This document shows positions 1 to 64,000 of a DNA stretch of 64,000 nucleotides, one piece after another (within the stretch, counting starts at the first letter, position 1; every line of letters starts with the position of its first letter). Under the pieces are notes generated by a model, which saw only the letters and a program-made list of their open reading frames with translations, had not been told where the DNA came from and did not search any database. Location: positions 19,576 through 83,575 of the forward strand of contig CALWHB010000002.1 of the NCBI GenBank assembly GCA_944380275.1, read 5' to 3'. Position numbers and translations under genes: made by a program. Source of the DNA: an uncultured Christensenellaceae bacterium (lineage in GTDB: Bacteria > Bacillota > Clostridia > Christensenellales > UBA3700).

Positions 1-773
1 ACGTTATTGTAATCTGTCTGAGTCCATGCGGTCTGACCCTCTTCGACGTCGGTAAGGTTGGTGAGAGTTACGCTGTCGAAGAACGCCCAGCCCTTAGTCA
101 TGGAGTTTTCCATTTTAGAACCGTTGCCCAGAGAAAGGACGACGGTGATTGTCTGAGAAGAGATGTCGCTCGTTTCGATATAGGTAACGTATTCCTTCCA
201 CTCCCCTTCGGTATCGATTGCCTCAAAAGCAGCATAAGCCGCGCCGTTTACATAAATGTATGCGCCGCTTTTGCCTTCGTTGTAATCGCTGACGGATTTG
301 TCAATGCCGATTGTCTTGACCCATACGGAGAGTTTGTAGTAAGAGGACTTGTCCAGCGTAACGCTTGCCGAGGTATATTTGTGGACGGTAGAAACCTTAT
401 TGTATATCATAAGGATATTGTCGTCTTCGCCTATCTTGCCGGGGTTAGCTGCGCCGCCGTAAGTCTTGCTGTTGCTGCGGTAAGTCTTATCTTCGGTACT
501 GATTATACCGAAGATAAGATTGTCGCTGCCGCTGGGAGTCTTATAGCTTTCGCTACTGCTGGTTGAGCCGGCAGCTCCCGTCCAGTTTGACGGGATAAGA
601 GGATAGCTTGTGCCGCTCGAGCCGCTGAAACTGCCGTTGGTGAAAAGCTCGGTAGTATTCTCTTCGCTTGTTTCGGGCGTAGTGTCGTCGTTACATGCGA
701 CAAACGACGCAACGAGGGCGATGCAGAGAACTATCGAAATCACTGTGAGCAAAAATTTCTTGTTCCTTTTCAT
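1..773 (-). CDS. Secreted lipoprotein with a carbohydrate-binding-module-like (CBM4/9-like) domain; runs off the window start
   Basis: Not in the ORF track. Hand translation from ATG at 773: MKRNKKFLLTVISIVLCIALVASFVACNDD... (lipobox FVA-C), then FTNGSF...NW...YYKLSVWVKT...EWKEY...AFFDSVTL, a CBM-like pattern. SD AAGGTGG upstream; open to base 1. Confidence 0.75.
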   Translation of the reverse strand, partial: MKRNKKFLLTVISIVLCIALVASFVACNDDTTPETSEENTTELFTNGSFSGSSGTSYPLIPSNWTGAAGSTSSSESYKTPSGSDNLIFGIISTEDKTYRSNSKTYGGAANPGKIGEDDNILMIYNKVSTVHKYTSASVTLDKSSYYKLSVWVKTIGIDKSVSDYNEGKSGAYIYVNGAAYAAFEAIDTEGEWKEYVTYIETSDISSQTITVVLSLGNGSKMENSMTKGWAFFDSVTLTNLTDVEEGQTAWTQTDYNN

Positions 774-842
774 TTAACCACCTTTGTCAGTTATTGATTT
801 CCTTATTATTATAAACAGGCGCGCGCCTGTCCAACTCTAATA

Positions 843-871
843 ATTATATAGTACCGCTGCGATAAAATCAA
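843..871 (-). promoter_or_regulatory. sigmaA-type promoter for the lipoprotein gene
   Basis: Minus strand TTGATT-17 nt-TATAAT. Confidence 0.65.
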
Positions 872-1046
872 ATAAAAACGCCTATATTTATTATAAACTT
901 TTAGCGCGAAAACAAAAGAGAAAGTTTTATTAAAAAAGAATTAAACCGCACGTCGTGCCGGATATGGAGCATCATAGGAACAATGCAAGCATGTCTTTGC
1001 GTAAGCTTTGAGCTGCTTTCACAACAGAAAATTTTAAAACACTCTT

Positions 1047-1469
1047 TTAAAGGAAACGCTGGGGCAGCATCTTATAAATTTTTGACATCAACGACTTCCA
1101 CGCTTTTAAAACGCGGGAAATCAGCATTAAGCAGGCAAGGCATACGAGAAATACCGCAAAACCTTTTGAAAGCGCGTCCGCTGAAACTTTCTGAGCAAGT
1201 AAAGAAGACGCGGCGCAGGTAGCCGCGGCGGGCAAAGCAATCAGCAACGCCTTTTTCAGGTCGAGAAGTTTGTTTTTTGCATGTACTATACACGCAAAAA
1301 TACTCATAGGAATAAAGGAGATAAGATTTATCGCGGCTGCCTGCTTTCCGTTTACGTCGAGAAAAACGGTAAGCAGAGGGATAAGCAGAGTGCCGCCTCC
1401 CAGTCCCATGCCGCCCATTATGCCGCCTGCAATTCCGGCGAGGATATAAAAAACCAATGAGTGCGTCAT
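1047..1469 (-). CDS. Sulfite exporter TauE/SafE family protein (half-size)
   Basis: GIAGGIMGGMGLGGGTLLIP motif, hydrophobic; start MTHSL at 1469 overlaps the upstream stop (ATGA). Confidence 0.85.
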   Translation of the reverse strand: MTHSLVFYILAGIAGGIMGGMGLGGGTLLIPLLTVFLDVNGKQAAAINLISFIPMSIFACIVHAKNKLLDLKKALLIALPAAATCAASSLLAQKVSADALSKGFAVFLVCLACLMLISRVLKAWKSLMSKIYKMLPQRFL

Positions 1470-1858
1470 TTCAAAAGCATCCTTATTCCTGCAGCAAGCA
1501 TAACGCCGTAGAATATAAATTCCAGCAGGGAAGACGATATTTTTTTGAGAATAACAGAGCCTGCAATACCGCCGATTATAACGGCACCGCATACATAATA
1601 GCCGAAATCGGGATTGAAATTGCCTCCTATGATATAAATAACCGCGCTAACGGCAGAAAGCGGCAGTATCGCCGCAACGGCTGTGGCGTGCGCTCTTTTG
1701 GGTTCCATACCCTGAATCAGCGTGTATGCAGGGACTGCAAGCATGCCGCCTCCTCCGCCGAACAGTCCGTTTGCGACACCGGTAAGCAATGCAGCAAAGA
1801 CGGTTGCCGCAGTTGCGGTTTTTTTATGTGAGGCAAAAAACTCTTTTATCCTTTCCAT
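1466..1858 (-). CDS. Sulfite exporter TauE/SafE family protein (half-size)
   Basis: GVANGLFGGGGGMLAVP and AHATAVA motifs; likely start MERIK at 1858. Confidence 0.85.
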   Translation of the reverse strand: MERIKEFFASHKKTATAATVFAALLTGVANGLFGGGGGMLAVPAYTLIQGMEPKRAHATAVAAILPLSAVSAVIYIIGGNFNPDFGYYVCGAVIIGGIAGSVILKKISSSLLEFIFYGVMLAAGIRMLLK

Positions 1859-2050
1859 AATCATAGGGTGTGCAATATACCTTTCCGTATACATGGCTTT
1901 AAATTGTCTATTGTATGCGCAGACGTACTTATGCGGATATGCAGATAAGCGCATATCGGTATATGAATACTGCACGTACGTTCAGATGAAAATATGAATA
2001 TACGCTTATGCGTTTTGTGTATAAAGTGCAGAGAAGAATATCCGGCTTGT

Positions 2051-2079
2051 GCATAAAAGTCTTAGACAAAGAATATCGT
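2051..2079 (+). promoter_or_regulatory. Putative sigmaE promoter of spoIIID
   Basis: GCATAAA-14 nt-AATATCGT fits sigmaE spacing and consensus; spoIIID is sigmaE-dependent in Bacillus and Clostridia. Confidence 0.5.
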
Positions 2080-2106
2080 GTAATGAAAAGCAAAACGGGG
2101 GATGTC

Positions 2107-2388
2107 ATGAAACCTGAATACTGTCAAAGGGCGATAGACGAGGCAGAGTATATTATAAGCCGCAACGCTACTGTAAGAGAGTGTGCGGCGGTTTTCGGTG
2201 TGGGCAAAAGCACGGTTCACACAGACGTAACTAAAAAGCTGAAATATCTTGACAAAGAACTTTTTGAAGGGGTTTCCGAAGTCCTCAAAGTCAATTTGTC
2301 AGAAAGACACCTGAGGGGCGGCATAAGCACAAAAAAGCTTTACGAAGAAAAGAAAACCCGTGTTAATCAACACGGGCAGCAATTTTAA
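2107..2388 (+). CDS. spoIIID: Sporulation transcriptional regulator SpoIIID
   Basis: YII...ATVRECAAVFGVGKSTVHTDVT...ERHLRGG signature; start MKPEY after GGGGGA. Confidence 0.93.
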   Translation: MKPEYCQRAIDEAEYIISRNATVRECAAVFGVGKSTVHTDVTKKLKYLDKELFEGVSEVLKVNLSERHLRGGISTKKLYEEKKTRVNQHGQQF

Positions 2389-2400
2389 TACGGTATGTTT

Positions 2401-3168
2401 TCAGCTTTTCGTATGAGCGTCTTTGTCGTTTTCAGGGCATGAGCGGCATTTATCCCACAGATTGTTTCTTGCGGGATTGAACAGGGCAGAAAGCATGAGT
2501 TTTTTGCTGCCGTCAAAACGGGTGTCGAGTTCTTCGACAAGGTTTTTCATGTCTTCTCTGCGTGTATGTTTGTCTTCGGGACAAGGATTGTGAACTATAG
2601 GCAGGTCGTATCTTCTGCAAAGACCTGCAAGATATTTTTCTTCTGCATATATAAAAGGACGTATCAGAGTTATACCCGTTCTGTCCATATAGCTTACCGG
2701 CATGAAGGTGGACAATCTGCCTTCGTGAAGAAGACTTAAAAAGAAGGTGTCCAGGATGTCGTCGGCATGGTGCGCAAGAGCGAGTTTGTTGCATCCGTTT
2801 GCAATAGCTGCTGAATTGAGCGCGCCTCTTCGCATTTTAGAGCAAAGACTGCAGGGGGATTTTTCCTTGCGTTCGTCGAAGATAATCTGAGCTATCTGTG
2901 TATGCTCTATTACGAGAGGTACGTTTACGCTTTCGCAGTAATCGCGCAGCTTTTTCACTTCGGTTTCATTTGTGTCTGCAAAACCGAGGTCTATGTTTAT
3001 TGCGACGAGGTCAAATTTTTCGGGCGCGAATTTTTTGTAAGCAGCCAGTATCGCAAGCAGGGCGGTGCTGTCTTTTCCTCCGCTCACGCCTATTGCGATT
3101 CTGTCGCCGTCCTTTATCATATTGTAGTCGTTTAAAGCCTTTCTCGTAAGGCTGAGTAATTTTTGCAT
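2401..3168 (-). CDS. ttcA: tRNA 2-thiocytidine biosynthesis protein TtcA
   Basis: PP-loop SGGKDS, CSLCSKMRRG, AHHADD, LIRP. Confidence 0.9.
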   Translation of the reverse strand: MQKLLSLTRKALNDYNMIKDGDRIAIGVSGGKDSTALLAILAAYKKFAPEKFDLVAINIDLGFADTNETEVKKLRDYCESVNVPLVIEHTQIAQIIFDERKEKSPCSLCSKMRRGALNSAAIANGCNKLALAHHADDILDTFFLSLLHEGRLSTFMPVSYMDRTGITLIRPFIYAEEKYLAGLCRRYDLPIVHNPCPEDKHTRREDMKNLVEELDTRFDGSKKLMLSALFNPARNNLWDKCRSCPENDKDAHTKS

Positions 3169-3272
3169 ACAACTATATTAGTATAAAAACGCTGCGATTG
3201 CAACAAAAAATAATTTTGAAGACATATCGTTGACTTAAATTTGTGAGTTTTATATAATTATACGGGTGAAAT

Positions 3273-4118
3273 ATGACAGACGCTATAATAACTTTTTTTG
3301 AAAACACTTTAAAAAACGACATCCTGACGATAATATTTATCGCCGCGGTGCCTATTATCGAATTGCGCGGCAGTATTCCCGTCGGGGTAGCGATGGGTAT
3401 GCCTCTCTGGGAGGCATTTATATGGGCATGGGTCGGTTCTTCGCTCGTATGCCCGGTTCTGCTTTTGATACTTCGTCCCGTACTTGACTGGATGAAAAAG
3501 ACAAAGTGGTTCCGTTCTCTCGCTCTCGCGGTTGAGGGAACTTTCCGTTCAAGGGCAGAAAAAGTGGTAAAAGAATCTGAGAGAAACGACCCGAAAAAAA
3601 TGAAAAAGAAGATGCTGGGCGTTTACGCTTTCGTTGCGGTTCCTCTTCCTCTGACGGGAGTATGGACGGGCAGCGCGATAGCGGCGTTTCTCGACATGCC
3701 TTTCTGGAAGGCACTCGTAAGCGTTTTGCTGGGAAATCTGACTGCCGGTGCGATAGTAACCTTGCTTACTTATTTCTTCAAAGACTACGTCGACATAATT
3801 CTTACCGTATTTCTGATAATAGTGCTTGTCGTACTCGTTTTTTATATCGTCATGGTGGCAATCAAAATAGCAAAAAACAAGAAAGCCGAAAAAGAGGCGG
3901 CATTGACCGGTGATTCCGTTGCCGCTGATAAAAAGCATGATGAGGAAAATGTTGCAGACTGCGCGGATTGCGGAGTTGAAGACAAGGGATATTCAGAGAA
4001 AAAAGACGACGTTTCGCTCAATGCGCGTTTTGAAAAGGATTGCGACGAACCCCCGAAACTCGTGGCAAAAAACACTTCTGGAAAAAATGGCGGAGAGTCT
4101 GACGGGAAGTCTGATTAA
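3273..4118 (+). CDS. COG2426 / small multidrug export family membrane protein with an acidic C-terminal tail
   Basis: PIIELRGSIP and FVAVPLPLTGVWTG motifs; upstream TTGACT-17-TATAAT (3230-3258). Confidence 0.85.
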   Translation: MTDAIITFFENTLKNDILTIIFIAAVPIIELRGSIPVGVAMGMPLWEAFIWAWVGSSLVCPVLLLILRPVLDWMKKTKWFRSLALAVEGTFRSRAEKVVKESERNDPKKMKKKMLGVYAFVAVPLPLTGVWTGSAIAAFLDMPFWKALVSVLLGNLTAGAIVTLLTYFFKDYVDIILTVFLIIVLVVLVFYIVMVAIKIAKNKKAEKEAALTGDSVAADKKHDEENVADCADCGVEDKGYSEKKDDVSLNARFEKDCDEPPKLVAKNTSGKNGGESDGKSD

Positions 4119-4194
4119 ACCGTTTGAAAAAGAATTTCAGGCATAAAGACAGCCTCTTAGCTGCTTTAAAAAATAATCGGCTTGATTGCCGGTG

Positions 4195-4224
4195 AAAAAA
4201 AACGGAGCGCGCTCCGTTTTTTTT
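4195..4224. terminator. Bidirectional intrinsic terminator
   Basis: A8-CGGAGC-GC-GCTCCG-T8 between convergent genes. Confidence 0.8.
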
Positions 4225-4349
4225 GTGTTTAAATTTATTGTCTGCAAAATATGTCTTGTCTCTGAGATTCAGATAAAGCAATCGTCAATCCGCGTCCGTA
4301 CGTTTGAATTGTTCAAAGCTCCGTTTGACAGGCGGTTGCAAACCTGAAA

Positions 4350-5234
4350 TCAGATATTTCTGTCAGAGCATAGCAGGACTACCGCAAGCATACCGGCTCC
4401 GACGTGAGAACCTATTACTGAGCCGACGTCGAAAATCACCGTATTTTCCACACCGAGTTCTTCTTTGACCGCTTTTTCGAGGGCAACGGCGTCCTCGTAT
4501 GCGTCCGCATGGCCTATGCCGACGAGTTTTTGCTGTTCAGGGGGCAGCATTTTCTTTTTTGCCAGTTCAATCACACCTCTCATGGCGCGTTTTTTTGAAA
4601 TCGCCTTTGTTACGGGGATGAGTTTTCCTTCGGAGTTGATGTGAAGTATAGGTTTTATGTGCAGAGTTGCACCTATGAAAGCCTCGGCTTTTGTAACTCT
4701 GCCCGTACGGCAAAGATGGTTTATGTCCTCGATTGTAAAGAAACCGCACGACTGATTGCTGAGTTTTTCGACAAGGCTTACGCACTCGTCGTAAGTCGCA
4801 CCGTTTTCGCGGGCGCGGAGGGCGTAATATGCAATCAGACCTTCGACGAAACACGCAGCTTTTGAGTCGACCACGGTAATTCTGCGGTCAGGGAATTCTT
4901 CTCTCAGTTCCTTTGCGGCGGCGCATATCTGGTCGAAAGTTCCGCTCAGCTGAGAAGAAAAACCCACGTGGATTATATCGAAACCTTTTTCAAGATAAGG
5001 GGTAAAAAATTCTTTTGCCGTATATGCCGTCACCATTGCGGTCGTAGGCAAATCTTCTTTGGTTTTAGCATTTCGGCATGCGTCGTAAAATTCTTTAGGC
5101 GTAAGCTTTCTGGCATCGCCGTCATAATCTTCGCCGCATACGCTGTACGACATCGGTATGATTGCAAAATCCTTTTCCTTGATAGAAACAGGGTAGTCGC
5201 TTGTTGCCTCGGTCGTAATCAAATAGCTACTCAT
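4350..5234 (-). CDS. DegV family fatty-acid-binding protein
   Basis: SSQLSGT, VVDSKAA, GRV..AEA..G..L.IKPIL, VIGSHVG motifs; start MSSYL at 5234. Confidence 0.92.
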   Translation of the reverse strand: MSSYLITTEATSDYPVSIKEKDFAIIPMSYSVCGEDYDGDARKLTPKEFYDACRNAKTKEDLPTTAMVTAYTAKEFFTPYLEKGFDIIHVGFSSQLSGTFDQICAAAKELREEFPDRRITVVDSKAACFVEGLIAYYALRARENGATYDECVSLVEKLSNQSCGFFTIEDINHLCRTGRVTKAEAFIGATLHIKPILHINSEGKLIPVTKAISKKRAMRGVIELAKKKMLPPEQQKLVGIGHADAYEDAVALEKAVKEELGVENTVIFDVGSVIGSHVGAGMLAVVLLCSDRNI

Positions 5235-5586
5235 AACACATTTCCTTGTTGTTTTTTTTACATTTATCAAAAATACGTACAGTTTCGTACGGATAATATC
5301 ATAATACATTAGCAGGTTAAATATGTCAACGAAAAAAATTGTCGTACGATTGCCGTCTGTCGTGGTTGTGTTTTGCGATAAATATATTATTACGTTACAA
5401 AACGGCATATTTTGGCTAAAAGCAGTATTTTTGAACCTGAATTATGGATAATATTAAAATAAGTTGTACAAATTGTGCATAATTTGAAAGGAATTTTACT
5501 TGATTTTTACACGCAACTAATATAAACTATATATTGACCCGAAAAAACGAAAAACAAAAAAGGGCAGTTATTATAAGGAGAAGAAT

Positions 5587-6555
5587 ATGAAAAAGTTCAT
5601 TATCGCAATCGTTTCCGTTCTCGTGATTTCGCTTGTTTGTGCATCTTTCGTAGGTTGCAAGGACCCCAACGTAAACACGAGCGGTATTGAAGGATTCGGT
5701 TCTACAAAGCCGACGGCAGAACCTGCTACCGCAATAAACGGAGATATGTCCGCTATCGAAATGCTGATGGCAGGCGTTGACAACTACTATGCGGCAGATT
5801 ATGTTGCATCCAACAGCGTAGGCGCGCTTGTTACCGAGGTTCTCGGACTCAAGTTTACTCAGTTCGTTAAATCTCAGGGTATCAGACAGGGCAGCGCGAA
5901 CGGCGACTACAAGCAGTTCAGCAACAACCTTTCCGGAAGTATCGGTACTTCTTTGATGACCGTTTACATTTGGGAAGAAACCGCTTACGACAAGACCAAC
6001 GGTGCAGAAACCATCTATTTCCGCAACGGTCTGAAGAAGGACCTCGGCGTTGTCGATTACGGTGACGGCACTTACGATATGGCTTTCAAAGAGGGCAAGA
6101 CCTTCCAGCCTGTTGAAAAGTTCACCGACGTTTCCGCTTATCAGTCTTCCAAGGCTGCTAACCCCACCAAAATCTGGATGTACGATATTGACGAAACGAC
6201 TTATATCGTTGACCAGAGCGTAGAGCCTGTAGACAACAAGGACGGCACTTACACCTTCACCATCGTTGCAGACCCCAAGCTCTCCACCGTTGAATATACA
6301 GAGCAGATGATGTACATGCTCGGTTCAAGCGGCGTTTCTCCCGACGGTTTCGAATTCAAAGAAATCAAGCTTGAAATCACCATCTGGGAAAACGGCTACT
6401 TCAAGAGCCTCAAGCTTACGGAGTCCTACTACATGCAGGTTGCGGGATTCATCGATACCACGATAACCCTCAACAGCACCAGACAGTTCTCTTATGTCGA
6501 CAGTGAAAAAGGTTTCACTCCCACTGACCTCGCACAGAAGATGTTCACTGACTGA
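5587..6555 (+). CDS. Hypothetical lipoprotein
   Basis: Signal peptide with lipobox FVG-C, SD AAGGAG, 322 aa, own terminator. Confidence 0.8.
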   Translation: MKKFIIAIVSVLVISLVCASFVGCKDPNVNTSGIEGFGSTKPTAEPATAINGDMSAIEMLMAGVDNYYAADYVASNSVGALVTEVLGLKFTQFVKSQGIRQGSANGDYKQFSNNLSGSIGTSLMTVYIWEETAYDKTNGAETIYFRNGLKKDLGVVDYGDGTYDMAFKEGKTFQPVEKFTDVSAYQSSKAANPTKIWMYDIDETTYIVDQSVEPVDNKDGTYTFTIVADPKLSTVEYTEQMMYMLGSSGVSPDGFEFKEIKLEITIWENGYFKSLKLTESYYMQVAGFIDTTITLNSTRQFSYVDSEKGFTPTDLAQKMFTD

Positions 6556-6576
6556 GCCAATATTTGAACGAAATGC

Positions 6577-6607
6577 GCCGCCCGGAGAAATTCGGGCGGT
6601 ATTTTTT
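6577..6607 (+). terminator. Intrinsic terminator
   Basis: GCCGCCCGG-AGAAAT-TCGGGCGGT followed by a T run. Confidence 0.75.
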
Positions 6608-6979
6608 ATGCTTGTTTCGATTGCGCGTCGGGAAGACGTGCAAGTTTTTGCCGGGCAGGGTATATCCGCATATAAAAACGGGAACAGAGTCGTTATGCGT
6701 TCCGGAGAATATATGCCTTACAACTCAGAACGCACAAAGAAATAATACTGACAAATGAGATATGTGCGAGAAGTTCTGCTCTCTGTTTTACACGTTTAAA
6801 AAAGCTGAGATGCAAAGTCGCGTTTGTCAATTGACCGCGTATTTCTGTAGGATATTTTTTTAAATATTTGTTTTAATCATGCGCGTTTTTGCGTGAGCGC
6901 GCGCCTAATTTCAGATTTTGCTTGATTAAGTGCATAAAAGATTATATAATAATATAGGATGCAGTATTGGCAGAGGTTT

Positions 6980-7909
6980 ATGATGGAAAGAACGCATAAA
7001 TTTTCAAAAACTTTTTTCTGGACAGTCAATGCGATTGCCTTTGCGTTTTTTATTGCTCTTATGGTCGTTGCGACAAAGTTTGACCTGCAGATAAATCACG
7101 CTTTGTCTGACGGCGACAGCTTTTTTGCAGACTTGTTTTCTCTGATAGGAGAGTATCCCGCTTATTTTGCAGTTCCCGTCGGCGGGGTTATCGTGTTTTT
7201 CAACGCGCCGCTGTTTAAAGAAAAATATCAGCGTTTTCTCATACGTTTCGTAGGTGCGCTTGCGGTATTCGGCGGCTGGTTTTTCTTTTTATATGCGGGG
7301 ACTAAACTGACAGAACCTCCGCATCTCTTAGGATTATCGCTTGTCGGATGCGTCGGATTGGGCGCATTGACTCTTTGGGTAGGTTCGTTTGTCGAAACAA
7401 AAAAGATGAACAGACTTTTTAAATACGGCGTTTTTCTCATCGTATTCACGCTGGTAACTCTTGCGGTTATTCAGATAAGCAAAAACGTATTTTGCAGGAT
7501 GAGATACCGCGATATGCTAAAAGAGGGCAATTTTGACGGATTTACACCGTGGTACAAAATCAACATAGGGAGAGAAAATCCAAATCCTGACTATCATTAT
7601 TCGTCTTTTCCGTCCGGGCATACGTCCAGTGCCGCGCACGTTTTCGTGCTTTGCGTACTTTGCGATATTTTGCCTAAATGGAATAAAAAATCAGTCAGGG
7701 CGGCTCTCAATGTCGGATGTTTAATTTTTACGGTTGTGGTTGCAGTATCACGCATTGTGGACGATGCGCATTTCCTGTCAGACGTTCTTGCAGGAGGGTA
7801 CGCAACGTATCTTATTTTTGTTTTGTGCAGATACCTTTTCTTCGGTAAGGGTAAATATAATTTCCGTATAGCGGAAAATACAGTCGGGGGAGTGGAAAAT
7901 CTTGGATAA
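6980..7909 (+). CDS. PAP2 family membrane lipid phosphatase
   Basis: K...R.RY, SFPSGH, SRIVDDAHFLSDV motifs; TTGATT-17-TATAAT at 6922-6950; alternative start 6959. Confidence 0.88.
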   Translation: MMERTHKFSKTFFWTVNAIAFAFFIALMVVATKFDLQINHALSDGDSFFADLFSLIGEYPAYFAVPVGGVIVFFNAPLFKEKYQRFLIRFVGALAVFGGWFFFLYAGTKLTEPPHLLGLSLVGCVGLGALTLWVGSFVETKKMNRLFKYGVFLIVFTLVTLAVIQISKNVFCRMRYRDMLKEGNFDGFTPWYKINIGRENPNPDYHYSSFPSGHTSSAAHVFVLCVLCDILPKWNKKSVRAALNVGCLIFTVVVAVSRIVDDAHFLSDVLAGGYATYLIFVLCRYLFFGKGKYNFRIAENTVGGVENLG

Positions 7910-8777
7910 GAGAAAATTGTATATATGGTCCTCTTTTGTTGTGGCGGCTATTCTTGTATTTTTTGCGGTAGGCTCGCTTTTTGACCTGAAAGTGTCTGAA
8001 ATACTTTATTTCAGGAATAACGCTTTCGGAAAAATATACGAGGCGATTGGCAAAATGCCCGCATTTATAATCGCTGTTTTTGCCTGTTTTGCGCTCGGCG
8101 AAGAGGCTCACGTTAAGCAGCACAATCAGATAAAGAGATTTTTCTTTTATATATGCGGCTATTTTGCGGGAATATTTACGTTTATGGATTTCGGCGAGAT
8201 GCTGCTGTCGTCAAAGCTGTATGCGGCGATACTGGGAGCGGTACTTTCGCTGCCTCTTTCCGGCATAGCGTATATTGCTTTGAGAAACGTAGGCGAAGAC
8301 AAATTGTCTGCGCTTAAAAAGTGGGCGCTTGTCGCACTTTTTTCTGTCGCTGTAATAGGCGTTGCGGTTTTCCTTCTCAAGACAATCTGGGGAAGGGCGC
8401 GTTATGTCGATATTCAGACAAGCGACGCGCAGTATACCCCTTGGTATAAAATCGTGAGAACGGGTGGAGATTCTTTTCCGTCGGGGCATGCTGCTTTCGG
8501 AGGAACGCTTTTTCTTCTGCTGCCGCTTTGTGCGATTTTCGATAAGCTGAAAGGGAAAGAAAAGATTGTGTATGCAGTCGCGCTCGTGTTTGCCGCTATT
8601 GTCATGTTTGCCCGCATTACGGACGGACATCACTATCTCAGCGATGTATCTGTCGGATTCGGGATTGCTTTTGTCGTGCAGACAGCGGTAATGATTGCTG
8701 CATACGGCAAAGCGTTTGACAGGCAGACTTTTGATACAAGCAATAAACTGGAAAGGTTACTCGATGCAGTATTTTGA
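7902..8777 (+). CDS. PAP2 family membrane lipid phosphatase (tandem paralog)
   Basis: KTIWGRARY, SFPSGH, ARITDGHHYLSDV; TTG start overlapping the previous gene. Confidence 0.88.
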   Translation: MDKRKLYIWSSFVVAAILVFFAVGSLFDLKVSEILYFRNNAFGKIYEAIGKMPAFIIAVFACFALGEEAHVKQHNQIKRFFFYICGYFAGIFTFMDFGEMLLSSKLYAAILGAVLSLPLSGIAYIALRNVGEDKLSALKKWALVALFSVAVIGVAVFLLKTIWGRARYVDIQTSDAQYTPWYKIVRTGGDSFPSGHAAFGGTLFLLLPLCAIFDKLKGKEKIVYAVALVFAAIVMFARITDGHHYLSDVSVGFGIAFVVQTAVMIAAYGKAFDRQTFDTSNKLERLLDAVF

Positions 8778-10410
8778 TAAATCGATGTATCGGCATTTTG
8801 CGGATAATACCGCGCATCTGCCCGATACCAACAAGTGCATATCGTATTACGGCAAAACGCTGTCGAAAAAAAAGTTTTTTGCTCATTGCGACCTGATTGC
8901 GGACTATCTTCGCTCCTTAGGCATAGGCAAGGGAAAAAACGTCGTTTTGTGTTTGCCTAATATTCCGGACGCTATAGTCGCATTTTATGCGATAAACAAG
9001 ACGGGTGCGGTTGTAAATGCCGTACATCCTCTCGTTACCGGACAGGCACTGAAAAACTTTATCAGAGATATGGATGCAGCTGCAGCAGTATTGTTTGAGG
9101 AGTTTTATCCTGAATATACTGACAGCCTTAAGGAAGTCGGTATACCTTTGATAATAGCAAGTGCGTCTGATTACCTGCCGCCGTTGTACAGACCGTTTTA
9201 CAGGCTTGCGACGAGAAAGGCTGCAAAGAGCGTTCCGTACGGAAGAAATGTCGTCAGATACCGCGACCTGATAAACGGCAAAGTTAAGTTTGACGCAGCA
9301 AAAGACGGTTATCCCGAAATCAAAGGTGCGGATATTGCCGTATATATGCACAGCGGAGGGACGACGGGTGCGTCAAAGACGGTCATGCTTGACAATTCCG
9401 CTTTCAACTGTTTAGCGGACAATGCGCTTGCGTTGATAGGAGGAAAGCCTGTCGATGACCGCGACGGTATGCTGATGGTCTTGCCGATATTCCACACTTT
9501 CGGATTGGGGATATGCATGCATACTACGATATGCGCCGGCGGACAGGTCGTGCTTATGCCAAAGTTTGACCCTGAACGAGCGTGCAGACTGTTGAAAAGC
9601 ACTTCGGCGACCTTTATTTCCGGTGTCCCCAACATGTTCGCAAAAATGATTGACAGCGGGCTGTTCAAAGGCAAATATGTAAAGCGGCTAAAGCATTGCT
9701 ACTGCGGTGGGGACAAGCTCAGCAGCAGCGTCAAGGAGAGGTTTTACGAGGCGACTAAGGCGGCGGGAAATCCTATAAGACTAAATGAGGGTTACGGCCT
9801 GACGGAGGCTGGTATATGCTGTGTGAACACGCCTGAAAATTACCGAGAGGGTTCGATAGGAAAACCGTTGAAAAACACCCGTTTCGGAATATTCGACGAC
9901 AATGACAATCCTTTGCCTTGCAATACCGTAGGCAATCTTTGCATAAGCGCAAACACTCTTATGACGGGATATTACGGCGACGAAGAGGCGACTAAAAACG
10001 CATTTTTTGAAAGCGGCGGCGCAAAGTGGGTACGCACGGGAGATATGGGCAGAATAGACGAAGACGGATTCGTATATTTTGTGGACCGCAAAAAGAGAGT
10101 GATTAAAATTTCGGGAAACAACGTGTTTCCTCAGGAGATAGAAAACGTCGTAAACAAGGTTGAAGGAGTGAAACGCAGTTGCGTTGTAGCGATGAAATAC
10201 GACGGAAAGCCCGCAGCAAGGCTGATAATTCAACCTGTTGCCGGAGCTGATTTGAAAGAGCTTGAAAAGGCGGTAAAAGCAGAAATTGCCGCAAAGTTGC
10301 TCAAATACGCCATGCCCAAGGCAGTGGAATTCCGTGAGAGTCTGCCTTTGACCCAGATAGGCAAGGTCGACTACCGGAAACTGGAAGAAACAGGAGGAGA
10401 AAATGCATAG
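8764..10410 (+). CDS. Long-chain fatty acid--CoA ligase (class I adenylate-forming enzyme)
   Basis: HSGGTTGASK, EGYGLTE, RTGDMG, DRKKRVIKISG, GKVD; start MQYFD at 8764. Confidence 0.9.
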   Translation: MQYFDKSMYRHFADNTAHLPDTNKCISYYGKTLSKKKFFAHCDLIADYLRSLGIGKGKNVVLCLPNIPDAIVAFYAINKTGAVVNAVHPLVTGQALKNFIRDMDAAAAVLFEEFYPEYTDSLKEVGIPLIIASASDYLPPLYRPFYRLATRKAAKSVPYGRNVVRYRDLINGKVKFDAAKDGYPEIKGADIAVYMHSGGTTGASKTVMLDNSAFNCLADNALALIGGKPVDDRDGMLMVLPIFHTFGLGICMHTTICAGGQVVLMPKFDPERACRLLKSTSATFISGVPNMFAKMIDSGLFKGKYVKRLKHCYCGGDKLSSSVKERFYEATKAAGNPIRLNEGYGLTEAGICCVNTPENYREGSIGKPLKNTRFGIFDDNDNPLPCNTVGNLCISANTLMTGYYGDEEATKNAFFESGGAKWVRTGDMGRIDEDGFVYFVDRKKRVIKISGNNVFPQEIENVVNKVEGVKRSCVVAMKYDGKPAARLIIQPVAGADLKELEKAVKAEIAAKLLKYAMPKAVEFRESLPLTQIGKVDYRKLEETGGENA

Positions 10411-11962
10411 TTCGCAGCCGCTTATACTCGTATTCGACGTGGGTACTCAGAGTACGCGCGCACTCCTTTTCGATTTGAAGGGAAATCTTATAGAAAAGAC
10501 TAAACGAGAGGAACCGCCGTACATCTCGAAAAACGACAACAGGGCAGAAAAAGACCCTGTTGAAAGCTGGAGAGGAATATGCGCCGCATCGCAGGAACTG
10601 AAGAGCAAGGTCGGAGAGAGATGGAACGACGTTGTCGGAGTATGCGCAACGAGTATAAGAAATTCGCTTGTTTTTCTTGACAAAGACTGCAAGCCTACGC
10701 GCAACGCGATACTTTGGATGGATAAGCGAGAGGTAAAATGTCCTGACCCGATGCCGCTGTTCAACAGATTTCTTTACGAGATAGTCGGTATGGGGGAAAC
10801 GGCGAGAGTGTCGAGAAAGACGTGCTACATAAACTGGGTGAGAGTGAATCAGCCCGATGTATGGGAGCGTACCGCAAAGGTGGTAATGCCCACCGCATGG
10901 TATAATTACAGGTTTACAGGCGTGCTTGCAGACAGCAGAGCAGGACAGGCTGCTAAATTCCCTTACGATTACAAAAAGCGCGACTGGATGAGCAAATTTG
11001 CACTCAATTACCCCGTCTTCGGCTGTCCCGTAGAAAAGATGTGCAAACTTGTGGACCCGGGGCAGATAATCGGATACATAACAAAGAAGTGCAGCGAAGA
11101 AACGGGTATAAAAGAAGGGCTGCCGTTTATTGCCACAGGTGCGGACAAGGCTTGCGAAACGGTGGGAAACGGCTGTCTTTCGCACGAGGTCGCATCGGTA
11201 AGCCTGGGTACGGCGGCGTCGGTAGAAATAACGACTGATAAGTATGTAGAACCCGAAACCTTTATGCCTGCGTATACCGCTGTCGCAAACGGCAAATACA
11301 ATCCTGAGATACAGATTTTCAGAGGTTACTGGATGGTGTCCTGGTTCAGGGACCAGTTTGCGCTCAATGAGAAACTGGAGGCGGAAAAACTTGGAGTTCA
11401 GGCAGAAAAGCTGCTTGACGAAAAGTTGCAGCAAATTCCCGTAGGCAGCAACGGACTGGTAATTCAGCCGTACTGGGGACCCGGACTCAAGACTCCCCAG
11501 GCAAAGGGAATTATGATAGGATTTTCGGATATGCATACGCGTCTTCACGTCTATAGGGCAATAATCGAAGGACTGGGATACGCGTTGTTTGACGGACTGG
11601 AGAATCTGCAAAGACGTTCACGCAACAAAATCACCCGCATTGCCGTGGCAGGAGGCGGCTCTCAAAGCGATATAATATGTCAGATTACCGCAGATATTAT
11701 GGGCAGAGAAGTCTACCGCGTACAGACGTACGAAACGAGCGGACTGGGCTGTTCCGTAGTAGGATTTACCGCACTCGGATACTATAAAACGATAGAAGAT
11801 GCTGTTTCTCAGATGGTAAGAGTAACGGATACTTTTACTCCCATAAAAGAAAATCACGTCAAATATATGCAGTATTACAACCGCGTGTATAAAAAGATTT
11901 ACGACAGGAATCTTCCAATTTACAACGAACTTTACAAGATGATGGAAAATGACAGACTCTGA
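10403..11962 (+). CDS. FGGY family kinase (YgcE/PA3024-like subgroup)
   Basis: FDVGTQSTRA, GADKAC, SLGTA, IFRGYWMVSWF, AGGGSQS. Confidence 0.88.
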   Translation: MHSSQPLILVFDVGTQSTRALLFDLKGNLIEKTKREEPPYISKNDNRAEKDPVESWRGICAASQELKSKVGERWNDVVGVCATSIRNSLVFLDKDCKPTRNAILWMDKREVKCPDPMPLFNRFLYEIVGMGETARVSRKTCYINWVRVNQPDVWERTAKVVMPTAWYNYRFTGVLADSRAGQAAKFPYDYKKRDWMSKFALNYPVFGCPVEKMCKLVDPGQIIGYITKKCSEETGIKEGLPFIATGADKACETVGNGCLSHEVASVSLGTAASVEITTDKYVEPETFMPAYTAVANGKYNPEIQIFRGYWMVSWFRDQFALNEKLEAEKLGVQAEKLLDEKLQQIPVGSNGLVIQPYWGPGLKTPQAKGIMIGFSDMHTRLHVYRAIIEGLGYALFDGLENLQRRSRNKITRIAVAGGGSQSDIICQITADIMGREVYRVQTYETSGLGCSVVGFTALGYYKTIEDAVSQMVRVTDTFTPIKENHVKYMQYYNRVYKKIYDRNLPIYNELYKMMENDRL

Positions 11963-12027
11963 ATAAACAAGCAGACTCTGAACAAGTAATAAATCTGCCT
12001 GAAAAACTTAAATTATTAGAATTGCAT

Positions 12028-12063
12028 AAAAAAAAAGATAACCCGAAACCGGTTATCTTTTTT
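12028..12063. terminator. Bidirectional intrinsic terminator
   Basis: A-run-GATAACC...GGTTATC-T-run between convergent genes. Confidence 0.75.
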
Positions 12064-12100
12064 ATTGAGGTGTTGTATTATAAAGGGAATAATTCTTGAG

Positions 12101-12385
12101 TTATTCCGCCTTTTGCTCAGAGCCTTCTTCAATCGCTTTTTTATAAGCGGCGAGAACTTCTCGGTTTATATTATCTCTCGTTTCGGTATTAAGCGGATGA
12201 GCAATGTCCTTGTATTCTCCGTCCGGAGTTTTACGACTGGGCATAGCGATAAAAAGACCCAGTTTGCCGTCGATAATCTTAATGTCGTGCAGGACGAAAC
12301 ACTCGTCAAACACTACTGATGCAACAGCTTTGAGTCTGTCATTTTCTTTGGCAACCAGTCTTATTTTGATGTCGGTTATTTTCAT
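12101..12385 (-). CDS. spoVG: Septation regulator SpoVG
   Basis: MKITDIKIR...LKAVASVVFD..FVLHDIKII...FIAMPSRK....EYKDIAHP. Confidence 0.96.
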   Translation of the reverse strand: MKITDIKIRLVAKENDRLKAVASVVFDECFVLHDIKIIDGKLGLFIAMPSRKTPDGEYKDIAHPLNTETRDNINREVLAAYKKAIEEGSEQKAE

Positions 12386-12620
12386 GAAAAATTCCTCTGA
12401 AATTTTATGTTAATATCAATATATCATAAAAGTCTTTAAAAAACAATACTTTTAATTAAAAAAAACTTAACGATTTTTTTAATTTTAATTTAAGGCGTTG
12501 AGTATGATTTTTGTTGTCGTTTTACTCTGAAGGAGCTGAGTCGTAAATATATTATTGTAAAAATCCGTGAAAAAATTGCGACTTCAGGACAGTTTTTTCA
12601 AAGAGAGCATATAATGTTGT

Positions 12621-13982
12621 ATGCTTAAACTGACCGATTTTAAAAGTGTGCATTTCATAGGAGTATGCGGTGTGAGTATGAAAACGCTTGCATTGCTTTG
12701 CGCGCGTGAAGGACTCAAAGTCAGCGGTTCTGACAGGGCTGAATCCGACGTAATCGAAACGCTGTGTAAAAACGGCGTTTACGCATACGCAGGCAGCAAC
12801 GCAAGCGTGGCTGAAAAAGCAGAACTCGTAGTATATACCGCATGTATTCCGGATGATGACCCGGAACTCGTCAGAGCGAGAGCGTGTCGCAGAACGGTTA
12901 TGGAAAGAAAAGCGTTTCTCGTACTTGTTCAGAACATGTGCGATAAGACCGTCGCAGTTGCAGGTACTCACGGGAAGACGACCGCTACAGCAATGCTTTC
13001 TGCGATAATGCAAGCTCAGGGCGTAAACTTCATAGGGCATATCGGCGGGGATTATCCCGGCGGGGAGATAAGTCTTGTGGACAGCGGCAGAGAAGTTTTT
13101 CTGACAGAGGCTTGCGAGTATAAGAGAAGTTTTCTTTCGCTTTCACCCGACGTTGCAATTGTACTCAACGTTCAGTTTGACCATCCCGATTGTTACAAGG
13201 ATATAAACAAGCTTAAAGACGCTTTCGGCAGGTTTACGCAAAACGTAAAAAAAGGTGGATTGCTTGTAGTCGATTACAATCTGAAAGACGACTTCTGTCC
13301 TGAGGGAGTCAGAAAGGTTACCTTTGGGTTCAACCCAGCGTGCGATTATCGCGCTGACGACATCAAATACGACGGTGGCAGATACACTTTTTCTCTTTAC
13401 AGATTCGGAGAATATGTTGCAAGATACTTTTTGCACGTTTACGGAAAACACAATATACTCAATGCCTTAGCTGCCATAGCAGCGGCAGAAGGTATAGGGC
13501 TGGACGCCGTTTATGCGGGAGAATCACTGAAAAATTTTGCAGGCATAAGCCGACGTTTTGAGTGTAAAGGGATGCTCAAAGGCGGCGCGAGAGTGATTGT
13601 GGATTATGCGCATCATCCTGACGAGATAGCAGCGGCGATAGACACCGCGAGGGTGATGACCAGAGGTGAGATAAGCGTGTTTTTTGAGCCGCATACGTTC
13701 AGTCGTACTAAGTCGCTTATAGACAGGTTCGCAGACTGTTTTTACTGGGCGGACGAGGTGATTATCCTGCCCACGTACGCGGCAAGAGAAAAAAATATTG
13801 AAGGAGGAACGGCTTACGATTTGTATCAGAGGCTGAAAAAGAAAAAGACGGCGTGCCTTTATATGGACGGGTACGATGCCGCTGCGGATTATATAAAAAC
13901 AAAACTTGACAAAAGCGGGATAATTCTTCTTCTCGGAGCAGGAACGGTAGACAGAATATCAGATATGCTGTTCAAACGATAA
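12621..13982 (+). CDS. murC: UDP-N-acetylmuramate--L-alanine ligase
   Basis: AVAGTHGKTT, EACEYKRSF, DHPD, DYAHHPDEI, FEPHTFSRT. Confidence 0.92.
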   Translation: MLKLTDFKSVHFIGVCGVSMKTLALLCAREGLKVSGSDRAESDVIETLCKNGVYAYAGSNASVAEKAELVVYTACIPDDDPELVRARACRRTVMERKAFLVLVQNMCDKTVAVAGTHGKTTATAMLSAIMQAQGVNFIGHIGGDYPGGEISLVDSGREVFLTEACEYKRSFLSLSPDVAIVLNVQFDHPDCYKDINKLKDAFGRFTQNVKKGGLLVVDYNLKDDFCPEGVRKVTFGFNPACDYRADDIKYDGGRYTFSLYRFGEYVARYFLHVYGKHNILNALAAIAAAEGIGLDAVYAGESLKNFAGISRRFECKGMLKGGARVIVDYAHHPDEIAAAIDTARVMTRGEISVFFEPHTFSRTKSLIDRFADCFYWADEVIILPTYAAREKNIEGGTAYDLYQRLKKKKTACLYMDGYDAAADYIKTKLDKSGIILLLGAGTVDRISDMLFKR

Positions 13983-14042
13983 TCTACACGGGCTGGAAAA
14001 AATTGATATATAATCTGTTTGTGAAAACAATTTGCGAGAAAT

Positions 14043-14070
14043 AAAAAAACCTCTGTGAAAAGAGGTTTTT
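14043..14070. terminator. Bidirectional intrinsic terminator
   Basis: A7-CCTCT-GTGAAA-AGAGG-T5. Confidence 0.65.
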
Positions 14071-14141
14071 GATTTTCTGTACAGACATAATCGATTGGGT
14101 AAAAAGCCGGCAATAATAAAACCTTTACCGTATCAATTATA

Positions 14142-15110
14142 TCAGCATTTCACGATGGTTTTCAATGCGTGAGGCGCGTCTTTTGCAAGACTTGCAAACA
14201 CATCTGCCGCCTCTGAAATGTCGACGATTCTTTCGACGAGTTTATCCACCTTGACGACTTCTGTAGCAATCATGTTTATTCCCGTTTCGATTTCGCCGTC
14301 GCCGTTGTTAAGACCGAAGATTTCAAGACCCTTTGTGAACACGAGAGCGAGGTCCGCAGACAGTTCTTCAGTCTTCTTGTCCAGTCCCGCGAGGCACAGC
14401 TTTCCTCCGTCCCTCATACAGGAGAGAAGTCCTTCTGCGTTAGGGTAAGAATCCAGGTCCAGCACCATATAGTCGCACATTTTTCCTGAAGTTATTTCTT
14501 TTACCTTCTGGAAGACGTTTTCTTCGCCGGGATTGACCGTATAATAAATTCCCAGGTCCTGAGCGAGGTCGAGAAGTTCCTGGTTTTTGTCGATGATTAC
14601 CGGGATAGCCTGATAATAAATGGCAAGCTGACCTATGATGTAATTGAGCGAAGAGCAGCCGTTGAGCAAAATATACTGGGTTTTGCCCACGTCAAGCTTT
14701 TCGAGCGCGCTGACAGCGAGCGCGACGTCTTCGATAAAAACGACAGATTCGTCGCTTATTCCTTCAGGGATAGCGTATACTTCAGAGTCGGGGCAGATTA
14801 CGTAATCGGCAAGATAGCCGTTTTTGTCCACGCCGCTCACCTGAAGAGAACCTGAGGATTTACGATAAGGGGAGAGCATTACTCTCTGCCCGGTTTTCAA
14901 GGTAAAATCAGAACTTTCGCTGACTAAGCCCATGGCAATTCTCGAAGGCATAATCGGATAAAAATTTGCTTTGCCTTTATAAGCCGAGAGGTCTGAAGAG
15001 GTGATAGACGCGCGGGCAATGCGAACTTTTACGCAATCGTGCGGTACGTCTTTTTCTTCGTTGACGACCGTTTCGAGTTTGCCGGGTTCTGTTAAAACCA
15101 AAGATTTCAT
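14142..15110 (-). CDS. Medium-chain (Zn-type) dehydrogenase-fold protein with degenerate motifs
   Basis: Threonine/sorbitol dehydrogenase-like layout, but SITSSD, SRI and GCSSLN replace GICGSD, GHE and GxGxxG. Confidence 0.75.
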   Translation of the reverse strand: MKSLVLTEPGKLETVVNEEKDVPHDCVKVRIARASITSSDLSAYKGKANFYPIMPSRIAMGLVSESSDFTLKTGQRVMLSPYRKSSGSLQVSGVDKNGYLADYVICPDSEVYAIPEGISDESVVFIEDVALAVSALEKLDVGKTQYILLNGCSSLNYIIGQLAIYYQAIPVIIDKNQELLDLAQDLGIYYTVNPGEENVFQKVKEITSGKMCDYMVLDLDSYPNAEGLLSCMRDGGKLCLAGLDKKTEELSADLALVFTKGLEIFGLNNGDGEIETGINMIATEVVKVDKLVERIVDISEAADVFASLAKDAPHALKTIVKC

Positions 15111-15311
15111 AAAACTTCCTCACACACTTAAGTGGTTTTTATCATAGCATAAAAAAACTCAAATTGCAAGGCAAAAGACGGTTATAAAGCCGGACAGCGT
15201 AAAATGAAGTAAATTTTTCAATACGCAAAAAAACCGCTAATAACGCTTGACTTGCAAAAAATAAATATGTATAATCGTATGTGCGTAAAAGAATACAGTG
15301 AGGTGAAGAAC

Positions 15312-15515
15312 ATGAAAGAGAGCATTCAACCCAAATATCATGACGTGGTTATCCAGTGTACCTGCGGCGAGAAGTTCGTTTGCGGTACCACTAAGGACGT
15401 CGACGTCATTAAGGTAGACGTTTGCAACAAGTGCCATCCTTTCTATACCGGCAAACAGAAACTCGTTGATACCGGCGGTAGAGTAGATAAGTTCAAGAAA
15501 CGTTACAGTCTGTAA
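15312..15515 (+). CDS. rpmE: 50S ribosomal protein L31 (Zn-binding type)
   Basis: [13 protein letters not shown]...[22 protein letters not shown]; SD GAGGTG. Confidence 0.97.
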
Positions 15516-15574
15516 TCGGATAATAATGGTGCGGGGACTTATCCCGCACCGTATTTTTTTATGGAGGCTATGCG

Positions 15575-16912
15575 ATGAGAAAAAAGAGCGTAGGAATAGG
15601 CGGACAGGCGGTTATCGAAGGAGTCATGATGCGCGGCAAGCGCAGTATGGCGACTGCGGTACGCGACGAAAACGGCAATATCGTTGTAGAAAGTCAGTAT
15701 CTGAAACCTGTCGAAGAAAAGAGTTTTCTGTTCCGCGCGCCCTTTTTGAGAGGCATATTCAGCTTTTTCGGCACTATGGTTTCGGGTGTCCGCACGCTTA
15801 TGCGTTCGGGAGAAGTCTTTGACGGAGAGCAGGAGCCTTCCAAGGCGGAAAAATGGTTTGCTAAGACCTTTAAAGTCGACGTATTCAGCGTAGTCATGGC
15901 GATATCGGTCGTTATCGGCGTAGCGTTGTCCGTCGGCTTGTTTTTCTTTTTGCCTCAACTTATAACAACGGGCATAATCGCGCTTTTCAAGATAGACGCT
16001 CAGGCGAACGTAGGCGTGCAGATTGCGATGAATCTGCTTGAAGGATTTGCCCGTATGCTGATATTTATAGGATATATCGCGCTCACGTCCGCTATGAAAG
16101 ACGTAAGGCGCGTGTATATGTATCACGGTGCGGAACACAAAACGATAAGCTGTTACGAGCACGACCTTGAACTGACCGTGGAAAACGCTCAGAAGATGAC
16201 GACGGTACACGACAGATGCGGTACGACGTTTATGTTCATCACGATGGTAGTAAGCGTGCTTATATTCTCGCTCACAGGCTGGAGCGGACAGCTTTGGGTA
16301 AGATTTCTGATAAGACTTGCATTGATACCCGTAGTTTCCGGCGTAAGTTACGAGGTGCTTAAGTTTCTCGCAAAATTCGACAATCCTTTCGTAAGAGCGC
16401 TCAAAGCTCCGGGACTTCTTTTGCAGAAACTGACGACGAGAGAGCCTGACGATTCTATGGTAGAAGTCGCGATAGTCGCGTTTAAAACAGTTCTCGAAAT
16501 GGACGAAAATCCGGATTTGCCTGAGCTTAAATTCGATACTAAACTATTAAAGCGCAAGGTGGAAGAACAGTTACTTTCAACAGGGATAACCAAAGAGAGA
16601 GCAAAGCAACTGATTTGCACCGGTATGGGCGTACAGGCAGAAGAGTACGAGCAGATAAGCCATATAAAACACTCCCGTATGCAGCTTATGCTCAGTGCGG
16701 CAAAAGGCGAAATCACTGACGCGGAGCTTTGTGAAAAAGCGGCGGAGCTTAACGCGAAAGTTGAAGAGGAGAGAAAGGCAAACGAGCAGATTATAAAAGA
16801 AAGAGAAGACTCCGCAAAGGCAGACAATCACGCTGACGGACAGACAAAAGAAGAGGCTGAAGAGCAAAACGGAAAGTCGGATAATAAAAAAAACGGCGGA
16901 GATGACAAGTGA
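15575..16912 (+). CDS. DUF1385 (YqhQ-like) membrane protein with a C-terminal extension
   Basis: GGQAVIEGVMMRG, YHGAEHK, HDRCGT, LQKLTTREP; lies in rpmE-DUF1385-prmC-prfA. Confidence 0.9.
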   Translation: MRKKSVGIGGQAVIEGVMMRGKRSMATAVRDENGNIVVESQYLKPVEEKSFLFRAPFLRGIFSFFGTMVSGVRTLMRSGEVFDGEQEPSKAEKWFAKTFKVDVFSVVMAISVVIGVALSVGLFFFLPQLITTGIIALFKIDAQANVGVQIAMNLLEGFARMLIFIGYIALTSAMKDVRRVYMYHGAEHKTISCYEHDLELTVENAQKMTTVHDRCGTTFMFITMVVSVLIFSLTGWSGQLWVRFLIRLALIPVVSGVSYEVLKFLAKFDNPFVRALKAPGLLLQKLTTREPDDSMVEVAIVAFKTVLEMDENPDLPELKFDTKLLKRKVEEQLLSTGITKERAKQLICTGMGVQAEEYEQISHIKHSRMQLMLSAAKGEITDAELCEKAAELNAKVEEERKANEQIIKEREDSAKADNHADGQTKEEAEEQNGKSDNKKNGGDDK

Positions 16913-17730
16913 AACCGCTGAAAGACGTTCTTAAAGAGATAGCAGAGGAGATTTGTTTTACAGATGCGGATTCAAGCGAGCCGGACTGGATAGCATGCCA
17001 TGTGCTGGGTTGCGGAAGGGCGTCATTACGTCTTATAAGAGATGTTGAGGACGGCAAATACCGTGAAATGCTTGCTCTCGCAAAAGAGCGTGCGACAGGA
17101 AAACCTCTCAGTCAGGTGCTGGGATATACAGAATTTCTCGGACTGAGGATATGCGTGAACGTCGACGTGCTTTGCCCCAGGCAGGAAACAGAACTGCTTG
17201 CCGAACAAGGCATCATTTATCTGAAATCAAAAAAGCGTGCGCGCGCGCTGGATTTATGTACCGGCAGCGGATGCATTGCGGTCGCGCTCTCAAAGTTTTC
17301 GGATGCCGACGTTACAGCAAGCGACGTTTCGCAAAGCGCGATTTGCGTTGCAAAAGGCAATGCGGAACGCAACGGAGTAAAAATAAATTTCGTACTTTCC
17401 GACGCTTTCGACGGTGTTGAAGGGATATACGATTTGATAGTATCCAATCCTCCCTACATACCGACTGCGGATATAGAAACGCTGGATAGCGAAGTAAAGG
17501 ATTATGAGCCGAGGCTGGCTCTCGACGGCGGAGAGGACGGACTGGATTTTTACAGGATAATAGCAAAAAACGCTGCAAGCAGACTGAGCGACGGCGGTAT
17601 GCTGTTGCTTGAGTGCGGTAAGGGACAATCAGAGGAAATAATAAATATGCTTTCGGGGTTCGACTGCAACGTTATATTCGACCTCGCGGGCATAGACAGA
17701 ATAATAAAGGCGGTAAAAAAGAGTGTTTGA
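16909..17730 (+). CDS. prmC: Release factor glutamine methyltransferase
   Basis: [32 protein letters not shown]; next to prfA. Confidence 0.95.
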
Positions 17731-18790
17731 AAAACTCGAAGGCATGAAGAAAAAGTTTGAAGAACTGACTGAGGAGATTTCCAATCCCGCGGTCATTGCC
17801 GATACCGCAAAATGGCAGAAACTCGTAAAAGAGAGGTCTGCCATGGAAGAACCCGTTGCTCTTTACGAAACATATACGGCAAACGAGGCAACGATTTCCG
17901 AGTGTCGTGAAATTATCGACGACGGCTCTGACAAAGAGATGGTGGCTCTTGCAAAAGAAGAGCTGTCAGTCGCGCTTAAAAAAAGAGATGAAATCTCAGA
18001 AGAGCTGAAAATCGCACTTCTGCCCAAAGACCCTGACGACGACAAAAACGTAATCATAGAGATACGCGCGGGAGCTGGCGGCGACGAGGCAGGTTTGTTC
18101 GGCGCAGAACTCGTCAGGATGTACGAACGTTTTGCAGAGCGTTGCCGTTGGAAGGTAAAGGAAGTCGATATAAACGCAAACGACCTGGGCGGCATAAAAG
18201 AGGCGGTATTCATGATTAGCGGACACGGCGCATACAGCAGACTGAAGTTCGAAAGCGGCGTGCATCGCGTGCAGAGAGTGCCTGAAACAGAATCTCAGGG
18301 CAGGATACACACTTCCACCGTTACCGTGGCGGTTTTGCCCGAGGCGGAAGACGTAGAAGTGGAGATACTTGAAAAAGACCTCAAGATAGACGCCTACCGC
18401 GCCGGCGGAGCGGGCGGACAGTACGTAAACAAGACAGAGTCCGCGATAAGAATCACACATCTGCCCACGGGCATAGTGGTTACCTGCCAGGACGAAAAAT
18501 CGCAGGGCAAGAACAAAGAAAGCGCGATGAAAGTGCTGAAATCCAGGGTGTACGACTATTACCGCCGTCAGCAGGAAAAGGAGTACGCCTCCAGCAGAAA
18601 GATGCTGGTGGGGACGGGCGACCGCTCTGAGCGTATACGCACGTACAATTTTCCGCAGGGAAGAGTTACCGACCACAGGATAGGGCTTACGCTTTATTCT
18701 CTCGATTCCTTCCTGGACGGAGATTTGTTTGAAATGCTCGACGCTCTCGCGCTTGCAAGCAGAAACGAATTGCTGTCGTCGGAACAATAA
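17723..18790 (+). CDS. prfA: Peptide chain release factor 1
   Basis: VPET (PxT), [14 protein letters not shown]; GTG start. Confidence 0.97.
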
Positions 18791-18849
18791 TACGATACGG
18801 CATCTTACATTGATACTATTTTATTCAGACCGGAATAGAGGAGAAAGAC

Positions 18850-20241
18850 ATGATTAAGTACAACAAAGACAAGAACTTGTTGATTGAAAGCAACTGGCGA
18901 CCCTTCCTTCAGGACGTAGAGCAGCCCAACCTTTTCCGCGACCTTTTCGATTACGATACCGTTCCCAAAGTCGCGTTCAACTTCAGACAGACTCCTATGG
19001 ATATGCCTGAAGAAATATGGATTACCGATACCACGTTCCGCGACGGACAGCAGTCCACCTCCCCCTTTACGGTAGAGCAGATAGTCAATATTTACAAACT
19101 TCTGCACAAACTTGGAGGAAAGAAAGGGCTGGTAAGACAAAGCGAGTTTTTCCTGTATTCCGAAAAGGACAGGGCGGCTGTCAGAAAGTGTATGGAACTG
19201 GGTTACGATTTCCCCGAAGTTACCAGCTGGATACGCGCCAACGAAAAGGACTTTGAACTCGTCAAGGAGATGGGCATCAAAGAAACGGGTATTCTCGTAA
19301 GCTGTTCTGACTATCACATCTTCAAGAAGATGAATATGACGCGCAAGCAGGCGGCTGAAAAGTACCTCAACATCGTCAAGATGGCACTTGACAAGGGCAT
19401 AGTTCCCCGTTGCCATTTCGAGGACATCACGAGGGCTGACTTTTACGGATTTGTCGCGCCGTTCGCTTACGAACTGATGAAACTGCGCAAGGAAAGCGGT
19501 GTGGATATTAAGATAAGAGCGTGCGATACGCTCGGATACGGTCTTTCTTATCCCGGCGTAACTCTTCCCCGCAGCGTACCCGGCATAATCAGCGGTCTAA
19601 AATATTATGCGGAAGTACCCAGCGAACTTCTCGAGTGGCACGGACACAACGACTTCTACAAGGTCGTTACCAATGCGACCACCGCATGGCTGTACGGCTG
19701 TTCTTCTGTCAACTGCTCTCTGCTGGGCATAGGAGAGAGAACAGGCAACTGTCCTCTCGAGGCGATGATGATAGAATACGCGTCGCTCAAAGGCACGGAC
19801 GATGGTATAGATTTCAGAGCGATTACAGAAATCGCAAAGTATTTCGAGGACGAACTGGGATACATAATTCCTCCCCAGACGCCGTTTGTAGGCAAGTCCT
19901 TCAACACGACGAGAGCGGGCGTACACGCGGACGGACTGCTCAAGGACGAGGAGATATACAACATATTCAATACCGAAAAACTGCTGGGCAAGCCTCCGCT
20001 CGTATCGGTAGACGCTCACAGCGGCCTTGCGGGCATAGCTTACTGGATGAACGGTTTTTATTCTTTGCCCGAAGGACATAAGGTGGACAAGCGCGACGAC
20101 ATCGTAGTCAAGGTTAAAGAGGTCATCGACAAACAGTATGAGGGCGGCAGAACCACGTATATGGGCGACGACGAACTGGATGCGATAATCACTTTGCTTG
20201 CACCCGAACTGCATAAGAAACTTGTCATAAAGACTTATTGA
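18850..20241 (+). CDS. Re-citrate synthase (DRE-TIM, isopropylmalate-synthase-like family)
   Basis: ITDTTFRDGQQ, EFFLYSEKDR, PRCHFEDITRAD, EWHGHNDF, LGIGERTGN, matching the Clostridium kluyveri Re-CS subfamily as recalled. Confidence 0.85.
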   Translation: MIKYNKDKNLLIESNWRPFLQDVEQPNLFRDLFDYDTVPKVAFNFRQTPMDMPEEIWITDTTFRDGQQSTSPFTVEQIVNIYKLLHKLGGKKGLVRQSEFFLYSEKDRAAVRKCMELGYDFPEVTSWIRANEKDFELVKEMGIKETGILVSCSDYHIFKKMNMTRKQAAEKYLNIVKMALDKGIVPRCHFEDITRADFYGFVAPFAYELMKLRKESGVDIKIRACDTLGYGLSYPGVTLPRSVPGIISGLKYYAEVPSELLEWHGHNDFYKVVTNATTAWLYGCSSVNCSLLGIGERTGNCPLEAMMIEYASLKGTDDGIDFRAITEIAKYFEDELGYIIPPQTPFVGKSFNTTRAGVHADGLLKDEEIYNIFNTEKLLGKPPLVSVDAHSGLAGIAYWMNGFYSLPEGHKVDKRDDIVVKVKEVIDKQYEGGRTTYMGDDELDAIITLLAPELHKKLVIKTY

Positions 20242-20332
20242 CGACGGTTTGGGTATATTTTTCGTAAAAGCTATTGAAATCCGATTTAGTTTAGTCTAAA
20301 ATATAAGTATAAACTTAATCGGAGGGCAAAAC

Positions 20333-20746
20333 ATGGTAAATCTGATTTGCGGAAGCAAAGGCTCCGGCAAGACCAGCCGAATTATCGAAAAGGCGAACGC
20401 GGACGTAAAAACCGCGAAAGGCGACTGCATCTTCATCAACGATACCGACAGGTATATGTACGACGTCGACCGCGGCGTAAGGCTGATTGACGTAACGGAA
20501 TATCCCGTTGCAGGAGAAGAGGCATTGCTCGCGTTCATATGCGGTCTTGCTGCAAGCAGAAACGATTTGACAAACCTTTACATAGACGGTGCGTCGAGAA
20601 TCGCAGGATGCGGACCGGAAAAGATGAAGAAATTTTACGAAGAGCTGGGCAAACTTGCGGATAAACTCTCTTTGTCCGTAACGGTTACAGTCAGCGCGAC
20701 CGCAGAAGAATTACCTGATTTCTTATTGAAATACAAAATTATCTGA
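20333..20746 (+). CDS. Conserved small P-loop-like protein of Clostridia, function unknown
   Basis: N-terminal GSKGSGKT, LYIDG; SD GGAGG; 9 bp upstream of thrC. Confidence 0.8.
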   Translation: MVNLICGSKGSGKTSRIIEKANADVKTAKGDCIFINDTDRYMYDVDRGVRLIDVTEYPVAGEEALLAFICGLAASRNDLTNLYIDGASRIAGCGPEKMKKFYEELGKLADKLSLSVTVTVSATAEELPDFLLKYKII

Positions 20747-20755
20747 GGAAATAAA

Positions 20756-22252
20756 ATGAATTATATCAGCACTCGCAATAAGAGCGAGAAGTGTAGCGGC
20801 GCAGAGGCGATTGTCAACGGACTCGCGCCCGACGGAGGACTTTATGTCCCCGAAAGCCTGCCGAGGCTAACCAAAGAAGATTTTATAAATCTGGCGAAAG
20901 AGGACTATCCGTCGAGAGCGGCGCGCGTCCTCTCGCTTTTGCTGAGCGACTATACTTACGAAGAATTGTTGGATTACACGACAAAGGCATATTCCCGTTT
21001 TTACGGCGACGACCCGTGTCCTTTGGTCAATATAGACGAAGGCGTTTATGTGCTTGAACTGTGGCACGGTCCCACCTGCGCGTTTAAAGATATGGCTCTG
21101 ACCATGCTGCCGCACCTTCTCAGCGCGGCACGCAAAAAGGTTGGCGAAAAGGACAAGACCCTTATTATGGTAGCGACTTCGGGCGATACGGGCAAAGCCG
21201 CGCTTGAAGGATTCAAAGACGTTGAAGGTACAAACATCATCGTGTTCTATCCGTCAAAGGGCGTATCCGATATGCAGAAACTGCAGATGAAGACTCAGAC
21301 GGGCGACAACGTATGCGTATGCGCTATTGAGGGCAACTTCGACGATACTCAGAACGCAGTCAAGAACATCTTTGCGGATAAGAAGATTAACGAAGAAATT
21401 CATGCCGGAGGGTTCAAACTCTCTTCTGCAAACTCTATCAACTGGGGCAGACTCGCTCCTCAGATAGCGTATTATGTTTCTGCGTATTGCGACCTTCTTG
21501 ACGAAGGCAGGATAGAGTACGGCGACAAAGTCAATTTCTGCGTTCCCAGCGGCAACTTCGGCAACATACTCGCGGCATATTATGCTATGAAAATGGGCGT
21601 GGGCGTAAACAGACTTATCTGCGCGTCCAACGTCAACCACGTGCTGACAGACTTTTTCAGAACGGGAGTTTACGACATAAACAGAGATTTCCACAAGACG
21701 ATTTCTCCTTCTATGGATATTCTCATTTCTTCAAATCTGGAGAGATTGCTGTTTGAAATAAGCGGCAGGGACGACAAGCTTACGGCAGAGCGCATGAAGG
21801 CTTTGAAGACAGAGGGCAAATACAGCGTTTCGGCAAAAGAATTAGAGGCGTTGCAGTCGCTGTTCTCCGTGGGATATGCCGACGACGAAGAAACCAAAGA
21901 AACCATAGCTTATTCTATGGACGAGTACGGTTATCTGATGGATACGCATACCGCGGTGGCTTACGGCGTCTACTGCGATTATGTTGACGAGAGCGCGGAC
22001 GAAACCCCGACGGTAGTCGTTTCTACCGCCAACGCGTACAAGTTCCCCGCAGACGTATACGAGGCTGTTAGCGGCAACAGAGTGGACGACGCGTTCGAGG
22101 CGACTGAAAAGCTCTGCGAAGAAACGGGAGAAGAAGTTCCCGAACCTCTCAAAGGACTCAAAGAGCGTCCCGTACGATTCGAAGAGGTAATCGACAGGAG
22201 CAGAATCGCAGACAAAGTAGTGGAGTATTGCAGACAGGCGTCTAACAGATAA
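20756..22252 (+). CDS. thrC: Threonine synthase
   Basis: LELWHGPTCAFKD, ATSGDTGKA, SANSINWGR, VPSGNFGN. Confidence 0.96.
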   Translation: MNYISTRNKSEKCSGAEAIVNGLAPDGGLYVPESLPRLTKEDFINLAKEDYPSRAARVLSLLLSDYTYEELLDYTTKAYSRFYGDDPCPLVNIDEGVYVLELWHGPTCAFKDMALTMLPHLLSAARKKVGEKDKTLIMVATSGDTGKAALEGFKDVEGTNIIVFYPSKGVSDMQKLQMKTQTGDNVCVCAIEGNFDDTQNAVKNIFADKKINEEIHAGGFKLSSANSINWGRLAPQIAYYVSAYCDLLDEGRIEYGDKVNFCVPSGNFGNILAAYYAMKMGVGVNRLICASNVNHVLTDFFRTGVYDINRDFHKTISPSMDILISSNLERLLFEISGRDDKLTAERMKALKTEGKYSVSAKELEALQSLFSVGYADDEETKETIAYSMDEYGYLMDTHTAVAYGVYCDYVDESADETPTVVVSTANAYKFPADVYEAVSGNRVDDAFEATEKLCEETGEEVPEPLKGLKERPVRFEEVIDRSRIADKVVEYCRQASNR

Positions 22253-22315
22253 TCCGCGCTTTAAAGTAAACAAACGCAATCCGCGCGTTTTTAAAATACT
22301 GCAGATAAATTGCAT

Positions 22316-22352
22316 AAAAATACGACCCCTTTAAAACGGGGTCGTATTTTTT
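22316..22352. terminator. Bidirectional intrinsic terminator (thrC / fprA)
   Basis: AAAAATACGACCCC-loop-GGGGTCGTATTTTTT. Confidence 0.88.
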
Positions 22353-22414
22353 GTTGTGGTGATTTATAAAAAGATTAAGTCGAAAGATAACAGCGCAATC
22401 TAATCCGGCAGAGA

Positions 22415-23614
22415 TTACTTGAGCGCGCCGGCAAGCTGTCTGCCGTATTCTTTTGCGGATTCTATGTCAGCCGCCGTGGGTACGAAACAGACTTTGAGCC
22501 CTTCGCCGACCACAGCCATTTTAAGTCCTGAAACTCTCGCTATAACATTGGGGACAGCCTCGCCGCTCCAGCCGTAAGAACCGAAGACAGCGACCGGCTT
22601 TTTGCGGCTGTTTATCGCGTCCACGCCGGCGAGCAAATCCCATACGGGCGGAACTGCGTCAGAATTGAGGGTGGGAGAGCCTATCGCGCACGCGTCGCAA
22701 GAATTGATTTTTGCGCGCATTTCAGACATATCGTTCTCGATGAGGTTGTAAGTTTCGCAAGCCGCGTCGGGGATTACTTCCTTTACGCCTTCGGCGATAG
22801 CCTCAGCGAGTTTTGCCGTGCAGCCGTATGCAGAGCAGTAGAACACTGGGATTGTCTTTACCGCGTTCTTGACAGGCTTGCTCCAGTTTTTGTAGCAGTC
22901 GAGTACGTACGGCAGCAGTCCGTTCTTTGTCAGTACGGGACCGTGGCTGGGGCATACGGTTTCAAACGGATATTTTGCAATCTTTGCGGTGCCGGCGATT
23001 ACGAAGGGCTTGAAAGGACCGAAAATGGCGTCGTAATAACCCTTGAAAGCCTCTTTGTATCCGTCGACGTTTTCCACATCCTTGTCAAAGACCTTCTCGC
23101 TGCTGTAATGAGAACCGAATACGTCGCAGCTGAAAAGCACCTTTTCTTCAGCGCAGTACGTGAACATACTGTCAGGCCAGTGCAGCAGCGGTGCGACGGT
23201 AAACGTAAGCGTTACGCCGCCAAGGTCGAGAACTTCGCCGTCCTTTACGGGGCGGGATTTAAAGGGTTCGTTTACGATGTTTTTCAGGTAGTTGAGCGCG
23301 ACCGCCGTTGCGAGAACGGTAGCGTCTGGACACAGCCTGAGCAGGTCTGCGAGTGCGCCTGAGTGGTCGGGCTCTGTATGATTCAGCACGATGTATTTTA
23401 TTTTTGCAGGGTCGGCAACTTCGCGTATGTTCGCCTCGTATTCGCCCTTGAAATCAGCGTGCGATGCCTCAATCAGAGCAACGTCGTCGCCTTTTACGAT
23501 ATAAGAGTTATAGCTGGTACCGTATTTTGTTTCCATCACTATATCGAAAACTCTGAGGTCGGGATTCTGCACTCCGACGCTGTAAATTTTGTCAGTAATT
23601 CTGTTTGCTGCCAT
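22415..23614 (-). CDS. fprA: Class A flavodiiron protein (O2/NO reductase)
   Basis: Diiron ligands NHTEPDH, HWPD, CDVFG, PSHG; flavodoxin domain SAYGCT, GSPT, FGSYGWSGE; start MAANR at 23614 with SD GGAGGAG. Confidence 0.93.
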   Translation of the reverse strand: MAANRITDKIYSVGVQNPDLRVFDIVMETKYGTSYNSYIVKGDDVALIEASHADFKGEYEANIREVADPAKIKYIVLNHTEPDHSGALADLLRLCPDATVLATAVALNYLKNIVNEPFKSRPVKDGEVLDLGGVTLTFTVAPLLHWPDSMFTYCAEEKVLFSCDVFGSHYSSEKVFDKDVENVDGYKEAFKGYYDAIFGPFKPFVIAGTAKIAKYPFETVCPSHGPVLTKNGLLPYVLDCYKNWSKPVKNAVKTIPVFYCSAYGCTAKLAEAIAEGVKEVIPDAACETYNLIENDMSEMRAKINSCDACAIGSPTLNSDAVPPVWDLLAGVDAINSRKKPVAVFGSYGWSGEAVPNVIARVSGLKMAVVGEGLKVCFVPTAADIESAKEYGRQLAGALK

Positions 23615-23654
23615 ATTGAAATCTCCTCCGTAAATTGCAGAATATTGTAGATTG

Positions 23655-23921
23655 TTAAATTCCGTGTTTAACTCTGTCCCTTTCTTCGGCGCGTTTAGCA
23701 TTGTTGAAACGGTCGAGGGTACCAACAAGATAACCCGTTATGCGGCGTATCCTTTCAAAAGGTACGTTTTCAAAAGTATATTTGAGGTCGACGTAGTCGC
23801 CGTCTACAGTAACGTCCATCTGAGAAATGTTTTTATCGGGGTATTTCTTTTTACCGTAATCGATATAAGCGTCGATTTCTTTCTGTTCAAGCTGACCGCC
23901 GTTTACGTTTACTTTTATCAT
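23655..23921 (-). CDS. Stand-alone NrdD-type glycyl-radical domain protein (88 aa)
   Basis: SD GGAGG 8 nt before ATG 23921; C-terminus VPFERIRRITGYLVGTLDRFNNAKRAEERDRVKHGI matches the class III RNR C-terminus; no Cys, no catalytic barrel. Confidence 0.85.
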   Translation of the reverse strand: MIKVNVNGGQLEQKEIDAYIDYGKKKYPDKNISQMDVTVDGDYVDLKYTFENVPFERIRRITGYLVGTLDRFNNAKRAEERDRVKHGI

Positions 23922-23975
23922 AATTTTATCCTCCGGCAAATATTTTTAAAATTCGCTTTACTTTTTATCGCATAT

Positions 23976-23984
23976 AATATAACA
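23976..23984 (-). promoter_or_regulatory. Extended -10 element of the mini-nrdD/fprA promoter
   Basis: Minus strand TGtTATATT with no good -35, consistent with activator dependence. Confidence 0.5.
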
Positions 23985-24002
23985 TATTTTCAGAAGAAAT
24001 AT

Positions 24003-24020
24003 ATGTTGCAAATGCAACAT
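24003..24020. promoter_or_regulatory. Perfect palindrome, likely operator of the adjacent Crp/Fnr regulator
   Basis: ATGTTGCA-AA-TGCAACAT between divergent genes. Confidence 0.75.
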
Positions 24021-24033
24021 TTTGAGGAAAATT

Positions 24034-24681
24034 ATGGATATTTTTAAAATAAATCTTTTTGACGGGATAAGCGGCGAGGACGTAGAGAGGATGATAGTAT
24101 GTTTCGGCGCGGTTTTCAGAAGTTTCAAGACAGGTGCGACTATATACGACTATCCGGGCAGCGGCGACGACGTTGGAGTAATGCTTGAAGGTAAGGCGTC
24201 GATGATACGTACGGACGAAGACGGAGAGGTCGCGGTTATGGAACTTTATTCAGAGGGCGACATATTCGGAGAGGTGCTTGCTTTTGCCAACGAAACGGGC
24301 GACAGCGTCAAAGTTATTGCAGAGAGCGATTGCAACGTTATGTTCATCAAGTATTCGCAGATAACAAAACGCTGTGAAAGAGCATGCGAGCATCACAGCA
24401 GGCTTGTAGGGAATATGTTCGGGCTGATAGCGAGAAAGACGCTTTTGCTGAGCAGAAGAATAGAGATATTGTCAAAAAAGACCACAAGAGAAAAGCTGAT
24501 GTATTATTTTCAGACGCTTTCAAAGGATTACGGCGCGGAGTTTGAACTGCCTATGTCGGTAACACGACTTGCTGAATACGTATGCGCTGACAGGAGCGCG
24601 ATGACGAGAGAACTGTCGCGTATGCAGTCGGACGGACTCATTGAGATAAACAAGAGAAGAGTAAAGCTCAAAAAGGCATAA
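24034..24681 (+). CDS. Crp/Fnr family transcriptional regulator
   Basis: cNMP-binding fold (GDIFGE), CERACEHH motif, C-terminal HTH LAEYVCADRSAMTRELSRM; SD GAGGA, ATG 24034. Confidence 0.92.
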   Translation: MDIFKINLFDGISGEDVERMIVCFGAVFRSFKTGATIYDYPGSGDDVGVMLEGKASMIRTDEDGEVAVMELYSEGDIFGEVLAFANETGDSVKVIAESDCNVMFIKYSQITKRCERACEHHSRLVGNMFGLIARKTLLLSRRIEILSKKTTREKLMYYFQTLSKDYGAEFELPMSVTRLAEYVCADRSAMTRELSRMQSDGLIEINKRRVKLKKA

Positions 24682-24825
24682 AAATTTTTGCAGCGCATTA
24701 ACTTTACAGGTTGATTGCGATAGACCGTAAGGGACAAACGTGATTTTGAGAAGACAGTTTTATTTTTTCAATTTGAAGACATGTTTTTGAAAATACGGCA
24801 AAATCTGAGGAATATCGAATAATTT

Positions 24826-24864
24826 AATCAAAAAAGACGCGCCCTGACACGCGTCTTTTTGATT
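24826..24864. terminator. Bidirectional intrinsic terminator
   Basis: AATCAAAAAAGACGCG-loop-CGCGTCTTTTTGATT. Confidence 0.8.
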
Positions 24865-24941
24865 TGATATTTGATTGCCTGAATTTTATCTGACTTTCCG
24901 CTCTTTATGCCTTTATGCGGTAAAATTTTGAAAACGGATTG

Positions 24942-26267
24942 TCAGACTGCTGAAAAGCTGTCTTTTTCAGCCGTAACGCTCACGCTCATTGCCTCGCCGT
25001 TTCTGGTGAAGTTTATAGTGATTGTATCTCCCTCTTTTGCCTTGAGCAGGTATTCGCGCGCTCTGAAAGAAGTATCCACCTTGACGCCTTCTTCGCCGTT
25101 TATTGAAACTGATACCAGAACGTCGCCTTGTTGCAACAAGCCTTCGACAGCCGCTCCCGTGCTTATTTCGCCTACCGCATACGTGTATACGGTACGTATA
25201 ATGCCGTCGGAATCAATGTAAGTCGTCATATCTGAGAGTTCCATAGTGATGCCAAGGCTGAAACGCTGACCGTTGTTTTCGATTATATTGTCAGCAACCG
25301 CTACCGCAAGACTTGCAGGGATTGCGTAACAGATGTTGTCGTCAGTCGTATCTGCTGATTTTGCGTCGGAAATGCCCATAAGTTCGCCGTATTCGTTGAA
25401 CATACCGCCGCCGGAGTTACCGCTGTTGAGAGCGGCGTCCGTGCGGTAAACGCGTACGTTGGACGAGGAGTCGGTAGTGATGTATTCAGACTCGACAGAA
25501 ACTATGCCAGACGTTACCGAGAAGGTGTAAAGCGTGGGGCAGCCTACCGCAAAAGTCGCCTGACCTGCGACGGGGTCTGAAGTATTTACTTTTACGGTTG
25601 CGACCGTGTCTTCGAGGAAGAAATCCGAAGAGGCTTTTATTACCGCAATATCGTTGCTTTCCGACGCGCCCACGACGGTTGCGCTAATCATATCGTCTTC
25701 CATAACCCTGTTGTAAAGATAAATTTTTATATTGCTGCAATATTCGCTCTTGTAGGTGTCGTATATCACGTGATAATTTGTTATTATATATGCGGTATTT
25801 CCGCTGAGCTTATAAATTACGCCTGAACCCGACCACGCATGCTGACTCTGACCGAAGGGGGTAGTGTAAGGACTTGTGCATATAATACCGACCGCGCTTT
25901 TCAGGGCTTGCTGTACGGTTGAGGTTATGCTTGGGGTAACGTCAAGACCGAGCGACGCGTAAAAGTCTGCCTCTGTAGCTCCCGGATTGCTTTCGAGATA
26001 TTTAGCAATAAGTTCGTCGAGAGAGAAAGCGTCTTTTCCGTCAGTACCGTTAGTTCCGTCGACGCCGTCTTTGCCGTTGGTGCCGTCTGAACCTTTAAGG
26101 CTTTCGAGCCACTCGCTTTCCGTACCTTCAAAGCCGTTTCTGACAGCGATTTCATAAGCCGACTCGCCCTTTGTTTCAGAACCTATGCAAGAGCATAGCA
26201 AAACCGCGGTAAACACGGTTATAACAATTGCCACAATCGCGGTGAGGATGATTTTTTTTGATTTCAT
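24942..26267 (-). CDS. HtrA/DegP-like S1C serine protease lipoprotein with a collagen-like linker and PDZ-like C-terminus
   Basis: Lipobox LCS-C; GSGVI, TNYHV, DIAV, DAALNSGNSGG triad motifs; GxDGxNG repeats. Confidence 0.88.
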   Translation of the reverse strand: MKSKKIILTAIVAIVITVFTAVLLCSCIGSETKGESAYEIAVRNGFEGTESEWLESLKGSDGTNGKDGVDGTNGTDGKDAFSLDELIAKYLESNPGATEADFYASLGLDVTPSITSTVQQALKSAVGIICTSPYTTPFGQSQHAWSGSGVIYKLSGNTAYIITNYHVIYDTYKSEYCSNIKIYLYNRVMEDDMISATVVGASESNDIAVIKASSDFFLEDTVATVKVNTSDPVAGQATFAVGCPTLYTFSVTSGIVSVESEYITTDSSSNVRVYRTDAALNSGNSGGGMFNEYGELMGISDAKSADTTDDNICYAIPASLAVAVADNIIENNGQRFSLGITMELSDMTTYIDSDGIIRTVYTYAVGEISTGAAVEGLLQQGDVLVSVSINGEEGVKVDTSFRAREYLLKAKEGDTITINFTRNGEAMSVSVTAEKDSFSAV

Positions 26268-26580
26268 ATACGCCTCCGTTATTTTTCGTAAAAAGTATAT
26301 GTCTTATCTATGAAACGAATCTTAAAAATCGCAATAATTTTAGCATAATAATACACGGTTTAGCAATAAAACGTGTGTCAGACGGCTTAATTTTTCGTGT
26401 TTCAGAATTTATAGTTATATTATTATTGACATAATGTATATTTATGTATTATGATTTATAATATACCGATTAAAGAATATAATAAAACCGGATTTTCCCG
26501 GTTTTTAGGTGAGGGCTTTGAGCTGCATTGCAGGTGATTAAGCCGCTGAAAATGTGAAGAAAGGGAGCGGATATAGTTAT

Positions 26581-27756
26581 ATGATAGAGTTTGACAACGT
26601 GAAGATATTTACAGACAGAATTGAAGAATCCGCTCTTGCTCAGTTGCACACCCTTTGCGACAGCGGCATTTTTGACGGTCAGCCCATAAGGATTATGCCC
26701 GACGTGCATACGGGTGCAGGTTGTGTCATAGGTTTTACAGTTCCTCTCAAAGATAAAGTCGTCCCCAACCTTGTAGGAGTAGATATATCCTGCGGCATGC
26801 TGTGCGTTCCTGTCGGGAAGAGGAAGGTGGATTTTTCCGCCGTGGACGAGGTGATAAAAAGACGCATACCGTCCGGCAGAGATACCGGCGCGTATTCTGA
26901 AGAGGCGAGAGATATTTTTCAAAACCTGCGTTGTCGTGATTTTATCGGAAATAAGGAAAGAATAGAGATGTCGATAGGCACTCTGGGCGGAGGAAATCAC
27001 TTTATTGAAATAGATACCGATGAGGACGGATTTTATTATCTTGTAGTCCACAGCGGGTCGCGTAATCTGGGAGTGCAGGTAGCTGAATATTATCAGAAAA
27101 GAGCGTGCGCGGAGCGTAAGAAAAAGGCGGCTGAAAGACTTGTATCGCAGTACAGGGCAGCGGGCAGAGAAAGGGAAATAAACGCCGCGATAGCGCAGCT
27201 TGCGAAAAACGACAGATTGCCTAAAGAACTCAATTATCTTGAGGACGAATCCATGCAGGATTATCTTTTCGACTCTGCTTTATGCGGAAAATACGCGGAC
27301 CTGAACAGAAAGAAGATGGCGGAAATCATAATTGAGGAGTGTTTTCCCGGTGTAAGAATAGAGGACGGTTTCACAACTCTTCACAATTGTATAGGAGAGG
27401 ACGGGTATATAAGGAAAGGCGCGATAAGCGCGAAAAAAGGACAAAGAGTGCTGATACCTCTCAATATGCGCGACGGATGCATTATGGGCACGGGTAAAGG
27501 AAATGCAGACTGGAACTTTTCTGCTCCTCACGGCGCAGGCAGAATTATGTCGCGCGCGGCGGCGAAAGAGAATATAAAGCTTGACGAATACATAGCGTCG
27601 ATGAAAGGAGTGTATTCTTCAACGGTGACAGAAGATACAATCGACGAATCGCCTTTTGCATACAAACCGTCGGACGAGATTACAAAACTGATAAAAGATA
27701 CCGTAGATATTGAAAAAAGAATATACAGCGTATACAATTTCAAGGCGGCAGAATAA
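26581..27756 (+). CDS. rtcB: RtcB family RNA ligase
   Basis: MPDVHTG, GVDISCG, GTLGGGNHFIE, HSGSR, HN, RKGA, HGAGR. Confidence 0.93.
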   Translation: MIEFDNVKIFTDRIEESALAQLHTLCDSGIFDGQPIRIMPDVHTGAGCVIGFTVPLKDKVVPNLVGVDISCGMLCVPVGKRKVDFSAVDEVIKRRIPSGRDTGAYSEEARDIFQNLRCRDFIGNKERIEMSIGTLGGGNHFIEIDTDEDGFYYLVVHSGSRNLGVQVAEYYQKRACAERKKKAAERLVSQYRAAGREREINAAIAQLAKNDRLPKELNYLEDESMQDYLFDSALCGKYADLNRKKMAEIIIEECFPGVRIEDGFTTLHNCIGEDGYIRKGAISAKKGQRVLIPLNMRDGCIMGTGKGNADWNFSAPHGAGRIMSRAAAKENIKLDEYIASMKGVYSSTVTEDTIDESPFAYKPSDEITKLIKDTVDIEKRIYSVYNFKAAE

Positions 27757-27957
27757 TAACTTTCAGGAGAAACAGAGCTGATTTTGCAGAGAAGGAAAGG
27801 CTGAGAAGTTTTCTGCGAAAATGTGAATTATGCCGAAAAACGGACAAAATGCGGGAGTGACTGTGCAGATTTATACTAAGAAACGTGCCGTATTTGTCGT
27901 CGCAAAAGCGCGCGTCTGACATTTGAGCGCGGCTTGCAAAAAAGAGGTTTTTTTTAA

Positions 27958-27986
27958 TTGCCAAATATCGCAATGTTTGATATAAT
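27958..27986 (+). promoter_or_regulatory. sigmaA promoter of PEPCK
   Basis: TTGCCA-17-TATAAT with TG extension. Confidence 0.7.
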
Positions 27987-28062
27987 ATTAACAATTGCGA
28001 AGTGCAGTCAAACGCGCTTTGCAAATCAATATTTGAAATATATTTTATAAGGAGAATCATAT

Positions 28063-29841
28063 ATGACAGATTTGACTTCTAATAAGCAAGTACTGGCTTT
28101 CGTAGAAGAAACTCAGAAACGCTGCCAACCCGACAATATCGTCTGGATTGACGGTTCTCAGGAACTTTACGACAAGCTGACTGCTGAGGCAATCGCTACC
28201 GGCGAGATGATTAAGCTCAACGAGGAACTGCTCCCCGGATGCTTGCTCCACCGCACCAAAGAAAACGACGTTGCCCGCGTTGAGAACAGAACATTTATCT
28301 GCTCCCGTACCAAAGAAGACTGCGGTCCTACCAATAACTGGTGGAAACCCGAAGAGGCTTATGCAACCCTTTACGGTATTCTTGACGGCGCGTACAAGGG
28401 CAGAACGATGTACGTTATCCCGTTCTCCATGGGTCCTGTAGGCGGCGCGCTCTCCAAAATCGGTATTGAAATCACCGACAGCATTTACGTCGTTCTCAAC
28501 ATGAGAATCATGACCCGCGTAGGCAAAGACGTACTCAAGGCTCTCGGCGACAGCAACGACTTCGTAAGAGGTACGCATGCTAAATGCGACGTTGACCCTG
28601 AAAAGAGATATATCTGCCAGTTCCCTGAAGACAACGCGATTATTTCGGTAAACAGCGCGTACGGCGGCAACGTTCTTCTGGGCAAGAAGTGTTTCGCTCT
28701 TCGTATCGCGTCCTATCAGGGCAAGAACGAGAACTGGATGGCAGAGCATATGCTCATCCTCGGTATCGAAAAACCCAACAAAGAAACCGTATATATGGCG
28801 GCTGCTTTCCCGTCCGCATGCGGCAAGACCAACCTGGCAATGCTTATTCCGCCTGAGGGTTACCGCAAGAACGGTTACAAAGTATTCTGCGTAGGCGACG
28901 ACATCGCATGGATTAGAAAGGGCAAGGACGGCAGACTTTACGCTATCAACCCTGAGAACGGATTCTTCGGCGTTGCTCCCGGTACCAACCAGAAATCCAA
29001 CCCCAACGCTCTTGCTGCTACCAGAAAGAACACAATATTCACCAACGTTTGCCACAATCTGGAGAACAACACGGTATGGTGGGAAGGACTCGACAAGAAT
29101 CCGCCCGAACATGCTATCGACTGGAAAGGCAATCCCTGGAACGGCAAGACTTCCACAGAGAAGGGCGCACACCCCAACAGCAGATTTACCGCTCCCGCGG
29201 TCAACTGCCCCTGCATCAGCCCTGAGTTCGAGAACGGCAACGGCGTTCCGCTCAGCGCGTTCATCTTCGGCGGCAGACGTGCTAAGACGGCTCCGCTCGT
29301 ATACCAGGCAAAAGACTGGGAGAACGGTGTATTCGTCGGCTCTATCATGGCAAGCGAAACCACCGCTGCGGCAGCAGGCGCGGTAGGCGTTGTAAGACGC
29401 GACCCGATGGCTATGCTCCCGTTCTGCGGTTACAACATGGGCGACTACTGGCAGCACTGGCTCGACATGGGCAAGAGCGTAGACGCAGACAAACAGCCCA
29501 AGTTCTTCAACGTAAACTGGTTCAGAACAGATGACGAAGGTCATTTCATCTGGCCGGGATTCGGTGACAATATGAGAGTCCTCGACTGGATGCTCAAGAG
29601 AATCGCCGGAGAGGTTGAGGCAGAAGAAACCGCTATCGGTTATGTTCCTAAGGCTGAAGACATCAACATCGAAGGCCTCGATATGAGCGTCGACACCGTC
29701 AAGGGTCTTCTCGCTATCGACAAAGAGAACTGGAAGAAAGAAGTCGAAGGCATCAAAGAGTTCTATGCTAAGTTTGGCGACAAGCTCCCCAAAGAGCTGG
29801 CTAAGCAGGCTGAAGAGCTGGAAAACAAACTCAACAAGTAA
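28063..29841 (+). CDS. pckG: Phosphoenolpyruvate carboxykinase (GTP)
   Basis: FPSACGKTN, VGDDIAW, NPENGFFGVAPG, HPNSRF, RRDPMAMLPFCGYN. Confidence 0.97.
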   Translation: MTDLTSNKQVLAFVEETQKRCQPDNIVWIDGSQELYDKLTAEAIATGEMIKLNEELLPGCLLHRTKENDVARVENRTFICSRTKEDCGPTNNWWKPEEAYATLYGILDGAYKGRTMYVIPFSMGPVGGALSKIGIEITDSIYVVLNMRIMTRVGKDVLKALGDSNDFVRGTHAKCDVDPEKRYICQFPEDNAIISVNSAYGGNVLLGKKCFALRIASYQGKNENWMAEHMLILGIEKPNKETVYMAAAFPSACGKTNLAMLIPPEGYRKNGYKVFCVGDDIAWIRKGKDGRLYAINPENGFFGVAPGTNQKSNPNALAATRKNTIFTNVCHNLENNTVWWEGLDKNPPEHAIDWKGNPWNGKTSTEKGAHPNSRFTAPAVNCPCISPEFENGNGVPLSAFIFGGRRAKTAPLVYQAKDWENGVFVGSIMASETTAAAAGAVGVVRRDPMAMLPFCGYNMGDYWQHWLDMGKSVDADKQPKFFNVNWFRTDDEGHFIWPGFGDNMRVLDWMLKRIAGEVEAEETAIGYVPKAEDINIEGLDMSVDTVKGLLAIDKENWKKEVEGIKEFYAKFGDKLPKELAKQAEELENKLNK

Positions 29842-29885
29842 TTCCTTTTTCCTGCGGTTAGGAAAAAGGTATCGCCAAAAAATCG

Positions 29886-29914
29886 CATCCGTCCTTCGGG
29901 ACGGATGTTTTTTT
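29886..29914 (+). terminator. Intrinsic terminator with UUCG loop
   Basis: CATCCGTCC-TTCG-GGACGGATG-T7. Confidence 0.9.
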
Positions 29915-30234
29915 CTGCGATTATCGGTTTGACTGATAAAAATTCTTTGTGCCGTTTAAATTTTAAAAGCGTAAGCATGCTGCGCGGCATGCAGATTATG
30001 ATATACGTGAGGGATATGAACATGAATTTGCGGACTTTTTGTTTTCTCCGCAGCAAAAATCAATATTAAAATTTGCACGGGGGCGATGCGACCGTCAGTA
30101 CCCACGCGGCAGATAAAGAGTCATTTTACGCATATTTTACACCCGTGCGCGCCTTTGGTAAATTGTTTGTAAAAAGCCTTGAGAATTGATAAAAGGCAAT
30201 TTACAAAAACACTTTTATGTAATATATTTAGAGT

Positions 30235-32535
30235 ATGAAACGCTTTGCAAAATTTATAGTCAAATACAGATTGATTATTCTCGGCGTGATGTTGCTTTTG
30301 ACAATCGCGTCGCTTTTTGCATTGGCTTACGTAAACGTAAATTCAGACATACTGTCTTATCTGCCTGACGAAGTCGATATGACTGTAGGTATGAATTTCA
30401 TGAAGGAAAACTTCGATATGCAGGGCGACGCAATAATCGGCGTTCAGGGGGCGACTTATGACGATATGCTCGAACTTGTAAAGCTTATCGAAGACAAGGG
30501 CGGTACAAAGCAGGGAGGAATTATCTGGTACGGCTTGCTCAAAGATATGCAGGATATCGACTGGTCGGCTCTCGAAAGTCCGTTTATGCAGGCTATCGTA
30601 GATGCTATGCTGGACAAATACGGTCTTACTCTTGACAGCCTCAAGGATATGACACAGCAGCTTTCCACAAATCCCGATATAGTCAATTTGTTCCATCCGG
30701 ATGAAAACACCTATCTGCTTATGCTCCAGCTCAATGTGCCCAGTTCTTCAAACGAGGCTATGAATCTGCTGTCAGACATAGAAGATTTTCTCGGAAATAA
30801 GGGATTTGAATATGCTATGGGCGGCAGCACTCAGATAACGCGCGAAATATTTGACAGTACGATTGGAGAGATAGGCAAATACGCCGTAGTCGCAATTCTC
30901 GTAATGTTTATAATCCTGTTGCTTACGTCAAATTCTCTGATTGACCCGATAGTGTTTATGGCAACGCTGGGCGTTTCCATAATCGTGAATATGGGAACAA
31001 ATCTGATTTTGCCCAGTGTATCTGTCGTTACTTATGCTGCGTCGTCTATACTTCAGCTTGCGCTGTCTATGGACTATGCGATATTCCTTATGCACTCTTT
31101 TGCGGACGAGCAGAAGAAAACTCTTGACGACAAGCTGGCGTTGGAAAGGGCAATCCCCAAAACCTTTGCGACCATATCCGCGTCTGCACTCACGACCGTG
31201 GGCGGTTTCCTTGCGTTGTTTGCGATGAGGTTCAAGATAGGTGCAGACCTCGGCATAGTACTTGCAAAGGGCGTTTTCCTCAGTCTTGTAACAGTTATTC
31301 TGTTGCAGCCTTGTCTTATGTTGCTGACAAAGAAAATTGCGCGCAAGACTCAGCACAGGATAGTCGTTCCCAAATTCAAAAACGTCGCGTCTTATGCCGT
31401 TACGCACAGAAAAACCATAGTTATCATTGCTCTTGCTCTGCTGATTCCCGTTGTAATTATGCAGAACATGGTTCAGCTTACTTATATAAAATTCGTAGAG
31501 GAAGACCCCAATCCGACTGCGATAACTCAAAAGGTTGACGCACTCAGCAATTCGCTCGTAATAATCGTTCCTGCAAAGACAGAAATGCTCAACGGCGAAA
31601 GCAATGTCGACGACCAGTATGAATTTATAGAAAAGATAAAGGCTCGTGAAGACGTAAATGCCGTAATGGGACTTTTCTCGATGCTGCCGCAGGATTGCGC
31701 TGAAGGAATAGTGAATCTCGTCAACGACGAAGATATGGGAAGTATGATGCAGAGTTCGGGCATGGATATGTCGATGATTACGGGATTTCTGAACAACGGG
31801 TATACTATGTATTCGGTAATGCTCGACGCAGACCCTGAGTCTGACGAAGGAGCGGTCGCACTCAAAGAAATACGCGCACTTATCGATGAAACCTTCGGGC
31901 AGGGAGAATATTATATTACCGGTATGACACAGGCAGTCAGCGACCTTCAGGATATAACGCCGACAGACTTTATGGTGGTTTCAATAGTGTCGATAGCGAT
32001 AATATTCGTGATATTGCTGTTTACGTTGAGGTCGATAAAGATGTCGACTATAGTCGTGCTTGTGATTGAGTTCGGAATTTTCGTCAATCTGTCTATAAGC
32101 TATATTTTAGGGCAGAGCGTAAACTTCATGGCGTATATTATACTAAGCTCCATACAGCTCGGCGCGACGGTTGACTATGCTATTTTGTATGCCGTAAAGT
32201 ATCAGAAATATCTTGGACAGCGTTCTGCAAGAGAGGCGGCTTATAGCGCGCTTACAGAAAGCGGTGTGTCCATAATGACTTCTGTCGCAATTCTTGCCGG
32301 ATGTTGTATTTCCGTATCGCTTATAACGTCAAACATTATAGTCAGCGAAATCACTATGATGATTGCACGCGGTTCTATAATAAGCGGCGTTCTCGTCATG
32401 GTGCTGCTGCCTGCATTGTTGATAATTTCAACGGGAAATCAAAAACTCGAAAGACGAAGTATCAGAAAACTGCAGGACAAAATATTCAGGAAGGATTACA
32501 ATAAAAAGGCTGACGGCGGACAGCAGAATTCATAA
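30235..32535 (+). CDS. MMPL/RND family transporter
   Basis: Two-repeat topology with LQLALSMDYAIFL and IQLGATVDYAIL; SALTTVGGF; KGV. Confidence 0.9.
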   Translation: MKRFAKFIVKYRLIILGVMLLLTIASLFALAYVNVNSDILSYLPDEVDMTVGMNFMKENFDMQGDAIIGVQGATYDDMLELVKLIEDKGGTKQGGIIWYGLLKDMQDIDWSALESPFMQAIVDAMLDKYGLTLDSLKDMTQQLSTNPDIVNLFHPDENTYLLMLQLNVPSSSNEAMNLLSDIEDFLGNKGFEYAMGGSTQITREIFDSTIGEIGKYAVVAILVMFIILLLTSNSLIDPIVFMATLGVSIIVNMGTNLILPSVSVVTYAASSILQLALSMDYAIFLMHSFADEQKKTLDDKLALERAIPKTFATISASALTTVGGFLALFAMRFKIGADLGIVLAKGVFLSLVTVILLQPCLMLLTKKIARKTQHRIVVPKFKNVASYAVTHRKTIVIIALALLIPVVIMQNMVQLTYIKFVEEDPNPTAITQKVDALSNSLVIIVPAKTEMLNGESNVDDQYEFIEKIKAREDVNAVMGLFSMLPQDCAEGIVNLVNDEDMGSMMQSSGMDMSMITGFLNNGYTMYSVMLDADPESDEGAVALKEIRALIDETFGQGEYYITGMTQAVSDLQDITPTDFMVVSIVSIAIIFVILLFTLRSIKMSTIVVLVIEFGIFVNLSISYILGQSVNFMAYIILSSIQLGATVDYAILYAVKYQKYLGQRSAREAAYSALTESGVSIMTSVAILAGCCISVSLITSNIIVSEITMMIARGSIISGVLVMVLLPALLIISTGNQKLERRSIRKLQDKIFRKDYNKKADGGQQNS

Positions 32536-32718
32536 CGGTAAGACGCGGCAGACACAGTCTGTATTACGGCAGCATCGGTCGTCAGTTATAAATTTTTTGC
32601 TCGCAATCAATCTGTTTCGTTTGAGAGGAAAAAACTTGCCCGTTATGATGTTGAACAGCGGTGAAGTCATGAGATTTTAAAAGACGTGTAAATTTTATAT
32701 ATCGGTAAATATAATAAG

Positions 32719-32748
32719 AAAAACTCCCCTGCGAAAGGGGAGTTTTTT
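32719..32748. terminator. Bidirectional intrinsic terminator
   Basis: AAAAACTCCCCT-GCGAA-AGGGGAGTTTTTT. Confidence 0.85.
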
Positions 32749-32799
32749 ATCTGTCGGACATTGCGTCCGGATTTTGATTCAATTGACTTTGGACTTTTA

Positions 32800-33960
32800 T
32801 CAGTCAAAGACTCTTACTTTTATAAAACCTTCCTGGCTCTGCATCTGCTTTATTGTTTCTTCATCAACCTTTGCGTCTACGTCAAGCAGCATATATCCTA
32901 TTTCGCCTTTGGATGCAGATACGAGGTTTGCGATGTTGATGCCTTTCTTTGCGATGAAAGAGGTCGCGGTAGCAATCATGTTTGCGACGTTCTTGTGCAG
33001 AATGCTTACGCGGCAAACGCCCGTTCTCGGTGCGGATGCAGAAGGGAAGTTGACGCTGTTTACGACATTTCCGTTTTCAAGGAAATCCTTGAGCTGGCGC
33101 GCAGCCATAACCGCGCAGTTGTCTTCAGCCTCCGGAGTGGATGCTCCCAGGTGAGGGATGGTGATTATGTTGTCAATGCCGAGGAGTTCGGTTTTGGGAA
33201 GGTCGGTTACGTATCTGCCCACTTTGCCGTTCTTTACTGCGTCTACGACGTCAGCATTGTTTACCAGTTCGCCTCTTGCGAAGTTGAGGATAACCACGCC
33301 CGTCTTCATAGAGTTGATGCTCTGTTCGTTGATAATGTTTTTGGTCTGTTCTGTTGCGGGGACGTGCAGAGTGATGTAGTCTGATTCTGCAAACAGCTGA
33401 TTTACATCGGTGATGTGAACGACGTTTTTGTCAAGCATAAGAGCACCGTCAACGCTGAGGTAGGGGTCGTAACCGAGTACCGTCATACCCAGTTCTATTG
33501 CGATGTTCGCGACCAGTCTGCCGATTGCGCCCAGACCCACGATGCCCAGCGTCTTGCCTTGGATTTCCTGACCGACGAAAGCTTTTTTGCCTTTTTCTAC
33601 CTGCTTATCCACGTCATCGCCTTTGAGGGATTGAGTCCAGTTTATACCCTGAACGATTTTACGGCTGCCCAGGAGCATACCTGCGATTACGAGTTCTTTT
33701 ACCGCGTTTGCGTTCGCGCCGGGGGTGTTGAACACGCAGATGCCTTTTGCAGTCATCTTATCGATAGGAATATTGTTTACGCCTGCGCCTGCGCGTGCGA
33801 CCGCCTGTACGCTTGCGGGAACTTCGTATTCGTGCATAGAGAAACTTCTGAGAAGAATCGCCTGGGGATTGCTTACGTCAGAACCCACCGTGTAGGACTG
33901 TTCCGGCAGTATACTTTTGACTTTGGGGCTTATTTCGTTGAGTTTGAGTATGTTTATCAT
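32800..33960 (-). CDS. serA: D-3-phosphoglycerate dehydrogenase with ACT domain
   Basis: ARAGAGVNN, GLGAIG, NFARGE, PHLGAST; follows serC. Confidence 0.93.
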   Translation of the reverse strand: MINILKLNEISPKVKSILPEQSYTVGSDVSNPQAILLRSFSMHEYEVPASVQAVARAGAGVNNIPIDKMTAKGICVFNTPGANANAVKELVIAGMLLGSRKIVQGINWTQSLKGDDVDKQVEKGKKAFVGQEIQGKTLGIVGLGAIGRLVANIAIELGMTVLGYDPYLSVDGALMLDKNVVHITDVNQLFAESDYITLHVPATEQTKNIINEQSINSMKTGVVILNFARGELVNNADVVDAVKNGKVGRYVTDLPKTELLGIDNIITIPHLGASTPEAEDNCAVMAARQLKDFLENGNVVNSVNFPSASAPRTGVCRVSILHKNVANMIATATSFIAKKGINIANLVSASKGEIGYMLLDVDAKVDEETIKQMQSQEGFIKVRVFD

Positions 33961-33979
33961 TTTATTCACCTGTGTAGTC

Positions 33980-35053
33980 TTATTTGTTTTCGAGTTCGAA
34001 TTTCTTCATAAATTCGATAAGAGTCTTTACGCCTTCGACAGGCATAGCGTTGTAGATAGACGCGCGCATGCCGCCGACGAGCTTGTGTCCCTTTATTGAG
34101 AGCAGACCGTTCTTTGCCGCCTCTGCGACGAACTTTGCGTCAAGGTCCTTGTCACCGGTTACGAAGGGGACGTTCATGAGAGAGCGGTCCTCTTTGTTTA
34201 CATAGTTGTGATAGAAAGAGCTGTTGTCGATAAAGTCGTACAGCAGTCCCGCTTTGTACTCGTTGACTTTCTGAATTTCTTTTACGCCGCCCATTTTCTT
34301 GAGATAACGCAGGTTGAGCATAGCCATATATATGGAGAAACACGGGGGAGTATTGTAAAGACTCTCGGCGTCTGCCTGAGTACTCCATTTAAGCATTGTG
34401 GGGCAGATGGACTGTTCTTTTCCGATGAGGTCTTTGCGTACGATGACAATGGTAACGCCTGCAGGAGCGACGTTCTTCTGCGCGCCTGCGTACATTACGC
34501 CGTATTTGCTGACGTCCATGACTTCGCTGAGGATGTTTGAAGAAACGTCTGCGACGAGAACACCGCTCTTGGGCGTGGGAAGAGAAGTGTAGCGCGTACC
34601 GAATATAGTGTTGTTCTGCGTTATGTACAGATAATCCGCGTTGTCGGAGAGCGTAAGCTCTTTGGGGATATAGGTGTATGTTTTGTCTTCTGAGGACGCA
34701 GCCAGTCTGATGTCACCGTAAGGTTTAGCGGCTTTGTAAGCCTTCTTTGCGAAGTTGCCGGTTACGACGTAATCCGCAACGCCTGAACCGCTGAGCAGGT
34801 TGAGGGGGATAGCGTCAAACTGCTGCGACGCGCCGCCCTGAACGAGCAGTATTTTGTAGTTGTCGGGAACGTTCATCAATTCTCTGAGAAGAGAGAGGCA
34901 CTCCTGGTGAATAGCGTCGTACTGTTTGCTGCGGTGGCTCATTTCTGTAACGCTCATGCCGCATCCCTGGTAATCGACAAAATCTGCCTGTGCCTGTTGA
35001 AGAACCTCAAGCGGGAGCATTGAGGGTCCCGCGGAAAAATTGTAAGCTCTCAT
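33980..35053 (-). CDS. serC: Phosphoserine aminotransferase
   Basis: NFSAGPS, EMSHRS, GAQKN, NTPP, GGMRASIYN. Confidence 0.97.
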   Translation of the reverse strand: MRAYNFSAGPSMLPLEVLQQAQADFVDYQGCGMSVTEMSHRSKQYDAIHQECLSLLRELMNVPDNYKILLVQGGASQQFDAIPLNLLSGSGVADYVVTGNFAKKAYKAAKPYGDIRLAASSEDKTYTYIPKELTLSDNADYLYITQNNTIFGTRYTSLPTPKSGVLVADVSSNILSEVMDVSKYGVMYAGAQKNVAPAGVTIVIVRKDLIGKEQSICPTMLKWSTQADAESLYNTPPCFSIYMAMLNLRYLKKMGGVKEIQKVNEYKAGLLYDFIDNSSFYHNYVNKEDRSLMNVPFVTGDKDLDAKFVAEAAKNGLLSIKGHKLVGGMRASIYNAMPVEGVKTLIEFMKKFELENK

Positions 35054-35202
35054 ATATATACTTCCTTTATTAAATATTTTTAAATAAATATTAATTTATA
35101 TTATACGCTCATATATGCGCGCGCGCAACAACTTTTGAACAAAGTTTGTGAATATTTTGCCAAAATTTTCTATATACTATCAAAAACGTAACGGAGGGAG
35201 TT

Positions 35203-35916
35203 ATGAGAGCAGTGATAATGGCTGGAGGTGTCGGCAGCAGGCTCAGACCGTTAACCGACAGGATACCAAAGCCTATGGTTAAAATTATAGACAAACCGGT
35301 GCTGGAATACACGGTAGAGCAGCTGGCGCGATGCGGAGTCAAGGACATAGCGATGACTCTTTGTTACCGTCCTTCAGTAATAATAAGACATTTCGGCAAC
35401 GGTTCGGCGTGGGGTGTGAATATTGAGTATTTTATAGAAAAAACGCCTTTAGGAACGGCGGGAGGAGTAGCTGCCGCTGCTAAAGGTGCAGACGGCCCCG
35501 TACTTGTAGTAAGCGGAGATGCGTTTACGGATATGGATTTTTCAAAGTTAGCAGACTTTTACTTTAAAAGCGGCGCGCTTGCTGCGATGGCTGTAAAAGA
35601 GGTGGCTGACCCGTCAGCGTTCGGCGTCGTGGTATCTGATAAAAACGGCAGAGTTCTGCGCTTTGAAGAAAAGCCGCTCAATCCCGTTTCGCATACGGTG
35701 AATACGGGAGTTTACGTTATGGATAAAGCGGCTTTAAGCATGGTGCCTGAAAACACAAAGTACGATTTTGCTAAAGACTTGTTTCCCAGGCTGTTGGGCA
35801 AGCTTTATGCGTTTGAAACAGACTGTTACTGGTCTGACATAGGCACGCTTTCGTCTTATTATCTGACAAACAACGACGTCGCGCTCAATGCCTCTAAATT
35901 CGGAATTTGCATATAA
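35203..35916 (+). CDS. Sugar-phosphate nucleotidyltransferase (mannose-1-P guanylyltransferase-like N-terminal domain only)
   Basis: MAGGVGSRLRPLT..PKP, PLGTAGG, SGD, EKP, YWSDIG; no C-terminal LbH domain. Confidence 0.85.
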   Translation: MRAVIMAGGVGSRLRPLTDRIPKPMVKIIDKPVLEYTVEQLARCGVKDIAMTLCYRPSVIIRHFGNGSAWGVNIEYFIEKTPLGTAGGVAAAAKGADGPVLVVSGDAFTDMDFSKLADFYFKSGALAAMAVKEVADPSAFGVVVSDKNGRVLRFEEKPLNPVSHTVNTGVYVMDKAALSMVPENTKYDFAKDLFPRLLGKLYAFETDCYWSDIGTLSSYYLTNNDVALNASKFGICI

Positions 35917-36025
35917 TATAAATATTTATGCGCGACCTGACAGTGTATGCGACAGCAGGTTCGGCGCGGCTGCAGTTTTTACGCGACAGCAAATTTGCGC
36001 TATAACAATTTACACGACTGCATAT

Positions 36026-36059
36026 AAAAACGACCTTGCCGTGAGGGAAGGTCGCTTTT
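36026..36059. terminator. Bidirectional intrinsic terminator
   Basis: A5-CGACCTT...AAGGTCG-CTTTT. Confidence 0.65.
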
Positions 36060-36088
36060 GGATTTTGTAGCAGTCGATAAATCAGTCG

Positions 36089-36613
36089 TCAGATTTTTTG
36101 TTCGTCTGAAAGTTTTTTGCCGCATTTGTCGCAGAAGTTTGCGTCTGCGTCAAGGCTTGCGCCGCAATGAGGACATGTCTTTGAGAGTGCCGCGCCGCAT
36201 TTTTTGCAGAAAGCCGAATCCTTATCGTTCAACGACCCGCAAACGGGGCATATCGGAGCGTCGCTGTTTTTTACGGCGTTGCTTATAGCTGATATTCCCG
36301 GCTGAATCTGCTTGCCCGCCTCGTTGAATACGGGTGTGGTTTCGTGCATATTATAGCGCATTATCTCTTTGCGGAAACCTGCCAGCGTGAACATACCGCC
36401 GAAAGCCATCGCAGGAAGACCTATAAACAGGCACCAGAATTTCGTGGGTTGTTCAAAATTGCTCGCGCTTGAAATAAAATCAGCAAATCCGATGATTGCG
36501 AATACCAATCCCGCGACTATCACAATAGGTCCGATAATTTTAAAAATCGTCTTAACCTTTTTGTGGTTGTGCAGCTGTTTTTCTTCAAGGTCTTTTTTTT
36601 CTTCTTCGTTCAT
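36089..36613 (-). CDS. Two-TM membrane protein with C-terminal double zinc ribbon
   Basis: CPVC, CKKC, CPHC, CDKC; SD AAGGAGG before MNEEE. Confidence 0.85.
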   Translation of the reverse strand: MNEEEKKDLEEKQLHNHKKVKTIFKIIGPIVIVAGLVFAIIGFADFISSASNFEQPTKFWCLFIGLPAMAFGGMFTLAGFRKEIMRYNMHETTPVFNEAGKQIQPGISAISNAVKNSDAPICPVCGSLNDKDSAFCKKCGAALSKTCPHCGASLDADANFCDKCGKKLSDEQKI

Positions 36614-36841
36614 AAAAGCCTCCTTCTTCTTATTAAAATTATACCAATAAGACAAAATTTGTCAATACCGAAATGAACGCTAAGACAAAAAACGTCAATA
36701 CTTTTAAAGCCGCGCCTCAGTCAGAGGCGTTATTAATTGACATAGGAATATTATTTAATTATAATATATGTGTGTAATTATGCGTTTGAGCGTTATATAT
36801 GCGTATCCGCATAATTCTGACAGATAAATACGGAGGCTGTA

Positions 36842-38500
36842 ATGGCAAAAAAATATAAATCGCTCAAGGTCGTTTTTCTCGGCGGCGTTGGCGAAATAGG
36901 CAAGAATATGACCGCGATTGAGTACGGCGACAATATCCTCATTATAGATTGCGGCTGCATGTTCGGTACGTACGACACTCCGGGTGTGGATTTGATTATC
37001 CCGGATTTTTCGTATATTGACGAGAATATCGACAAGATTAAGGGTATAGTGCTGACGCACGGACACGAGGACCATATAGGCGGCGTGCCTTATCTTGTAA
37101 AGGACAGGCTTGAAAACGTAAAGATTTACGGCAGCGACCTTACTCTCGCACTTCTTAAAAACAAATTTAAAGAACACGGCATCACTTCTCCCAAACTGGT
37201 TACGGTAAAGGGCGGCGACGTAAAGAACGTGGGCTGTTTCGACGTAGAGTTTGTAAGGGTTACGCACAGCATTTCCGGGGCATACGCGCTTTCGATAAAG
37301 ACTCCTGTCGGCGTCGTGTTCCATACTGGCGACTTCAAGGTGGACCACACTCCGCTTGACGGAGAAAGCATAGACTTGCTGCGTCTTGCCGCAATAGGAG
37401 AAAAGGGCGTGAAGATAATGCTGGGAGAGTCTACCAACGTAGAGCGTGACGGCTATACGATGAGTGAGCAGAAAGTGGGGGAAACGCTTGACAAGATTGT
37501 GTCAGCAAATACAGACAGCCGCATCATTATCGCGACTTTCGCGTCCAACGTGAACAGGATACAGCAGATTATCAACATCTGCCAGAAGTACAACCGCAAG
37601 GTGGCTTTCAACGGCAGAAGTATGAAGAATATAAGCGAAATTGCGACCAAACTGGGCATAATGAACGCAGACAACGGCACTATCGTGGATATTGAGAAGA
37701 TAGGAAAGTACGCGCCGGGAGAATTGTGCATAATCACGACCGGTTCCCAGGGCGAGCCTATGAGCGCGCTGACTCGTATGGCGTCGGGCGACGACAAAGT
37801 CAGTGTGGGAAGGCAGGACGTTGTCGTCATATCGTCATCGCCTATACCCGGCAACGAAAAAATGATATATACAGTCATCAACAATCTGTGCAAACGCGGC
37901 GCAAGGGTACTTTACGGTTCGCTTGCAGAGCTGCACGTATCCGGACACGCATGCAAAGAAGAGTTAAAGCTCATGCAAAGGCTGATACATCCGCAGTATT
38001 TTATCCCCGTACACGGAGAATACCGTCATCTGAAGATGCATCAGGAACTGGCTATGAAACTGGGTATGAGCGAAAGCAACATACTTATACCGGAAATCGG
38101 CGATATGGTAGAACTCAAGCAGAAAAAACTGATAAAGACGGGCAGCGTAACCGCAGGCAACGTATACGTTGACGGGCTTGTGGACGTAGACAGTCTTGTA
38201 CTTAAGGACCGTCAGCAGTTGAGCAACGACGGTTTTGTGATACTTCTCGTTACGATAGGGCTGGAAACGTCGTCGCTGCTTGCTCCTCCCGAAATAATAA
38301 CGCGAGGACTTCAGATTTCTGAAGAGCATATCGACCCCATAAAAGAGATAATATGCACGACGGTAGAAAAGACAAACTATAAGGGCGCGAAAGACAGAGG
38401 CGGGCTGAAGTCGAGCCTGCGCCGTCAGGTAGCGAGATATATTGCCGGCAAACTCAAGCAAAAGCCGATGATTCTGCCTATAATCACAGAGGTCGAGTGA
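36842..38500 (+). CDS. rnj: Ribonuclease J
   Basis: GGVGEIGKN, THGHEDHIG, HTGDFK, TGSQGEP, HVSGH, PVHGE. Confidence 0.96.
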   Translation: MAKKYKSLKVVFLGGVGEIGKNMTAIEYGDNILIIDCGCMFGTYDTPGVDLIIPDFSYIDENIDKIKGIVLTHGHEDHIGGVPYLVKDRLENVKIYGSDLTLALLKNKFKEHGITSPKLVTVKGGDVKNVGCFDVEFVRVTHSISGAYALSIKTPVGVVFHTGDFKVDHTPLDGESIDLLRLAAIGEKGVKIMLGESTNVERDGYTMSEQKVGETLDKIVSANTDSRIIIATFASNVNRIQQIINICQKYNRKVAFNGRSMKNISEIATKLGIMNADNGTIVDIEKIGKYAPGELCIITTGSQGEPMSALTRMASGDDKVSVGRQDVVVISSSPIPGNEKMIYTVINNLCKRGARVLYGSLAELHVSGHACKEELKLMQRLIHPQYFIPVHGEYRHLKMHQELAMKLGMSESNILIPEIGDMVELKQKKLIKTGSVTAGNVYVDGLVDVDSLVLKDRQQLSNDGFVILLVTIGLETSSLLAPPEIITRGLQISEEHIDPIKEIICTTVEKTNYKGAKDRGGLKSSLRRQVARYIAGKLKQKPMILPIITEVE

Positions 38501-38507
38501 TGTTCGT

Positions 38508-39116
38508 ATGACAGAGTGTCAGAAAAGGCTGAGAGAACTCAGCCCGGCATATGAGGCGGTTGCGAGAGAAGAACATATCCCGGTGATAAGACCTGAAAGT
38601 CTGAAACTTCTGCTTGCGGCTGCAAAAAAGACGAAGTGCCGCAGGGTACTTGAAATAGGCACGGCGATAGGGTATTCCACTGCGTGGCTTGCCGTTGAAA
38701 CTGGTGCGGCGGTGGATACGATAGAACGCGATTGCACAAGACTTGACAGGGCGAAGAAGTTCTGGCAGGAGATAGGGATTTCCGGCAGAATAAACGCTTA
38801 TCTCGGCGATGCGGACGAGCTGGTGGGAAGACTCGCAAAAGAGAATACATACGATTTTGTGTTTATCGACGCGGCAAAGAGCAGATACTCGGATTATCTC
38901 GACGCGGTATATCCTTCGCTTGAAAAGGGAGGCGCGGTATTTGCAGACAACGTGTACTATCTGGGACTCGTAAAAGGGGACGCCTATCCGCCGCATAAGC
39001 ACAGGACTATCGTAACGAATATGCGCGCCTTTCTGGCAAAAATAAACGACAAAGAAAAATTCTATACGACTGTATACGACACGGAGGACGGCACGGCAGT
39101 ATGTGTGAAACTGTAA
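38508..39116 (+). CDS. O-methyltransferase (YrrM/TrmR-like, tRNA 5-hydroxyuridine methylation)
   Basis: LEIGTAIGYS, FIDAAK, ADNV; adjacent to a U32 peptidase. Confidence 0.85.
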   Translation: MTECQKRLRELSPAYEAVAREEHIPVIRPESLKLLLAAAKKTKCRRVLEIGTAIGYSTAWLAVETGAAVDTIERDCTRLDRAKKFWQEIGISGRINAYLGDADELVGRLAKENTYDFVFIDAAKSRYSDYLDAVYPSLEKGGAVFADNVYYLGLVKGDAYPPHKHRTIVTNMRAFLAKINDKEKFYTTVYDTEDGTAVCVKL

Positions 39117-40330
39117 AAACAGAACTTCTCGCTCCCGCAGGGGACTTTGACAAACTCAGGACGGCTCTGCATTTCGGCGCGGACGCGGTTTACGTCGGAG
39201 GCAACGAGTTCTCTCTGAGAGCAAACGCGAAGAATTTTACGGACGAACAGCTCAGAGAGGCTTGCCGTTATGTCAGGGAGAGAGGAAAAAAGATATACGT
39301 CGCGGTAAACGTATTTGCAAAAAACGACGACTTTGACAGACTTCCGGGATATTTGAAATTTTTGCAGGACGCAGGTGTTCACGGCATTATCGCAACTGAC
39401 CCCGGAGTGATAGAGTTTTGTAAAAAATACGCGCCCGTGTTGGAGATTCATATTTCCACTCAGGCGAACACGACGAATAAATACGCCGCGAAATTCTGGG
39501 CTGACCAGGGTGCGAAACGCATTGTCCTTGCCAGGGAAACGACGCTTGAAGAAATAAAGGAGATAAGAGATTATCTTCCATCCGACGTGCAGATAGAGTC
39601 TTTTGTACACGGTGCAATGTGCATTTCGTACAGCGGCAGATGTCTGCTTTCAGCCGTGCTTGCCGGCAGGAGCGGCAACAGAGGTGACTGCGTTCAGGCG
39701 TGTCGCTGGGAGTACGAGATTACAGAGAAAAACCGCAAGGGGGAGCGACTGCCTGTTTTCGAGGACGACAGGGGGACTTACATACTCAACAGCAAAGACC
39801 TGAATATGCTTGCGCATATAGGAGAGCTGATTGAAAGCGGAGTTTATTCCTTCAAGATAGAAGGCAGGATGAAGTCGCAGTATTACGTTGCAAGCGTCGT
39901 GAACGCATACCGCAAGGCAATCGACGGCTTTACTGCGGATAACAATTATAAAGTGCCTGAGCTTTTGCTTGCGGAACTTGAAAAGAACAGCCACCGCGAC
40001 TATACGACCGGATTTTATTACGGTGAGAAAGACAGCGTTTGCACTTCGACTTCTCAGCCGAAATGCGGTTATGAATTTACCGCGCTGGTCAAAGGATACG
40101 ACGAGGAAAAAGGTGCGATTGTCGTTGAAATGAGAAACCGCTTTGCGGTGGGCGACGAACTTGAAGTGCTTTCGCCTGACGACGATTGTTTCGGCAAGAC
40201 GATAAAAATAAAAGAGATGTTTGACGAAAGCGGTGTGCCGATTACGGACGCAAAGCTGGTGCAGCAGACGGTCTATATACCCTCTGATTGCAGGGCGGGC
40301 AAGGACGATATATTGAGAAAGAAGGTGTAA
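39101..40330 (+). CDS. U32 family peptidase (TrhP/YrrO-like tRNA hydroxylation protein)
   Basis: ELLAPAG, HISTQ, HGAMCISYSGRC, CVQACR, FKIEGRMK. Confidence 0.92.
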   Translation: MCETVKTELLAPAGDFDKLRTALHFGADAVYVGGNEFSLRANAKNFTDEQLREACRYVRERGKKIYVAVNVFAKNDDFDRLPGYLKFLQDAGVHGIIATDPGVIEFCKKYAPVLEIHISTQANTTNKYAAKFWADQGAKRIVLARETTLEEIKEIRDYLPSDVQIESFVHGAMCISYSGRCLLSAVLAGRSGNRGDCVQACRWEYEITEKNRKGERLPVFEDDRGTYILNSKDLNMLAHIGELIESGVYSFKIEGRMKSQYYVASVVNAYRKAIDGFTADNNYKVPELLLAELEKNSHRDYTTGFYYGEKDSVCTSTSQPKCGYEFTALVKGYDEEKGAIVVEMRNRFAVGDELEVLSPDDDCFGKTIKIKEMFDESGVPITDAKLVQQTVYIPSDCRAGKDDILRKKV

Positions 40331-40331
40331 C

Positions 40332-41588
40332 ATGAAAAAAACCGTTGTTATTTTGTATACGAAAGGCATGTACGATACAGTTGCGCGCGACATATACAAC
40401 TATATGACAAAAAGGTATGCCGATTGCGACGTGGTAGCGATAGACGAGGACAGGTACAGCAATCTGTATTCAGCGCAGTTTGTCAGAAACACTTACATCT
40501 TTACCGCACGCAATATGGCGTGGTTCAACCGTTTAGCGGTAAGTATACGCGAAAAATTTCTGCCTAAAAAGATAGACAAGACAGTAAAACCTTATGAGAA
40601 TAAAGAACTCAAAGAGGAAAACCCGACGAGAAATTACCGCCAGAAATTCCATAAGGTAGACAATATCTTTATGCGTTTCAATCCCGAAGTCGTAATTTGT
40701 CTTTCGCCTAAGGCACACAACAAAGCGATACTGGCAAAGCAGAGACTTGCTATGGACGACGTGAAAGTGTATGCGATGATTACCGATTTTTCTCTCAATA
40801 AAGCTTTCATAAATTATCAGAGCGACGGATATTTTGTGCAGAACGAAGTAATAAAACAAGCTCTGATAGCAAATAAGGTGGACGAAGAAAAGATAAAAGT
40901 TTGCGGTACGGTAATAGACGAGGAGAGGCTTACGAAAGTAACCCGTGCCGAAGGCCGCGAAAAGATTGGCATAAAAAACGATTTGCCCACGGTTACGATA
41001 AGCGGAGGAAGATACGGCGTGAGCTATGTGAAAGACACCTTTGACACTCTTGCTCCTTATACGGACAGACTCAACCTCGTGGTGCTGACGGGCGGCAGCG
41101 CGTCGATAGAAAAATTTGTTTTGACATACTGCAAGGCGAAGAATTACAAAGAGAATATTTTTATGATTAAAGGCAAGGCTGACATGAACGCCGTTTATGC
41201 GGTAACAGACGTAATTGTATGTTCTCCGACGACGGTAACGATGTATGAGATTTTTGCAAAAAATATCCCGTGCGTGTTGATTAGAAGTCTTAACAACAAT
41301 GAAAGAGGCAATCATACCTTCCTTGCCGAAGAGCAGCTTGCAATGCGCGGAGGAAAGGACGAACAGCTTGCCACGGCAGTTCTCGGATTTATAAACAACA
41401 ACAATATAAAACAGGAATACCTTTACAATCAGCGCAAGTTTTTCGACGCGGGAGCGATAGAAGGATTCACAAAGGAGATATACAGAGAAAGTTGCATCAT
41501 AAACAAAGAGAGAGAGGATGCAAAAGCCGAAAAATCGCAGAAGGAAAGCGAAAGCGTACCCGTGCCTCTCGCGGACGAGGAGAAGTGA
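40332..41588 (+). CDS. GT-B fold glycosyltransferase-like protein (GT28/MGDG synthase-like), atypical motifs
   Basis: MITDF, GGRYG, DVIVCSPTTVTMYEIFAKNIP, NERGN. Confidence 0.7.
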   Translation: MKKTVVILYTKGMYDTVARDIYNYMTKRYADCDVVAIDEDRYSNLYSAQFVRNTYIFTARNMAWFNRLAVSIREKFLPKKIDKTVKPYENKELKEENPTRNYRQKFHKVDNIFMRFNPEVVICLSPKAHNKAILAKQRLAMDDVKVYAMITDFSLNKAFINYQSDGYFVQNEVIKQALIANKVDEEKIKVCGTVIDEERLTKVTRAEGREKIGIKNDLPTVTISGGRYGVSYVKDTFDTLAPYTDRLNLVVLTGGSASIEKFVLTYCKAKNYKENIFMIKGKADMNAVYAVTDVIVCSPTTVTMYEIFAKNIPCVLIRSLNNNERGNHTFLAEEQLAMRGGKDEQLATAVLGFINNNNIKQEYLYNQRKFFDAGAIEGFTKEIYRESCIINKEREDAKAEKSQKESESVPVPLADEEK

Positions 41589-41589
41589 A

Positions 41590-41877
41590 ATGGTCAAACA
41601 CGTTGTTATGTACAAACTCAGAGAGGACTGTAAGGACAAGGCAGAAGAGCTTATGGGAAAGTTTCTTTCAATGAGAGGAAAGATAGAAGGGCTTACCGAC
41701 GTCTGTACAGGCAGGGATTTTAAGAGAGAGGGCAGGAGTTACGACGTTGCGCTGATAAGCACGCTCGAAAGCAGAACTGCGCTTGAAAATTACGCCGTTC
41801 ATCCCGTGCATCTTCCGATACTCGCTTACGCAAAAACGATAGTTGAAAAATCGCACAGCGTGGATTTTGAGATTTAA
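41590..41877 (+). CDS. Dabb family stress-responsive A/B barrel protein
   Basis: MVKHVVMYKL...YAVHPVH...VDFE. Confidence 0.9.
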   Translation: MVKHVVMYKLREDCKDKAEELMGKFLSMRGKIEGLTDVCTGRDFKREGRSYDVALISTLESRTALENYAVHPVHLPILAYAKTIVEKSHSVDFEI

Positions 41878-41916
41878 TTTCCGGCAATTTGAATCTTAAG
41901 GAAACAAGGAGAATAT

Positions 41917-42411
41917 ATGAAAATTGTTATAAAACTTAAAGACGGCAGACAGATGAAAGCAACTCTTGACGAAAAAGCCGCACCGATTACCGTAAGCAAC
42001 TTCTGCAAACTGATTGACGAGAAGTTTTTTGACGGACTTATCTTTCACCGCGTAATTCCCGGATTTATGATTCAGGGCGGAGGCATGAACGCTCAGATGA
42101 GAGAAAAGAGGGCTAAGTCGATAAAAGGGGAATTTGCCTCCAACGGCATAAAAAACAATATTTCGCACGTGCCGGGAGTGCTTTCTATGGCACGTACTCA
42201 GGTAAAAGACAGCGCAAGTTCACAGTTTTTCATCTGCGTTGCAGACTGCACCTTTCTGGACGGAGAGTATGCCGCTTTCGGCAAACTGGATGACGAAGAC
42301 AGCCTTGCAACTGCTATATCCTTATCAGAGGTAAAGACAGGAAGATACGGTTATTTCGACGACGTTCCGCTTGAACCGATAGAGATAGAAACAATAGAGA
42401 AAATAGGCTGA
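41917..42411 (+). CDS. Cyclophilin-type peptidyl-prolyl isomerase
   Basis: FHRVIPGFMIQGG, LSMAR, SQFFI, YAAFG. Confidence 0.95.
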   Translation: MKIVIKLKDGRQMKATLDEKAAPITVSNFCKLIDEKFFDGLIFHRVIPGFMIQGGGMNAQMREKRAKSIKGEFASNGIKNNISHVPGVLSMARTQVKDSASSQFFICVADCTFLDGEYAAFGKLDDEDSLATAISLSEVKTGRYGYFDDVPLEPIEIETIEKIG

Positions 42412-42624
42412 CACAAAACATAAAGGCGTTACGAAAAGAGGCGACTGCAAAGCAAGGATTTGCCGCGGAATATAGCGTGAAGTATTGCTGGGTAAAAGCT
42501 GACGGCAAATTTCAGCAAAACATAAAAATCTGAGTGTTCGTATTTGTCTTAAGTGAAGTTTGTCTGCCATAAATTGACAACGATTTAAAGGCGCAAAACG
42601 CACAGCTCGTCGCATACTACAGTT

Positions 42625-43200
42625 ATGGAGTATGCGGCGATTTTTGTTTTATTTATACTTACCGCAGCTGCTGCAATGCGGCTTGCCACAAACGGAAAAG
42701 GAGGGAAAGAAGTAGTTTTTCTCGTCGTCTTTTTCGCTTTGCTTTGCGTCGAACCGTGGGGGAGTAAAGTGAAAATCGCGCCTTCGGTTATTCTTCTTTC
42801 GGTTGCAGGGATTGTTCATGTCATTAAAAGCCGCGACGTTCAGATTGCTCTCTGTACGCTCTGCGTATCGGCTGCGACGGTGAGCGCGGCAGGAAGTACT
42901 GCGGCGTCAGCAGGATTGTCCTGGGTTACCGTGGGGTGCGTCGCTCTGTGTGCGTTGGTATGCAAAGGGGCGCGTGCAGGCACGGTATACGCGCTGGGAG
43001 TAACTGCGGGAGAGGTATGTCTGTTATTGAGCGACATAAATACGACGTTTTATCTTGACTTGTTTACTGTACAGACGGCATATGCGGCAGTCGTATGCGC
43101 CGTCGTTGCACGGTTTTTTGCAAAGATTTCAGAATTTTGTTGCGGTGTCGGGAGCGACGGCAATCGCAAATGTTTAAACCGCCCTTTGGTTATGCGGTAA
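42625..43200 (+). CDS. Hypothetical membrane protein (possibly YphA-like)
   Basis: About 6 hydrophobic segments; lies upstream of DUF512-der. Confidence 0.55.
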   Translation: MEYAAIFVLFILTAAAAMRLATNGKGGKEVVFLVVFFALLCVEPWGSKVKIAPSVILLSVAGIVHVIKSRDVQIALCTLCVSAATVSAAGSTAASAGLSWVTVGCVALCALVCKGARAGTVYALGVTAGEVCLLLSDINTTFYLDLFTVQTAYAAVVCAVVARFFAKISEFCCGVGSDGNRKCLNRPLVMR

Positions 43201-43298
43201 TAGTGATTTTGAGCCGCTGAGTTTATTTGCGCGCGCTTACTTTACTTTATTGCGCGGATATTATATAATTTTACAGTAAATACGCTTTAGGAGTCGTT

Positions 43299-44594
43299 AT
43301 GCCAAAAATCGTAAAAGTTGACAAAGACGGCGTCGCGGCAGAACTCGGTTTCGAGGTCGGCGACGAAATACTCGGATTCGACGGTCATCCGTACGAAGAC
43401 GTACTTGACTATATTTTTTACGACGGCGCGGAAAAATTTGTAATAAACGCCCGTACCAAGGACGGCGAAACCGTGGATTGCGAAGTGGAAAAGTTGCCTG
43501 AAGAGAGCATAGGCGTTGAGTTTGACGACGAGAGGCAGCTTGTGCCTATACATTGCAGAAACAAGTGTATATTCTGTTTCGTTGACCAGCTCCCCGCAGG
43601 CATGAGAGATACTCTTTACGTAAAAGACGACGATTACAGGCTTTCTTTCGTCAGCGGCAATTACGTTACGCTGACAAACGTGTTCGACAAAGAAATGGAG
43701 AGAATTTTAAGACTACATCTCAGTCCGCTATATATTTCGGTACATTGTTACGACAAAAAGCGCAAGACTGAAATGATTGCCAACCCGGAGGGCGCGAAAC
43801 TGTTTGAAAAGATGCAGCTGCTTGCCGCTCACGGAATAGTGATGCATACGCAGATTGTACTTTGCAAAGGCGTGAACGACAAAGAGATTTTGCGCGAAAC
43901 TCTTGAAGAACTGGCAAAACTGCGCCCTCAGGTGGCGTCTGTCGCGATAGTTCCGGTAGGGCTTACCGGACACAGAGAAAAGCTGAAAAAGCTGGACGCG
44001 ATAGACAGAGATACAGCAAGAGAAGTGATAGAGATGACTCAGGCTTTCGATAAGGCGCAGGGAGGAGGTTTTGCTTACTGTTCGGACGAATTTTATCTGA
44101 AGGCGCAACTTCCTTTGCCCTCTTTCGAGAGTTACGGCGACTTTTCCCAGATAGAAAACGGAGTGGGACTTGTCAGAGCTTTTGAAAGAGAAGTAGAAGA
44201 AAGCCTTAAGGATTTGCCCGTTTCTCAGAGCGAGGGGAGTGTCGCTTTCATTACCGGGCAGTCTTTCAAAGGCGAACTCAAAAAATGCCTTGACAAAGTA
44301 AGCGCGTATTTTCCGCGTTGCAGATTCAGGATTGTAGACATATACAACGACTATTTCGGCAGGAGCATAACCGTCGCGGGGCTGATTACCGCGACCGACA
44401 TAATCGCTCAGGCAAAGGATTTGCCGTCTTACACGGTGATTCCTTCCACTATGCTGAGAGAGTTTACGCATACTTTTCTTGACGGTATAAGCGTCGAAGA
44501 ACTTGAAAGAAAACTAAACACAAAAATAATAGTAAGCGCGTCGGGCGCAGACCTTGTACGCGCGGCAAAGGAGGCTACGGGACAATGCAGGTAA
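43299..44594 (+). CDS. DUF512 PDZ/radical-SAM-like protein
   Basis: CRNKCIFCFVDQ, KDDDYRLSF, VPVGLT, QIENGVG. Confidence 0.92.
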   Translation: MPKIVKVDKDGVAAELGFEVGDEILGFDGHPYEDVLDYIFYDGAEKFVINARTKDGETVDCEVEKLPEESIGVEFDDERQLVPIHCRNKCIFCFVDQLPAGMRDTLYVKDDDYRLSFVSGNYVTLTNVFDKEMERILRLHLSPLYISVHCYDKKRKTEMIANPEGAKLFEKMQLLAAHGIVMHTQIVLCKGVNDKEILRETLEELAKLRPQVASVAIVPVGLTGHREKLKKLDAIDRDTAREVIEMTQAFDKAQGGGFAYCSDEFYLKAQLPLPSFESYGDFSQIENGVGLVRAFEREVEESLKDLPVSQSEGSVAFITGQSFKGELKKCLDKVSAYFPRCRFRIVDIYNDYFGRSITVAGLITATDIIAQAKDLPSYTVIPSTMLREFTHTFLDGISVEELERKLNTKIIVSASGADLVRAAKEATGQCR

Positions 44595-45913
44595 AACCTT
44601 TGGTTGCCATCGTGGGCAGACCCAACGTGGGCAAATCCACGCTTTTCAATAAAATAGTAGGCAAGCGCATCTCCATCGTCGAGGATTACGAGGGAGTTAC
44701 GCGTGACCGTCTTTACTGCGATACAGAGTGGTGCGGATACGCCTTTACTCTTATTGATACGGGCGGACTTGACGTAAAGAGCGAGGACGAAATGTGGTCG
44801 CACATACGCCGTCAGGCGCAGGTGGCGGTCGACATCGCCAACGCGATTATATTCGTCGTGGACGGAAAGGGAGGACTGACTTCCAACGATATAGAAGTCG
44901 CGTCCTTTCTGAGAAAGAGCAAAAAGCCCGTAGTTCTTGCCGTAAACAAACTGGACAATTACGAGGAAGACAGGATATACGATTTTTACAATCTCGGCAT
45001 AGGCGACCCCGTGGGGGTTTCTGCAGAGCAGGGGCTTGGCATAGGCGACCTTCTCGACGAGGTGGTAAAGCATATAGAAAAAACGCCGGCAGAAACAGAC
45101 CCGGAAGTTCTCAATGTCGCCATTGTCGGCAAACCTAATGCAGGCAAATCGTCCGTTACCAACAAGATACTGGGATACGAGCGCGTTATAGTCAGCGACG
45201 TTGCCGGTACGACGCGCGACGCGATAGACACAGCTTTTGAGTGGAAAGGACAAAAATTCAATATCATCGATACGGCGGGCATAAGAAAAAAGTCGAGCGT
45301 GGACGAGGGAGTCGAACAGTACAGCGTCATACGTTCTCTTGCGGCTATAAGACGCGCGGACATCGTGCTTGTTGTTATAGACGCAAAAGAAGGAATATCG
45401 GAGCAGGACGTAAAGATTTGCGGATACGTTCACGAACAGGGCAAGCCTTCGGTAATCGTAATGAACAAGTGGGACCTTGTAGAAAAGGACACTCATACGG
45501 TAAATACCTTCAATAAAAAGCTGGAGGGAGAACTCAAATTCATGTCGTATTTCGTGCCTGTATACGTATCTGCAAAGACGGGGCAGAGAGTTGAAAAACT
45601 TCTCGCAACGGCTATGGAAGTATATGGTGAATCAAGCAAGCGCGTTGCGACGGGAGTACTCAACGACATAATAAGAGAGGCTGTGCTTGCCAACGAGCCG
45701 CCTACTTTCAACGGCAAAAAGCTGAAGATATATTACGTTACGCAGACGTCGACCAATCCGCCAGTATTCGTGTTCTTCGTAAACGACGACAAACTGCTCA
45801 ATTTCAGCTATCGCAGATATCTGAATAATGCGCTCAGAAATGCGTTTACTTTCAAAGGCACTCCGATAAAACTTGAGATGAGGAGCAAGGACTCAAAGGA
45901 TTACGAAATGTAA
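44585..45913 (+). CDS. der: Ribosome biogenesis GTPase Der (EngA)
   Basis: Two GTPase domains (GRPNVGKS, GKPNAGKS) plus KH-like tail. Confidence 0.97.
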   Translation: MQVKPLVAIVGRPNVGKSTLFNKIVGKRISIVEDYEGVTRDRLYCDTEWCGYAFTLIDTGGLDVKSEDEMWSHIRRQAQVAVDIANAIIFVVDGKGGLTSNDIEVASFLRKSKKPVVLAVNKLDNYEEDRIYDFYNLGIGDPVGVSAEQGLGIGDLLDEVVKHIEKTPAETDPEVLNVAIVGKPNAGKSSVTNKILGYERVIVSDVAGTTRDAIDTAFEWKGQKFNIIDTAGIRKKSSVDEGVEQYSVIRSLAAIRRADIVLVVIDAKEGISEQDVKICGYVHEQGKPSVIVMNKWDLVEKDTHTVNTFNKKLEGELKFMSYFVPVYVSAKTGQRVEKLLATAMEVYGESSKRVATGVLNDIIREAVLANEPPTFNGKKLKIYYVTQTSTNPPVFVFFVNDDKLLNFSYRRYLNNALRNAFTFKGTPIKLEMRSKDSKDYEM

Positions 45914-46028
45914 TTCTCAACGTGTGCGTTTTACTTGATACTGCGCGCGCGTTGTGGTAAAATGTAGCGCGGAAGGCAAAGCGGCTTTCCCTGAAAAGGA
46001 TAACAATTTTTCATATACAGAGGTCTTT

Positions 46029-47291
46029 ATGAAGTATACCAACTTGACCAAAGAGCAACTCAAAGAACTTTTGGACTCCGCAAAAAAGGAGTACGAAGAA
46101 ATCGCGGCAAAAGGCTACAAAGTAGACATTGCCCGCGGCAAGCCCTGCAACGCTCAGGCGGCTCTCGCTTTCGATATGCTGACTGCTCCTGAGGCAAACG
46201 AATTCCCTATGTCCTATCTCAATTACGGCATGCCTGAAGGTATTCCTGAGATGAGAAAACTTTTCGCACAGCTGCTGGGTCTTGAGCCTTCTCAGATTAT
46301 CGTGGGAGGCAACAGCTCTCTCAATATGATGTACGATACGGTGCAGAGGGCAATGCAGTTCGGTCTTCTCGGCGAAAAGCCGTGGAATAAATGCGAGAAA
46401 GTCAGATTCCTTTGCCCTGTACCCGGTTACGACCGTCATTTTGCGCTTACGGAACATTTCGGTATAGATATGATAAATATCCCGATGGACGACAACGGAC
46501 CCAATATGGACCTCGTCGAAAGCCTCGTGGCAAGCGACGAGAGCATAAAAGGAATCTGGTGCGTTCCCAAGTATTCCAACCCGACGGGTATCGTATACAG
46601 CGACGAAGTAGTCGAAAGACTTGCGACTATGAAAACGGCTGCCAAAGATTTCAGAATTTTCTGGGATAACGCTTATTGCGTTCACGAACTTACGGACGAA
46701 CCCGTAGAGCTTGCCAACATTATGACAATCGCAAAGAAGGCGGGTACCGAAGACAGGATATTCGAGTTTGCGTCCACGTCCAAAATCACCGTTGCAGGCG
46801 CAGGCGTAGCATGTATGGGCGCAAGCGAGGCAAATATAAAGGACGCGATGAGCCATATCTTCTATCAGACGATAGGCAACGACAAGGTAAACCAGTACAG
46901 ACACTTCAGGTTCCTTCAGTCGGTTGAGCATATAAAAGAGATAATGAACGCTCAGAAAGCTATCATAAAGCCCAAATTCGACGCTATCGTAAGCACTCTT
47001 GAAGAAAACCTCGGCGACGATTGCGATATCGCGAAGTGGACAAATCCCAAGGGCGGATATTTTATCAGTCTTGACGTACTTGACGGTTGCGCGTCGAGAG
47101 TCGCTGCGCTTTGCAAAGGCGCGGGACTGACTCTTACGGGTGCAGGCGCAACTTATCCTTATAAGAGGGACGACAGCGACAAAAACCTGCGTATCGCGCC
47201 CACGTACACCAACGGCGAGGACGTTTCTATCGCGGCAACCATACTTGTTGCTTGCGTAAAACTCGCTTGCCTTGAAAAACTCGCGGCATAA
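46029..47291 (+). CDS. PLP-dependent aminotransferase, class I/II (aspartate aminotransferase, Rv3722c/AspT-like)
   Basis: RGKP, PGYDRHF, PKYSNPTG, WDNAY, FASTSKIT, LRIAP. Confidence 0.88.
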   Translation: MKYTNLTKEQLKELLDSAKKEYEEIAAKGYKVDIARGKPCNAQAALAFDMLTAPEANEFPMSYLNYGMPEGIPEMRKLFAQLLGLEPSQIIVGGNSSLNMMYDTVQRAMQFGLLGEKPWNKCEKVRFLCPVPGYDRHFALTEHFGIDMINIPMDDNGPNMDLVESLVASDESIKGIWCVPKYSNPTGIVYSDEVVERLATMKTAAKDFRIFWDNAYCVHELTDEPVELANIMTIAKKAGTEDRIFEFASTSKITVAGAGVACMGASEANIKDAMSHIFYQTIGNDKVNQYRHFRFLQSVEHIKEIMNAQKAIIKPKFDAIVSTLEENLGDDCDIAKWTNPKGGYFISLDVLDGCASRVAALCKGAGLTLTGAGATYPYKRDDSDKNLRIAPTYTNGEDVSIAATILVACVKLACLEKLAA

Positions 47292-47299
47292 GGTAGATT

Positions 47300-47845
47300 A
47301 TGGCAAAACTTTTTATTGCGTCGGATATTCACGGCAGCGCGCATTTTGCGGAGCTGATGCTTAAAAGATTTGAGGAAGAAAAAGCTGACCAGCTGATACT
47401 TCTGGGAGATATTTTCTATCACGGTCCCAGGAATCCTCTTCCTCAGGGATACGCTCCCATGCAGGTGGCGGAAATGTTAAAGCCGTACGGGGACAGACTT
47501 CTCGTAGTCAAAGGCAACTGCGACAGCGACGTGGACGCAATGATTGCGCCGTTCGAGTTTGTAAACCTCGCTCAGCTTTACGTTGACGGGGCAAAGATAA
47601 CGTTGCAGCACGGCGACAAATACTGCAAAGACAATGTGCCTGCAAATTGCGGCAACGCATTGATATACGGGCATTATCACACGTCTTTCGTAATGAGAGA
47701 AGGCGGCAGGGTAATAGCAAATCCGGGGTCGGTTTCACTCCCCAAAAACGGTACTGAGGCGGGCTATATTATAGTCGAAAACGGCGTGCTTACGCTCAAA
47801 TCGCTTTCGGACGCAAAAGTTCTGGCAAAAGAGGAGATTTTATGA
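47300..47845 (+). CDS. yfcE: YfcE-like metallophosphodiesterase
   Basis: SDIHGS, LGDIFYHGPRN, KGNCD, GHYH, NPGS. Confidence 0.9.
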   Translation: MAKLFIASDIHGSAHFAELMLKRFEEEKADQLILLGDIFYHGPRNPLPQGYAPMQVAEMLKPYGDRLLVVKGNCDSDVDAMIAPFEFVNLAQLYVDGAKITLQHGDKYCKDNVPANCGNALIYGHYHTSFVMREGGRVIANPGSVSLPKNGTEAGYIIVENGVLTLKSLSDAKVLAKEEIL

Positions 47846-49281
47846 AAATTTTTGACACAAAGGTTCAGGAGCTCAAATACGAAGTGCTTAAAGCCGTGAT
47901 AAAAGCGGCTGACAGCGGTGATATGAGCAATATATATATGGATGTTCCAAAGCAGATTTCACCCGGTCCCAAGCCGACCATGAGATGCTGTATATATAAA
48001 GAAAGAGCAATCGTTCAGGAGAGAATAAAAATGGCTCTCGGCGGCGACAAGTCCAATCCCAACAGCGTTGAAGTTATCGACGCGGCGTGCGACGCATGTC
48101 CTATCGAAGGTATGTATATAACCCCCGCATGCAGAGGCTGTATTTCTCACAAATGTCAGCAGGCTTGTCCTAAAAACGCAATTACCATCGTTGACAACCA
48201 CCCCGTTATCGACAAAGATAAATGCGTAGAGTGCGGCAGATGTGCAAAAGCCTGCCCGTACAGCGCGATTATTGAGCAACGTCGTCCTTGCGTAAGGAGC
48301 TGCAAAGTCGGCGCGATTTCGATGGACGAAAACAAGAAAGCGAAGATAAACAACGACAAGTGCATATCGTGCGGCGCGTGCGTTTATCAGTGTCCGTTCG
48401 GCGCGATTGTAGACAAATCGCTGATTATGGACGTTCTCGACATACTTAAGAAGTCTGAGAACAATACAAAATATCACGTATACGCCGTTGTCGCTCCCGC
48501 GCTTGCAAGCCAGTTTACTGGCGTACCTCTCGCAAAAGTCGCAAGCGGTATAAAGAAACTGGGATTTTACGACGTCGCGGAGGCTGCTCTCGGCGCGGAC
48601 ATAACTCTTTACCATGAGGCGAAAGAGCTTAAGGAACGCGGAATACTGACGACGTCCTGCTGTCCGTCTTTCGTGATGTTTATAGAAAAGAATTTCCCAG
48701 AACTCGTAAAATACGTTTCGAGTTCGGTTTCTCCGATGATTGAAACAGCTATGCTGATAAAGCGCAACGACCCGACGGCGAAATGTATATTTATAGGACC
48801 TTGCACCAGCAAGAAACTTGAATACCGCCTGCCCAAGACAAAGGGCGCGATAGATTGCGTAATGTCGTTTGAAGAATTGCAGGCTTTCTTCGATGCGCGC
48901 GATATAGAACTTCTCAAGCTTGAGGATTGCCCCGTGGACGAGGCGTCTTATTACGGCAGAATATTCGCAAAATCAGGCGGTATTACTCAAGGCGTTGTTA
49001 ACGTGGCTAAATCTATGGGACTCGACAACGTAAAGCCGATAGCTATGAACGGTATAGAAGAGTGCAGGATAAATCTTCTCAAGTTCAAACTGGGAAGAGC
49101 CGCAGAGAATTTCTTTGAAGGTATGGCGTGCGACGGCGGTTGCCTCAACGGTGCGCTGATATTGCACCACGAGCAGAAAAACGTCGTCGAAATCGACAAA
49201 TACGGCAACTCCGCAAGCCACAAGGATATTTCTTCAAGCGTAGCGAAGTACGAAGACAGCCTGAAGAATCAAACAGAATAA
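47842..49281 (+). CDS. Monomeric group B [FeFe]-hydrogenase with ferredoxin-like domains
   Basis: H-cluster motifs TSCCP, GPCTSKKLE, EGMACDGGCLNG; several CxxCxxCxxxCP motifs. Confidence 0.9.
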   Translation: MKIFDTKVQELKYEVLKAVIKAADSGDMSNIYMDVPKQISPGPKPTMRCCIYKERAIVQERIKMALGGDKSNPNSVEVIDAACDACPIEGMYITPACRGCISHKCQQACPKNAITIVDNHPVIDKDKCVECGRCAKACPYSAIIEQRRPCVRSCKVGAISMDENKKAKINNDKCISCGACVYQCPFGAIVDKSLIMDVLDILKKSENNTKYHVYAVVAPALASQFTGVPLAKVASGIKKLGFYDVAEAALGADITLYHEAKELKERGILTTSCCPSFVMFIEKNFPELVKYVSSSVSPMIETAMLIKRNDPTAKCIFIGPCTSKKLEYRLPKTKGAIDCVMSFEELQAFFDARDIELLKLEDCPVDEASYYGRIFAKSGGITQGVVNVAKSMGLDNVKPIAMNGIEECRINLLKFKLGRAAENFFEGMACDGGCLNGALILHHEQKNVVEIDKYGNSASHKDISSSVAKYEDSLKNQTE

Positions 49282-49300
49282 ATTCGTTGTGCCGGTTAAA

Positions 49301-49327
49301 TCCTCTCCGCAGGGAGAGGGTTTTTTT
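49301..49327 (+). terminator. Intrinsic terminator
   Basis: CCTCTCC-GCAG-GGAGAGG followed by a T run. Confidence 0.85.
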
Positions 49328-49436
49328 ATCTTTGTTTTGATACGAATTTACGCTTTAGATACGGCAGAATACGTTGAAATCTTTTCTGGTTGCTATTATC
49401 CGGAGATACGACAAATAAATACTTCGCAGGCATACA

Positions 49437-49550
49437 GCGCATATTACGGTACAAAAGCACAACGCAGGTATATGGCGCATATTACGGTACAAAAGCACAA
49501 CGCAGGTATATGGCGCATATTACGGCACAAAAATACAACTCAGAGATACG
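49437..49550. repeat. 38-bp tandem repeat, two exact copies plus one degenerate copy
   Basis: GCGCATATTACGGTACAAAAGCACAACGCAGGTATATG at 49437 and 49475; degenerate copy at 49513. Confidence 0.9.
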
Positions 49551-50216
49551 GTACATATATATGGCAGGAAATAAGACTCTGCAATCTGGCTTTGAATTTA
49601 TCCTGCCTGAGGTTTTAGGGTTTGACATAAAAATCTGTGTTCAACCCAATCAATTTTATTAAATTCAAAATAATCGATACTGCACGTTTATATTTTTTAT
49701 TATGAACGCGTCGGTCGCACTGCAGGCAATCACGTTTTATGCGTTAATATCGACGCTTAATTATGAAAATCTTTATCATATCACTATAATACAATCCGTG
49801 CAGTATTTTTAGCGTATTCAGGCGGTTTAATCCGACAAAAGTTTATTTGCAATCCAATCGGCTGAATTATTAAAATCAAAGACGCACTGTGCATGCCTTA
49901 GCAAAGGATGCAAACCCGGATTAAGGCAACTTATTCACGTATCCAAAGCGGTAATATATCGTTAAATTTTTGATATTATGTTGTTTTGACACAGCAATCC
50001 GTATTGTATCGGCTAATATTTTCTGTTTACTACCGCACATGCCTTCAGACGGTGATTTTCAATGAGCGTTTTAGCGGGGTAAACATATATATTGTTGTAT
50101 ATTTTCAATCTGATTCTTCCTGAAAAGCAAAAAAGGCAGGTTTGGGGCATGTTTGTATTATTTCGGTACGATACAAATAAAAATTGCGAATAAAACATTT
50201 TGTATCCTGACGCGAG

Positions 50217-50245
50217 GTATAAACGGGACAAATCCCTCATAGTTT
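50217..50245 (+). promoter_or_regulatory. sigmaE promoter of spoIVA
   Basis: GTATAAA-14 nt-CATAGTTT. Confidence 0.7.
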
Positions 50246-50274
50246 ATAAAAGAACAAACCTTTGGAGGGAATTT

Positions 50275-51750
50275 ATGCAACAGTTCGACTTATACCGCGA
50301 TATTTCCATGCGTACAAACGGAGATATTTATATAGGCGTGGTTGGCCCCGTACGTACGGGCAAATCCACGTTTATCAGCAAATTTATGCAGACTCTCGTT
50401 CTGCCTGCGATAAAGGACGTACACCGCAAAAAGCGCGTTACGGACGAGTTGCCGCAATCTGCTGACGGCAAAACTATAATGACAACTCAGCCCAAGTTCG
50501 TGCCGGACGAGGCTCAGACTGTAGAGCTGGGCGAAAATCTGAGGGCAAAAGTAAGGCTGATAGATTGCGTGGGGTATCTTGTCGACAATGCAGAAGGACA
50601 TATTGAGGACGGCAAACCGCGCCTTGTGGATACGCCGTGGAGCGAAGAGAAGATGCCTTTTGAAAAAGCGGCGGAATACGGGACGAAAAAGGTCATGACA
50701 GACCACTCCACGATAGGCATTGTGGTAACGAGCGACGGCAGCGTAACCGAACTGCCGAGAAAAGCTTACGAAAAAGCCGAAGAGCGCATCGTAAACGAAA
50801 TGAAGGAGTTGGGCAAGCCGTTTGCGATAGTTCTCAATACAAAGAAGGAAAAGGATGCTGACAGCAAAAAACTGGCGGCTAAACTGAGCGAAAAATACGG
50901 CGTTCCGGTAATTCTTCAAAACGTAATGCAGATGGGACAGGAAGAAATCGCACAGGTACTCAAAGCAGTGCTTATGCAGTTTCCCGTAGAAAGCATAGGC
51001 GTTGTGATGCCCAAATGGTTGCAGGCATTGCCGAGAGATAACGAGATTATATCTGACGTGATTGACAAGGTCGCGGCGGCATCCGACGCGGTAAAAATAA
51101 TGGACGATTACGAAAAACTTTGCGGAGTGTTTGACGAAGACGAATATATTCAGAAAATCGCGCAGACAGACGTAGATTTCGGCAAAGGAAAAATCACGCT
51201 TGAGCTTTCTCCCGTACAAGGGCTGTTCTATCAGGTTCTGAGCAAGCAATGCGACCTGAAGATAGAAAACGACTTTGAACTCGTATCGTATATCAAATCT
51301 CTCGGCTTTGCAAAAAAGCAATACGACAAGCTGTCTGATGCGGTAAAACAGGCTGACGAGTTAGGTTACGGGGTCGTAGTGCCTGCAGACGACGATATGA
51401 ATCTGGATGCGCCGGAGATTGTAAAACGCGGTTCGAGATACGGCGTAAAGCTCAAGGCGAGCGCACCGTCATATCACATTATGAAAGTAAACGTAGAAAC
51501 AGAGGTCAATCCGATAATGAGCGAATCGCAGGACGAAAATATGCTCAAAGAGTGGCTGGAAGGTTTCGGTGAAGACAGCAAGGGGGTCTGGAAGACAAAT
51601 ATGCTTGGCAAATCGCTTGACAGCATAGCAAAAGACGGATTGACTGCAAAACTCGCGTCTATGCCTGCTGATACCAGACTTAAGCTGAGGAAGACTGTGA
51701 ACAGGATAATAAATGAAGGAAAGGGCGGAGTGCTTTGCATACTTCTCTGA
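50275..51750 (+). CDS. spoIVA: Stage IV sporulation protein A
   Basis: IYIGVVGPVRTGKSTF, DELPQS, IDCVGY, HSTIGIVVT; SD GGAGG before MQQFD. Confidence 0.97.
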   Translation: MQQFDLYRDISMRTNGDIYIGVVGPVRTGKSTFISKFMQTLVLPAIKDVHRKKRVTDELPQSADGKTIMTTQPKFVPDEAQTVELGENLRAKVRLIDCVGYLVDNAEGHIEDGKPRLVDTPWSEEKMPFEKAAEYGTKKVMTDHSTIGIVVTSDGSVTELPRKAYEKAEERIVNEMKELGKPFAIVLNTKKEKDADSKKLAAKLSEKYGVPVILQNVMQMGQEEIAQVLKAVLMQFPVESIGVVMPKWLQALPRDNEIISDVIDKVAAASDAVKIMDDYEKLCGVFDEDEYIQKIAQTDVDFGKGKITLELSPVQGLFYQVLSKQCDLKIENDFELVSYIKSLGFAKKQYDKLSDAVKQADELGYGVVVPADDDMNLDAPEIVKRGSRYGVKLKASAPSYHIMKVNVETEVNPIMSESQDENMLKEWLEGFGEDSKGVWKTNMLGKSLDSIAKDGLTAKLASMPADTRLKLRKTVNRIINEGKGGVLCILL

Positions 51751-51757
51751 CGACTTC

Positions 51758-51793
51758 AACCGATAAACGCATTTATTTGCGTTTATCGGTTTT
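51758..51793 (+). terminator. Terminator hairpin
   Basis: 14-bp stem AACCGATAAACGCA / TGCGTTTATCGGTT. Confidence 0.8.
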
Positions 51794-52009
51794 AATATGA
51801 AGAATTCAATAACACGTCAGTCCGGTTGATTACTGATAATAAAAAAACAAAGAGAAAACAGAAAAGGCAGGTACGGAAAAATCAGAAAATAATTTAAAAG
51901 GCGAATAAACGCCTTGTTTATATTTTTGCTCCGGTATAGAGTTGTTTTGAAATTAATACTAATTAATAATAATTGATAATAATAAAATATAACAAAATTT
52001 TACATGTTT

Positions 52010-52038
52010 CACCAAAATTTTAATTTCCGCATAAGATA
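52010..52038 (+). promoter_or_regulatory. Putative sigmaK promoter
   Basis: CACC-16 nt-CATAAGATA matches mACm-N16-CATAnnnTa. Confidence 0.6.
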
Positions 52039-52079
52039 TATTGTTCACTCTGAATTAAGGGTGGAAAAGGACGTGCAAT

Positions 52080-52331
52080 ATGTGTTATTCAAACGGTAAT
52101 TGCGGCTGCGGATGCGGTGCGGGTTCTTGCTTTTCCTGTTCCGATTCCGCCTGCTGTAACAATTCTACTCGCAGCTGTTCGTGCGGCGGAGTTTCGGGTT
52201 GTTCCGATATGCCGTACTATGTCAACCCCTGCGGTTGGTACAGCGTAAACCGCGTCGCGGTTCTTGCGTTGGTAAGCCTTGAGTCTGACAGTTGCGGCTG
52301 CAATTCTTCTTCAAGCGGTATCTGCTGCTGA
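52080..52331 (+). CDS. Small cysteine-rich protein (spore coat/exosporium-like or metallothionein-like)
   Basis: 83 aa, 16 Cys; SD AAAGGA; own terminator. Confidence 0.7.
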   Translation: MCYSNGNCGCGCGAGSCFSCSDSACCNNSTRSCSCGGVSGCSDMPYYVNPCGWYSVNRVAVLALVSLESDSCGCNSSSSGICC

Positions 52332-52343
52332 GAGCATAAAAAC

Positions 52344-52371
52344 AAAGCGGGTCGGTTCAGACCCGTTTTTT
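52344..52371 (+). terminator. Intrinsic terminator
   Basis: GCGGGTC-GGTTCA-GACCCGT followed by a T run. Confidence 0.8.
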
Positions 52372-52991
52372 ATTTTGCAGAGATATGCGCAAATTTCGTG
52401 ATATTGTCATATCTTATGTTTTATCTTTGCGGCTGTTTAAACGAAACAAATGTTGTTTCATATTTTGCCTGGTTTGTCATGAGGGATATTTATTAGATAT
52501 GACTTTTGCGACTGTCTGCACGATTTTACGAATATCCGTGCAGATTCAGTATCGGTTGGAATTTTCAGGTTTGTTTTGTGAAATCTGATTTTGCGTTATC
52601 GGATTTTCAGCAGCAACAGGTATTGTCAGAAAGCGAGGATGCGCTTGTTCCGAGGCATTTTGAGAAAGCAAGGCAGCAGACTATAAGCGACATCGGGTCG
52701 CAGCAGTTTACAGCGCATTGAGAATTGTTTCCTGACGAGTAGCAGAGTAATGCAAGCAATAACAGATTGTTCATATTTCACCTCTTTTACAAAATAGGGC
52801 TGAATCTGACAAAAATTTTGATTTTTTTGCCGATTCATCGCTATATAATATGTTCATACGACGATATATATTCATAGGCATTATTGGCTTAGAGAAAAAA
52901 CTTTTAAACGCGAGCATTAAATCGTTGCGCAATCGAATAAAAACGAAATGCCTTATAACGCCAAAACTAACATAAAGAGAGGAAAAGCTAT

Positions 52992-53345
52992 ATGATGTAT
53001 GACAGCTGTCTGTCTATTACGGAGCAGCAGGAAAGGAGCATTTTGCGCAGTATGCCGCCCAAAGCGGCAACAGAAAATTTAGCGAGATTTTTCGACGTAT
53101 TTTCAGACAATACGAGGCTCAGGATTCTGTCTGCGCTTTCGATGAAGGAACTTTGCGTGGCAGACCTGTCATTTATTCTGTCTATGAGGCAGAGTACCGT
53201 TTCTCATCAGTTGAGATTGCTCAAAGACGCGCGCATAGTCGACTGCCGCAGGGCAGGAAAACTGATACTTTACGCCGTGGTCAATCCGTATGTGAACGAC
53301 GTGTTGCTTACGGGCGCGAAACAGTTTGCCCAGAGTGCAGGCTGA
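52992..53345 (+). CDS. ArsR/SmtB family transcriptional regulator
   Basis: SDNTRLRIL, ELCVADL, QSTVSHQLRLLK; SD GAGAGGA. Confidence 0.9.
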   Translation: MMYDSCLSITEQQERSILRSMPPKAATENLARFFDVFSDNTRLRILSALSMKELCVADLSFILSMRQSTVSHQLRLLKDARIVDCRRAGKLILYAVVNPYVNDVLLTGAKQFAQSAG

Positions 53346-53555
53346 TATATCTTGCGATATAATCGTGTTTGCGGTTTAAGGCAAATGCCGTGAGTTTTTG
53401 CTGAAAAGCAGCGAGATTTTGTCCTGTTCAGTCTGAGCTGAAAAGGGTATTTCCTGCGCACGGAAGATATATTTTAACAACATGTTTACTTCGCCGCTTT
53501 TGCGTGCAGGTCAAATTGCTTTATATTATCCTTTTAGTGTGATATAATTACGGGT

Positions 53556-55394
53556 ATGAAACAATTGGAGCAAAAACTCAAAGACCTGCCTCACAAAAGC
53601 GGCGTTTATATTATGTACAACGAGGCGCGGCAGATACTGTATATCGGCAAGGCGCGCGACCTGTTCAAGCGCGTTCATCAGTATTTCGGCAATAAGGCAA
53701 ACCGCACACAGAAAGTCATAAAACTCGTTGAAAAGATTTACGACCTCGATTATATCATTACCGCAAACGAGGTAGAGGCTCTTGTGCTTGAAAACAATCT
53801 GATAAAAAAGCACAAACCGCCTTATAATATTCTGTTAAAGGATGACAAAAGCTATCCGTTTATCAAAATAGATTTAAAAAAGCCTTATCCGCGTGTCGAG
53901 GTGGTCAGAAAGCTGAAGAACGACGGAGCGAAATATTTCGGACCGTATATGCAGGGGATAAGCACTCAGGATATTCTGGGGCTAATCAACAGCGCGTTCT
54001 GCGTACGTACCTGCAAGATGGACCTGACTAAAGTTCCTCAAAATCACAGACCGTGTCTGAACTATCACATAAAGCGTTGTTACGCGCCGTGTGCGGGGCT
54101 GATTTCGAGAGAAGAATACGACGCGATAATAAAAGAAATCGTCGCTTTTCTTCAGGGCAACGACAAAAAGATAGCAGAGGTACTTACCGCAAAAATGAAG
54201 GAGGCATCCGAAAGAGAAGAATACGAACTCGCTCTGACTTACAAACAGAAACTTCAGGTGCTTGAAAAGCTCGTCAGGAGGCAGGTGGGCGTACTTCCCA
54301 AGGATTTCGATATGGACGTTTTCGCCGTTGCGTCAAACGGACTCAATACCGTGGCTGCGGTCATATTCGTGAGAGGAGGCAAAATAGTTGGCGGCGACAA
54401 GCACGTGATAGAGGGCGTATCTCTCGACGAAGGCAGTGCGCTCTCCAATTTTATAATGCGGTTTTACGATATGACAGGCTATGTCGCAAGCGAAGTGATA
54501 ACGTCCACACAGATAGAAGACGGCGACGTACTGAGGGAATATCTCAGCGAAAAAGCAGGCAGGAAGATAAACGTAATTTGTCCGCATCAGGGGGTAAGAA
54601 GGCAGCTTGCCGATATGTCGCAGGGCAACGCGCAGGATTATCTCGAAAAGTCGCTTTCTGTAAAAGAAAGAAAAGAGAACATGACTATGGGGGGAGTGAT
54701 ACAGCTTGCGGAGTATCTTAAGCTTGCAAAACTTCCCGTTCGCATGGAGTGTTACGACATATCGCACATAAGCGGCACAAACAAGGTCGCGTCAATGGTC
54801 GTATTTGTCAACGGTGAGGCAGAGAAGTCGCATTACCGCAAATTCAAGATAGAAACCGTTGAAGGGAACGACGATTTTGCCTGTCTACAGGAAACTCTCA
54901 GAAGAAGGCTTGCAGACATGAAGGAAAGGGCAGGCGACGTGAGCTTTTCTTCCCGTCCCGACCTTATCGTGATAGACGGAGGAAAGGGACAGCTCAGCAG
55001 CGTTATGGAAGTGGTTGCGGACTGCGATACGGAGGGTATAAATTTCATAAGCCTGGCAAAGAGAGAAGAAGAGGTATTTCTTCCGGGGCAGAGCGTGCCC
55101 GTAATCCTGCCCAGGGACAGTTACGCTCTCAGACTACTTCAGAGAATAAGGGACGAGGCGCACAGATTTGCGATAACTTTCCACAGAAATCTCAGAAAGA
55201 CTTCGCAGACAAAGAGCGCGTTGCTTGCTATAGAAGGAGTGGGAAAAACGAGAGTAAAACTTCTTTTTGATTCTTTCAAGACGCTTGACAACATAAAAAA
55301 GGCGAGCATAGAAGAACTCACGGCGGTAAAAGGAATAGACCGGCGCACGGCAGAGAACGTATATGCCGCGTTCCGCAAAGATAGCGGCGATTAG
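53556..55394 (+). CDS. uvrC: Excinuclease ABC subunit C
   Basis: GIY-YIG (GVYIM..LYIGKA), ECYDISH, IDGGKGQ, RDEAHRFA, HhH. Confidence 0.97.
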   Translation: MKQLEQKLKDLPHKSGVYIMYNEARQILYIGKARDLFKRVHQYFGNKANRTQKVIKLVEKIYDLDYIITANEVEALVLENNLIKKHKPPYNILLKDDKSYPFIKIDLKKPYPRVEVVRKLKNDGAKYFGPYMQGISTQDILGLINSAFCVRTCKMDLTKVPQNHRPCLNYHIKRCYAPCAGLISREEYDAIIKEIVAFLQGNDKKIAEVLTAKMKEASEREEYELALTYKQKLQVLEKLVRRQVGVLPKDFDMDVFAVASNGLNTVAAVIFVRGGKIVGGDKHVIEGVSLDEGSALSNFIMRFYDMTGYVASEVITSTQIEDGDVLREYLSEKAGRKINVICPHQGVRRQLADMSQGNAQDYLEKSLSVKERKENMTMGGVIQLAEYLKLAKLPVRMECYDISHISGTNKVASMVVFVNGEAEKSHYRKFKIETVEGNDDFACLQETLRRRLADMKERAGDVSFSSRPDLIVIDGGKGQLSSVMEVVADCDTEGINFISLAKREEEVFLPGQSVPVILPRDSYALRLLQRIRDEAHRFAITFHRNLRKTSQTKSALLAIEGVGKTRVKLLFDSFKTLDNIKKASIEELTAVKGIDRRTAENVYAAFRKDSGD

Positions 55395-55402
55395 TCAATC
55401 GT

Positions 55403-55431
55403 TTGACAAAACGGACGTTCGGTTATATTAT
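55403..55431 (+). promoter_or_regulatory. sigmaA promoter of the cof-hprK operon
   Basis: TTGACA-17-TATTAT. Confidence 0.7.
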
Positions 55432-55488
55432 AAATATGTGTGGGCATAAAAGTATTATTTTCAGTCCCGTGGCAGAAAGAGAAGGAAT

Positions 55489-56301
55489 ATGAAATACAAG
55501 GCAATTTTCAGCGATTTTGACGGTACGCTTTATTCAGACAATTACGAGGTGTCGCAAAAAAATATTGACGCTATTCACGATTACGAGGCAAGAGGAGGAA
55601 AGTTCTTCGTCGCAACGGGTCGTCTTTTTCAGGCGATTTATCCTCACGTTTCCTCACTCGGACTCAAAGGAGAGGTCATAGTCTATCAGGGCGGAGGAAT
55701 TTTTGACATTGAGAGCAAAAAAGTCATCTGGCAACAGACTATCGACAACGCTACCGCAGTTGATTGTCTGAGAAAGCTTGAAGAAGAGGGCATTTCCGTA
55801 AATATGGTATACATAGACGACAAGTGTTACGGCACAGAGCCGCACCCTGCGATTGACCTCTTTTGCAAGATATGTAAGATAGGATGCGAGTATGTGGGTG
55901 AAAAGCTGTCTGATTACGTGGCGCGCACGGGCGCGACTCCCAACAAACTTCTCGCAATGGTAGAACCTGACAAAGCTCTGCCTCTTGCAGACAAATACCG
56001 CAAGGCGTATGACAAAAGGCTTGCGCTGATGCGTTCGCAGCCGTTTATGGTAGAGTTTACCGCTTACGGGCTGAGCAAAGGCGCGGCGGTCGAAAAAGTG
56101 TGCGCGATGCACGGATTGAAAAGAGAAGAGATTATCTGTATAGGCGACGCGGACAACGATATTCCGATGATAGAATATGCCGGGTTGGGAGTTGCCGTCA
56201 TGAACGCTATGCAGACTACCAAGGACAGGGCGGACGTCATAGGCGTCAGCAACAACCACGACGCAATCGCGTGGGTAATAGAAAATTTCTGTAAGGACTG
56301 A
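55489..56301 (+). CDS. Cof-type HAD-IIB hydrolase
   Basis: SDFDGTL, ATGR, SKG, IGDADND. Confidence 0.93.
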   Translation: MKYKAIFSDFDGTLYSDNYEVSQKNIDAIHDYEARGGKFFVATGRLFQAIYPHVSSLGLKGEVIVYQGGGIFDIESKKVIWQQTIDNATAVDCLRKLEEEGISVNMVYIDDKCYGTEPHPAIDLFCKICKIGCEYVGEKLSDYVARTGATPNKLLAMVEPDKALPLADKYRKAYDKRLALMRSQPFMVEFTAYGLSKGAAVEKVCAMHGLKREEIICIGDADNDIPMIEYAGLGVAVMNAMQTTKDRADVIGVSNNHDAIAWVIENFCKD

Positions 56302-56303
56302 TT

Positions 56304-57260
56304 ATGAAGGAGCAAGGCAACGTATTTGACAACGAATACGCTATCAGCGAAAGCGTAAAAATCAAAAATTTCTGTCAGGACTGCAATCTTGAGCTGTTGC
56401 AGGGCAACGAAACGGATTATATCACTTTCAGTTCCGGACTTCTCAACCGTCCGGGATTGCTGCTTGCGGGATTTGACGATTATTTCGGCGCAGGCAGAGT
56501 GCAGATGATAGGAAACGCAGAATATTATTATATCAAATCGCTGCCTGACGACAAAAAAGAACATGCGATAGAGATGTTGTTTTCAAAGCGCGTACCTTGC
56601 GTAATCTACACCCGCTCGATAAATCCCAGTTCTCTTGCGCTTGAGGTAGCGTCGAGATACAATATACCGGTATTCCTTTCGCACAAGACGACTACCGCGC
56701 TGAATACAGATATTGCAAACTATCTTGAAAAGCTGCTTGCGCCCATGAAGAGCGTGCATGCGACTTTGCTTGAGATAAGCGGTATAGGCGTGTTGCTGAC
56801 GGGCAAGAGCGGACTGGGCAAAAGTGAAACTGCGCTTGAACTGATACACCGCGGACACAGGCTTGTAGGGGACGATGCCGTCATTGTAAGAAGGATAAAC
56901 GACACTCTGACAGGCACCGCGCCGGAAAGAATAAAGTTTTTTATGGAAGTACGCGGCATAGGCATTATTGACGTCAGGAGCCTTTACGGCGTTTCGTCCG
57001 TTTTGCCGGACAAGAGCATAGATATGGTCATAGAGTTGAAACAGTGGAACGGAGATGCAGATTTCGACAGACTGTGCAACGAAGAAAAATACGAAGAGAT
57101 TCTGGGAATAAGCGTGCCTAAGCTGACGCTGCCTGTAATGCCGGGCAGAAACCTTGCCGTCGTGGTAGAGGTTGCCGCACGCAACTACCGTATGAAAAAG
57201 ATGGGATACGACGCGGTTGCGGATTTGCTTAAAAACCAGAAGAAAACGGGAGAGAGATGA
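56304..57260 (+). CDS. hprK: HPr(Ser) kinase/phosphorylase
   Basis: RPGL, GKSGLGKSE, LVGDD, MEVRGIGII, PGRNLA. Confidence 0.96.
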   Translation: MKEQGNVFDNEYAISESVKIKNFCQDCNLELLQGNETDYITFSSGLLNRPGLLLAGFDDYFGAGRVQMIGNAEYYYIKSLPDDKKEHAIEMLFSKRVPCVIYTRSINPSSLALEVASRYNIPVFLSHKTTTALNTDIANYLEKLLAPMKSVHATLLEISGIGVLLTGKSGLGKSETALELIHRGHRLVGDDAVIVRRINDTLTGTAPERIKFFMEVRGIGIIDVRSLYGVSSVLPDKSIDMVIELKQWNGDADFDRLCNEEKYEEILGISVPKLTLPVMPGRNLAVVVEVAARNYRMKKMGYDAVADLLKNQKKTGER

Positions 57261-57433
57261 CAGATTACGAGAAGATGAAACTCGCAGAAAAATACGACGA
57301 GGACTGCGATTGCATAGAAGAGGAAGAAGACCTTGAAAGAGCAGAGCGTTACGAAAGCGATGCAGAGGCTTTCAAGAGGAGATACAAAGAGTTTTATACA
57401 GATATAAAACTCAGCCATAAGGAGGACTGGTGA
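57257..57433 (+). CDS. Small acidic hypothetical protein (58 aa), below the ORF-track cutoff
   Basis: MTDYEKMKLAEKYDEDCDCIEEEEDLERAERYESDAEAFKRRYKEFYTDIKLSHKEDW; ATGA overlap with the hprK stop; ends 1 nt before the next ATG. Confidence 0.7.
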   Translation: MTDYEKMKLAEKYDEDCDCIEEEEDLERAERYESDAEAFKRRYKEFYTDIKLSHKEDW

Positions 57434-57434
57434 T

Positions 57435-58334
57435 ATGTTGATGAATACTTTCTGGCAGGTTTTTTGCCTTGTCGCAGGTCTGGGTGCGGCGGTCGTCAGT
57501 CCTTTTATCGTAATGAAGACTTTCGGAAAATCGAGAGAGCGTGCTGAAAAATTCATGTACCGCCTGATGATTTTCGTGCTTGTTTACAAAATACTTCATT
57601 TTACGCTGATGCCCACGATATTCCGTCAGGACGCTGTCAAACTTATACCGGTAGAGATTAGTTCCGTCAGCTATTTTCTTATGCCTATCGCATATCTTTC
57701 AGGTTGGAAAGCCATCAAAGAAACGGGCAGATTCGTCGGCTTTTTCGCAGGACTCGTGCAGTTGCTTGCAATGAGCATATCGCCGTCGTCTTTCGTAAAC
57801 AGCGATATGACAAATTTCACATTTATAGAAAGCATTATAATGCATTATTGCCTATACCTCGGCGGTCTTGTATGGAATTTTACCATTGAGCCGCTCAGAT
57901 ATAAGGATTTGTGGAAGGCTCTTGCAGGATTTTTGGTAATTCTTCTGTGGGGAACTCTCGCTGCATTTACCTGGAGATACGATTACGTCAACGACAAACC
58001 GGAAAACATCATGTTTATACAGGAGTGCGTGTTGCCTGAATTTCTGCTTATCCCCGGTTTTGACAAAAACCATCTCTTTATAATAGAATATCTGGCTGTA
58101 TTCTTTGTCTATATAGCGATACTTTACAAGTTGTCAAGGCTTGCTTTCAAGAGAAGAAATCCGGAGCCGCGTTCTCCGTGGGGAGGCGGTTCATACAAAA
58201 AATATCTGAAGGAAAAAGACAGATTGCCGCTCAATTTTTACGGAATAAAAGAACACGTCGCTTATTATCTGCCTATAATAGAGGCGAGGGACGAAGGAAA
58301 AACGGCAGAAAAGACTCCTGCGAGGACACAATAA
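57435..58334 (+). CDS. Integral membrane protein (YwaF/TP0381-like)
   Basis: Multiple TM helices; LIPVEISS, IMH, ENIMF; SD AAGGAGG. Confidence 0.7.
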   Translation: MLMNTFWQVFCLVAGLGAAVVSPFIVMKTFGKSRERAEKFMYRLMIFVLVYKILHFTLMPTIFRQDAVKLIPVEISSVSYFLMPIAYLSGWKAIKETGRFVGFFAGLVQLLAMSISPSSFVNSDMTNFTFIESIIMHYCLYLGGLVWNFTIEPLRYKDLWKALAGFLVILLWGTLAAFTWRYDYVNDKPENIMFIQECVLPEFLLIPGFDKNHLFIIEYLAVFFVYIAILYKLSRLAFKRRNPEPRSPWGGGSYKKYLKEKDRLPLNFYGIKEHVAYYLPIIEARDEGKTAEKTPARTQ

Positions 58335-58591
58335 AATCCGTCGCGGCAGTTTTTGTCATACGCAAATAATCGCAAATCAAACATCGCAAGATTCTGAGTA
58401 ACGGGGACCTTGCGATTTTTTATAAACCGGGAAATCCAAAATATAGCTATGACTGTTTCAAACATATTGAATACATCAAATATAAGAAAAAATACATAAC
58501 AGTAATTACACTTACAGTTATAAGCAGCAGTATTGACAATTGATTTTCAAGGTAGTATAATAAAGAAAAAAATAAACGGAGCGTTATTTCT

Positions 58592-58996
58592 ATGGCAGAT
58601 AAGAAAAAATCCGGCGGTGCAAAGGGATTTTTGCGAGGTTTCGGGCTGTTTGCGACGATAGTCGGGCTTATAGCCGCGGCGGTCGGCATAGCGTTGCTTA
58701 TGACTGACAGCGTAGCGGAAGATAAGATAAAATTCGGATTGTCGATTGCTGGTATCGCGGTGGCATTTGTAGGAGCGGTGTTGATTCTCATCGGCGTCAG
58801 GAAGTCAAAGGACGAGGACGAGGCGGCTGCGCCTATAAATTGTATGTATTGCGGAGAGCCTAATCCTCCTGCAAGCAAATATTGCCGTAAATGCGGCAAA
58901 CCGCTTGTGAAAAAATGCGTGAACTGCGGCGCGGTACTCGATATGGACGCAAAGTACTGCAATACCTGCGGTGTAAGAGTGAGAAAGGATTCTTAA
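58592..58996 (+). CDS. Two-TM membrane protein with double zinc ribbon
   Basis: CMYC, CRKC, CVNC, CNTC; TTGACA-17-TAGTAT upstream. Confidence 0.85.
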   Translation: MADKKKSGGAKGFLRGFGLFATIVGLIAAAVGIALLMTDSVAEDKIKFGLSIAGIAVAFVGAVLILIGVRKSKDEDEAAAPINCMYCGEPNPPASKYCRKCGKPLVKKCVNCGAVLDMDAKYCNTCGVRVRKDS

Positions 58997-59028
58997 AAAA
59001 CAAACGCCTTAAAAAAGGCGTTTTTTTT
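58995..59028. terminator. Bidirectional intrinsic terminator
   Basis: AAACGCCTT-AAAA-AAGGCGTTTTTTTT. Confidence 0.8.
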
Positions 59029-59035
59029 ATTGATT

Positions 59036-59554
59036 TTATTCGACGAGGTTGTCGTGTATAAGCTCGTAAATATTCAATGCTTTGTCCGACCAGTGTTTGA
59101 AAATCCATTTTGCGGTATTGCGGTTCTGGACGTTGAGTTTGAGTTCGAGAAGAGGGACGGTAACGCTCTCTATCTTCAGAACAACGGTATACGTGCCGTC
59201 TGAATTTTTGTAGTAGTCAGAGGAGTAATCCTGTTTTCTTCTGTATATCAGTCTGTTTGCCTTCACGTGTTCGGTAATACTGTCGCGAAGAGAAGAGGGG
59301 ATATGAGTATAAAAATGTTGCAGACACTCTCTGCCGTCGCTGGTTATTGAGTAATGCGCCACAGAGCCGCGGGGAGAAACGTTTGTCAGAAAATCGCTGG
59401 ACGCAAGTTCAGAAAAACTTTCTTTTGCGTCTATGTAAGCGAGCCACTCGTTGGAAACCGCCATTTCAATTATTATATCCTCTTTCATTGCAACTTCCAT
59501 TTTATCGAAGATGAAGAGAAGGATTACTTTGTTTAACGCCTTGGTGTCAAGCAT
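59036..59554 (-). CDS. DUF4364 family protein
   Basis: NKVILLFI..., YSITSDGRECL..F...IP; winged-helix-like N-terminus. Confidence 0.8.
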   Translation of the reverse strand: MLDTKALNKVILLFIFDKMEVAMKEDIIIEMAVSNEWLAYIDAKESFSELASSDFLTNVSPRGSVAHYSITSDGRECLQHFYTHIPSSLRDSITEHVKANRLIYRRKQDYSSDYYKNSDGTYTVVLKIESVTVPLLELKLNVQNRNTAKWIFKHWSDKALNIYELIHDNLVE

Positions 59555-59556
59555 AA

Positions 59557-59787
59557 TCAGACGTAGATAAACGGAGAAAGCTGTTCAAGAAGGTCGTCGC
59601 AGTCCTGGCTGTAAATTTCAAGGACTACAGGTCTGTTGAGGTCAAGGGAGAAGAGTCCGAGTATGGATTTTGCGTCAACGACATAGCGGCCGCTCCTCAC
59701 GTCTGCGTCGTAATCGTATGAAGAAATGATGTTGACGAATTTTTTAACGCTCTCTGTTGTGTTGAGCAACAAGCTTACTGATTTCAT
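59557..59787 (-). CDS. HPr-family protein lacking the His15 region
   Basis: VKKFVNI...SGRYVVDAKSILGLFSLDL; Ser46 motif present, no His in the sequence. Confidence 0.88.
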   Translation of the reverse strand: MKSVSLLLNTTESVKKFVNIISSYDYDADVRSGRYVVDAKSILGLFSLDLNRPVVLEIYSQDCDDLLEQLSPFIYV

Positions 59788-60016
59788 GTGTACACTCCGT
59801 TCATAAAAGAATATGTTCTATGTTATTATAAATTAATTTAAGAGGATTTTGCAATGATTTATGCGTTTTTCTCTAAATTTTACATTATGTGTATTATCGT
59901 AGTGAAATCGCGTTCTTTCATATTATTCTGGTCCGGTATCCCTTGCAATAATTGCGGTTTAATAGTATAATATAAAAATAAAGGGTTATGGCGCAATCAG
60001 CGCAGGGAAGGATTTT

Positions 60017-60733
60017 ATGGCAAACGAAAGCGTACAGCAGGTGTATACCGGGTTCGTCGCGAGGTGCAACGACTTTACAAAAGGCAGATTTATTATGGCA
60101 GGAAATGCCATAAAGGGTCTTTTGCGTTATCTTGCGTCCAATCCGTCCCTGATGGGATACGTTGCAAAGTGTAATACCGGCGTCGACTACAAGAAAGAAT
60201 TTCAGGCTGCGATAGTGGGCAATTCATTTAAGTTGCCGCCGTCTTCGAGGGGAATCGTCGCGCTTGTAACGGGTCTGTTGTACGAGTTTGACAGAGGCAC
60301 TCAGAGCTTTCACAAGTTTCTCAAGACGTTTTTCAGGTCAGACGACATCGACCAGTCGTTCAGGATGTTCTGCAACAGCGTCATTACGGCATACGTGCTT
60401 GCGTTCAAGAACGTACTCGACGATAAAGAGGACGAAAAGTCCGCACGTTTCGGCGAGGGGGATTTTGTCGTCCAGGACATAGTAAAAGAAAACGTTGTGC
60501 CTTATATAACTTCGCTTACGGAACTCGTCGTTTCTGACGACAGATTGTCAGACGAAACAAAAGACGATTATATCACGATGCTTGAGGGGCTTTATTATGC
60601 GTTTGAAATAGCGAGCGCAAAGATGGTCAAGGTGGTATGGCTGGGACTGAGGTCTGTTATGGAAGGCTACCGCAATGCGTATTCTTATCTCGACGGCATG
60701 CAGGCATTGATGCAGGCTTACGCTCTGATATGA
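60017..60733 (+). CDS. Hypothetical protein (predicted helical)
   Basis: 238-aa ORF with SD AAGGA and upstream TTGCAA-17-TAGTAT; followed by a terminator. Confidence 0.75.
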   Translation: MANESVQQVYTGFVARCNDFTKGRFIMAGNAIKGLLRYLASNPSLMGYVAKCNTGVDYKKEFQAAIVGNSFKLPPSSRGIVALVTGLLYEFDRGTQSFHKFLKTFFRSDDIDQSFRMFCNSVITAYVLAFKNVLDDKEDEKSARFGEGDFVVQDIVKENVVPYITSLTELVVSDDRLSDETKDDYITMLEGLYYAFEIASAKMVKVVWLGLRSVMEGYRNAYSYLDGMQALMQAYALI

Positions 60734-60794
60734 CGTCAGAATTGCTGAAAACGGCTTTTCTGACAAGCTGATGTAAGAAAAACAGTTGAAAACT

Positions 60795-60833
60795 GACGGA
60801 TTTTCGTACAAAAACGTAAAATCCGTCTTTTTT
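60795..60833 (+). terminator. Intrinsic terminator
   Basis: GACGGATTTT...AAAATCCGTC-T6. Confidence 0.8.
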
Positions 60834-60894
60834 ATTGCCAAAGCATACCCGCAACTGATACAATATATAAACAATCGAAGAATCCGGAGGATTT

Positions 60895-62370
60895 ATGCAG
60901 GAAGATAACAACGGCTTTGCTATGCAGGAAGGAGCCGCAGAACAGTCGACTGAACAATGTGCCGTCGGACAAGCCTCTCAAGGGCAGACGACAGAGGTCG
61001 CAGAAGGAAAGGAAGTAAAAAAACATAAAGGTTTTACGGGAAAGATAGGGTTCGTCCTTGCTGCGGCAGGTTCTGCTGTAGGACTGGGTAATCTGTGGAG
61101 ATTTCCTTATCTTGCGGCAAAATACGGCGGCGGCATATTCTTGCTTTGTTATATCGCACTTGCCGTTACGTTCGGTTTCAGTCTGCTCGTGCTTGAAATA
61201 GCGATAGGCAGACTTACCGGTAAGGACGTTATAGGTGCGTTCGGCAAACTCAACAAAAAGACAAAATGGTTCGGATTTGTTTCGCTGATAGTACCCGTAA
61301 TGATTGTTCCGTATTACTGCGTGATAGGCGGCTGGGTTACAAAATATCTTTTCGCTTATATAAGCGGGGACGGTACGACAGGTATGATGACGGGAGAAAA
61401 CGCGTCGCTTTATTTCAGCAACTTTATTTCTTCGCCGTGGGAACCTATCGTATTCTTTATCGTGTTTGCATTGCTTTCTTTTGCCGTGGTCATTTTCGGC
61501 GTTCAGAAAGGTATAGAAAAGATAGGCAAGATACTTATGCCCATGCTGGCAGTGCTTTCTGTGGGACTTGCGATTTTCGCCATGTGTCAGAAAGGCGCGC
61601 TTGAGGGCGTCAAGTATTTCCTCGTGCCTAAAGTTGAAGGCGTAAACATCGCAGAGGTTTTCCTGGCGGCTCTGGGACAGTTGTTCTATTCGATGTCGCT
61701 TGCGATGTGTATAATGATTACTTACGGCTCGTATATGAAGAAGAATACCGATATTCAGAAGTCCGCAAGGCAGATAAGCGTTTTCGACACTTGTTTCGCA
61801 ATCGTGGCAGGACTTATCATCATACCTTCTGTATTCGCGTTTTCTTCAACTCCGCAGGACGTTATGCAGAGCAGCGGACCCACGCTTATGTTCGTGGCTT
61901 TACCCAACGTATTCAGCCAGATACCGGGCGCAGGGATTATAGGCGCGCTCTTCTTCCTGCTGGTACTTTTTGCGGCATTGACTTCCGCAATCTCTCTTAT
62001 AGAGGCGATAGTTGCCGTTTTGAGAGAGAATCTGGGTATGAAGAGGTGGCAGGCATGTCTTGTGGTGTTCGGTATAGTCCTTCTTCTGGGAATACCGTCT
62101 TCTCTCGGATTCGGCGTACTTAAGGCTCTTTCGATAGGGGATATGACTTTGCTCGACATTTTCGATTATGTCAGCAACAGCATACTGATGCCGATTGTTG
62201 CTATAGGCACTTGCATAATTGCCGGATATTTCGTAAACTTCAGGGCGATAAAGGACGAGATAGGACTCAAAGTCAACAGCTGGCGCGACAAGTATTTTTC
62301 GGTAATGATAAAAATTATCGCGCCCGTGTGCATGTTGCTTATTCTCATATTCAACATAATCGGACTGTGA
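60895..62370 (+). CDS. Sodium-dependent transporter (NSS/SNF family)
   Basis: GSAVGLGNLWRFPY, YYCVIGGW, GQLFYSMS, AALTSAIS. Confidence 0.95.
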   Translation: MQEDNNGFAMQEGAAEQSTEQCAVGQASQGQTTEVAEGKEVKKHKGFTGKIGFVLAAAGSAVGLGNLWRFPYLAAKYGGGIFLLCYIALAVTFGFSLLVLEIAIGRLTGKDVIGAFGKLNKKTKWFGFVSLIVPVMIVPYYCVIGGWVTKYLFAYISGDGTTGMMTGENASLYFSNFISSPWEPIVFFIVFALLSFAVVIFGVQKGIEKIGKILMPMLAVLSVGLAIFAMCQKGALEGVKYFLVPKVEGVNIAEVFLAALGQLFYSMSLAMCIMITYGSYMKKNTDIQKSARQISVFDTCFAIVAGLIIIPSVFAFSSTPQDVMQSSGPTLMFVALPNVFSQIPGAGIIGALFFLLVLFAALTSAISLIEAIVAVLRENLGMKRWQACLVVFGIVLLLGIPSSLGFGVLKALSIGDMTLLDIFDYVSNSILMPIVAIGTCIIAGYFVNFRAIKDEIGLKVNSWRDKYFSVMIKIIAPVCMLLILIFNIIGL

Positions 62371-62536
62371 GATAAATATAGGTTTAAGCGTCGCAGAGTA
62401 TTCAACCGAACCGCGCTTATGTTTTGTCTGTTTCTGCAATATCCGGTTGGTATTATTCCGGCAGAGAGCAGAGATAAACAGGCGGTTAGGGGTATATACC
62501 GTATATGCTGCAGAGCGAATATTTGCTTATGATATA

Positions 62537-62567
62537 AAAACGCGTCCCTTGCACAGGGGCGCGTTTT
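62537..62567. terminator. Bidirectional intrinsic terminator
   Basis: AAAACGCGTCCCT-TGCAC-AGGGGCGCGTTTT. Confidence 0.8.
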
Positions 62568-62624
62568 GAATTTTAAAGCTTTATTCTGCTTTCAGAGTCT
62601 TGCACAATCCGTATTGATTTTAAA

Positions 62625-63236
62625 TCAGCCGTGTTGTCCGGGGGTTTCGAGAGGAACGGGATGGTCCAGGCTTTCGAGATAAGCGAGAGTAGTTTTTACG
62701 CATCCGTCTATTCCTATCAGACCGCTGTCGAGGCAGAGATGGTGATTTTCTGCCATGCCCCATTTCTGATATGTGTAAAACTCGTAATATTTTTTGCGTT
62801 TCTTGTCGATTTTTTTGACGTGAGCCTCCATTTTTTCAGGTTCTATGCCCAGGTTGAGTGCGTTTTTGCGAGCGACGCGTTTTTTCAGGTCTGCGTGTAC
62901 GTAAATTTTTACGGAATCTTCGAGGATAGCGTCCGCACATCTTCCAAGTATTACGCAGGGACCTTTTTTTGCGATTTCTTTTATCGCGTTGCTCTGTGCG
63001 ATATAAATCTGGTCAGACATCGGCATAAAGTAGGTAGAGTAGAAAACGCCGGAAAGCATCGACGGCGCACTTTCTTCGTGATGCTGAAGAAATTCTTCGC
63101 ACATTGCCGTTCCCTGTGCGGCAAGAGCAATCAGCTCTTTGTCGTAAAATGGAATATTCAATGCCTGAGCGAGTTTGATTCCGAATTCTCTGCCGCCGCT
63201 GCCGAACTGACGGCTGATTGTGATAACCTTATCCAT
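62625..63236 (-). CDS. Cytidylate kinase-like family protein
   Basis: ITISRQFGSGG, FYDKE, VILGRCAD, DKKRKKYY. Confidence 0.9.
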   Translation of the reverse strand: MDKVITISRQFGSGGREFGIKLAQALNIPFYDKELIALAAQGTAMCEEFLQHHEESAPSMLSGVFYSTYFMPMSDQIYIAQSNAIKEIAKKGPCVILGRCADAILEDSVKIYVHADLKKRVARKNALNLGIEPEKMEAHVKKIDKKRKKYYEFYTYQKWGMAENHHLCLDSGLIGIDGCVKTTLAYLESLDHPVPLETPGQHG

Positions 63237-64000
63237 ATCTCCACTCCTTATCGTATAAGTATTCTAATTATATTAAAACACCCTCAGGGCAGGTTGTCAA
63301 TACGGGTTTTGAAAAAACGGTGCATAATTTTGCAAAAAATATTAATATTTACTAAGAAATTTCCTGTTTTAGTTTGCATATACGCTGCGGTAAGAATAAA
63401 AATTCCTCTTTAGTTTAAGAATCTTATTTCATGCAGACAAGCCTCAGATTTAAAAAATTTCGAGAAAAAGCAGATTGTTTTGCGAGTAAATGATAAAAAT
63501 TCAACAATGGAAAAATTCAACGCGGAGCAAAGCAAAAATATTATAAATTTCTGCGTGCCGCCTGAGCTTTGCCCGGTTTGCCCAAAATTTCAGGTACGAG
63601 TTACACGTTTTTGTGGGAACAGGCATGTTTACTGTGCGACAACTGTTGCACCGTATCATATACAAAAATTTAGTCACTACCGCTTATATTCAATAATAAA
63701 GGCAGAAACCGTCGCGCAATATATTCATAAAAAATTGCCGCTGCCGCTCGTAAGCAATTTAAAAACTCAGCAACATTTGCGCTGTATATGCATAATAAAA
63801 CTCCTGCTGCCGTTTATGTGGCATTTAAAAAGGCAGCAACCGTTACTTGCATATGTATAAAGAGAAAAATGCAGCCGAAAATACCGATAAAATCACAACT
63901 TTTTTTGCGAGATTTAAAAATTAGTATTGCCTCAGTCCTTCCTCTTTGCTATACTTATGCTATACGGCAGACTTTTTCGGTCGTATTTTCGGAGGTAATA

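Follow-up and report, generated by a model that had tools for sequence, protein, structure and literature searches.

Does an anaerobe keep a spare part for a ribonucleotide reductase damaged by oxygen? The question is raised by a locus of an uncultured Christensenellaceae bacterium in which an 88-aa protein resembling the C-terminal end of class III ribonucleotide reductase (mini-NrdD) is encoded with a flavodiiron protein (FprA) and a regulator of the Crp/Fnr family. All glycyl radical enzymes are cut by O2 at the radical glycine, and class III ribonucleotide reductase (RNR, NrdD) is the sole DNA-precursor route in many strict anaerobes. The initial annotation of the window, as the whole 64,000-nt stretch of DNA analysed is called here, read the three genes as a module in which one regulator co-induces oxygen removal and enzyme repair, a reading that the present analysis partly supports. 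In the available text of a 2021 paper (PMC8683613) and a 2026 review (PMC13450708), spare parts are validated only for pyruvate formate-lyase and repair parts of other enzymes are left open. A literature search, covering the main text of largely open-access papers, found no spare part or split form of class III RNR.

Organization of the locus

The mini-nrdD and fprA genes lie on the minus strand, divergent from crp on the plus strand, and two strong hairpin terminators flank the three genes (Table 1). Gene order, the 40-bp gap, the divergent Crp/Fnr gene and the terminators had all been given in the initial annotation, with coordinates that proved right to within a few bases.

Table 1. Features of the mini-nrdD locus, in window coordinates.
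Feature	Position	Strand	Basis or remark
Bidirectional intrinsic terminator, serving the mini-nrdD-fprA operon on the minus strand and thrC on the plus strand	22316..22352	both strands	RNA folding
fprA, class A flavodiiron protein, 399 aa	22415..23614	-	ORF 22415-23728; likely ATG 23614 after GGAGGAG
40-bp spacer with fprA ribosome-binding site GGAGGAG	23615..23654	-	
mini-nrdD, stand-alone glycyl-radical piece, 88 aa	23655..23921	-	ORF 23655-23939; likely ATG 23921 after GGAGGA
Inferred extended -10, TGtTATATT	23976..23984	-	aligns with TATGaTAcAAT at equal palindrome distance in related loci
Palindromic operator (predicted), 16 bp, TGTTGCAAATGCAACA = TGTTGCA-N2-TGCAACA	24004..24019		sequence comparison
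Crp/Fnr-family regulator, 215 aa	24034..24681	+	ORF 24022-24681; likely ATG 24034 after GAGGA
Hairpin terminator between convergent crp and htrA-like genes	24831..24860		pattern scan and folding

Folding energies for the 22316-22352 hairpin are -22.4 kcal/mol on the minus strand (z -6.74) and -24.1 kcal/mol on the plus strand (z -5.78), values matched by none of 200 shuffles; this hairpin was missed by the pattern scan and recovered by folding. That at 24831-24860 reaches -17.8 kcal/mol (z -6.26). The earlier claim that no terminator separates mini-nrdD from fprA held: the pattern scan found no terminator-like site in the spacer at 23615-23654, and the fold of this spacer is no better than that of shuffled sequence (z 0.22; equalled by 110 of 200 shuffles). 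RNA contigs from two libraries of one study bridge the junction (X1 record 4, 23429-23699; X2 record 5, 23528-23741); libraries of this kind can also contain DNA, and the contigs establish neither transcription as such nor a single transcript. Positions 23953-24900 are uncovered in all four RNA libraries, a gap that is not readable as silence of crp. Given the short hairpin-free spacer and the bridging contigs, mini-nrdD and fprA look co-transcribed, from a putative start near 23969. The same order, mini-nrdD then fprA, with gaps of ~30-90 bp, was found in all 12 genus relatives that have a mini gene.

Mini-NrdD is a maintained copy of the NrdD tail

The only Pfam match of mini-NrdD is to NRDD (E 2.3e-07), at profile positions 533-562 of 562. 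In the AlphaFold2 model, which is of moderate confidence only (pLDDT 76.9), residues 1-52 form a beta-alpha-beta-beta domain; residues 53-88 correspond to the NrdD glycyl-radical tail (RRITGYLVG...) and include the RxxGY motif of NrdD. A Foldseek search of the PDB with this model, N-terminal domain included, returned no match at E ≤0.001 (best 0.1). Residues 744-779 of NrdD-1, encoded in the same genome, are identical at 35 positions to the last 36 of mini-NrdD. At the DNA level the two tails share 82 of 108 nt, with 21 synonymous codon differences and a single non-synonymous one, which points to purifying selection on the tail and to mini-NrdD being a maintained extra copy. Among 55 sequences R60, T62 and Y64 never vary and G63 hardly does; the N-terminal domain is also conserved, E15 and Y19 being nearly invariant. 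Comparison of mini tails with NrdD tails of their own and of other genomes revealed no specific co-evolution; with the tail conserved throughout the genus, such a test does not discriminate.

Two other identities were considered for the protein. A complete NrdD was ruled out, as mini-NrdD has neither the ten-stranded barrel with its active-site Cys nor the four-Cys Zn-ribbon; Cys is absent from the whole protein, and NrdD-1 has CGYN...CCPKC. Membership of the glycyl-radical domain family of pyruvate formate-lyase was rejected on the lack of any Pfam Gly_radical match at E up to 0.01, yet mini-NrdD may work in the same way. An intact NrdD accompanies mini-NrdD in 14 of 15 related genomes and in five of five Ruminococcus-type genomes. 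The family comprises 2133 representatives at 50% identity and at least 8000 clusters at 90% identity. Its members are annotated only as hypothetical or as NrdD fragments, and some are found on phage-like contigs.

Tail-less NrdD cassettes suggest action in trans

A large nrdD lies directly upstream of mini at 15 loci, and 14 of these large ORFs lack the glycyl-radical tail. They end after the Zn-ribbon without an RxTGY motif, several of them at ...ERVRRIK, which leaves them 1-2 residues short of the glycine position. An nrdG gene follows within 2.5 kb downstream at 12 of the 15 nrdD-mini loci, including 11 of the 14 tail-less cassettes. This arrangement supports the proposal that mini-NrdD can act in trans with NrdD. 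Complex prediction with NrdD-1 residues 101-753 and mini-NrdD gave an ipSAE of 0.52 (runs 0.52, 0.51 and 0.59), against 0.00 for the best of three controls; the runs share at least 67% of contacts and partner pLDDT is at least 70. Of 80 solved complexes, 58 reach the mark applied, as do two of 110 mismatched pairs, and passes at ≤0.60 comprise only seven of the 80 solved complexes together with both mismatches. The prediction thus weakly favours pairing of NrdD-1 with mini-NrdD, and its passing score may reflect likeness to solved intact NrdD.

The cassettes also bear on a different role for the protein, in which it would buffer the NrdG activase or act as its decoy: by absorbing the activase or the radical under O2 or NO, it would keep NrdD-1 radical-free and so safe from cleavage. 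Such a role would agree with an activase-recognised tail that matches that of NrdD-1 at 35 of 36 residues, with the pairing of mini-NrdD and an O2/NO scavenger in the window, and with the finding, in the available part of a preprint, that NO inactivates both the RNR radical and the activase (bioRxiv 10.1101/2025.02.23.639758). A decoy would not serve the 14 of 15 cassettes in which a tail-less NrdD is joined to mini-NrdD, which require a radical delivered to the barrel, and the conserved N-terminal domain with E15 and Y19 points to docking; we consider a decoy highly improbable.

A dedicated regulator and its predicted operator

Pfam detects cNMP_binding (1e-12, residues 33-119) and HTH_Crp_2 (5.9e-09, residues 158-217) in the regulator, residues being numbered on the 219-aa ORF, and this beta-roll followed by a C-terminal Crp-type helix-turn-helix places the protein in the Crp/Fnr family. 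All 18 orthologues compared, at 26-79% identity, keep C23, C115, C119 and H122, the last three residues forming a C-x3-C-x2-H motif at the start of the dimer helix. The search for solved structures found no close relative of the regulator (best E 7.6e-08). FNR has three Cys in its N-terminal region and a further one ahead of the dimer helix. The regulator was therefore rejected as FNR proper, only C23 being kept N-terminally and the NCBIfam Fnr model scoring 17.3 against a cut-off of 228 bits. It was likewise rejected as HcpR2, since its operator, GTTGC-N4-GCAAC, departs from the consensus GTAAC-N4-GTTAC given in the available text of PMC1274295 and hcp is absent at the locus.

Of 25 loci with a divergent crp, 24 have the palindrome, with at most two mismatches, 5′ of mini-nrdD; none of 141 loci that lack a divergent crp has it. 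The 175 loci in all include the window's own and nine too short for scoring. The copy at 24004-24019 is the sole perfect one in the 1.78-Mb genome, in which nine sites have two mismatches. Within the window alone a single match carries no significance, as 23 of 100 shuffles contain one or more. The core TTGCA-N2-TGCAA has nine genome sites, three of them intergenic, and for the other two intergenic sites (C5:37783 and C9:11769) ORF calling found no gene start within 300 bp. Across the 24 loci the centre of the palindrome lies 29.5-30.5 nt 5′ of the predicted -10 hexamer (30.5 in the window), so that the predicted start puts it at -41.5 to -42.5 (window about -42.5), close to the class II reference near -41.5. 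This placement relative to the predicted start would fit a class II activator. The palindrome ends 3 nt from the crp ribosome-binding site, and because it abuts this site the regulator probably also controls its own gene. We infer that the regulator binds 24004-24019. The initial proposal of one regulator for the gene pair gains from both the palindrome's co-occurrence with crp and its predicted class II distance from the putative extended -10, which support control of mini-nrdD and fprA by one dedicated Crp/Fnr protein.

The regulator may respond to an oxidant or to anoxia. Clostridial flavodiiron and reverse rubrerythrin genes are O2-induced members of the PerR and sigma-B regulons. An anoxia sensor like E. 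coli FNR would instead make the operon a standing preparedness rather than a response to damage. The FNR-like layout of one N-terminal Cys with Cys at the start of the dimer helix, and the class II distance of the predicted site, are consistent with such a sensor, as is a relative, L096, in which nrdG joins crp, operator and mini, the activase being useful only in anoxia. Moreover, yfiD and nrdDG are both activated by E. coli FNR in the accessible portion of PMC10208419. However, the three N-terminal Cys of FNR are reduced to C23, and a dedicated local regulator with a single genome site is hard to explain on this account because an anoxia-only switch would nearly always be on in a strict anaerobe. 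The O2 induction of the clostridial flavodiiron and reverse rubrerythrin genes also speaks against it. Standing preparedness under an anoxia sensor is rather unlikely, though to be taken seriously, and we lean slightly towards activation by an oxidant over the anoxic activation known from E. coli FNR.

FprA is a predicted class A flavodiiron protein

FprA matches ODP (1.1e-20) and Flavodoxin_1 (1.4e-11) in Pfam, the latter at residues 257-389 of its 399 aa, and Pfam gave no further domains. Its best solved relative is Moorella FprA (1ycf, E 2.5e-64, residues 6-397), with which the motifs HTEPDH, LHWPD, CDVFGSH and PSHG align at equivalent positions; we take the diiron ligands to lie in these motifs in the general order H-x-E-x-D-H, then H, D and H. 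The predicted domain composition, a metallo-beta-lactamase-like diiron domain at the N-terminus and a flavodoxin (FMN) domain at the C-terminus, is that of a class A flavodiiron protein of the FprA/ROO type. The NorV (flavorubredoxin) models score 296 and 249 bits on FprA against cut-offs of 635 and 711. The nearest NCBIfam models are NO-reductase flavorubredoxins, and 1ycf is itself named nitric oxide reductase.

These last names raise the question of whether the module responds to NO, with an HcpR-like NO sensor, FprA as NO reductase and mini-NrdD replacing radical domains quenched by NO. Reverse rubrerythrin, which is the partner of mini-NrdD in a sister clade (see below), is known for reducing peroxide/O2 rather than for acting on NO, and this argues against such a response, as do NorV scores far under the cut-offs, inner operator bases that differ from the HcpR2 consensus, and the failure to find an hcp gene at the locus. 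Besides the flavorubredoxin models and the name of 1ycf, an NO response would fit the 5-N4-5 format that the operator shares with the HcpR2 operator GTAAC-N4-GTTAC (PMC1274295, available text) and the destruction of the RNR glycyl radical by NO described in the available text of bioRxiv 10.1101/2025.02.23.639758. Taken together these observations make an NO module quite improbable.

Recurrence of the association in other genomes

The link between fprA and mini holds in 12 of 14 relatives within the genus, and these 12 cases amount to one inherited event because the htrA-like neighbour is likewise conserved. Outside the genus, tblastn found fprA adjoining mini at none of 160 loci, nor at any of 80 in the genome-locus subset. 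One weak fprA match lies 2.3 kb from a mini on the opposite strand. The surroundings of mini genes are mostly unrelated, 290 neighbours forming 231 neighbour clusters; many minis stand alone.

A second pairing was found with reverse rubrerythrin. The sister clade, from Ruminococcus, keeps crp, operator and mini and has a reverse rubrerythrin in place of fprA; cultured R. flavefaciens FD-1 and ATCC 19208 (L007, L014) have all four elements. Among the 160 loci, ten have a reverse rubrerythrin 35-184 bp downstream of mini, nine of them with crp. L021 has mini and reverse rubrerythrin without crp, L078 has a rubrerythrin 43 bp upstream of mini on the same strand, L013 and L128 have the trio of crp, operator and mini without a scavenger, and L096 combines crp, operator, mini and nrdG. 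As the minis adjacent to fprA and to reverse rubrerythrin are sister groups (SH-aLRT 89), the link to stress genes represents about two or three independent events. The occurrence of reverse rubrerythrin at the place of fprA in the sister clade supports a predicted association of mini-NrdD with oxidative-stress enzymes.

Of the neighbours for which enrichment had been anticipated, rubrerythrin (sister clade and L078) and Crp/Fnr (25 loci) recurred, but fprA did not (0 of 160 outside the genus). Locus context had also been put forward as the main independent support for a spare part. This cannot stand, because fprA adjacency is confined to the genus among these loci and most neighbours are unrelated; better support comes from the 14 tail-less nrdD cassettes with mini and from purifying selection acting on the tail.

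The same survey bears on whether fprA adjoins mini-nrdD by an accident of the genus, the regulator targeting mini-nrdD alone and mini-NrdD being an ordinary alternative radical subunit with no tie to oxygen damage. The 0 of 160 result would be expected on this account, as would the trio without a scavenger in L013 and L128, the trio with nrdG in L096 and the many solitary minis. However, in sister clades the downstream slot is taken by diiron O2/peroxide reductases of two unrelated kinds, and chance adjacency should be rare, as there are only three rubrerythrin-like genes in the 1.78-Mb genome. Retention of reverse rubrerythrin by the L021 mini even without crp, and the joining of rubrerythrin to mini in L078, also argue against an accident, which we regard as improbable.

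A possible mechanism

The account we favour, to which we give an even chance, combines a dedicated redox regulator, scavenging by FprA and replacement by mini-NrdD of an NrdD-1 tail cleaved by O2. C23, C115, C119 and H122 would build a thiol switch, or a site for a metal or an Fe-S cluster, through which the regulator would sense redox state, O2, NO or a reactive oxygen species. FprA would draw electrons from a donor of the rubredoxin type to convert O2 to water, or NO to N2O. After removal of O2, the NrdG activase would place the radical on Gly63 of mini-NrdD, docked by its N-terminal beta-alpha-beta-beta domain, and mini-NrdD would stand in for the tail of NrdD-1 cut at the glycyl radical, restoring dNTP synthesis without a new 784-aa NrdD-1. 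The logic would be that by which E. coli FNR acts on yfiD/grcA and pyruvate formate-lyase, transferred to class III RNR. According to the available text of PMC10208419, both E. coli promoters, that of yfiD and that of nrdDG, depend on FNR, and yfiD activity peaks under microaerobic conditions; NO, too, inactivates the radical of class III RNR and the activase, according to the accessible part of bioRxiv 10.1101/2025.02.23.639758.

YfiD/GrcA of E. coli and Y06I of phage T4 are autonomous glycyl radical cofactors for pyruvate formate-lyase. Like YfiD/GrcA, mini-NrdD is small, repeats in its C-terminal part the glycyl-radical domain of a large glycyl radical enzyme that the cell also encodes, is extended at its N-terminus, and is encoded by a gene that appears to be under a Crp/Fnr-family regulator; like Y06I, it is also encoded on phage-like contigs. 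Unlike YfiD, its parent enzyme is a class III RNR and Pfam Gly_radical is not matched; its N-terminal part is predicted to be folded, whereas that of YfiD is disordered according to the available text of PMC13450708. Unlike the FNR that controls yfiD, the regulator in the window is a dedicated local one with a single genome site. In the split class II RNR NrdJa/NrdJb of Pseudomonas aeruginosa and a Thermus phage, a C-terminal module is likewise encoded by a separate, adjacent gene (PMC9669993 and PMC3653736, in the parts available). NrdJa/NrdJb, being class II, has no glycyl radical, whereas the separate mini piece bears the radical motif; unlike that system, the window genome also has an intact large subunit. 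With local Crp/Fnr regulators of the HcpR2 type the regulator shares a divergent gene, a 5-N4-5 palindrome and a small local regulon (PMC1274295, available text), but it differs in operator sequence, in targets (neither hcp nor frdX is at the locus) and in its conserved Cys/His set. Flavodiiron proteins and reverse rubrerythrins are O2/peroxide scavengers among clostridial O2-response genes too; unlike those genes, which belong to PerR and sigma-B, this locus has a putative Crp/Fnr activator and a link to an RNR part.

In its broadest form, which we hold tentatively and at somewhat less than an even chance, the proposal is that mini-NrdD is the first stand-alone glycyl-radical subunit of a class III RNR. 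It would be an obligate, radical-bearing partner of the natural tail-less NrdD of phage-like elements and, in gut Clostridia, a spare part under a new redox-sensing branch of Crp/Fnr regulators (C-x3-C-x2-H, GTTGC-N4-GCAAC) that couples repair to O2/peroxide scavenging. The locus offers a concrete, testable system of an 88-aa protein, its parent enzyme, an activase, natural split forms and a regulator with a 16-bp site, and cultured relatives such as Ruminococcus flavefaciens share the regulator, operator and mini. If true, the module would be a repair kit for NrdD, extending the spare-part principle beyond pyruvate formate-lyase, and because class III RNR is the sole DNA-precursor route in many strict anaerobes, such repair would bear on the survival of transient oxygen by gut anaerobes.

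Results

An initial annotation had read a Crp/Fnr-family regulator gene (crp), mini-nrdD and fprA as a module for sensing and scavenging O2 or NO and for repair. The three-gene arrangement was borne out by the open reading frames, their families, a 40-bp mini-nrdD/fprA spacer without structure (folding no better than shuffles, z 0.22) and hairpins on both sides. Since only ODP and Flavodoxin_1 domains were found, FprA is assigned to the class A (two-domain) flavodiiron proteins; its closest solved structure is Moorella FprA (1ycf, E 2.5e-64), with aligned metal-binding motifs, and its scores against NorV-type models were far under the cut-offs. Elsewhere in the window, a small ORF with a P-loop-like GSKGSGKT motif lies between an HMGL-like (citramalate/isopropylmalate synthase-type) gene and thrC.

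Positions of the features described; plain coordinates refer to the window, and prefixed ones to the named locus or contig
Feature	Position	Strand	Details
P-loop-like ORF	20333-20746	+	137 aa; no Pfam family
Hairpin bounding unit	22316-22352		-22.4 kcal/mol, z -6.74 vs shuffles
fprA	22415-23614	-	399 aa; ATG behind GGAGGAG
mini-nrdD	23655-23921	-	88 aa; ATG behind GGAGGA; Pfam NRDD, profile positions 533-562 of 562 only
Palindrome (operator)	24004-24019		16 bp, in gap between divergent genes
crp regulator	24034-24681	+	215 aa; cNMP-binding-like domain and Crp-type helix-turn-helix
Hairpin bounding unit	24831-24860		-17.8 kcal/mol, z -6.26 vs shuffles
HtrA-like trypsin/PDZ protease	24942-26267	-	convergent with regulator; outside operon
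Second NrdD	L002:1141-3516		791 aa; window's genome (G000), contig C16
Mini-NrdD-like tail, genome G045	C21:32729-32824
Mini-NrdD-like tail, genome G045	C64:4163-4258
Mini-NrdD-like tail, genome G045	C54:2578-2673

Two studies, whose records point to animal faeces or gut, supplied four metatranscriptome runs with contigs that cover parts of the operon. The mini-nrdD/fprA junction is bridged by X1 record 4 (23429-23699) and X2 record 5 (23528-23741), each reaching 45 letters or more into both flanking genes' sides; both bridging contigs come from one study. These contigs are consistent with co-transcription of mini-nrdD and fprA, in libraries of a kind that can hold DNA.

Mini-NrdD carries a stand-alone copy of the glycyl-radical tail of NrdD-1, the intact host enzyme (784 aa, ATP-cone and NRDD domains, followed directly by a 171-aa NrdG): residues 53-88 match NrdD-1 residues 744-779 at 35 of 36 positions. 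Only 82 of the 108 underlying bases agree and the codon differences are mostly synonymous (21 against 1 non-synonymous), so the tail is an old copy held by selection, and recent duplication or an error of assembly is ruled out. The second NrdD, with a glutaredoxin-like C-terminal domain and a 228-aa radical SAM activase upstream, has a different glycine tail (SRITGYYRPV), and mini-NrdD matches NrdD-1 alone. Residues 1-52 of mini-NrdD have no counterpart in NrdD and contain no Cys, and hence no Zn-ribbon; they are predicted to fold as beta-alpha-beta-beta (pLDDT 76.9), a model that matched no solved fold. E15 and Y19 are nearly invariant among 55 sequences.

At 90% identity the family comprises at least 8000 clusters, and at 50% identity 2133 representatives; the sources name its members as hypothetical or as anaerobic ribonucleoside-triphosphate reductase. 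An intact NrdD accompanies mini-NrdD in 14 of 15 related genomes, the fifteenth being 84% complete, and in all five genomes of the rubrerythrin clade described below and its neighbours. One of the five, G045, a Ruminococcus-type genome containing locus L021, has three separate tails resembling mini-NrdD, in ORFs 90-102 aa long, plus an intact NrdD.

Among 14 genus relatives mini-nrdD is present in 12, always with crp divergent upstream (53-79% identical) and fprA 29-88 bp downstream (63-89%). Because the htrA-like neighbour is also kept in 11 of the 12, the arrangement counts as one inherited event. Outside the genus, neighbours within 2.5 kb of mini-nrdD were tallied at 160 loci (the best 80 each of 589 genome and 585 metagenome matches), with at least 800 bp of flank downstream in 136 and upstream in 135. 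At 10 of these loci (9 with crp) a co-directional reverse rubrerythrin gene starts 35-184 bp downstream of mini-nrdD, and at one (L078) a rubrerythrin gene lies 43 bp upstream, again on its strand; fprA adjoined mini-nrdD in 0/160. That the fprA adjacency is an accident, with mini-NrdD an ordinary alternative radical subunit, is considered unlikely. A crp homologue was near mini-nrdD in 13 loci (divergent upstream in 12) and nrdG downstream in 6. metK, encoding S-adenosylmethionine (SAM) synthetase, adjoined it in 11 (L031, L035, L041, L049, L053, L100, L104, L107-L109 and L129), co-directional and 281-563 bp downstream in 10 of them, upstream in L129. Activases use up SAM; the metK adjacency may be plain synteny inside one clade. 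The remaining neighbours were heterogeneous, 290 of them falling into 231 clusters.

A weakly resolved tree built on 225 distinct minis joins the fprA-linked and the rubrerythrin-linked ones as sister groups (SH-aLRT 89). The slot downstream of mini-nrdD thus holds unrelated diiron O2/peroxide reductases, FprA or reverse rubrerythrin, in sister clades, which supports a putative tie to oxidative stress, though with few independent events behind it; the slot holds nrdG in locus L096, and loci L013 and L128 are without such a gene. By comparison of these loci, the conserved core is regulator, operator and mini-nrdD.

The operator is a perfect palindrome, TGTTGCAAATGCAACA. In the window alone it is unremarkable (one or more matches arise in 23 of 100 shuffles), and the 1.78-Mb genome has no other perfect copy. 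Operators were scored at 175 mini-NrdD loci (the 160 public loci and 15 relatives including the window's own), allowing up to 2 mismatches within 230 bp upstream of mini-nrdD; 9 loci were too short. Where a crp homologue is divergent, an operator preceded mini-nrdD in 24 of 25 loci; where there is none, in 0 of 141. The operator-regulator pairing is well supported. At the exception, L128 (430-600), the Crp-like gene is only 26% identical and mini-nrdD is preceded by a related, variant palindrome, GTTGTAAAAACAAC. Wherever the operator occurs, its centre precedes a predicted extended -10 hexamer (TATGaTAcAAT or TATGtTATAtT) by 29.5-30.5 nt, which would place the operator at about -41.5 to -42.5 of the predicted start, as expected of a class II Crp/Fnr activator. 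A gap of 3 nt separates the palindrome from the crp ribosome-binding site, suggesting that the regulator is likely autoregulated. Residues C23, C115, C119 and H122, the last three forming C-x3-C-x2-H where the dimer helix begins, are invariant across 18 orthologues and do not fit the Cys pattern of FNR. The search for solved structures gave no close match to the regulator (best E 7.6e-08). HcpR2 sites, in the available text of PMC1274295, share the 5-N4-5 format but have GTAAC where the operator has GTTGC. At locus L076 an Rrf2-family regulator is divergent from mini-nrdD.

Cassettes of nrdD and mini-nrdD were found at 15 loci, with a large nrdD directly upstream in 3 of the 160 best-match loci and 12 of the best 80 IMG/VR contigs. 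In 14 (L085, L152, L223, L224, L228-L230, L233, L237-L239, L271, L274 and L280) the large ORF ends just after the Zn-ribbon and lacks the RxTGY motif; several end in ...ERVRRIK, 1-2 residues short of the place of the radical glycine. O2 cuts intact NrdD at this glycine, presumably G681 in E. coli. Twelve of the 14 tail-less cassettes are on IMG/VR viral contigs, with mini-nrdD at about 4001-4267, and nrdG follows within 2.5 kb in 12 of the 15 loci; L005 alone joins intact nrdD, mini-nrdD and nrdG. Natural split forms of class III ribonucleotide reductase (RNR) are well supported, and in them mini-NrdD must bear the sole glycyl radical. Comparison of loci thereby gives strong evidence that a mini can work together with a tail-less NrdD in trans, exactly the task of a spare part. 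The accessible text of PMC3653736 and PMC9669993 describes split RNR genes with introns, inteins and a split class II enzyme, with no mention there of a tail-less nrdD plus mini-nrdD. Of 592 matches to the pattern on IMG/VR viral contigs, 466 encode a mini-NrdD relative; most of the best 80 contigs cover nearly all 88 aa with no adjacent nrdD, and some mini-bearing contigs may be cellular.

A complex was modelled from NrdD-1 residues 101-753, as after O2 cleavage and lacking the ATP-cone (50-row alignment), and mini-NrdD (55-row alignment). The pair reached ipSAE 0.52 (runs 0.52, 0.51 and 0.59), the best of three controls 0.00; runs agreed in at least 67% of contacts, with partner pLDDT at least 70. 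Of 80 solved complexes, 58 came up to the ipSAE mark, as against 2 of 110 mismatched pairs; only 7 of the 80 passed at 0.60 or below, as did both passing mismatches. The model hints at a NrdD-1/mini-NrdD complex, and since intact NrdD is already solved the pass may reflect likeness.

Discussion

The gene content of the locus is well supported. For its function, we give about even odds to a scheme in which a dedicated Crp/Fnr-family sensor of redox, O2, ROS or NO would activate mini-nrdD-fprA, FprA would remove O2 or NO and, on return of anoxia, NrdG would activate mini-NrdD, which would then take the place of the cleaved NrdD-1 tail. We infer the nature and direction of the signal, the role of the regulator as an activator and not a repressor, the placing of a radical on mini-NrdD, its docking, and the rescue of NrdD-1. 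That mini-NrdD is instead a decoy for the activase seems the least probable reading. E. coli offers a close parallel: yfiD and nrdDG are both FNR-dependent, and yfiD expression peaks under micro-aerobic conditions (available text of PMC10208419). An anoxia-activated standing supply of mini-NrdD is possible, at clearly lower odds than the scheme of sensing, scavenging and replacement. NO destroys the RNR radical and its activase, according to the portion available of bioRxiv 10.1101/2025.02.23.639758; a module specific to NO is rather improbable.

The literature searched, with supplements and many subscription papers outside its scope, describes neither mini-NrdD nor this regulator, nor a class III RNR split so that the radical sits on its own subunit; an earlier report may exist. 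What we rate as new is the move of the spare-part principle to another enzyme, together with a new local regulator. According to the accessible parts of a 2021 paper (PMC8683613) and a 2026 review (PMC13450708), pyruvate formate-lyase is the only enzyme with validated spare-part proteins, and it is still to be determined whether other glycyl radical enzymes have any. The locus makes this openly stated question, whether spare parts exist beyond pyruvate formate-lyase, testable.

Follow-up and report, generated by a model that had tools for sequence, protein, structure and literature searches.

Oxygen destroys every glycyl-radical enzyme by the same route, and cleavage by O2 at the radical glycine is established chemistry. 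To our knowledge, pyruvate formate-lyase (PFL) is the only one known to be repaired with a spare radical domain. There, an activase installs the radical on the small protein GrcA/YfiD, and this module replaces the part of PFL lost on O2 cleavage, as set out in excerpts of two papers (PMC13450708, PMC8683613). Among ribonucleotide reductases (RNRs), the C-terminal functional domain can occur as a separate polypeptide: NrdJa and NrdJb of Pseudomonas aeruginosa are the two chains of one split class II enzyme according to the excerpted text of PMC9669993. Literature searches returned no report of a small protein carrying the tail of the class III enzyme NrdD, and in a 2026 review the question is still open. 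Here, we describe such a protein, encoded in a 64-kb stretch of DNA (the window), that probably plugs into the anaerobic ribonucleotide reductase from outside. If true, it would be the first spare part for a glycyl-radical enzyme other than PFL.

The gene lies on the minus strand at positions 23655 to 23921 (stop codon included), with its ATG at 23921-23919 and its stop at 23657-23655, and encodes P0001, a protein of 88 residues without a single cysteine; the open reading frame, family conservation and dN/dS all speak for it. A GGAGG Shine-Dalgarno sequence (23930 to 23934, minus strand) is located 8 nt 5' of the ATG, which confirms the intact gene with a strong ribosome-binding site and its own stop that an earlier note on this DNA had proposed. 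Residues 55-88 (23658 to 23759, minus strand) form an NrdD-type glycyl-radical tail, as judged from Pfam and from identity to the C-terminus of NrdD1 of the same genome. Like the end of NrdD (PF13597, TIGR02487), this part matches the last 30 positions of the Pfam NRDD profile; the match covers residues 55-86 only, which align with positions 533-562 of the 562 in the profile (E 2.1e-7; 30.5 bits, with a cut-off of 26.2). NCBIfam models of NrdD matched only residues 52-87 and far under their whole-protein cut-offs; TIGR02487, for which 326 bits are required, scored 28.9 bits. Unlike NrdD, the small protein has no ATP-cone, no catalytic alpha/beta barrel with finger-loop cysteine, as the profile match is restricted to the last 30 positions, and no CxxC...CxxC Zn ribbon before the glycine loop. 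A Cys-free domain is found instead. The RITGY motif comprises residues 60-64, in which Gly63 (codon 23733 to 23735, minus strand) is the predicted radical glycine based on family conservation, and is followed by a conserved C-terminal helix. Among 53 family members, T62 and Y64 never vary and G63 hardly does, and the family alignment shows N73, K76, E79 and H86 of the helix to be invariant as well.

Residues 1-54 (23760 to 23921, minus strand) have no Pfam match and are predicted by AlphaFold2, run on the family alignment, to fold into a separate beta-alpha-beta-beta domain, with a pLDDT of about 90 over residues 1-50. E15 and Y19 of this domain are almost invariant in the family. Since the protein contains no cysteine, the domain is not a Zn ribbon, in agreement with the earlier view of an unrelated, Cys-free part in place of the ribbon. 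Searches with Pfam, Foldseek, VIA-align and the ESM Atlas revealed no known relative: Foldseek against the PDB returned nothing at E<=1e-3 (top match E 0.17), and the top score of 0.76 obtained in the ESM Atlas with residues 1-53 is a lead only. The periplasmic domain of ToxR was considered as a fold relative (VIA-align Z 5.1, rmsd 2.5 over 53 residues), but scores of this level fall within the tool's range for common arrangements, and therefore no fold was assigned.

As in the GrcA/YfiD system, a small stand-alone protein copies in its C-terminal part the glycyl-radical segment of a large enzyme and occurs alongside that enzyme in full length and the matching activase, here NrdD1 and nrdG on contig C46; by analogy, the proposed logic of radical replacement would also be shared. 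Unlike in GrcA/YfiD, the tail with its RITGY loop and NrdD C-terminal helix is NrdD-type and not PFL-type. The loop of PFL is of the RVSGY type. Consistent with the previous assignment of loop and tail to NrdD, a Pfam scan of the small protein at E<=10 returned only NRDD and one noise match and no Gly_radical or PFL-type domain, so there is no detectable homology to GrcA. Further differences are the confidently predicted fold of the N-terminus, which in YfiD is disordered according to excerpts of PMC13450708 / PMC8683613, and the surroundings of the small gene with either NrdR boxes or a Crp/Fnr regulator and flavodiiron or rubrerythrin genes.

The source genome (89.8% complete; most genomes compared are metagenome bins) contains two full-length nrdD genes, one on contig C46 (NrdD1, with nrdG directly downstream) and one on C16, and NrdG-like genes on C46, C41, C19 and C16. 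Neither an NrdD barrel nor NrdG is encoded on the contig of the window, in line with what had been noted for the window itself. Residues 55-88 are identical to the C-terminus of NrdD1 at all 34 positions, and identity is restricted to this tail, as expected from the claim that the last ~35 residues reproduce the NrdD C-terminus. When 32 codons of the two tails were compared, all 32 residues were the same, whereas 18 codons (21 of 96 nt) differed, all synonymously. So many silent differences exclude a recent duplication, gene conversion or misassembly, and the likeness of the tail to NrdD1 is far beyond chance. Both NrdDs of the genome span the whole Pfam profile (1-562) and thus retain their own tails. 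The small protein is therefore not a split-off subunit of NrdD here, a case that the earlier note had named as refuting its proposal: both NrdDs are complete and located on other contigs. Split nrdD genes do occur elsewhere in the order (genomes G003, G127, G192, G086, G111), where the NrdD-type glycyl-radical tail is likewise a separate short open reading frame. In contrast to the gene described here, these frames of about 50 codons have no N-terminal domain and lie between a tail-less nrdD and nrdG, which makes them split genes rather than unlinked extra copies. From NrdJa/NrdJb our protein differs in the RNR class, in the nature of the detached domain (IscU-like with a zinc finger and no radical site in the excerpted text of PMC9669993) and in its gene being usually unlinked to nrdD and mostly accompanied by a complete NrdD in the same genome.

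The earlier note had suggested a co-fold with C-terminally truncated NrdD. For NrdD1 residues 1-747 together with the small protein a score of 0.52 was obtained, whereas the best of three controls reached 0.00. Of 80 solved complexes, 58 reach the mark applied to such co-folds, as do 2 of 110 mismatched pairs; among those that do so with a score of 0.60 or less are only 7 of the 80 solved complexes, but both mismatched pairs. Contacts agreed in at least 60% and the partner's pLDDT was at least 68 in the runs, for which purpose-made alignments were used. As solved structures of full-length NrdD exist, the pass may reflect likeness only, and the model lends weak support to a pairing of NrdD1 with the small protein.

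Overall, the explanation that we consider the best, and more likely true than not, is that the small protein acts in trans as a glycyl-radical module of the class III RNR NrdD1 and is used here as a spare part under oxygen stress. An autonomous glycyl-radical cofactor for NrdD had already been proposed, and tail identity, selection on the family, co-occurrence and the tail-less NrdDs described below argue for it at the level of sequence comparison. In this mechanism the NrdD1-type activase NrdG (C46), using S-adenosylmethionine, would take a hydrogen from Gly63, the surrounding 34 residues being identical to what would be its natural substrate. Once O2 has cut activated NrdD1 at its radical glycine, a tail-less, stub-bearing NrdD1 would remain, whose barrel the radical-bearing tail of the module could enter with the radical at the native position, while the folded N-terminal domain would remain outside the barrel near the Zn ribbon region. 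As NrdD1 has kept its tail, basal activity in this genome does not depend on the small protein. Here the small gene forms an oxygen-detoxification operon with the gene of an O2/NO-reducing flavodiiron protein, with a promoter under a dedicated Cys-rich Crp/Fnr regulator, and the module would thus be supplied on meeting oxygen, the presumed signal. In this reading the small protein would rescue oxygen-cleaved NrdD, for which the natural tail-less NrdDs paired with it are indirect evidence.

The flavodiiron gene (22415 to 23614, minus strand; metallo-beta-lactamase-like ODP and flavodoxin by domain matches) begins 40 nt downstream of the small gene on the same strand, and no terminator-like site was found between them. 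Contigs from RNA libraries bridge the two genes (23528-23741 and 23786-23947 in run X19, 23429-23699 in run X18); these stem from two metatranscriptomic libraries of one study in which carry-over of DNA is possible. No such contig covered the regulator gene or positions 23016-23169. The divergent regulator (24034 to 24681, plus strand) was assigned to the Crp/Fnr family by its cNMP-binding and HTH_Crp_2 domains and by orthologs, and its residues C23, C100, C114, C118 and H121 are invariant in nine of nine orthologs. Between the regulator gene and the small gene lies the perfect palindrome TGTTGC-N4-GCAACA (24004 to 24019, no strand assigned), a candidate Crp/Fnr operator by its conservation across loci and the sole exact copy in the genome. 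Of 90 loci, 14 have the palindrome in front of the small gene (11 without and 3 with a single mismatch), among them all 12 that have a Crp/Fnr gene as upstream neighbour. A candidate extended -10 element, TGnTATATT (23976 to 23984, minus strand), was read from the sequence; it was not listed by a consensus scan because no -35 element was found. The centre of the palindrome would fall about 42 nt before the inferred start of transcription, the geometry of class II activators at Crp/Fnr promoters. In relatives, rubrerythrin replaces the flavodiiron gene while regulator and box are retained, and in 10 of the 90 loci the next gene downstream of the small gene, on the same strand, encodes a rubredoxin-rubrerythrin. 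Ruminococcus flavefaciens FD-1 and ATCC 19208 (L050, L057) have such an order of Crp/Fnr gene, small gene and rubrerythrin gene. This exchange under a conserved regulator points to selection for co-expression with defence against O2 and reactive oxygen species. The oxygen-stress context is that of a minority (12 to 14 of 90 loci, mostly from related Ruminococcus-like genomes and thus not independent).

A natural test of function in trans comes from 10 of the 79 genomes with the small gene, in which an NrdD1-type gene ends a few residues past the Zn ribbon, just before the radical glycine (for example ...HERIRRITCSC, then stop). No TGY-type tail was found near these nrdD genes in any frame, and the small gene is unlinked to nrdD in these genomes, too. 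One of them (L062) is a cultured Ruminococcus isolate. NrdG is encoded next to the tail-less nrdD in five of the genomes (L127, L128, L130, L132, L171) and was found elsewhere in all five others. In 8 of the 10 genomes the tail-less NrdD is the only NrdD found, and the small protein therefore the only glycyl-radical site found. No class I/II RNR (PF02867) was detected in the seven of these eight genomes that were searched (mostly metagenome bins), and altogether none in the source genome (89.8% complete) and nine others (mostly metagenome bins). By comparative logic, the small protein can thus work in trans, an arrangement that would be sufficient, and in the eight genomes it would be an obligate radical subunit, a situation not described for GrcA in the excerpts of PMC13450708 and PMC8683613. 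The NrdD of G264, which ends in an unrelated Gly/Ala/Pro-rich sequence without a clean stop, was rejected as tail-less and counted as aberrant. Across the order, 194 of 201 scanned genomes had an NrdD match, and among the best 150 of 235 matches all but one, which is cut by a contig end, reach profile position 561-562.

These findings suggest that a class III RNR can consist of two components. Taken together, and with slightly more for it than against it in our view, the family of about 88 residues would be a mobile glycyl-radical cartridge for class III RNR, which in most hosts, including this one, re-arms NrdD cut by O2. Since the cartridge would render the built-in tail dispensable, several lineages of Clostridia would have lost the latter and would now run a two-subunit enzyme of tail-less NrdD and cartridge, activated by NrdG. 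Class III RNR is the only source of dNTPs found in these strict anaerobes, so its survival of transient oxygen bears on the air tolerance of gut and rumen Clostridia.

Alternatively, the small protein could be a routine trans-acting radical subunit or reservoir that, after activation by NrdG, takes turns with the NrdD tail or adds to it in normal anaerobic growth, the oxygen genes being incidental. We searched for the motif CACWA-N4-TWGTG, which we take to be the NrdR box, with at most one mismatch within 250 nt upstream; it is validated here only by its occurrence before nrdD genes (7 of 10 regions checked, including that of nrdD1 of this genome). An NrdR gene is present in the source genome. 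Of the 90 loci, 31 have these sites of the normal RNR repressor ahead of the small gene, at a density of 1.80 per kb compared with 0.041 per kb elsewhere in the same loci, and an additional weaker box is enriched at 31-32 bp from the first. NrdR boxes are 16 bp long and paired, and the spacing seen here corresponds to the NrdR architecture published in PMC13584703. Genomes with tail-less NrdD, in which constitutive service would be required, have the box in 8 of 11 cases (including the aberrant G264), other loci in 23 of 79, and at most of the 90 loci the small gene has unrelated neighbours rather than stress genes. The NrdR signal is equally compatible with a spare part and with a routine subunit. 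Against routine use, the gene in the window has no NrdR box upstream at one mismatch or fewer and instead shares a 40-nt junction with the flavodiiron gene under the dedicated regulator, the change from flavodiiron to rubrerythrin genes in relatives left regulator and box in place, and unless tails get lost, it is not obvious why a full-length NrdD1 with an identical tail should require another copy. We regard routine use as a rather unlikely explanation.

A decoy or regulator of the activase would also profit from a tail that exactly copies the substrate of NrdG. By titrating NrdG or by storing or quenching radicals, such a protein would reduce NrdD activation and irreversible cleavage under oxygen, and co-expression with oxygen-defence genes would suit a protective brake equally. 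Yet in the eight genomes where it is the only radical site found, with an intact NrdG and, in the seven searched, no class I/II RNR, the small protein must act positively. Moreover, the conserved helix with N73, K76, E79 and H86 exceeds what an activase substrate needs and corresponds to the segment of NrdD packed inside the barrel. A braking function thus appears improbable.

The N-terminal domain without known relative and the usual distance of the gene from nrdD and nrdG could indicate that the partner is a different glycyl-radical enzyme, or that the function is unrelated to radicals and the NrdD-like tail a recruited structural element. We consider this very improbable: besides the NrdD-type character of the tail without any Gly_radical or PFL-type match at E<=10 and the NrdR boxes before the gene, the tail co-varies with the NrdD tail of its own genome. 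In 42 genomes, a mean of 29.14 of 32 residues were the same as in the NrdD tail of the same genome, compared to 27.40 of 32 for the NrdD tails of other genomes, and none of 20000 permutations, in which kinship of the genomes was ignored, reached the observed value. Nine tail pairs are identical in protein (32/32) despite 2-23 synonymous nucleotide differences. A long NrdD match was found in 77 of the 79 genomes carrying the small gene, so the co-occurrence with nrdD and nrdG that the earlier note had proposed to check is borne out. Regarding gene order, one locus (L048) has a full-length nrdD, the small gene and nrdG in succession; mostly the small gene adjoins neither nrdD nor nrdG.

The homologs sought by the earlier note exist in large numbers; they are of full length and evolve under purifying selection. 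A length-matched search gave at least 8000 matches. Among representatives of clusters at 50% identity, 2133 matched at E<=1e-3, of which 806 did so at E<=1e-10; the family is one of gut and rumen Clostridia, and most of the best 150 cluster representatives have 85-100 residues and align end to end. From 16 independent close pairs we estimated dN/dS values of about 0.058 for the N-terminal domain and 0.017 for the tail, ratios that are approximate, as pS is about 0.65 even in these pairs; distant pairs were saturated or codon-biased and were set aside. The family is under strong purifying selection. Among the matches listed, most are called 'hypothetical protein' in the databases, or else 'anaerobic ribonucleoside-triphosphate reductase' as though fragments of it, but a non-functional gene fragment or assembly artefact is already refuted by the own Shine-Dalgarno sequence and start codon, hundreds of diverged full-length homologs, dN/dS far under 1 in both halves, the solely synonymous differences from nrdD1, the exact gene sequence on 22 contigs among the matches listed and the presence of the stretch, whole or in part, in public metagenome runs of 11 studies. 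Our reading of the small protein as a radical module of NrdD would correct the labels of thousands of proteins called hypothetical or taken for NrdD fragments. Carriage by phages was considered and rejected: in a tblastn search of a phage collection, full-length matches were confined to two unannotated 'Bacteriophage sp.' virome fragments of 4.8-7.9 kb, and named phages match the small protein only via their own NrdD tails.

The best-supported reading of our data is that the 88-residue small protein encoded at 23655-23921 on the reverse strand is a trans-acting glycyl-radical module for NrdD1, one of the class III ribonucleotide reductases (RNRs) of the source genome. Its ORF is intact (ATG 23921-23919, stop 23657-23655), a GGAGG motif lies 8 nt upstream of the ATG where a Shine-Dalgarno sequence would be read, and the product contains no cysteine, in agreement with the earlier note. 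The NrdD-type C-terminus claimed there was borne out as well: Pfam NRDD matches only residues 55-86, with the last 30 of its 562 profile positions (E 2.1e-7), the NCBIfam NrdD models align to this stretch too, with scores that fall far short of their whole-protein cut-offs, and residues 55-88, which include the predicted radical glycine Gly63, are identical to the C-terminus of NrdD1 at 34 of 34 positions. Residues 1-54 had no match in the Pfam or NCBIfam scans.

Neither an NrdD barrel nor NrdG is encoded near the small gene, an absence that holds for the whole contig of the window. The assembly (75 contigs, 89.8% complete) contains two full-length nrdD genes, both on other contigs: nrdD1 on contig C46 with nrdG directly downstream, and nrdD2 on contig C16, preceded by a radical-SAM activase gene and carrying a glutaredoxin domain fused at its C-terminal end. 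Class I/II RNR (PF02867) was not found in this genome. Since both NrdDs cover the entire NRDD profile, the nrdD of the source genome is not a split gene deprived of its own C-terminus, a possibility that had been raised before. The tail of NrdD2 differs, and the small protein had no match to NrdD2 at E<=1e-3; the glutaredoxin domain of NrdD2 (PF00462, residues 715-767; gene at L002 1141-3516, forward strand) follows its own, different glycyl-radical tail. Between the small gene and the nrdD1 tail, 18 of the 32 codons compared and 21 of 96 bases differ, all of them synonymously. Protein-identical tails with only synonymous differences exclude an assembly error as well as duplication or gene conversion of recent date, and show that selection keeps both tails the same protein. 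Across 42 genomes the tail of the small protein tracks the cognate NrdD: it agreed with the genome's own NrdD1-type tail at a mean of 29.14 of 32 positions versus 27.40 of 32 for the tails of other genomes. The own-genome value was reached by none of 20000 permutations, which ignore relatedness and therefore give an indication rather than a probability. Nine own-genome pairs were identical in protein (32/32) despite 2-23 synonymous base differences. The set comprised 34 genomes of a first batch of 50 and 8 of the order sample; outside it stood the first batch's 7 tail-less genomes, 9 that were not fetched, G047 (tail cut at a contig end) and the 29 of the second batch.

The small protein belongs to a conserved full-length family. 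At least 8000 matches came from a length-matched search; the best of them are 87-89 aa long and carry the label 'hypothetical protein' or 'anaerobic ribonucleoside-triphosphate reductase'. Among representatives of 50%-identity clusters, searched exhaustively, 2133 matched at E<=1e-3 and 806 at E<=1e-10; the top 150 matches are mostly 85-100 aa long and alignable from end to end. Fifty-three aligned members show a nearly invariant loop and tail (R60, T62, Y64, N73, K76, E79 and H86 are invariant) and a clear conservation pattern in the N-terminal half, where E15 and Y19 hardly vary. Pooled dN/dS was about 0.058 for the N-terminal domain and 0.017 for the tail (16 independent close pairs from 90 genes), figures that are rough because synonymous sites are near saturation, though far below 1. 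With hundreds of end-to-end homologs under such purifying selection, the family is neither sporadic nor decaying. From the alignment of 53 members, AlphaFold2 predicted residues 3-50 as a beta-alpha-beta-beta domain (pLDDT about 90), for which neither Foldseek nor VIA-align returned a convincing structural relative; the lower confidence of the tail (pLDDT 60-71) is expected of a segment that packs into another protein. Judged by record titles, members come from Ruminococcus flavefaciens FD-1 and ATCC 19208, further Ruminococcus and Oscillospiraceae, and bins with labels such as Christensenellales, Caproicibacter and Marvinbryantia. A full-length member was present in 11 of the 201 genomes that evenly sample the window's order. 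Several genomes carry 2-4 copies (G213, G219, G222, G232, G225, G206, G161, G260, G268). All or part of the stretch was present in metagenome runs of 11 studies of chicken and other gut samples.

Evidence for an action in trans comes from genomes in which NrdD lacks its tail. Of the 79 genomes that carry the small gene, 11 have an NrdD1-type match that breaks off at profile position 532-541. Ten of these NrdDs extend a few residues beyond the Zn ribbon and terminate at the radical-glycine position or immediately ahead of it, one of them with ...HERIRRITCSC followed by a stop and a terminator-like hairpin; that of G264 continues into unrelated sequence and was set aside. No TGY-type tail was found in any frame near the tail-less nrdD genes. 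In eight of the ten genomes no other NrdD was found, and no class I/II RNR (PF02867) was found in the seven of those eight that were searched. nrdG adjoins the tail-less nrdD at five loci (L127, L128, L130, L132, L171) and is encoded elsewhere in all five other tail-less genomes checked. One tail-less genome is that of a cultured isolate (L062), and several have more than one small gene, with four matches in G213, whose sole NrdD is tail-less. Their small proteins show no visible difference from the others. In genomes whose sole NrdD is tail-less, the only radical site found is thus that of the small protein, which must act in trans, and positively, since it carries the sole glycyl-radical site for the sole RNR found. 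NrdD is cleaved by oxygen at its radical glycine like other glycyl-radical enzymes, and the natural tail-less NrdDs resemble the product expected from this cleavage.

Co-occurrence and regulation likewise connect the family to NrdD. A long NrdD match was present in 77 of the 79 genomes; the two exceptions yielded the small gene only, or a fragment at a contig end. At L048 the gene order is full-length nrdD, small gene, nrdG. We compared 90 loci, 80 from the homolog set and 10 from the order search, after removing L012, which nearly duplicates L010, and L016, which a contig end truncates. In 31 of the 90 loci, the 250 nt ahead of the small gene contained the motif CACWA-N4-TWGTG, which we take to be the core of the NrdR box consensus, with at most one mismatch: 40 boxes in 22,253 nt upstream of small genes versus 24 in the remaining 584,042 nt. 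This box precedes the small gene in 8 of the 11 genomes with a shortened NrdD (G264 counted) versus 23 of the other 79 loci; of 10 regions inspected upstream of nrdD, 7 contain it, that of nrdD1 among them. A second, weaker box is enriched at 31-32 bp (16% and 11% of cases versus 0-6% at other offsets), in agreement with the NrdR architecture of two 16-bp boxes 15-16 bp apart given in the accessible parts of PMC13584703 and PMC12051234. An NrdR gene is present in the source genome, and the small-gene family is often under NrdR.

In the window, the small gene is organised with an oxygen-defence gene under a dedicated regulator. A flavodiiron protein gene on the same strand (ODP-type metallo-beta-lactamase domain and flavodoxin, own Shine-Dalgarno sequence) starts 40 nt after the stop of the small gene, with no terminator-like site in between. 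In one study, two metatranscriptomic libraries yielded contigs that cover the small gene and extend into the flavodiiron gene, with DNA carry-over possible. Upstream lies a divergent Crp/Fnr-family regulator gene, separated from the small gene by the perfect palindrome TGTTGC-N4-GCAACA (24004-24019), the sole exact copy in the source genome. With TGnTATATT (23984-23976, reverse strand) as a candidate extended -10 element, transcription would start about 42 nt past the centre of the palindrome, which is the spacing of class II activator sites. Among the 90 loci, 12 have the regulator gene as divergent neighbour upstream of the small gene, and all 12 carry the palindrome (exact in 10, one mismatch in 2); it also occurs in L015, again with regulator and flavodiiron gene, and in L069. 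In 10 of the 90 loci the immediate downstream same-strand gene encodes a rubredoxin-rubrerythrin fusion. Thus one lineage keeps regulator, box and small gene and swaps the downstream partner between two O2/ROS-detoxifying enzymes; the loci belong to related genomes and do not count as independent. C23, C100, C114, C118 and H121 are invariant in all nine regulator orthologs, which from sequence suggests a metal- or redox-based sensor.

Co-folding of NrdD1 cut at residue 747, one before the glycine, with the small protein (both as alignments) scored 0.52 versus 0.00 for the best of three controls, graded 'weak support' by the tool. Of 80 solved complexes, 58 reached the mark, as did 2 of 110 mismatches; only 7 of the 80 complexes and both of these mismatches did so with a score of 0.60 or under. 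These counts hold only roughly for our own alignments. At least 60% of contacts agreed between runs, with a partner pLDDT of at least 68. The pass may only reflect likeness to solved full-length NrdD structures.

As a trans-acting module, the small protein would be activated by NrdG at Gly63 and its tail would insert into a tail-less NrdD barrel; for the spare part proposed earlier, the substrate in the source genome would be O2-cleaved NrdD1, and the Crp/Fnr regulator may respond to oxygen or a related signal. Cleavage of glycyl-radical enzymes at the radical site by oxygen is described in the accessible part of PMC13450708. A routine radical subunit or reservoir for NrdD, unrelated to damage, is the main rival, and the NrdR data and the tail-less genomes fit it equally well; only the gene context in the window sets the two apart. 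A decoy is hard to reconcile with the tail-less NrdDs. A gene fragment or artefact is excluded. The likeness of a spare part to GrcA/YfiD lies in the way of working: the small protein is not a member of that family, and differs in its NrdD-type tail without a Pfam Gly_radical match and in its N-terminal part, a predicted folded domain. As far as the accessible parts of these sources go, only spare parts of pyruvate formate-lyase (PFL) are known, others being an open possibility (PMC13450708, 2026; PMC8683613, 2021), and split RNR is described for class II only (PMC9669993). In the literature searched, subscription-only papers and supplements aside, we found no report of a spare part for NrdD or of a split class III RNR. 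The small protein is a concrete, testable candidate for the explicitly open question of non-PFL spare parts and, beyond this, points to an unexpected two-component form of class III RNR.

Naturally split nrdD genes occur in other genomes of the order (L021 on contig C16 of G003, L022, L025, L024, L028 and probably L030). The layout, common to three species of one genus, is an NrdD ORF that ends with a short, Cys-containing stretch behind the Zn ribbon, a separate glycyl-radical tail ORF of about 50 aa without the small protein's N-terminal domain, and nrdG. G003, G127, G192 and G086 have a second NrdD match, full-profile among the matches listed. Many homologs of the small protein, including those of L048, L053, L073, L079 and L094, and the NrdD tails of G202, G236 and G248 continue past ...VKH with a short C-terminal extension in which cysteines are paired (CxC or CC) and which often ends ...EEIA; tail-less NrdDs likewise tend to terminate in CC, CSC or SC, and the small protein of the window is without this extension. 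A function in metal bridging or redox chemistry is possible. In five of the 90 loci (L077, L082, L088, L096, L102) the next same-strand downstream gene, after 263-563 nt, is metK (S-adenosylmethionine synthetase). SAM is the co-substrate of the activase; the adjacency may be coincidence within one clade. Just upstream of the threonine synthase gene in the window, a 137-aa ORF (20333-20746, forward strand) with a P-loop-like GSKGSGKT had no Pfam match at E<=1e-3. Finally, an unannotated stretch of Eggerthella phage EL753P1 (OP172808.1, 7095-7172; match H16) matches tail residues 62-87 with 73% identity (E 4e-4) and, judged by this match, is possibly a phage-borne NrdD-type tail.
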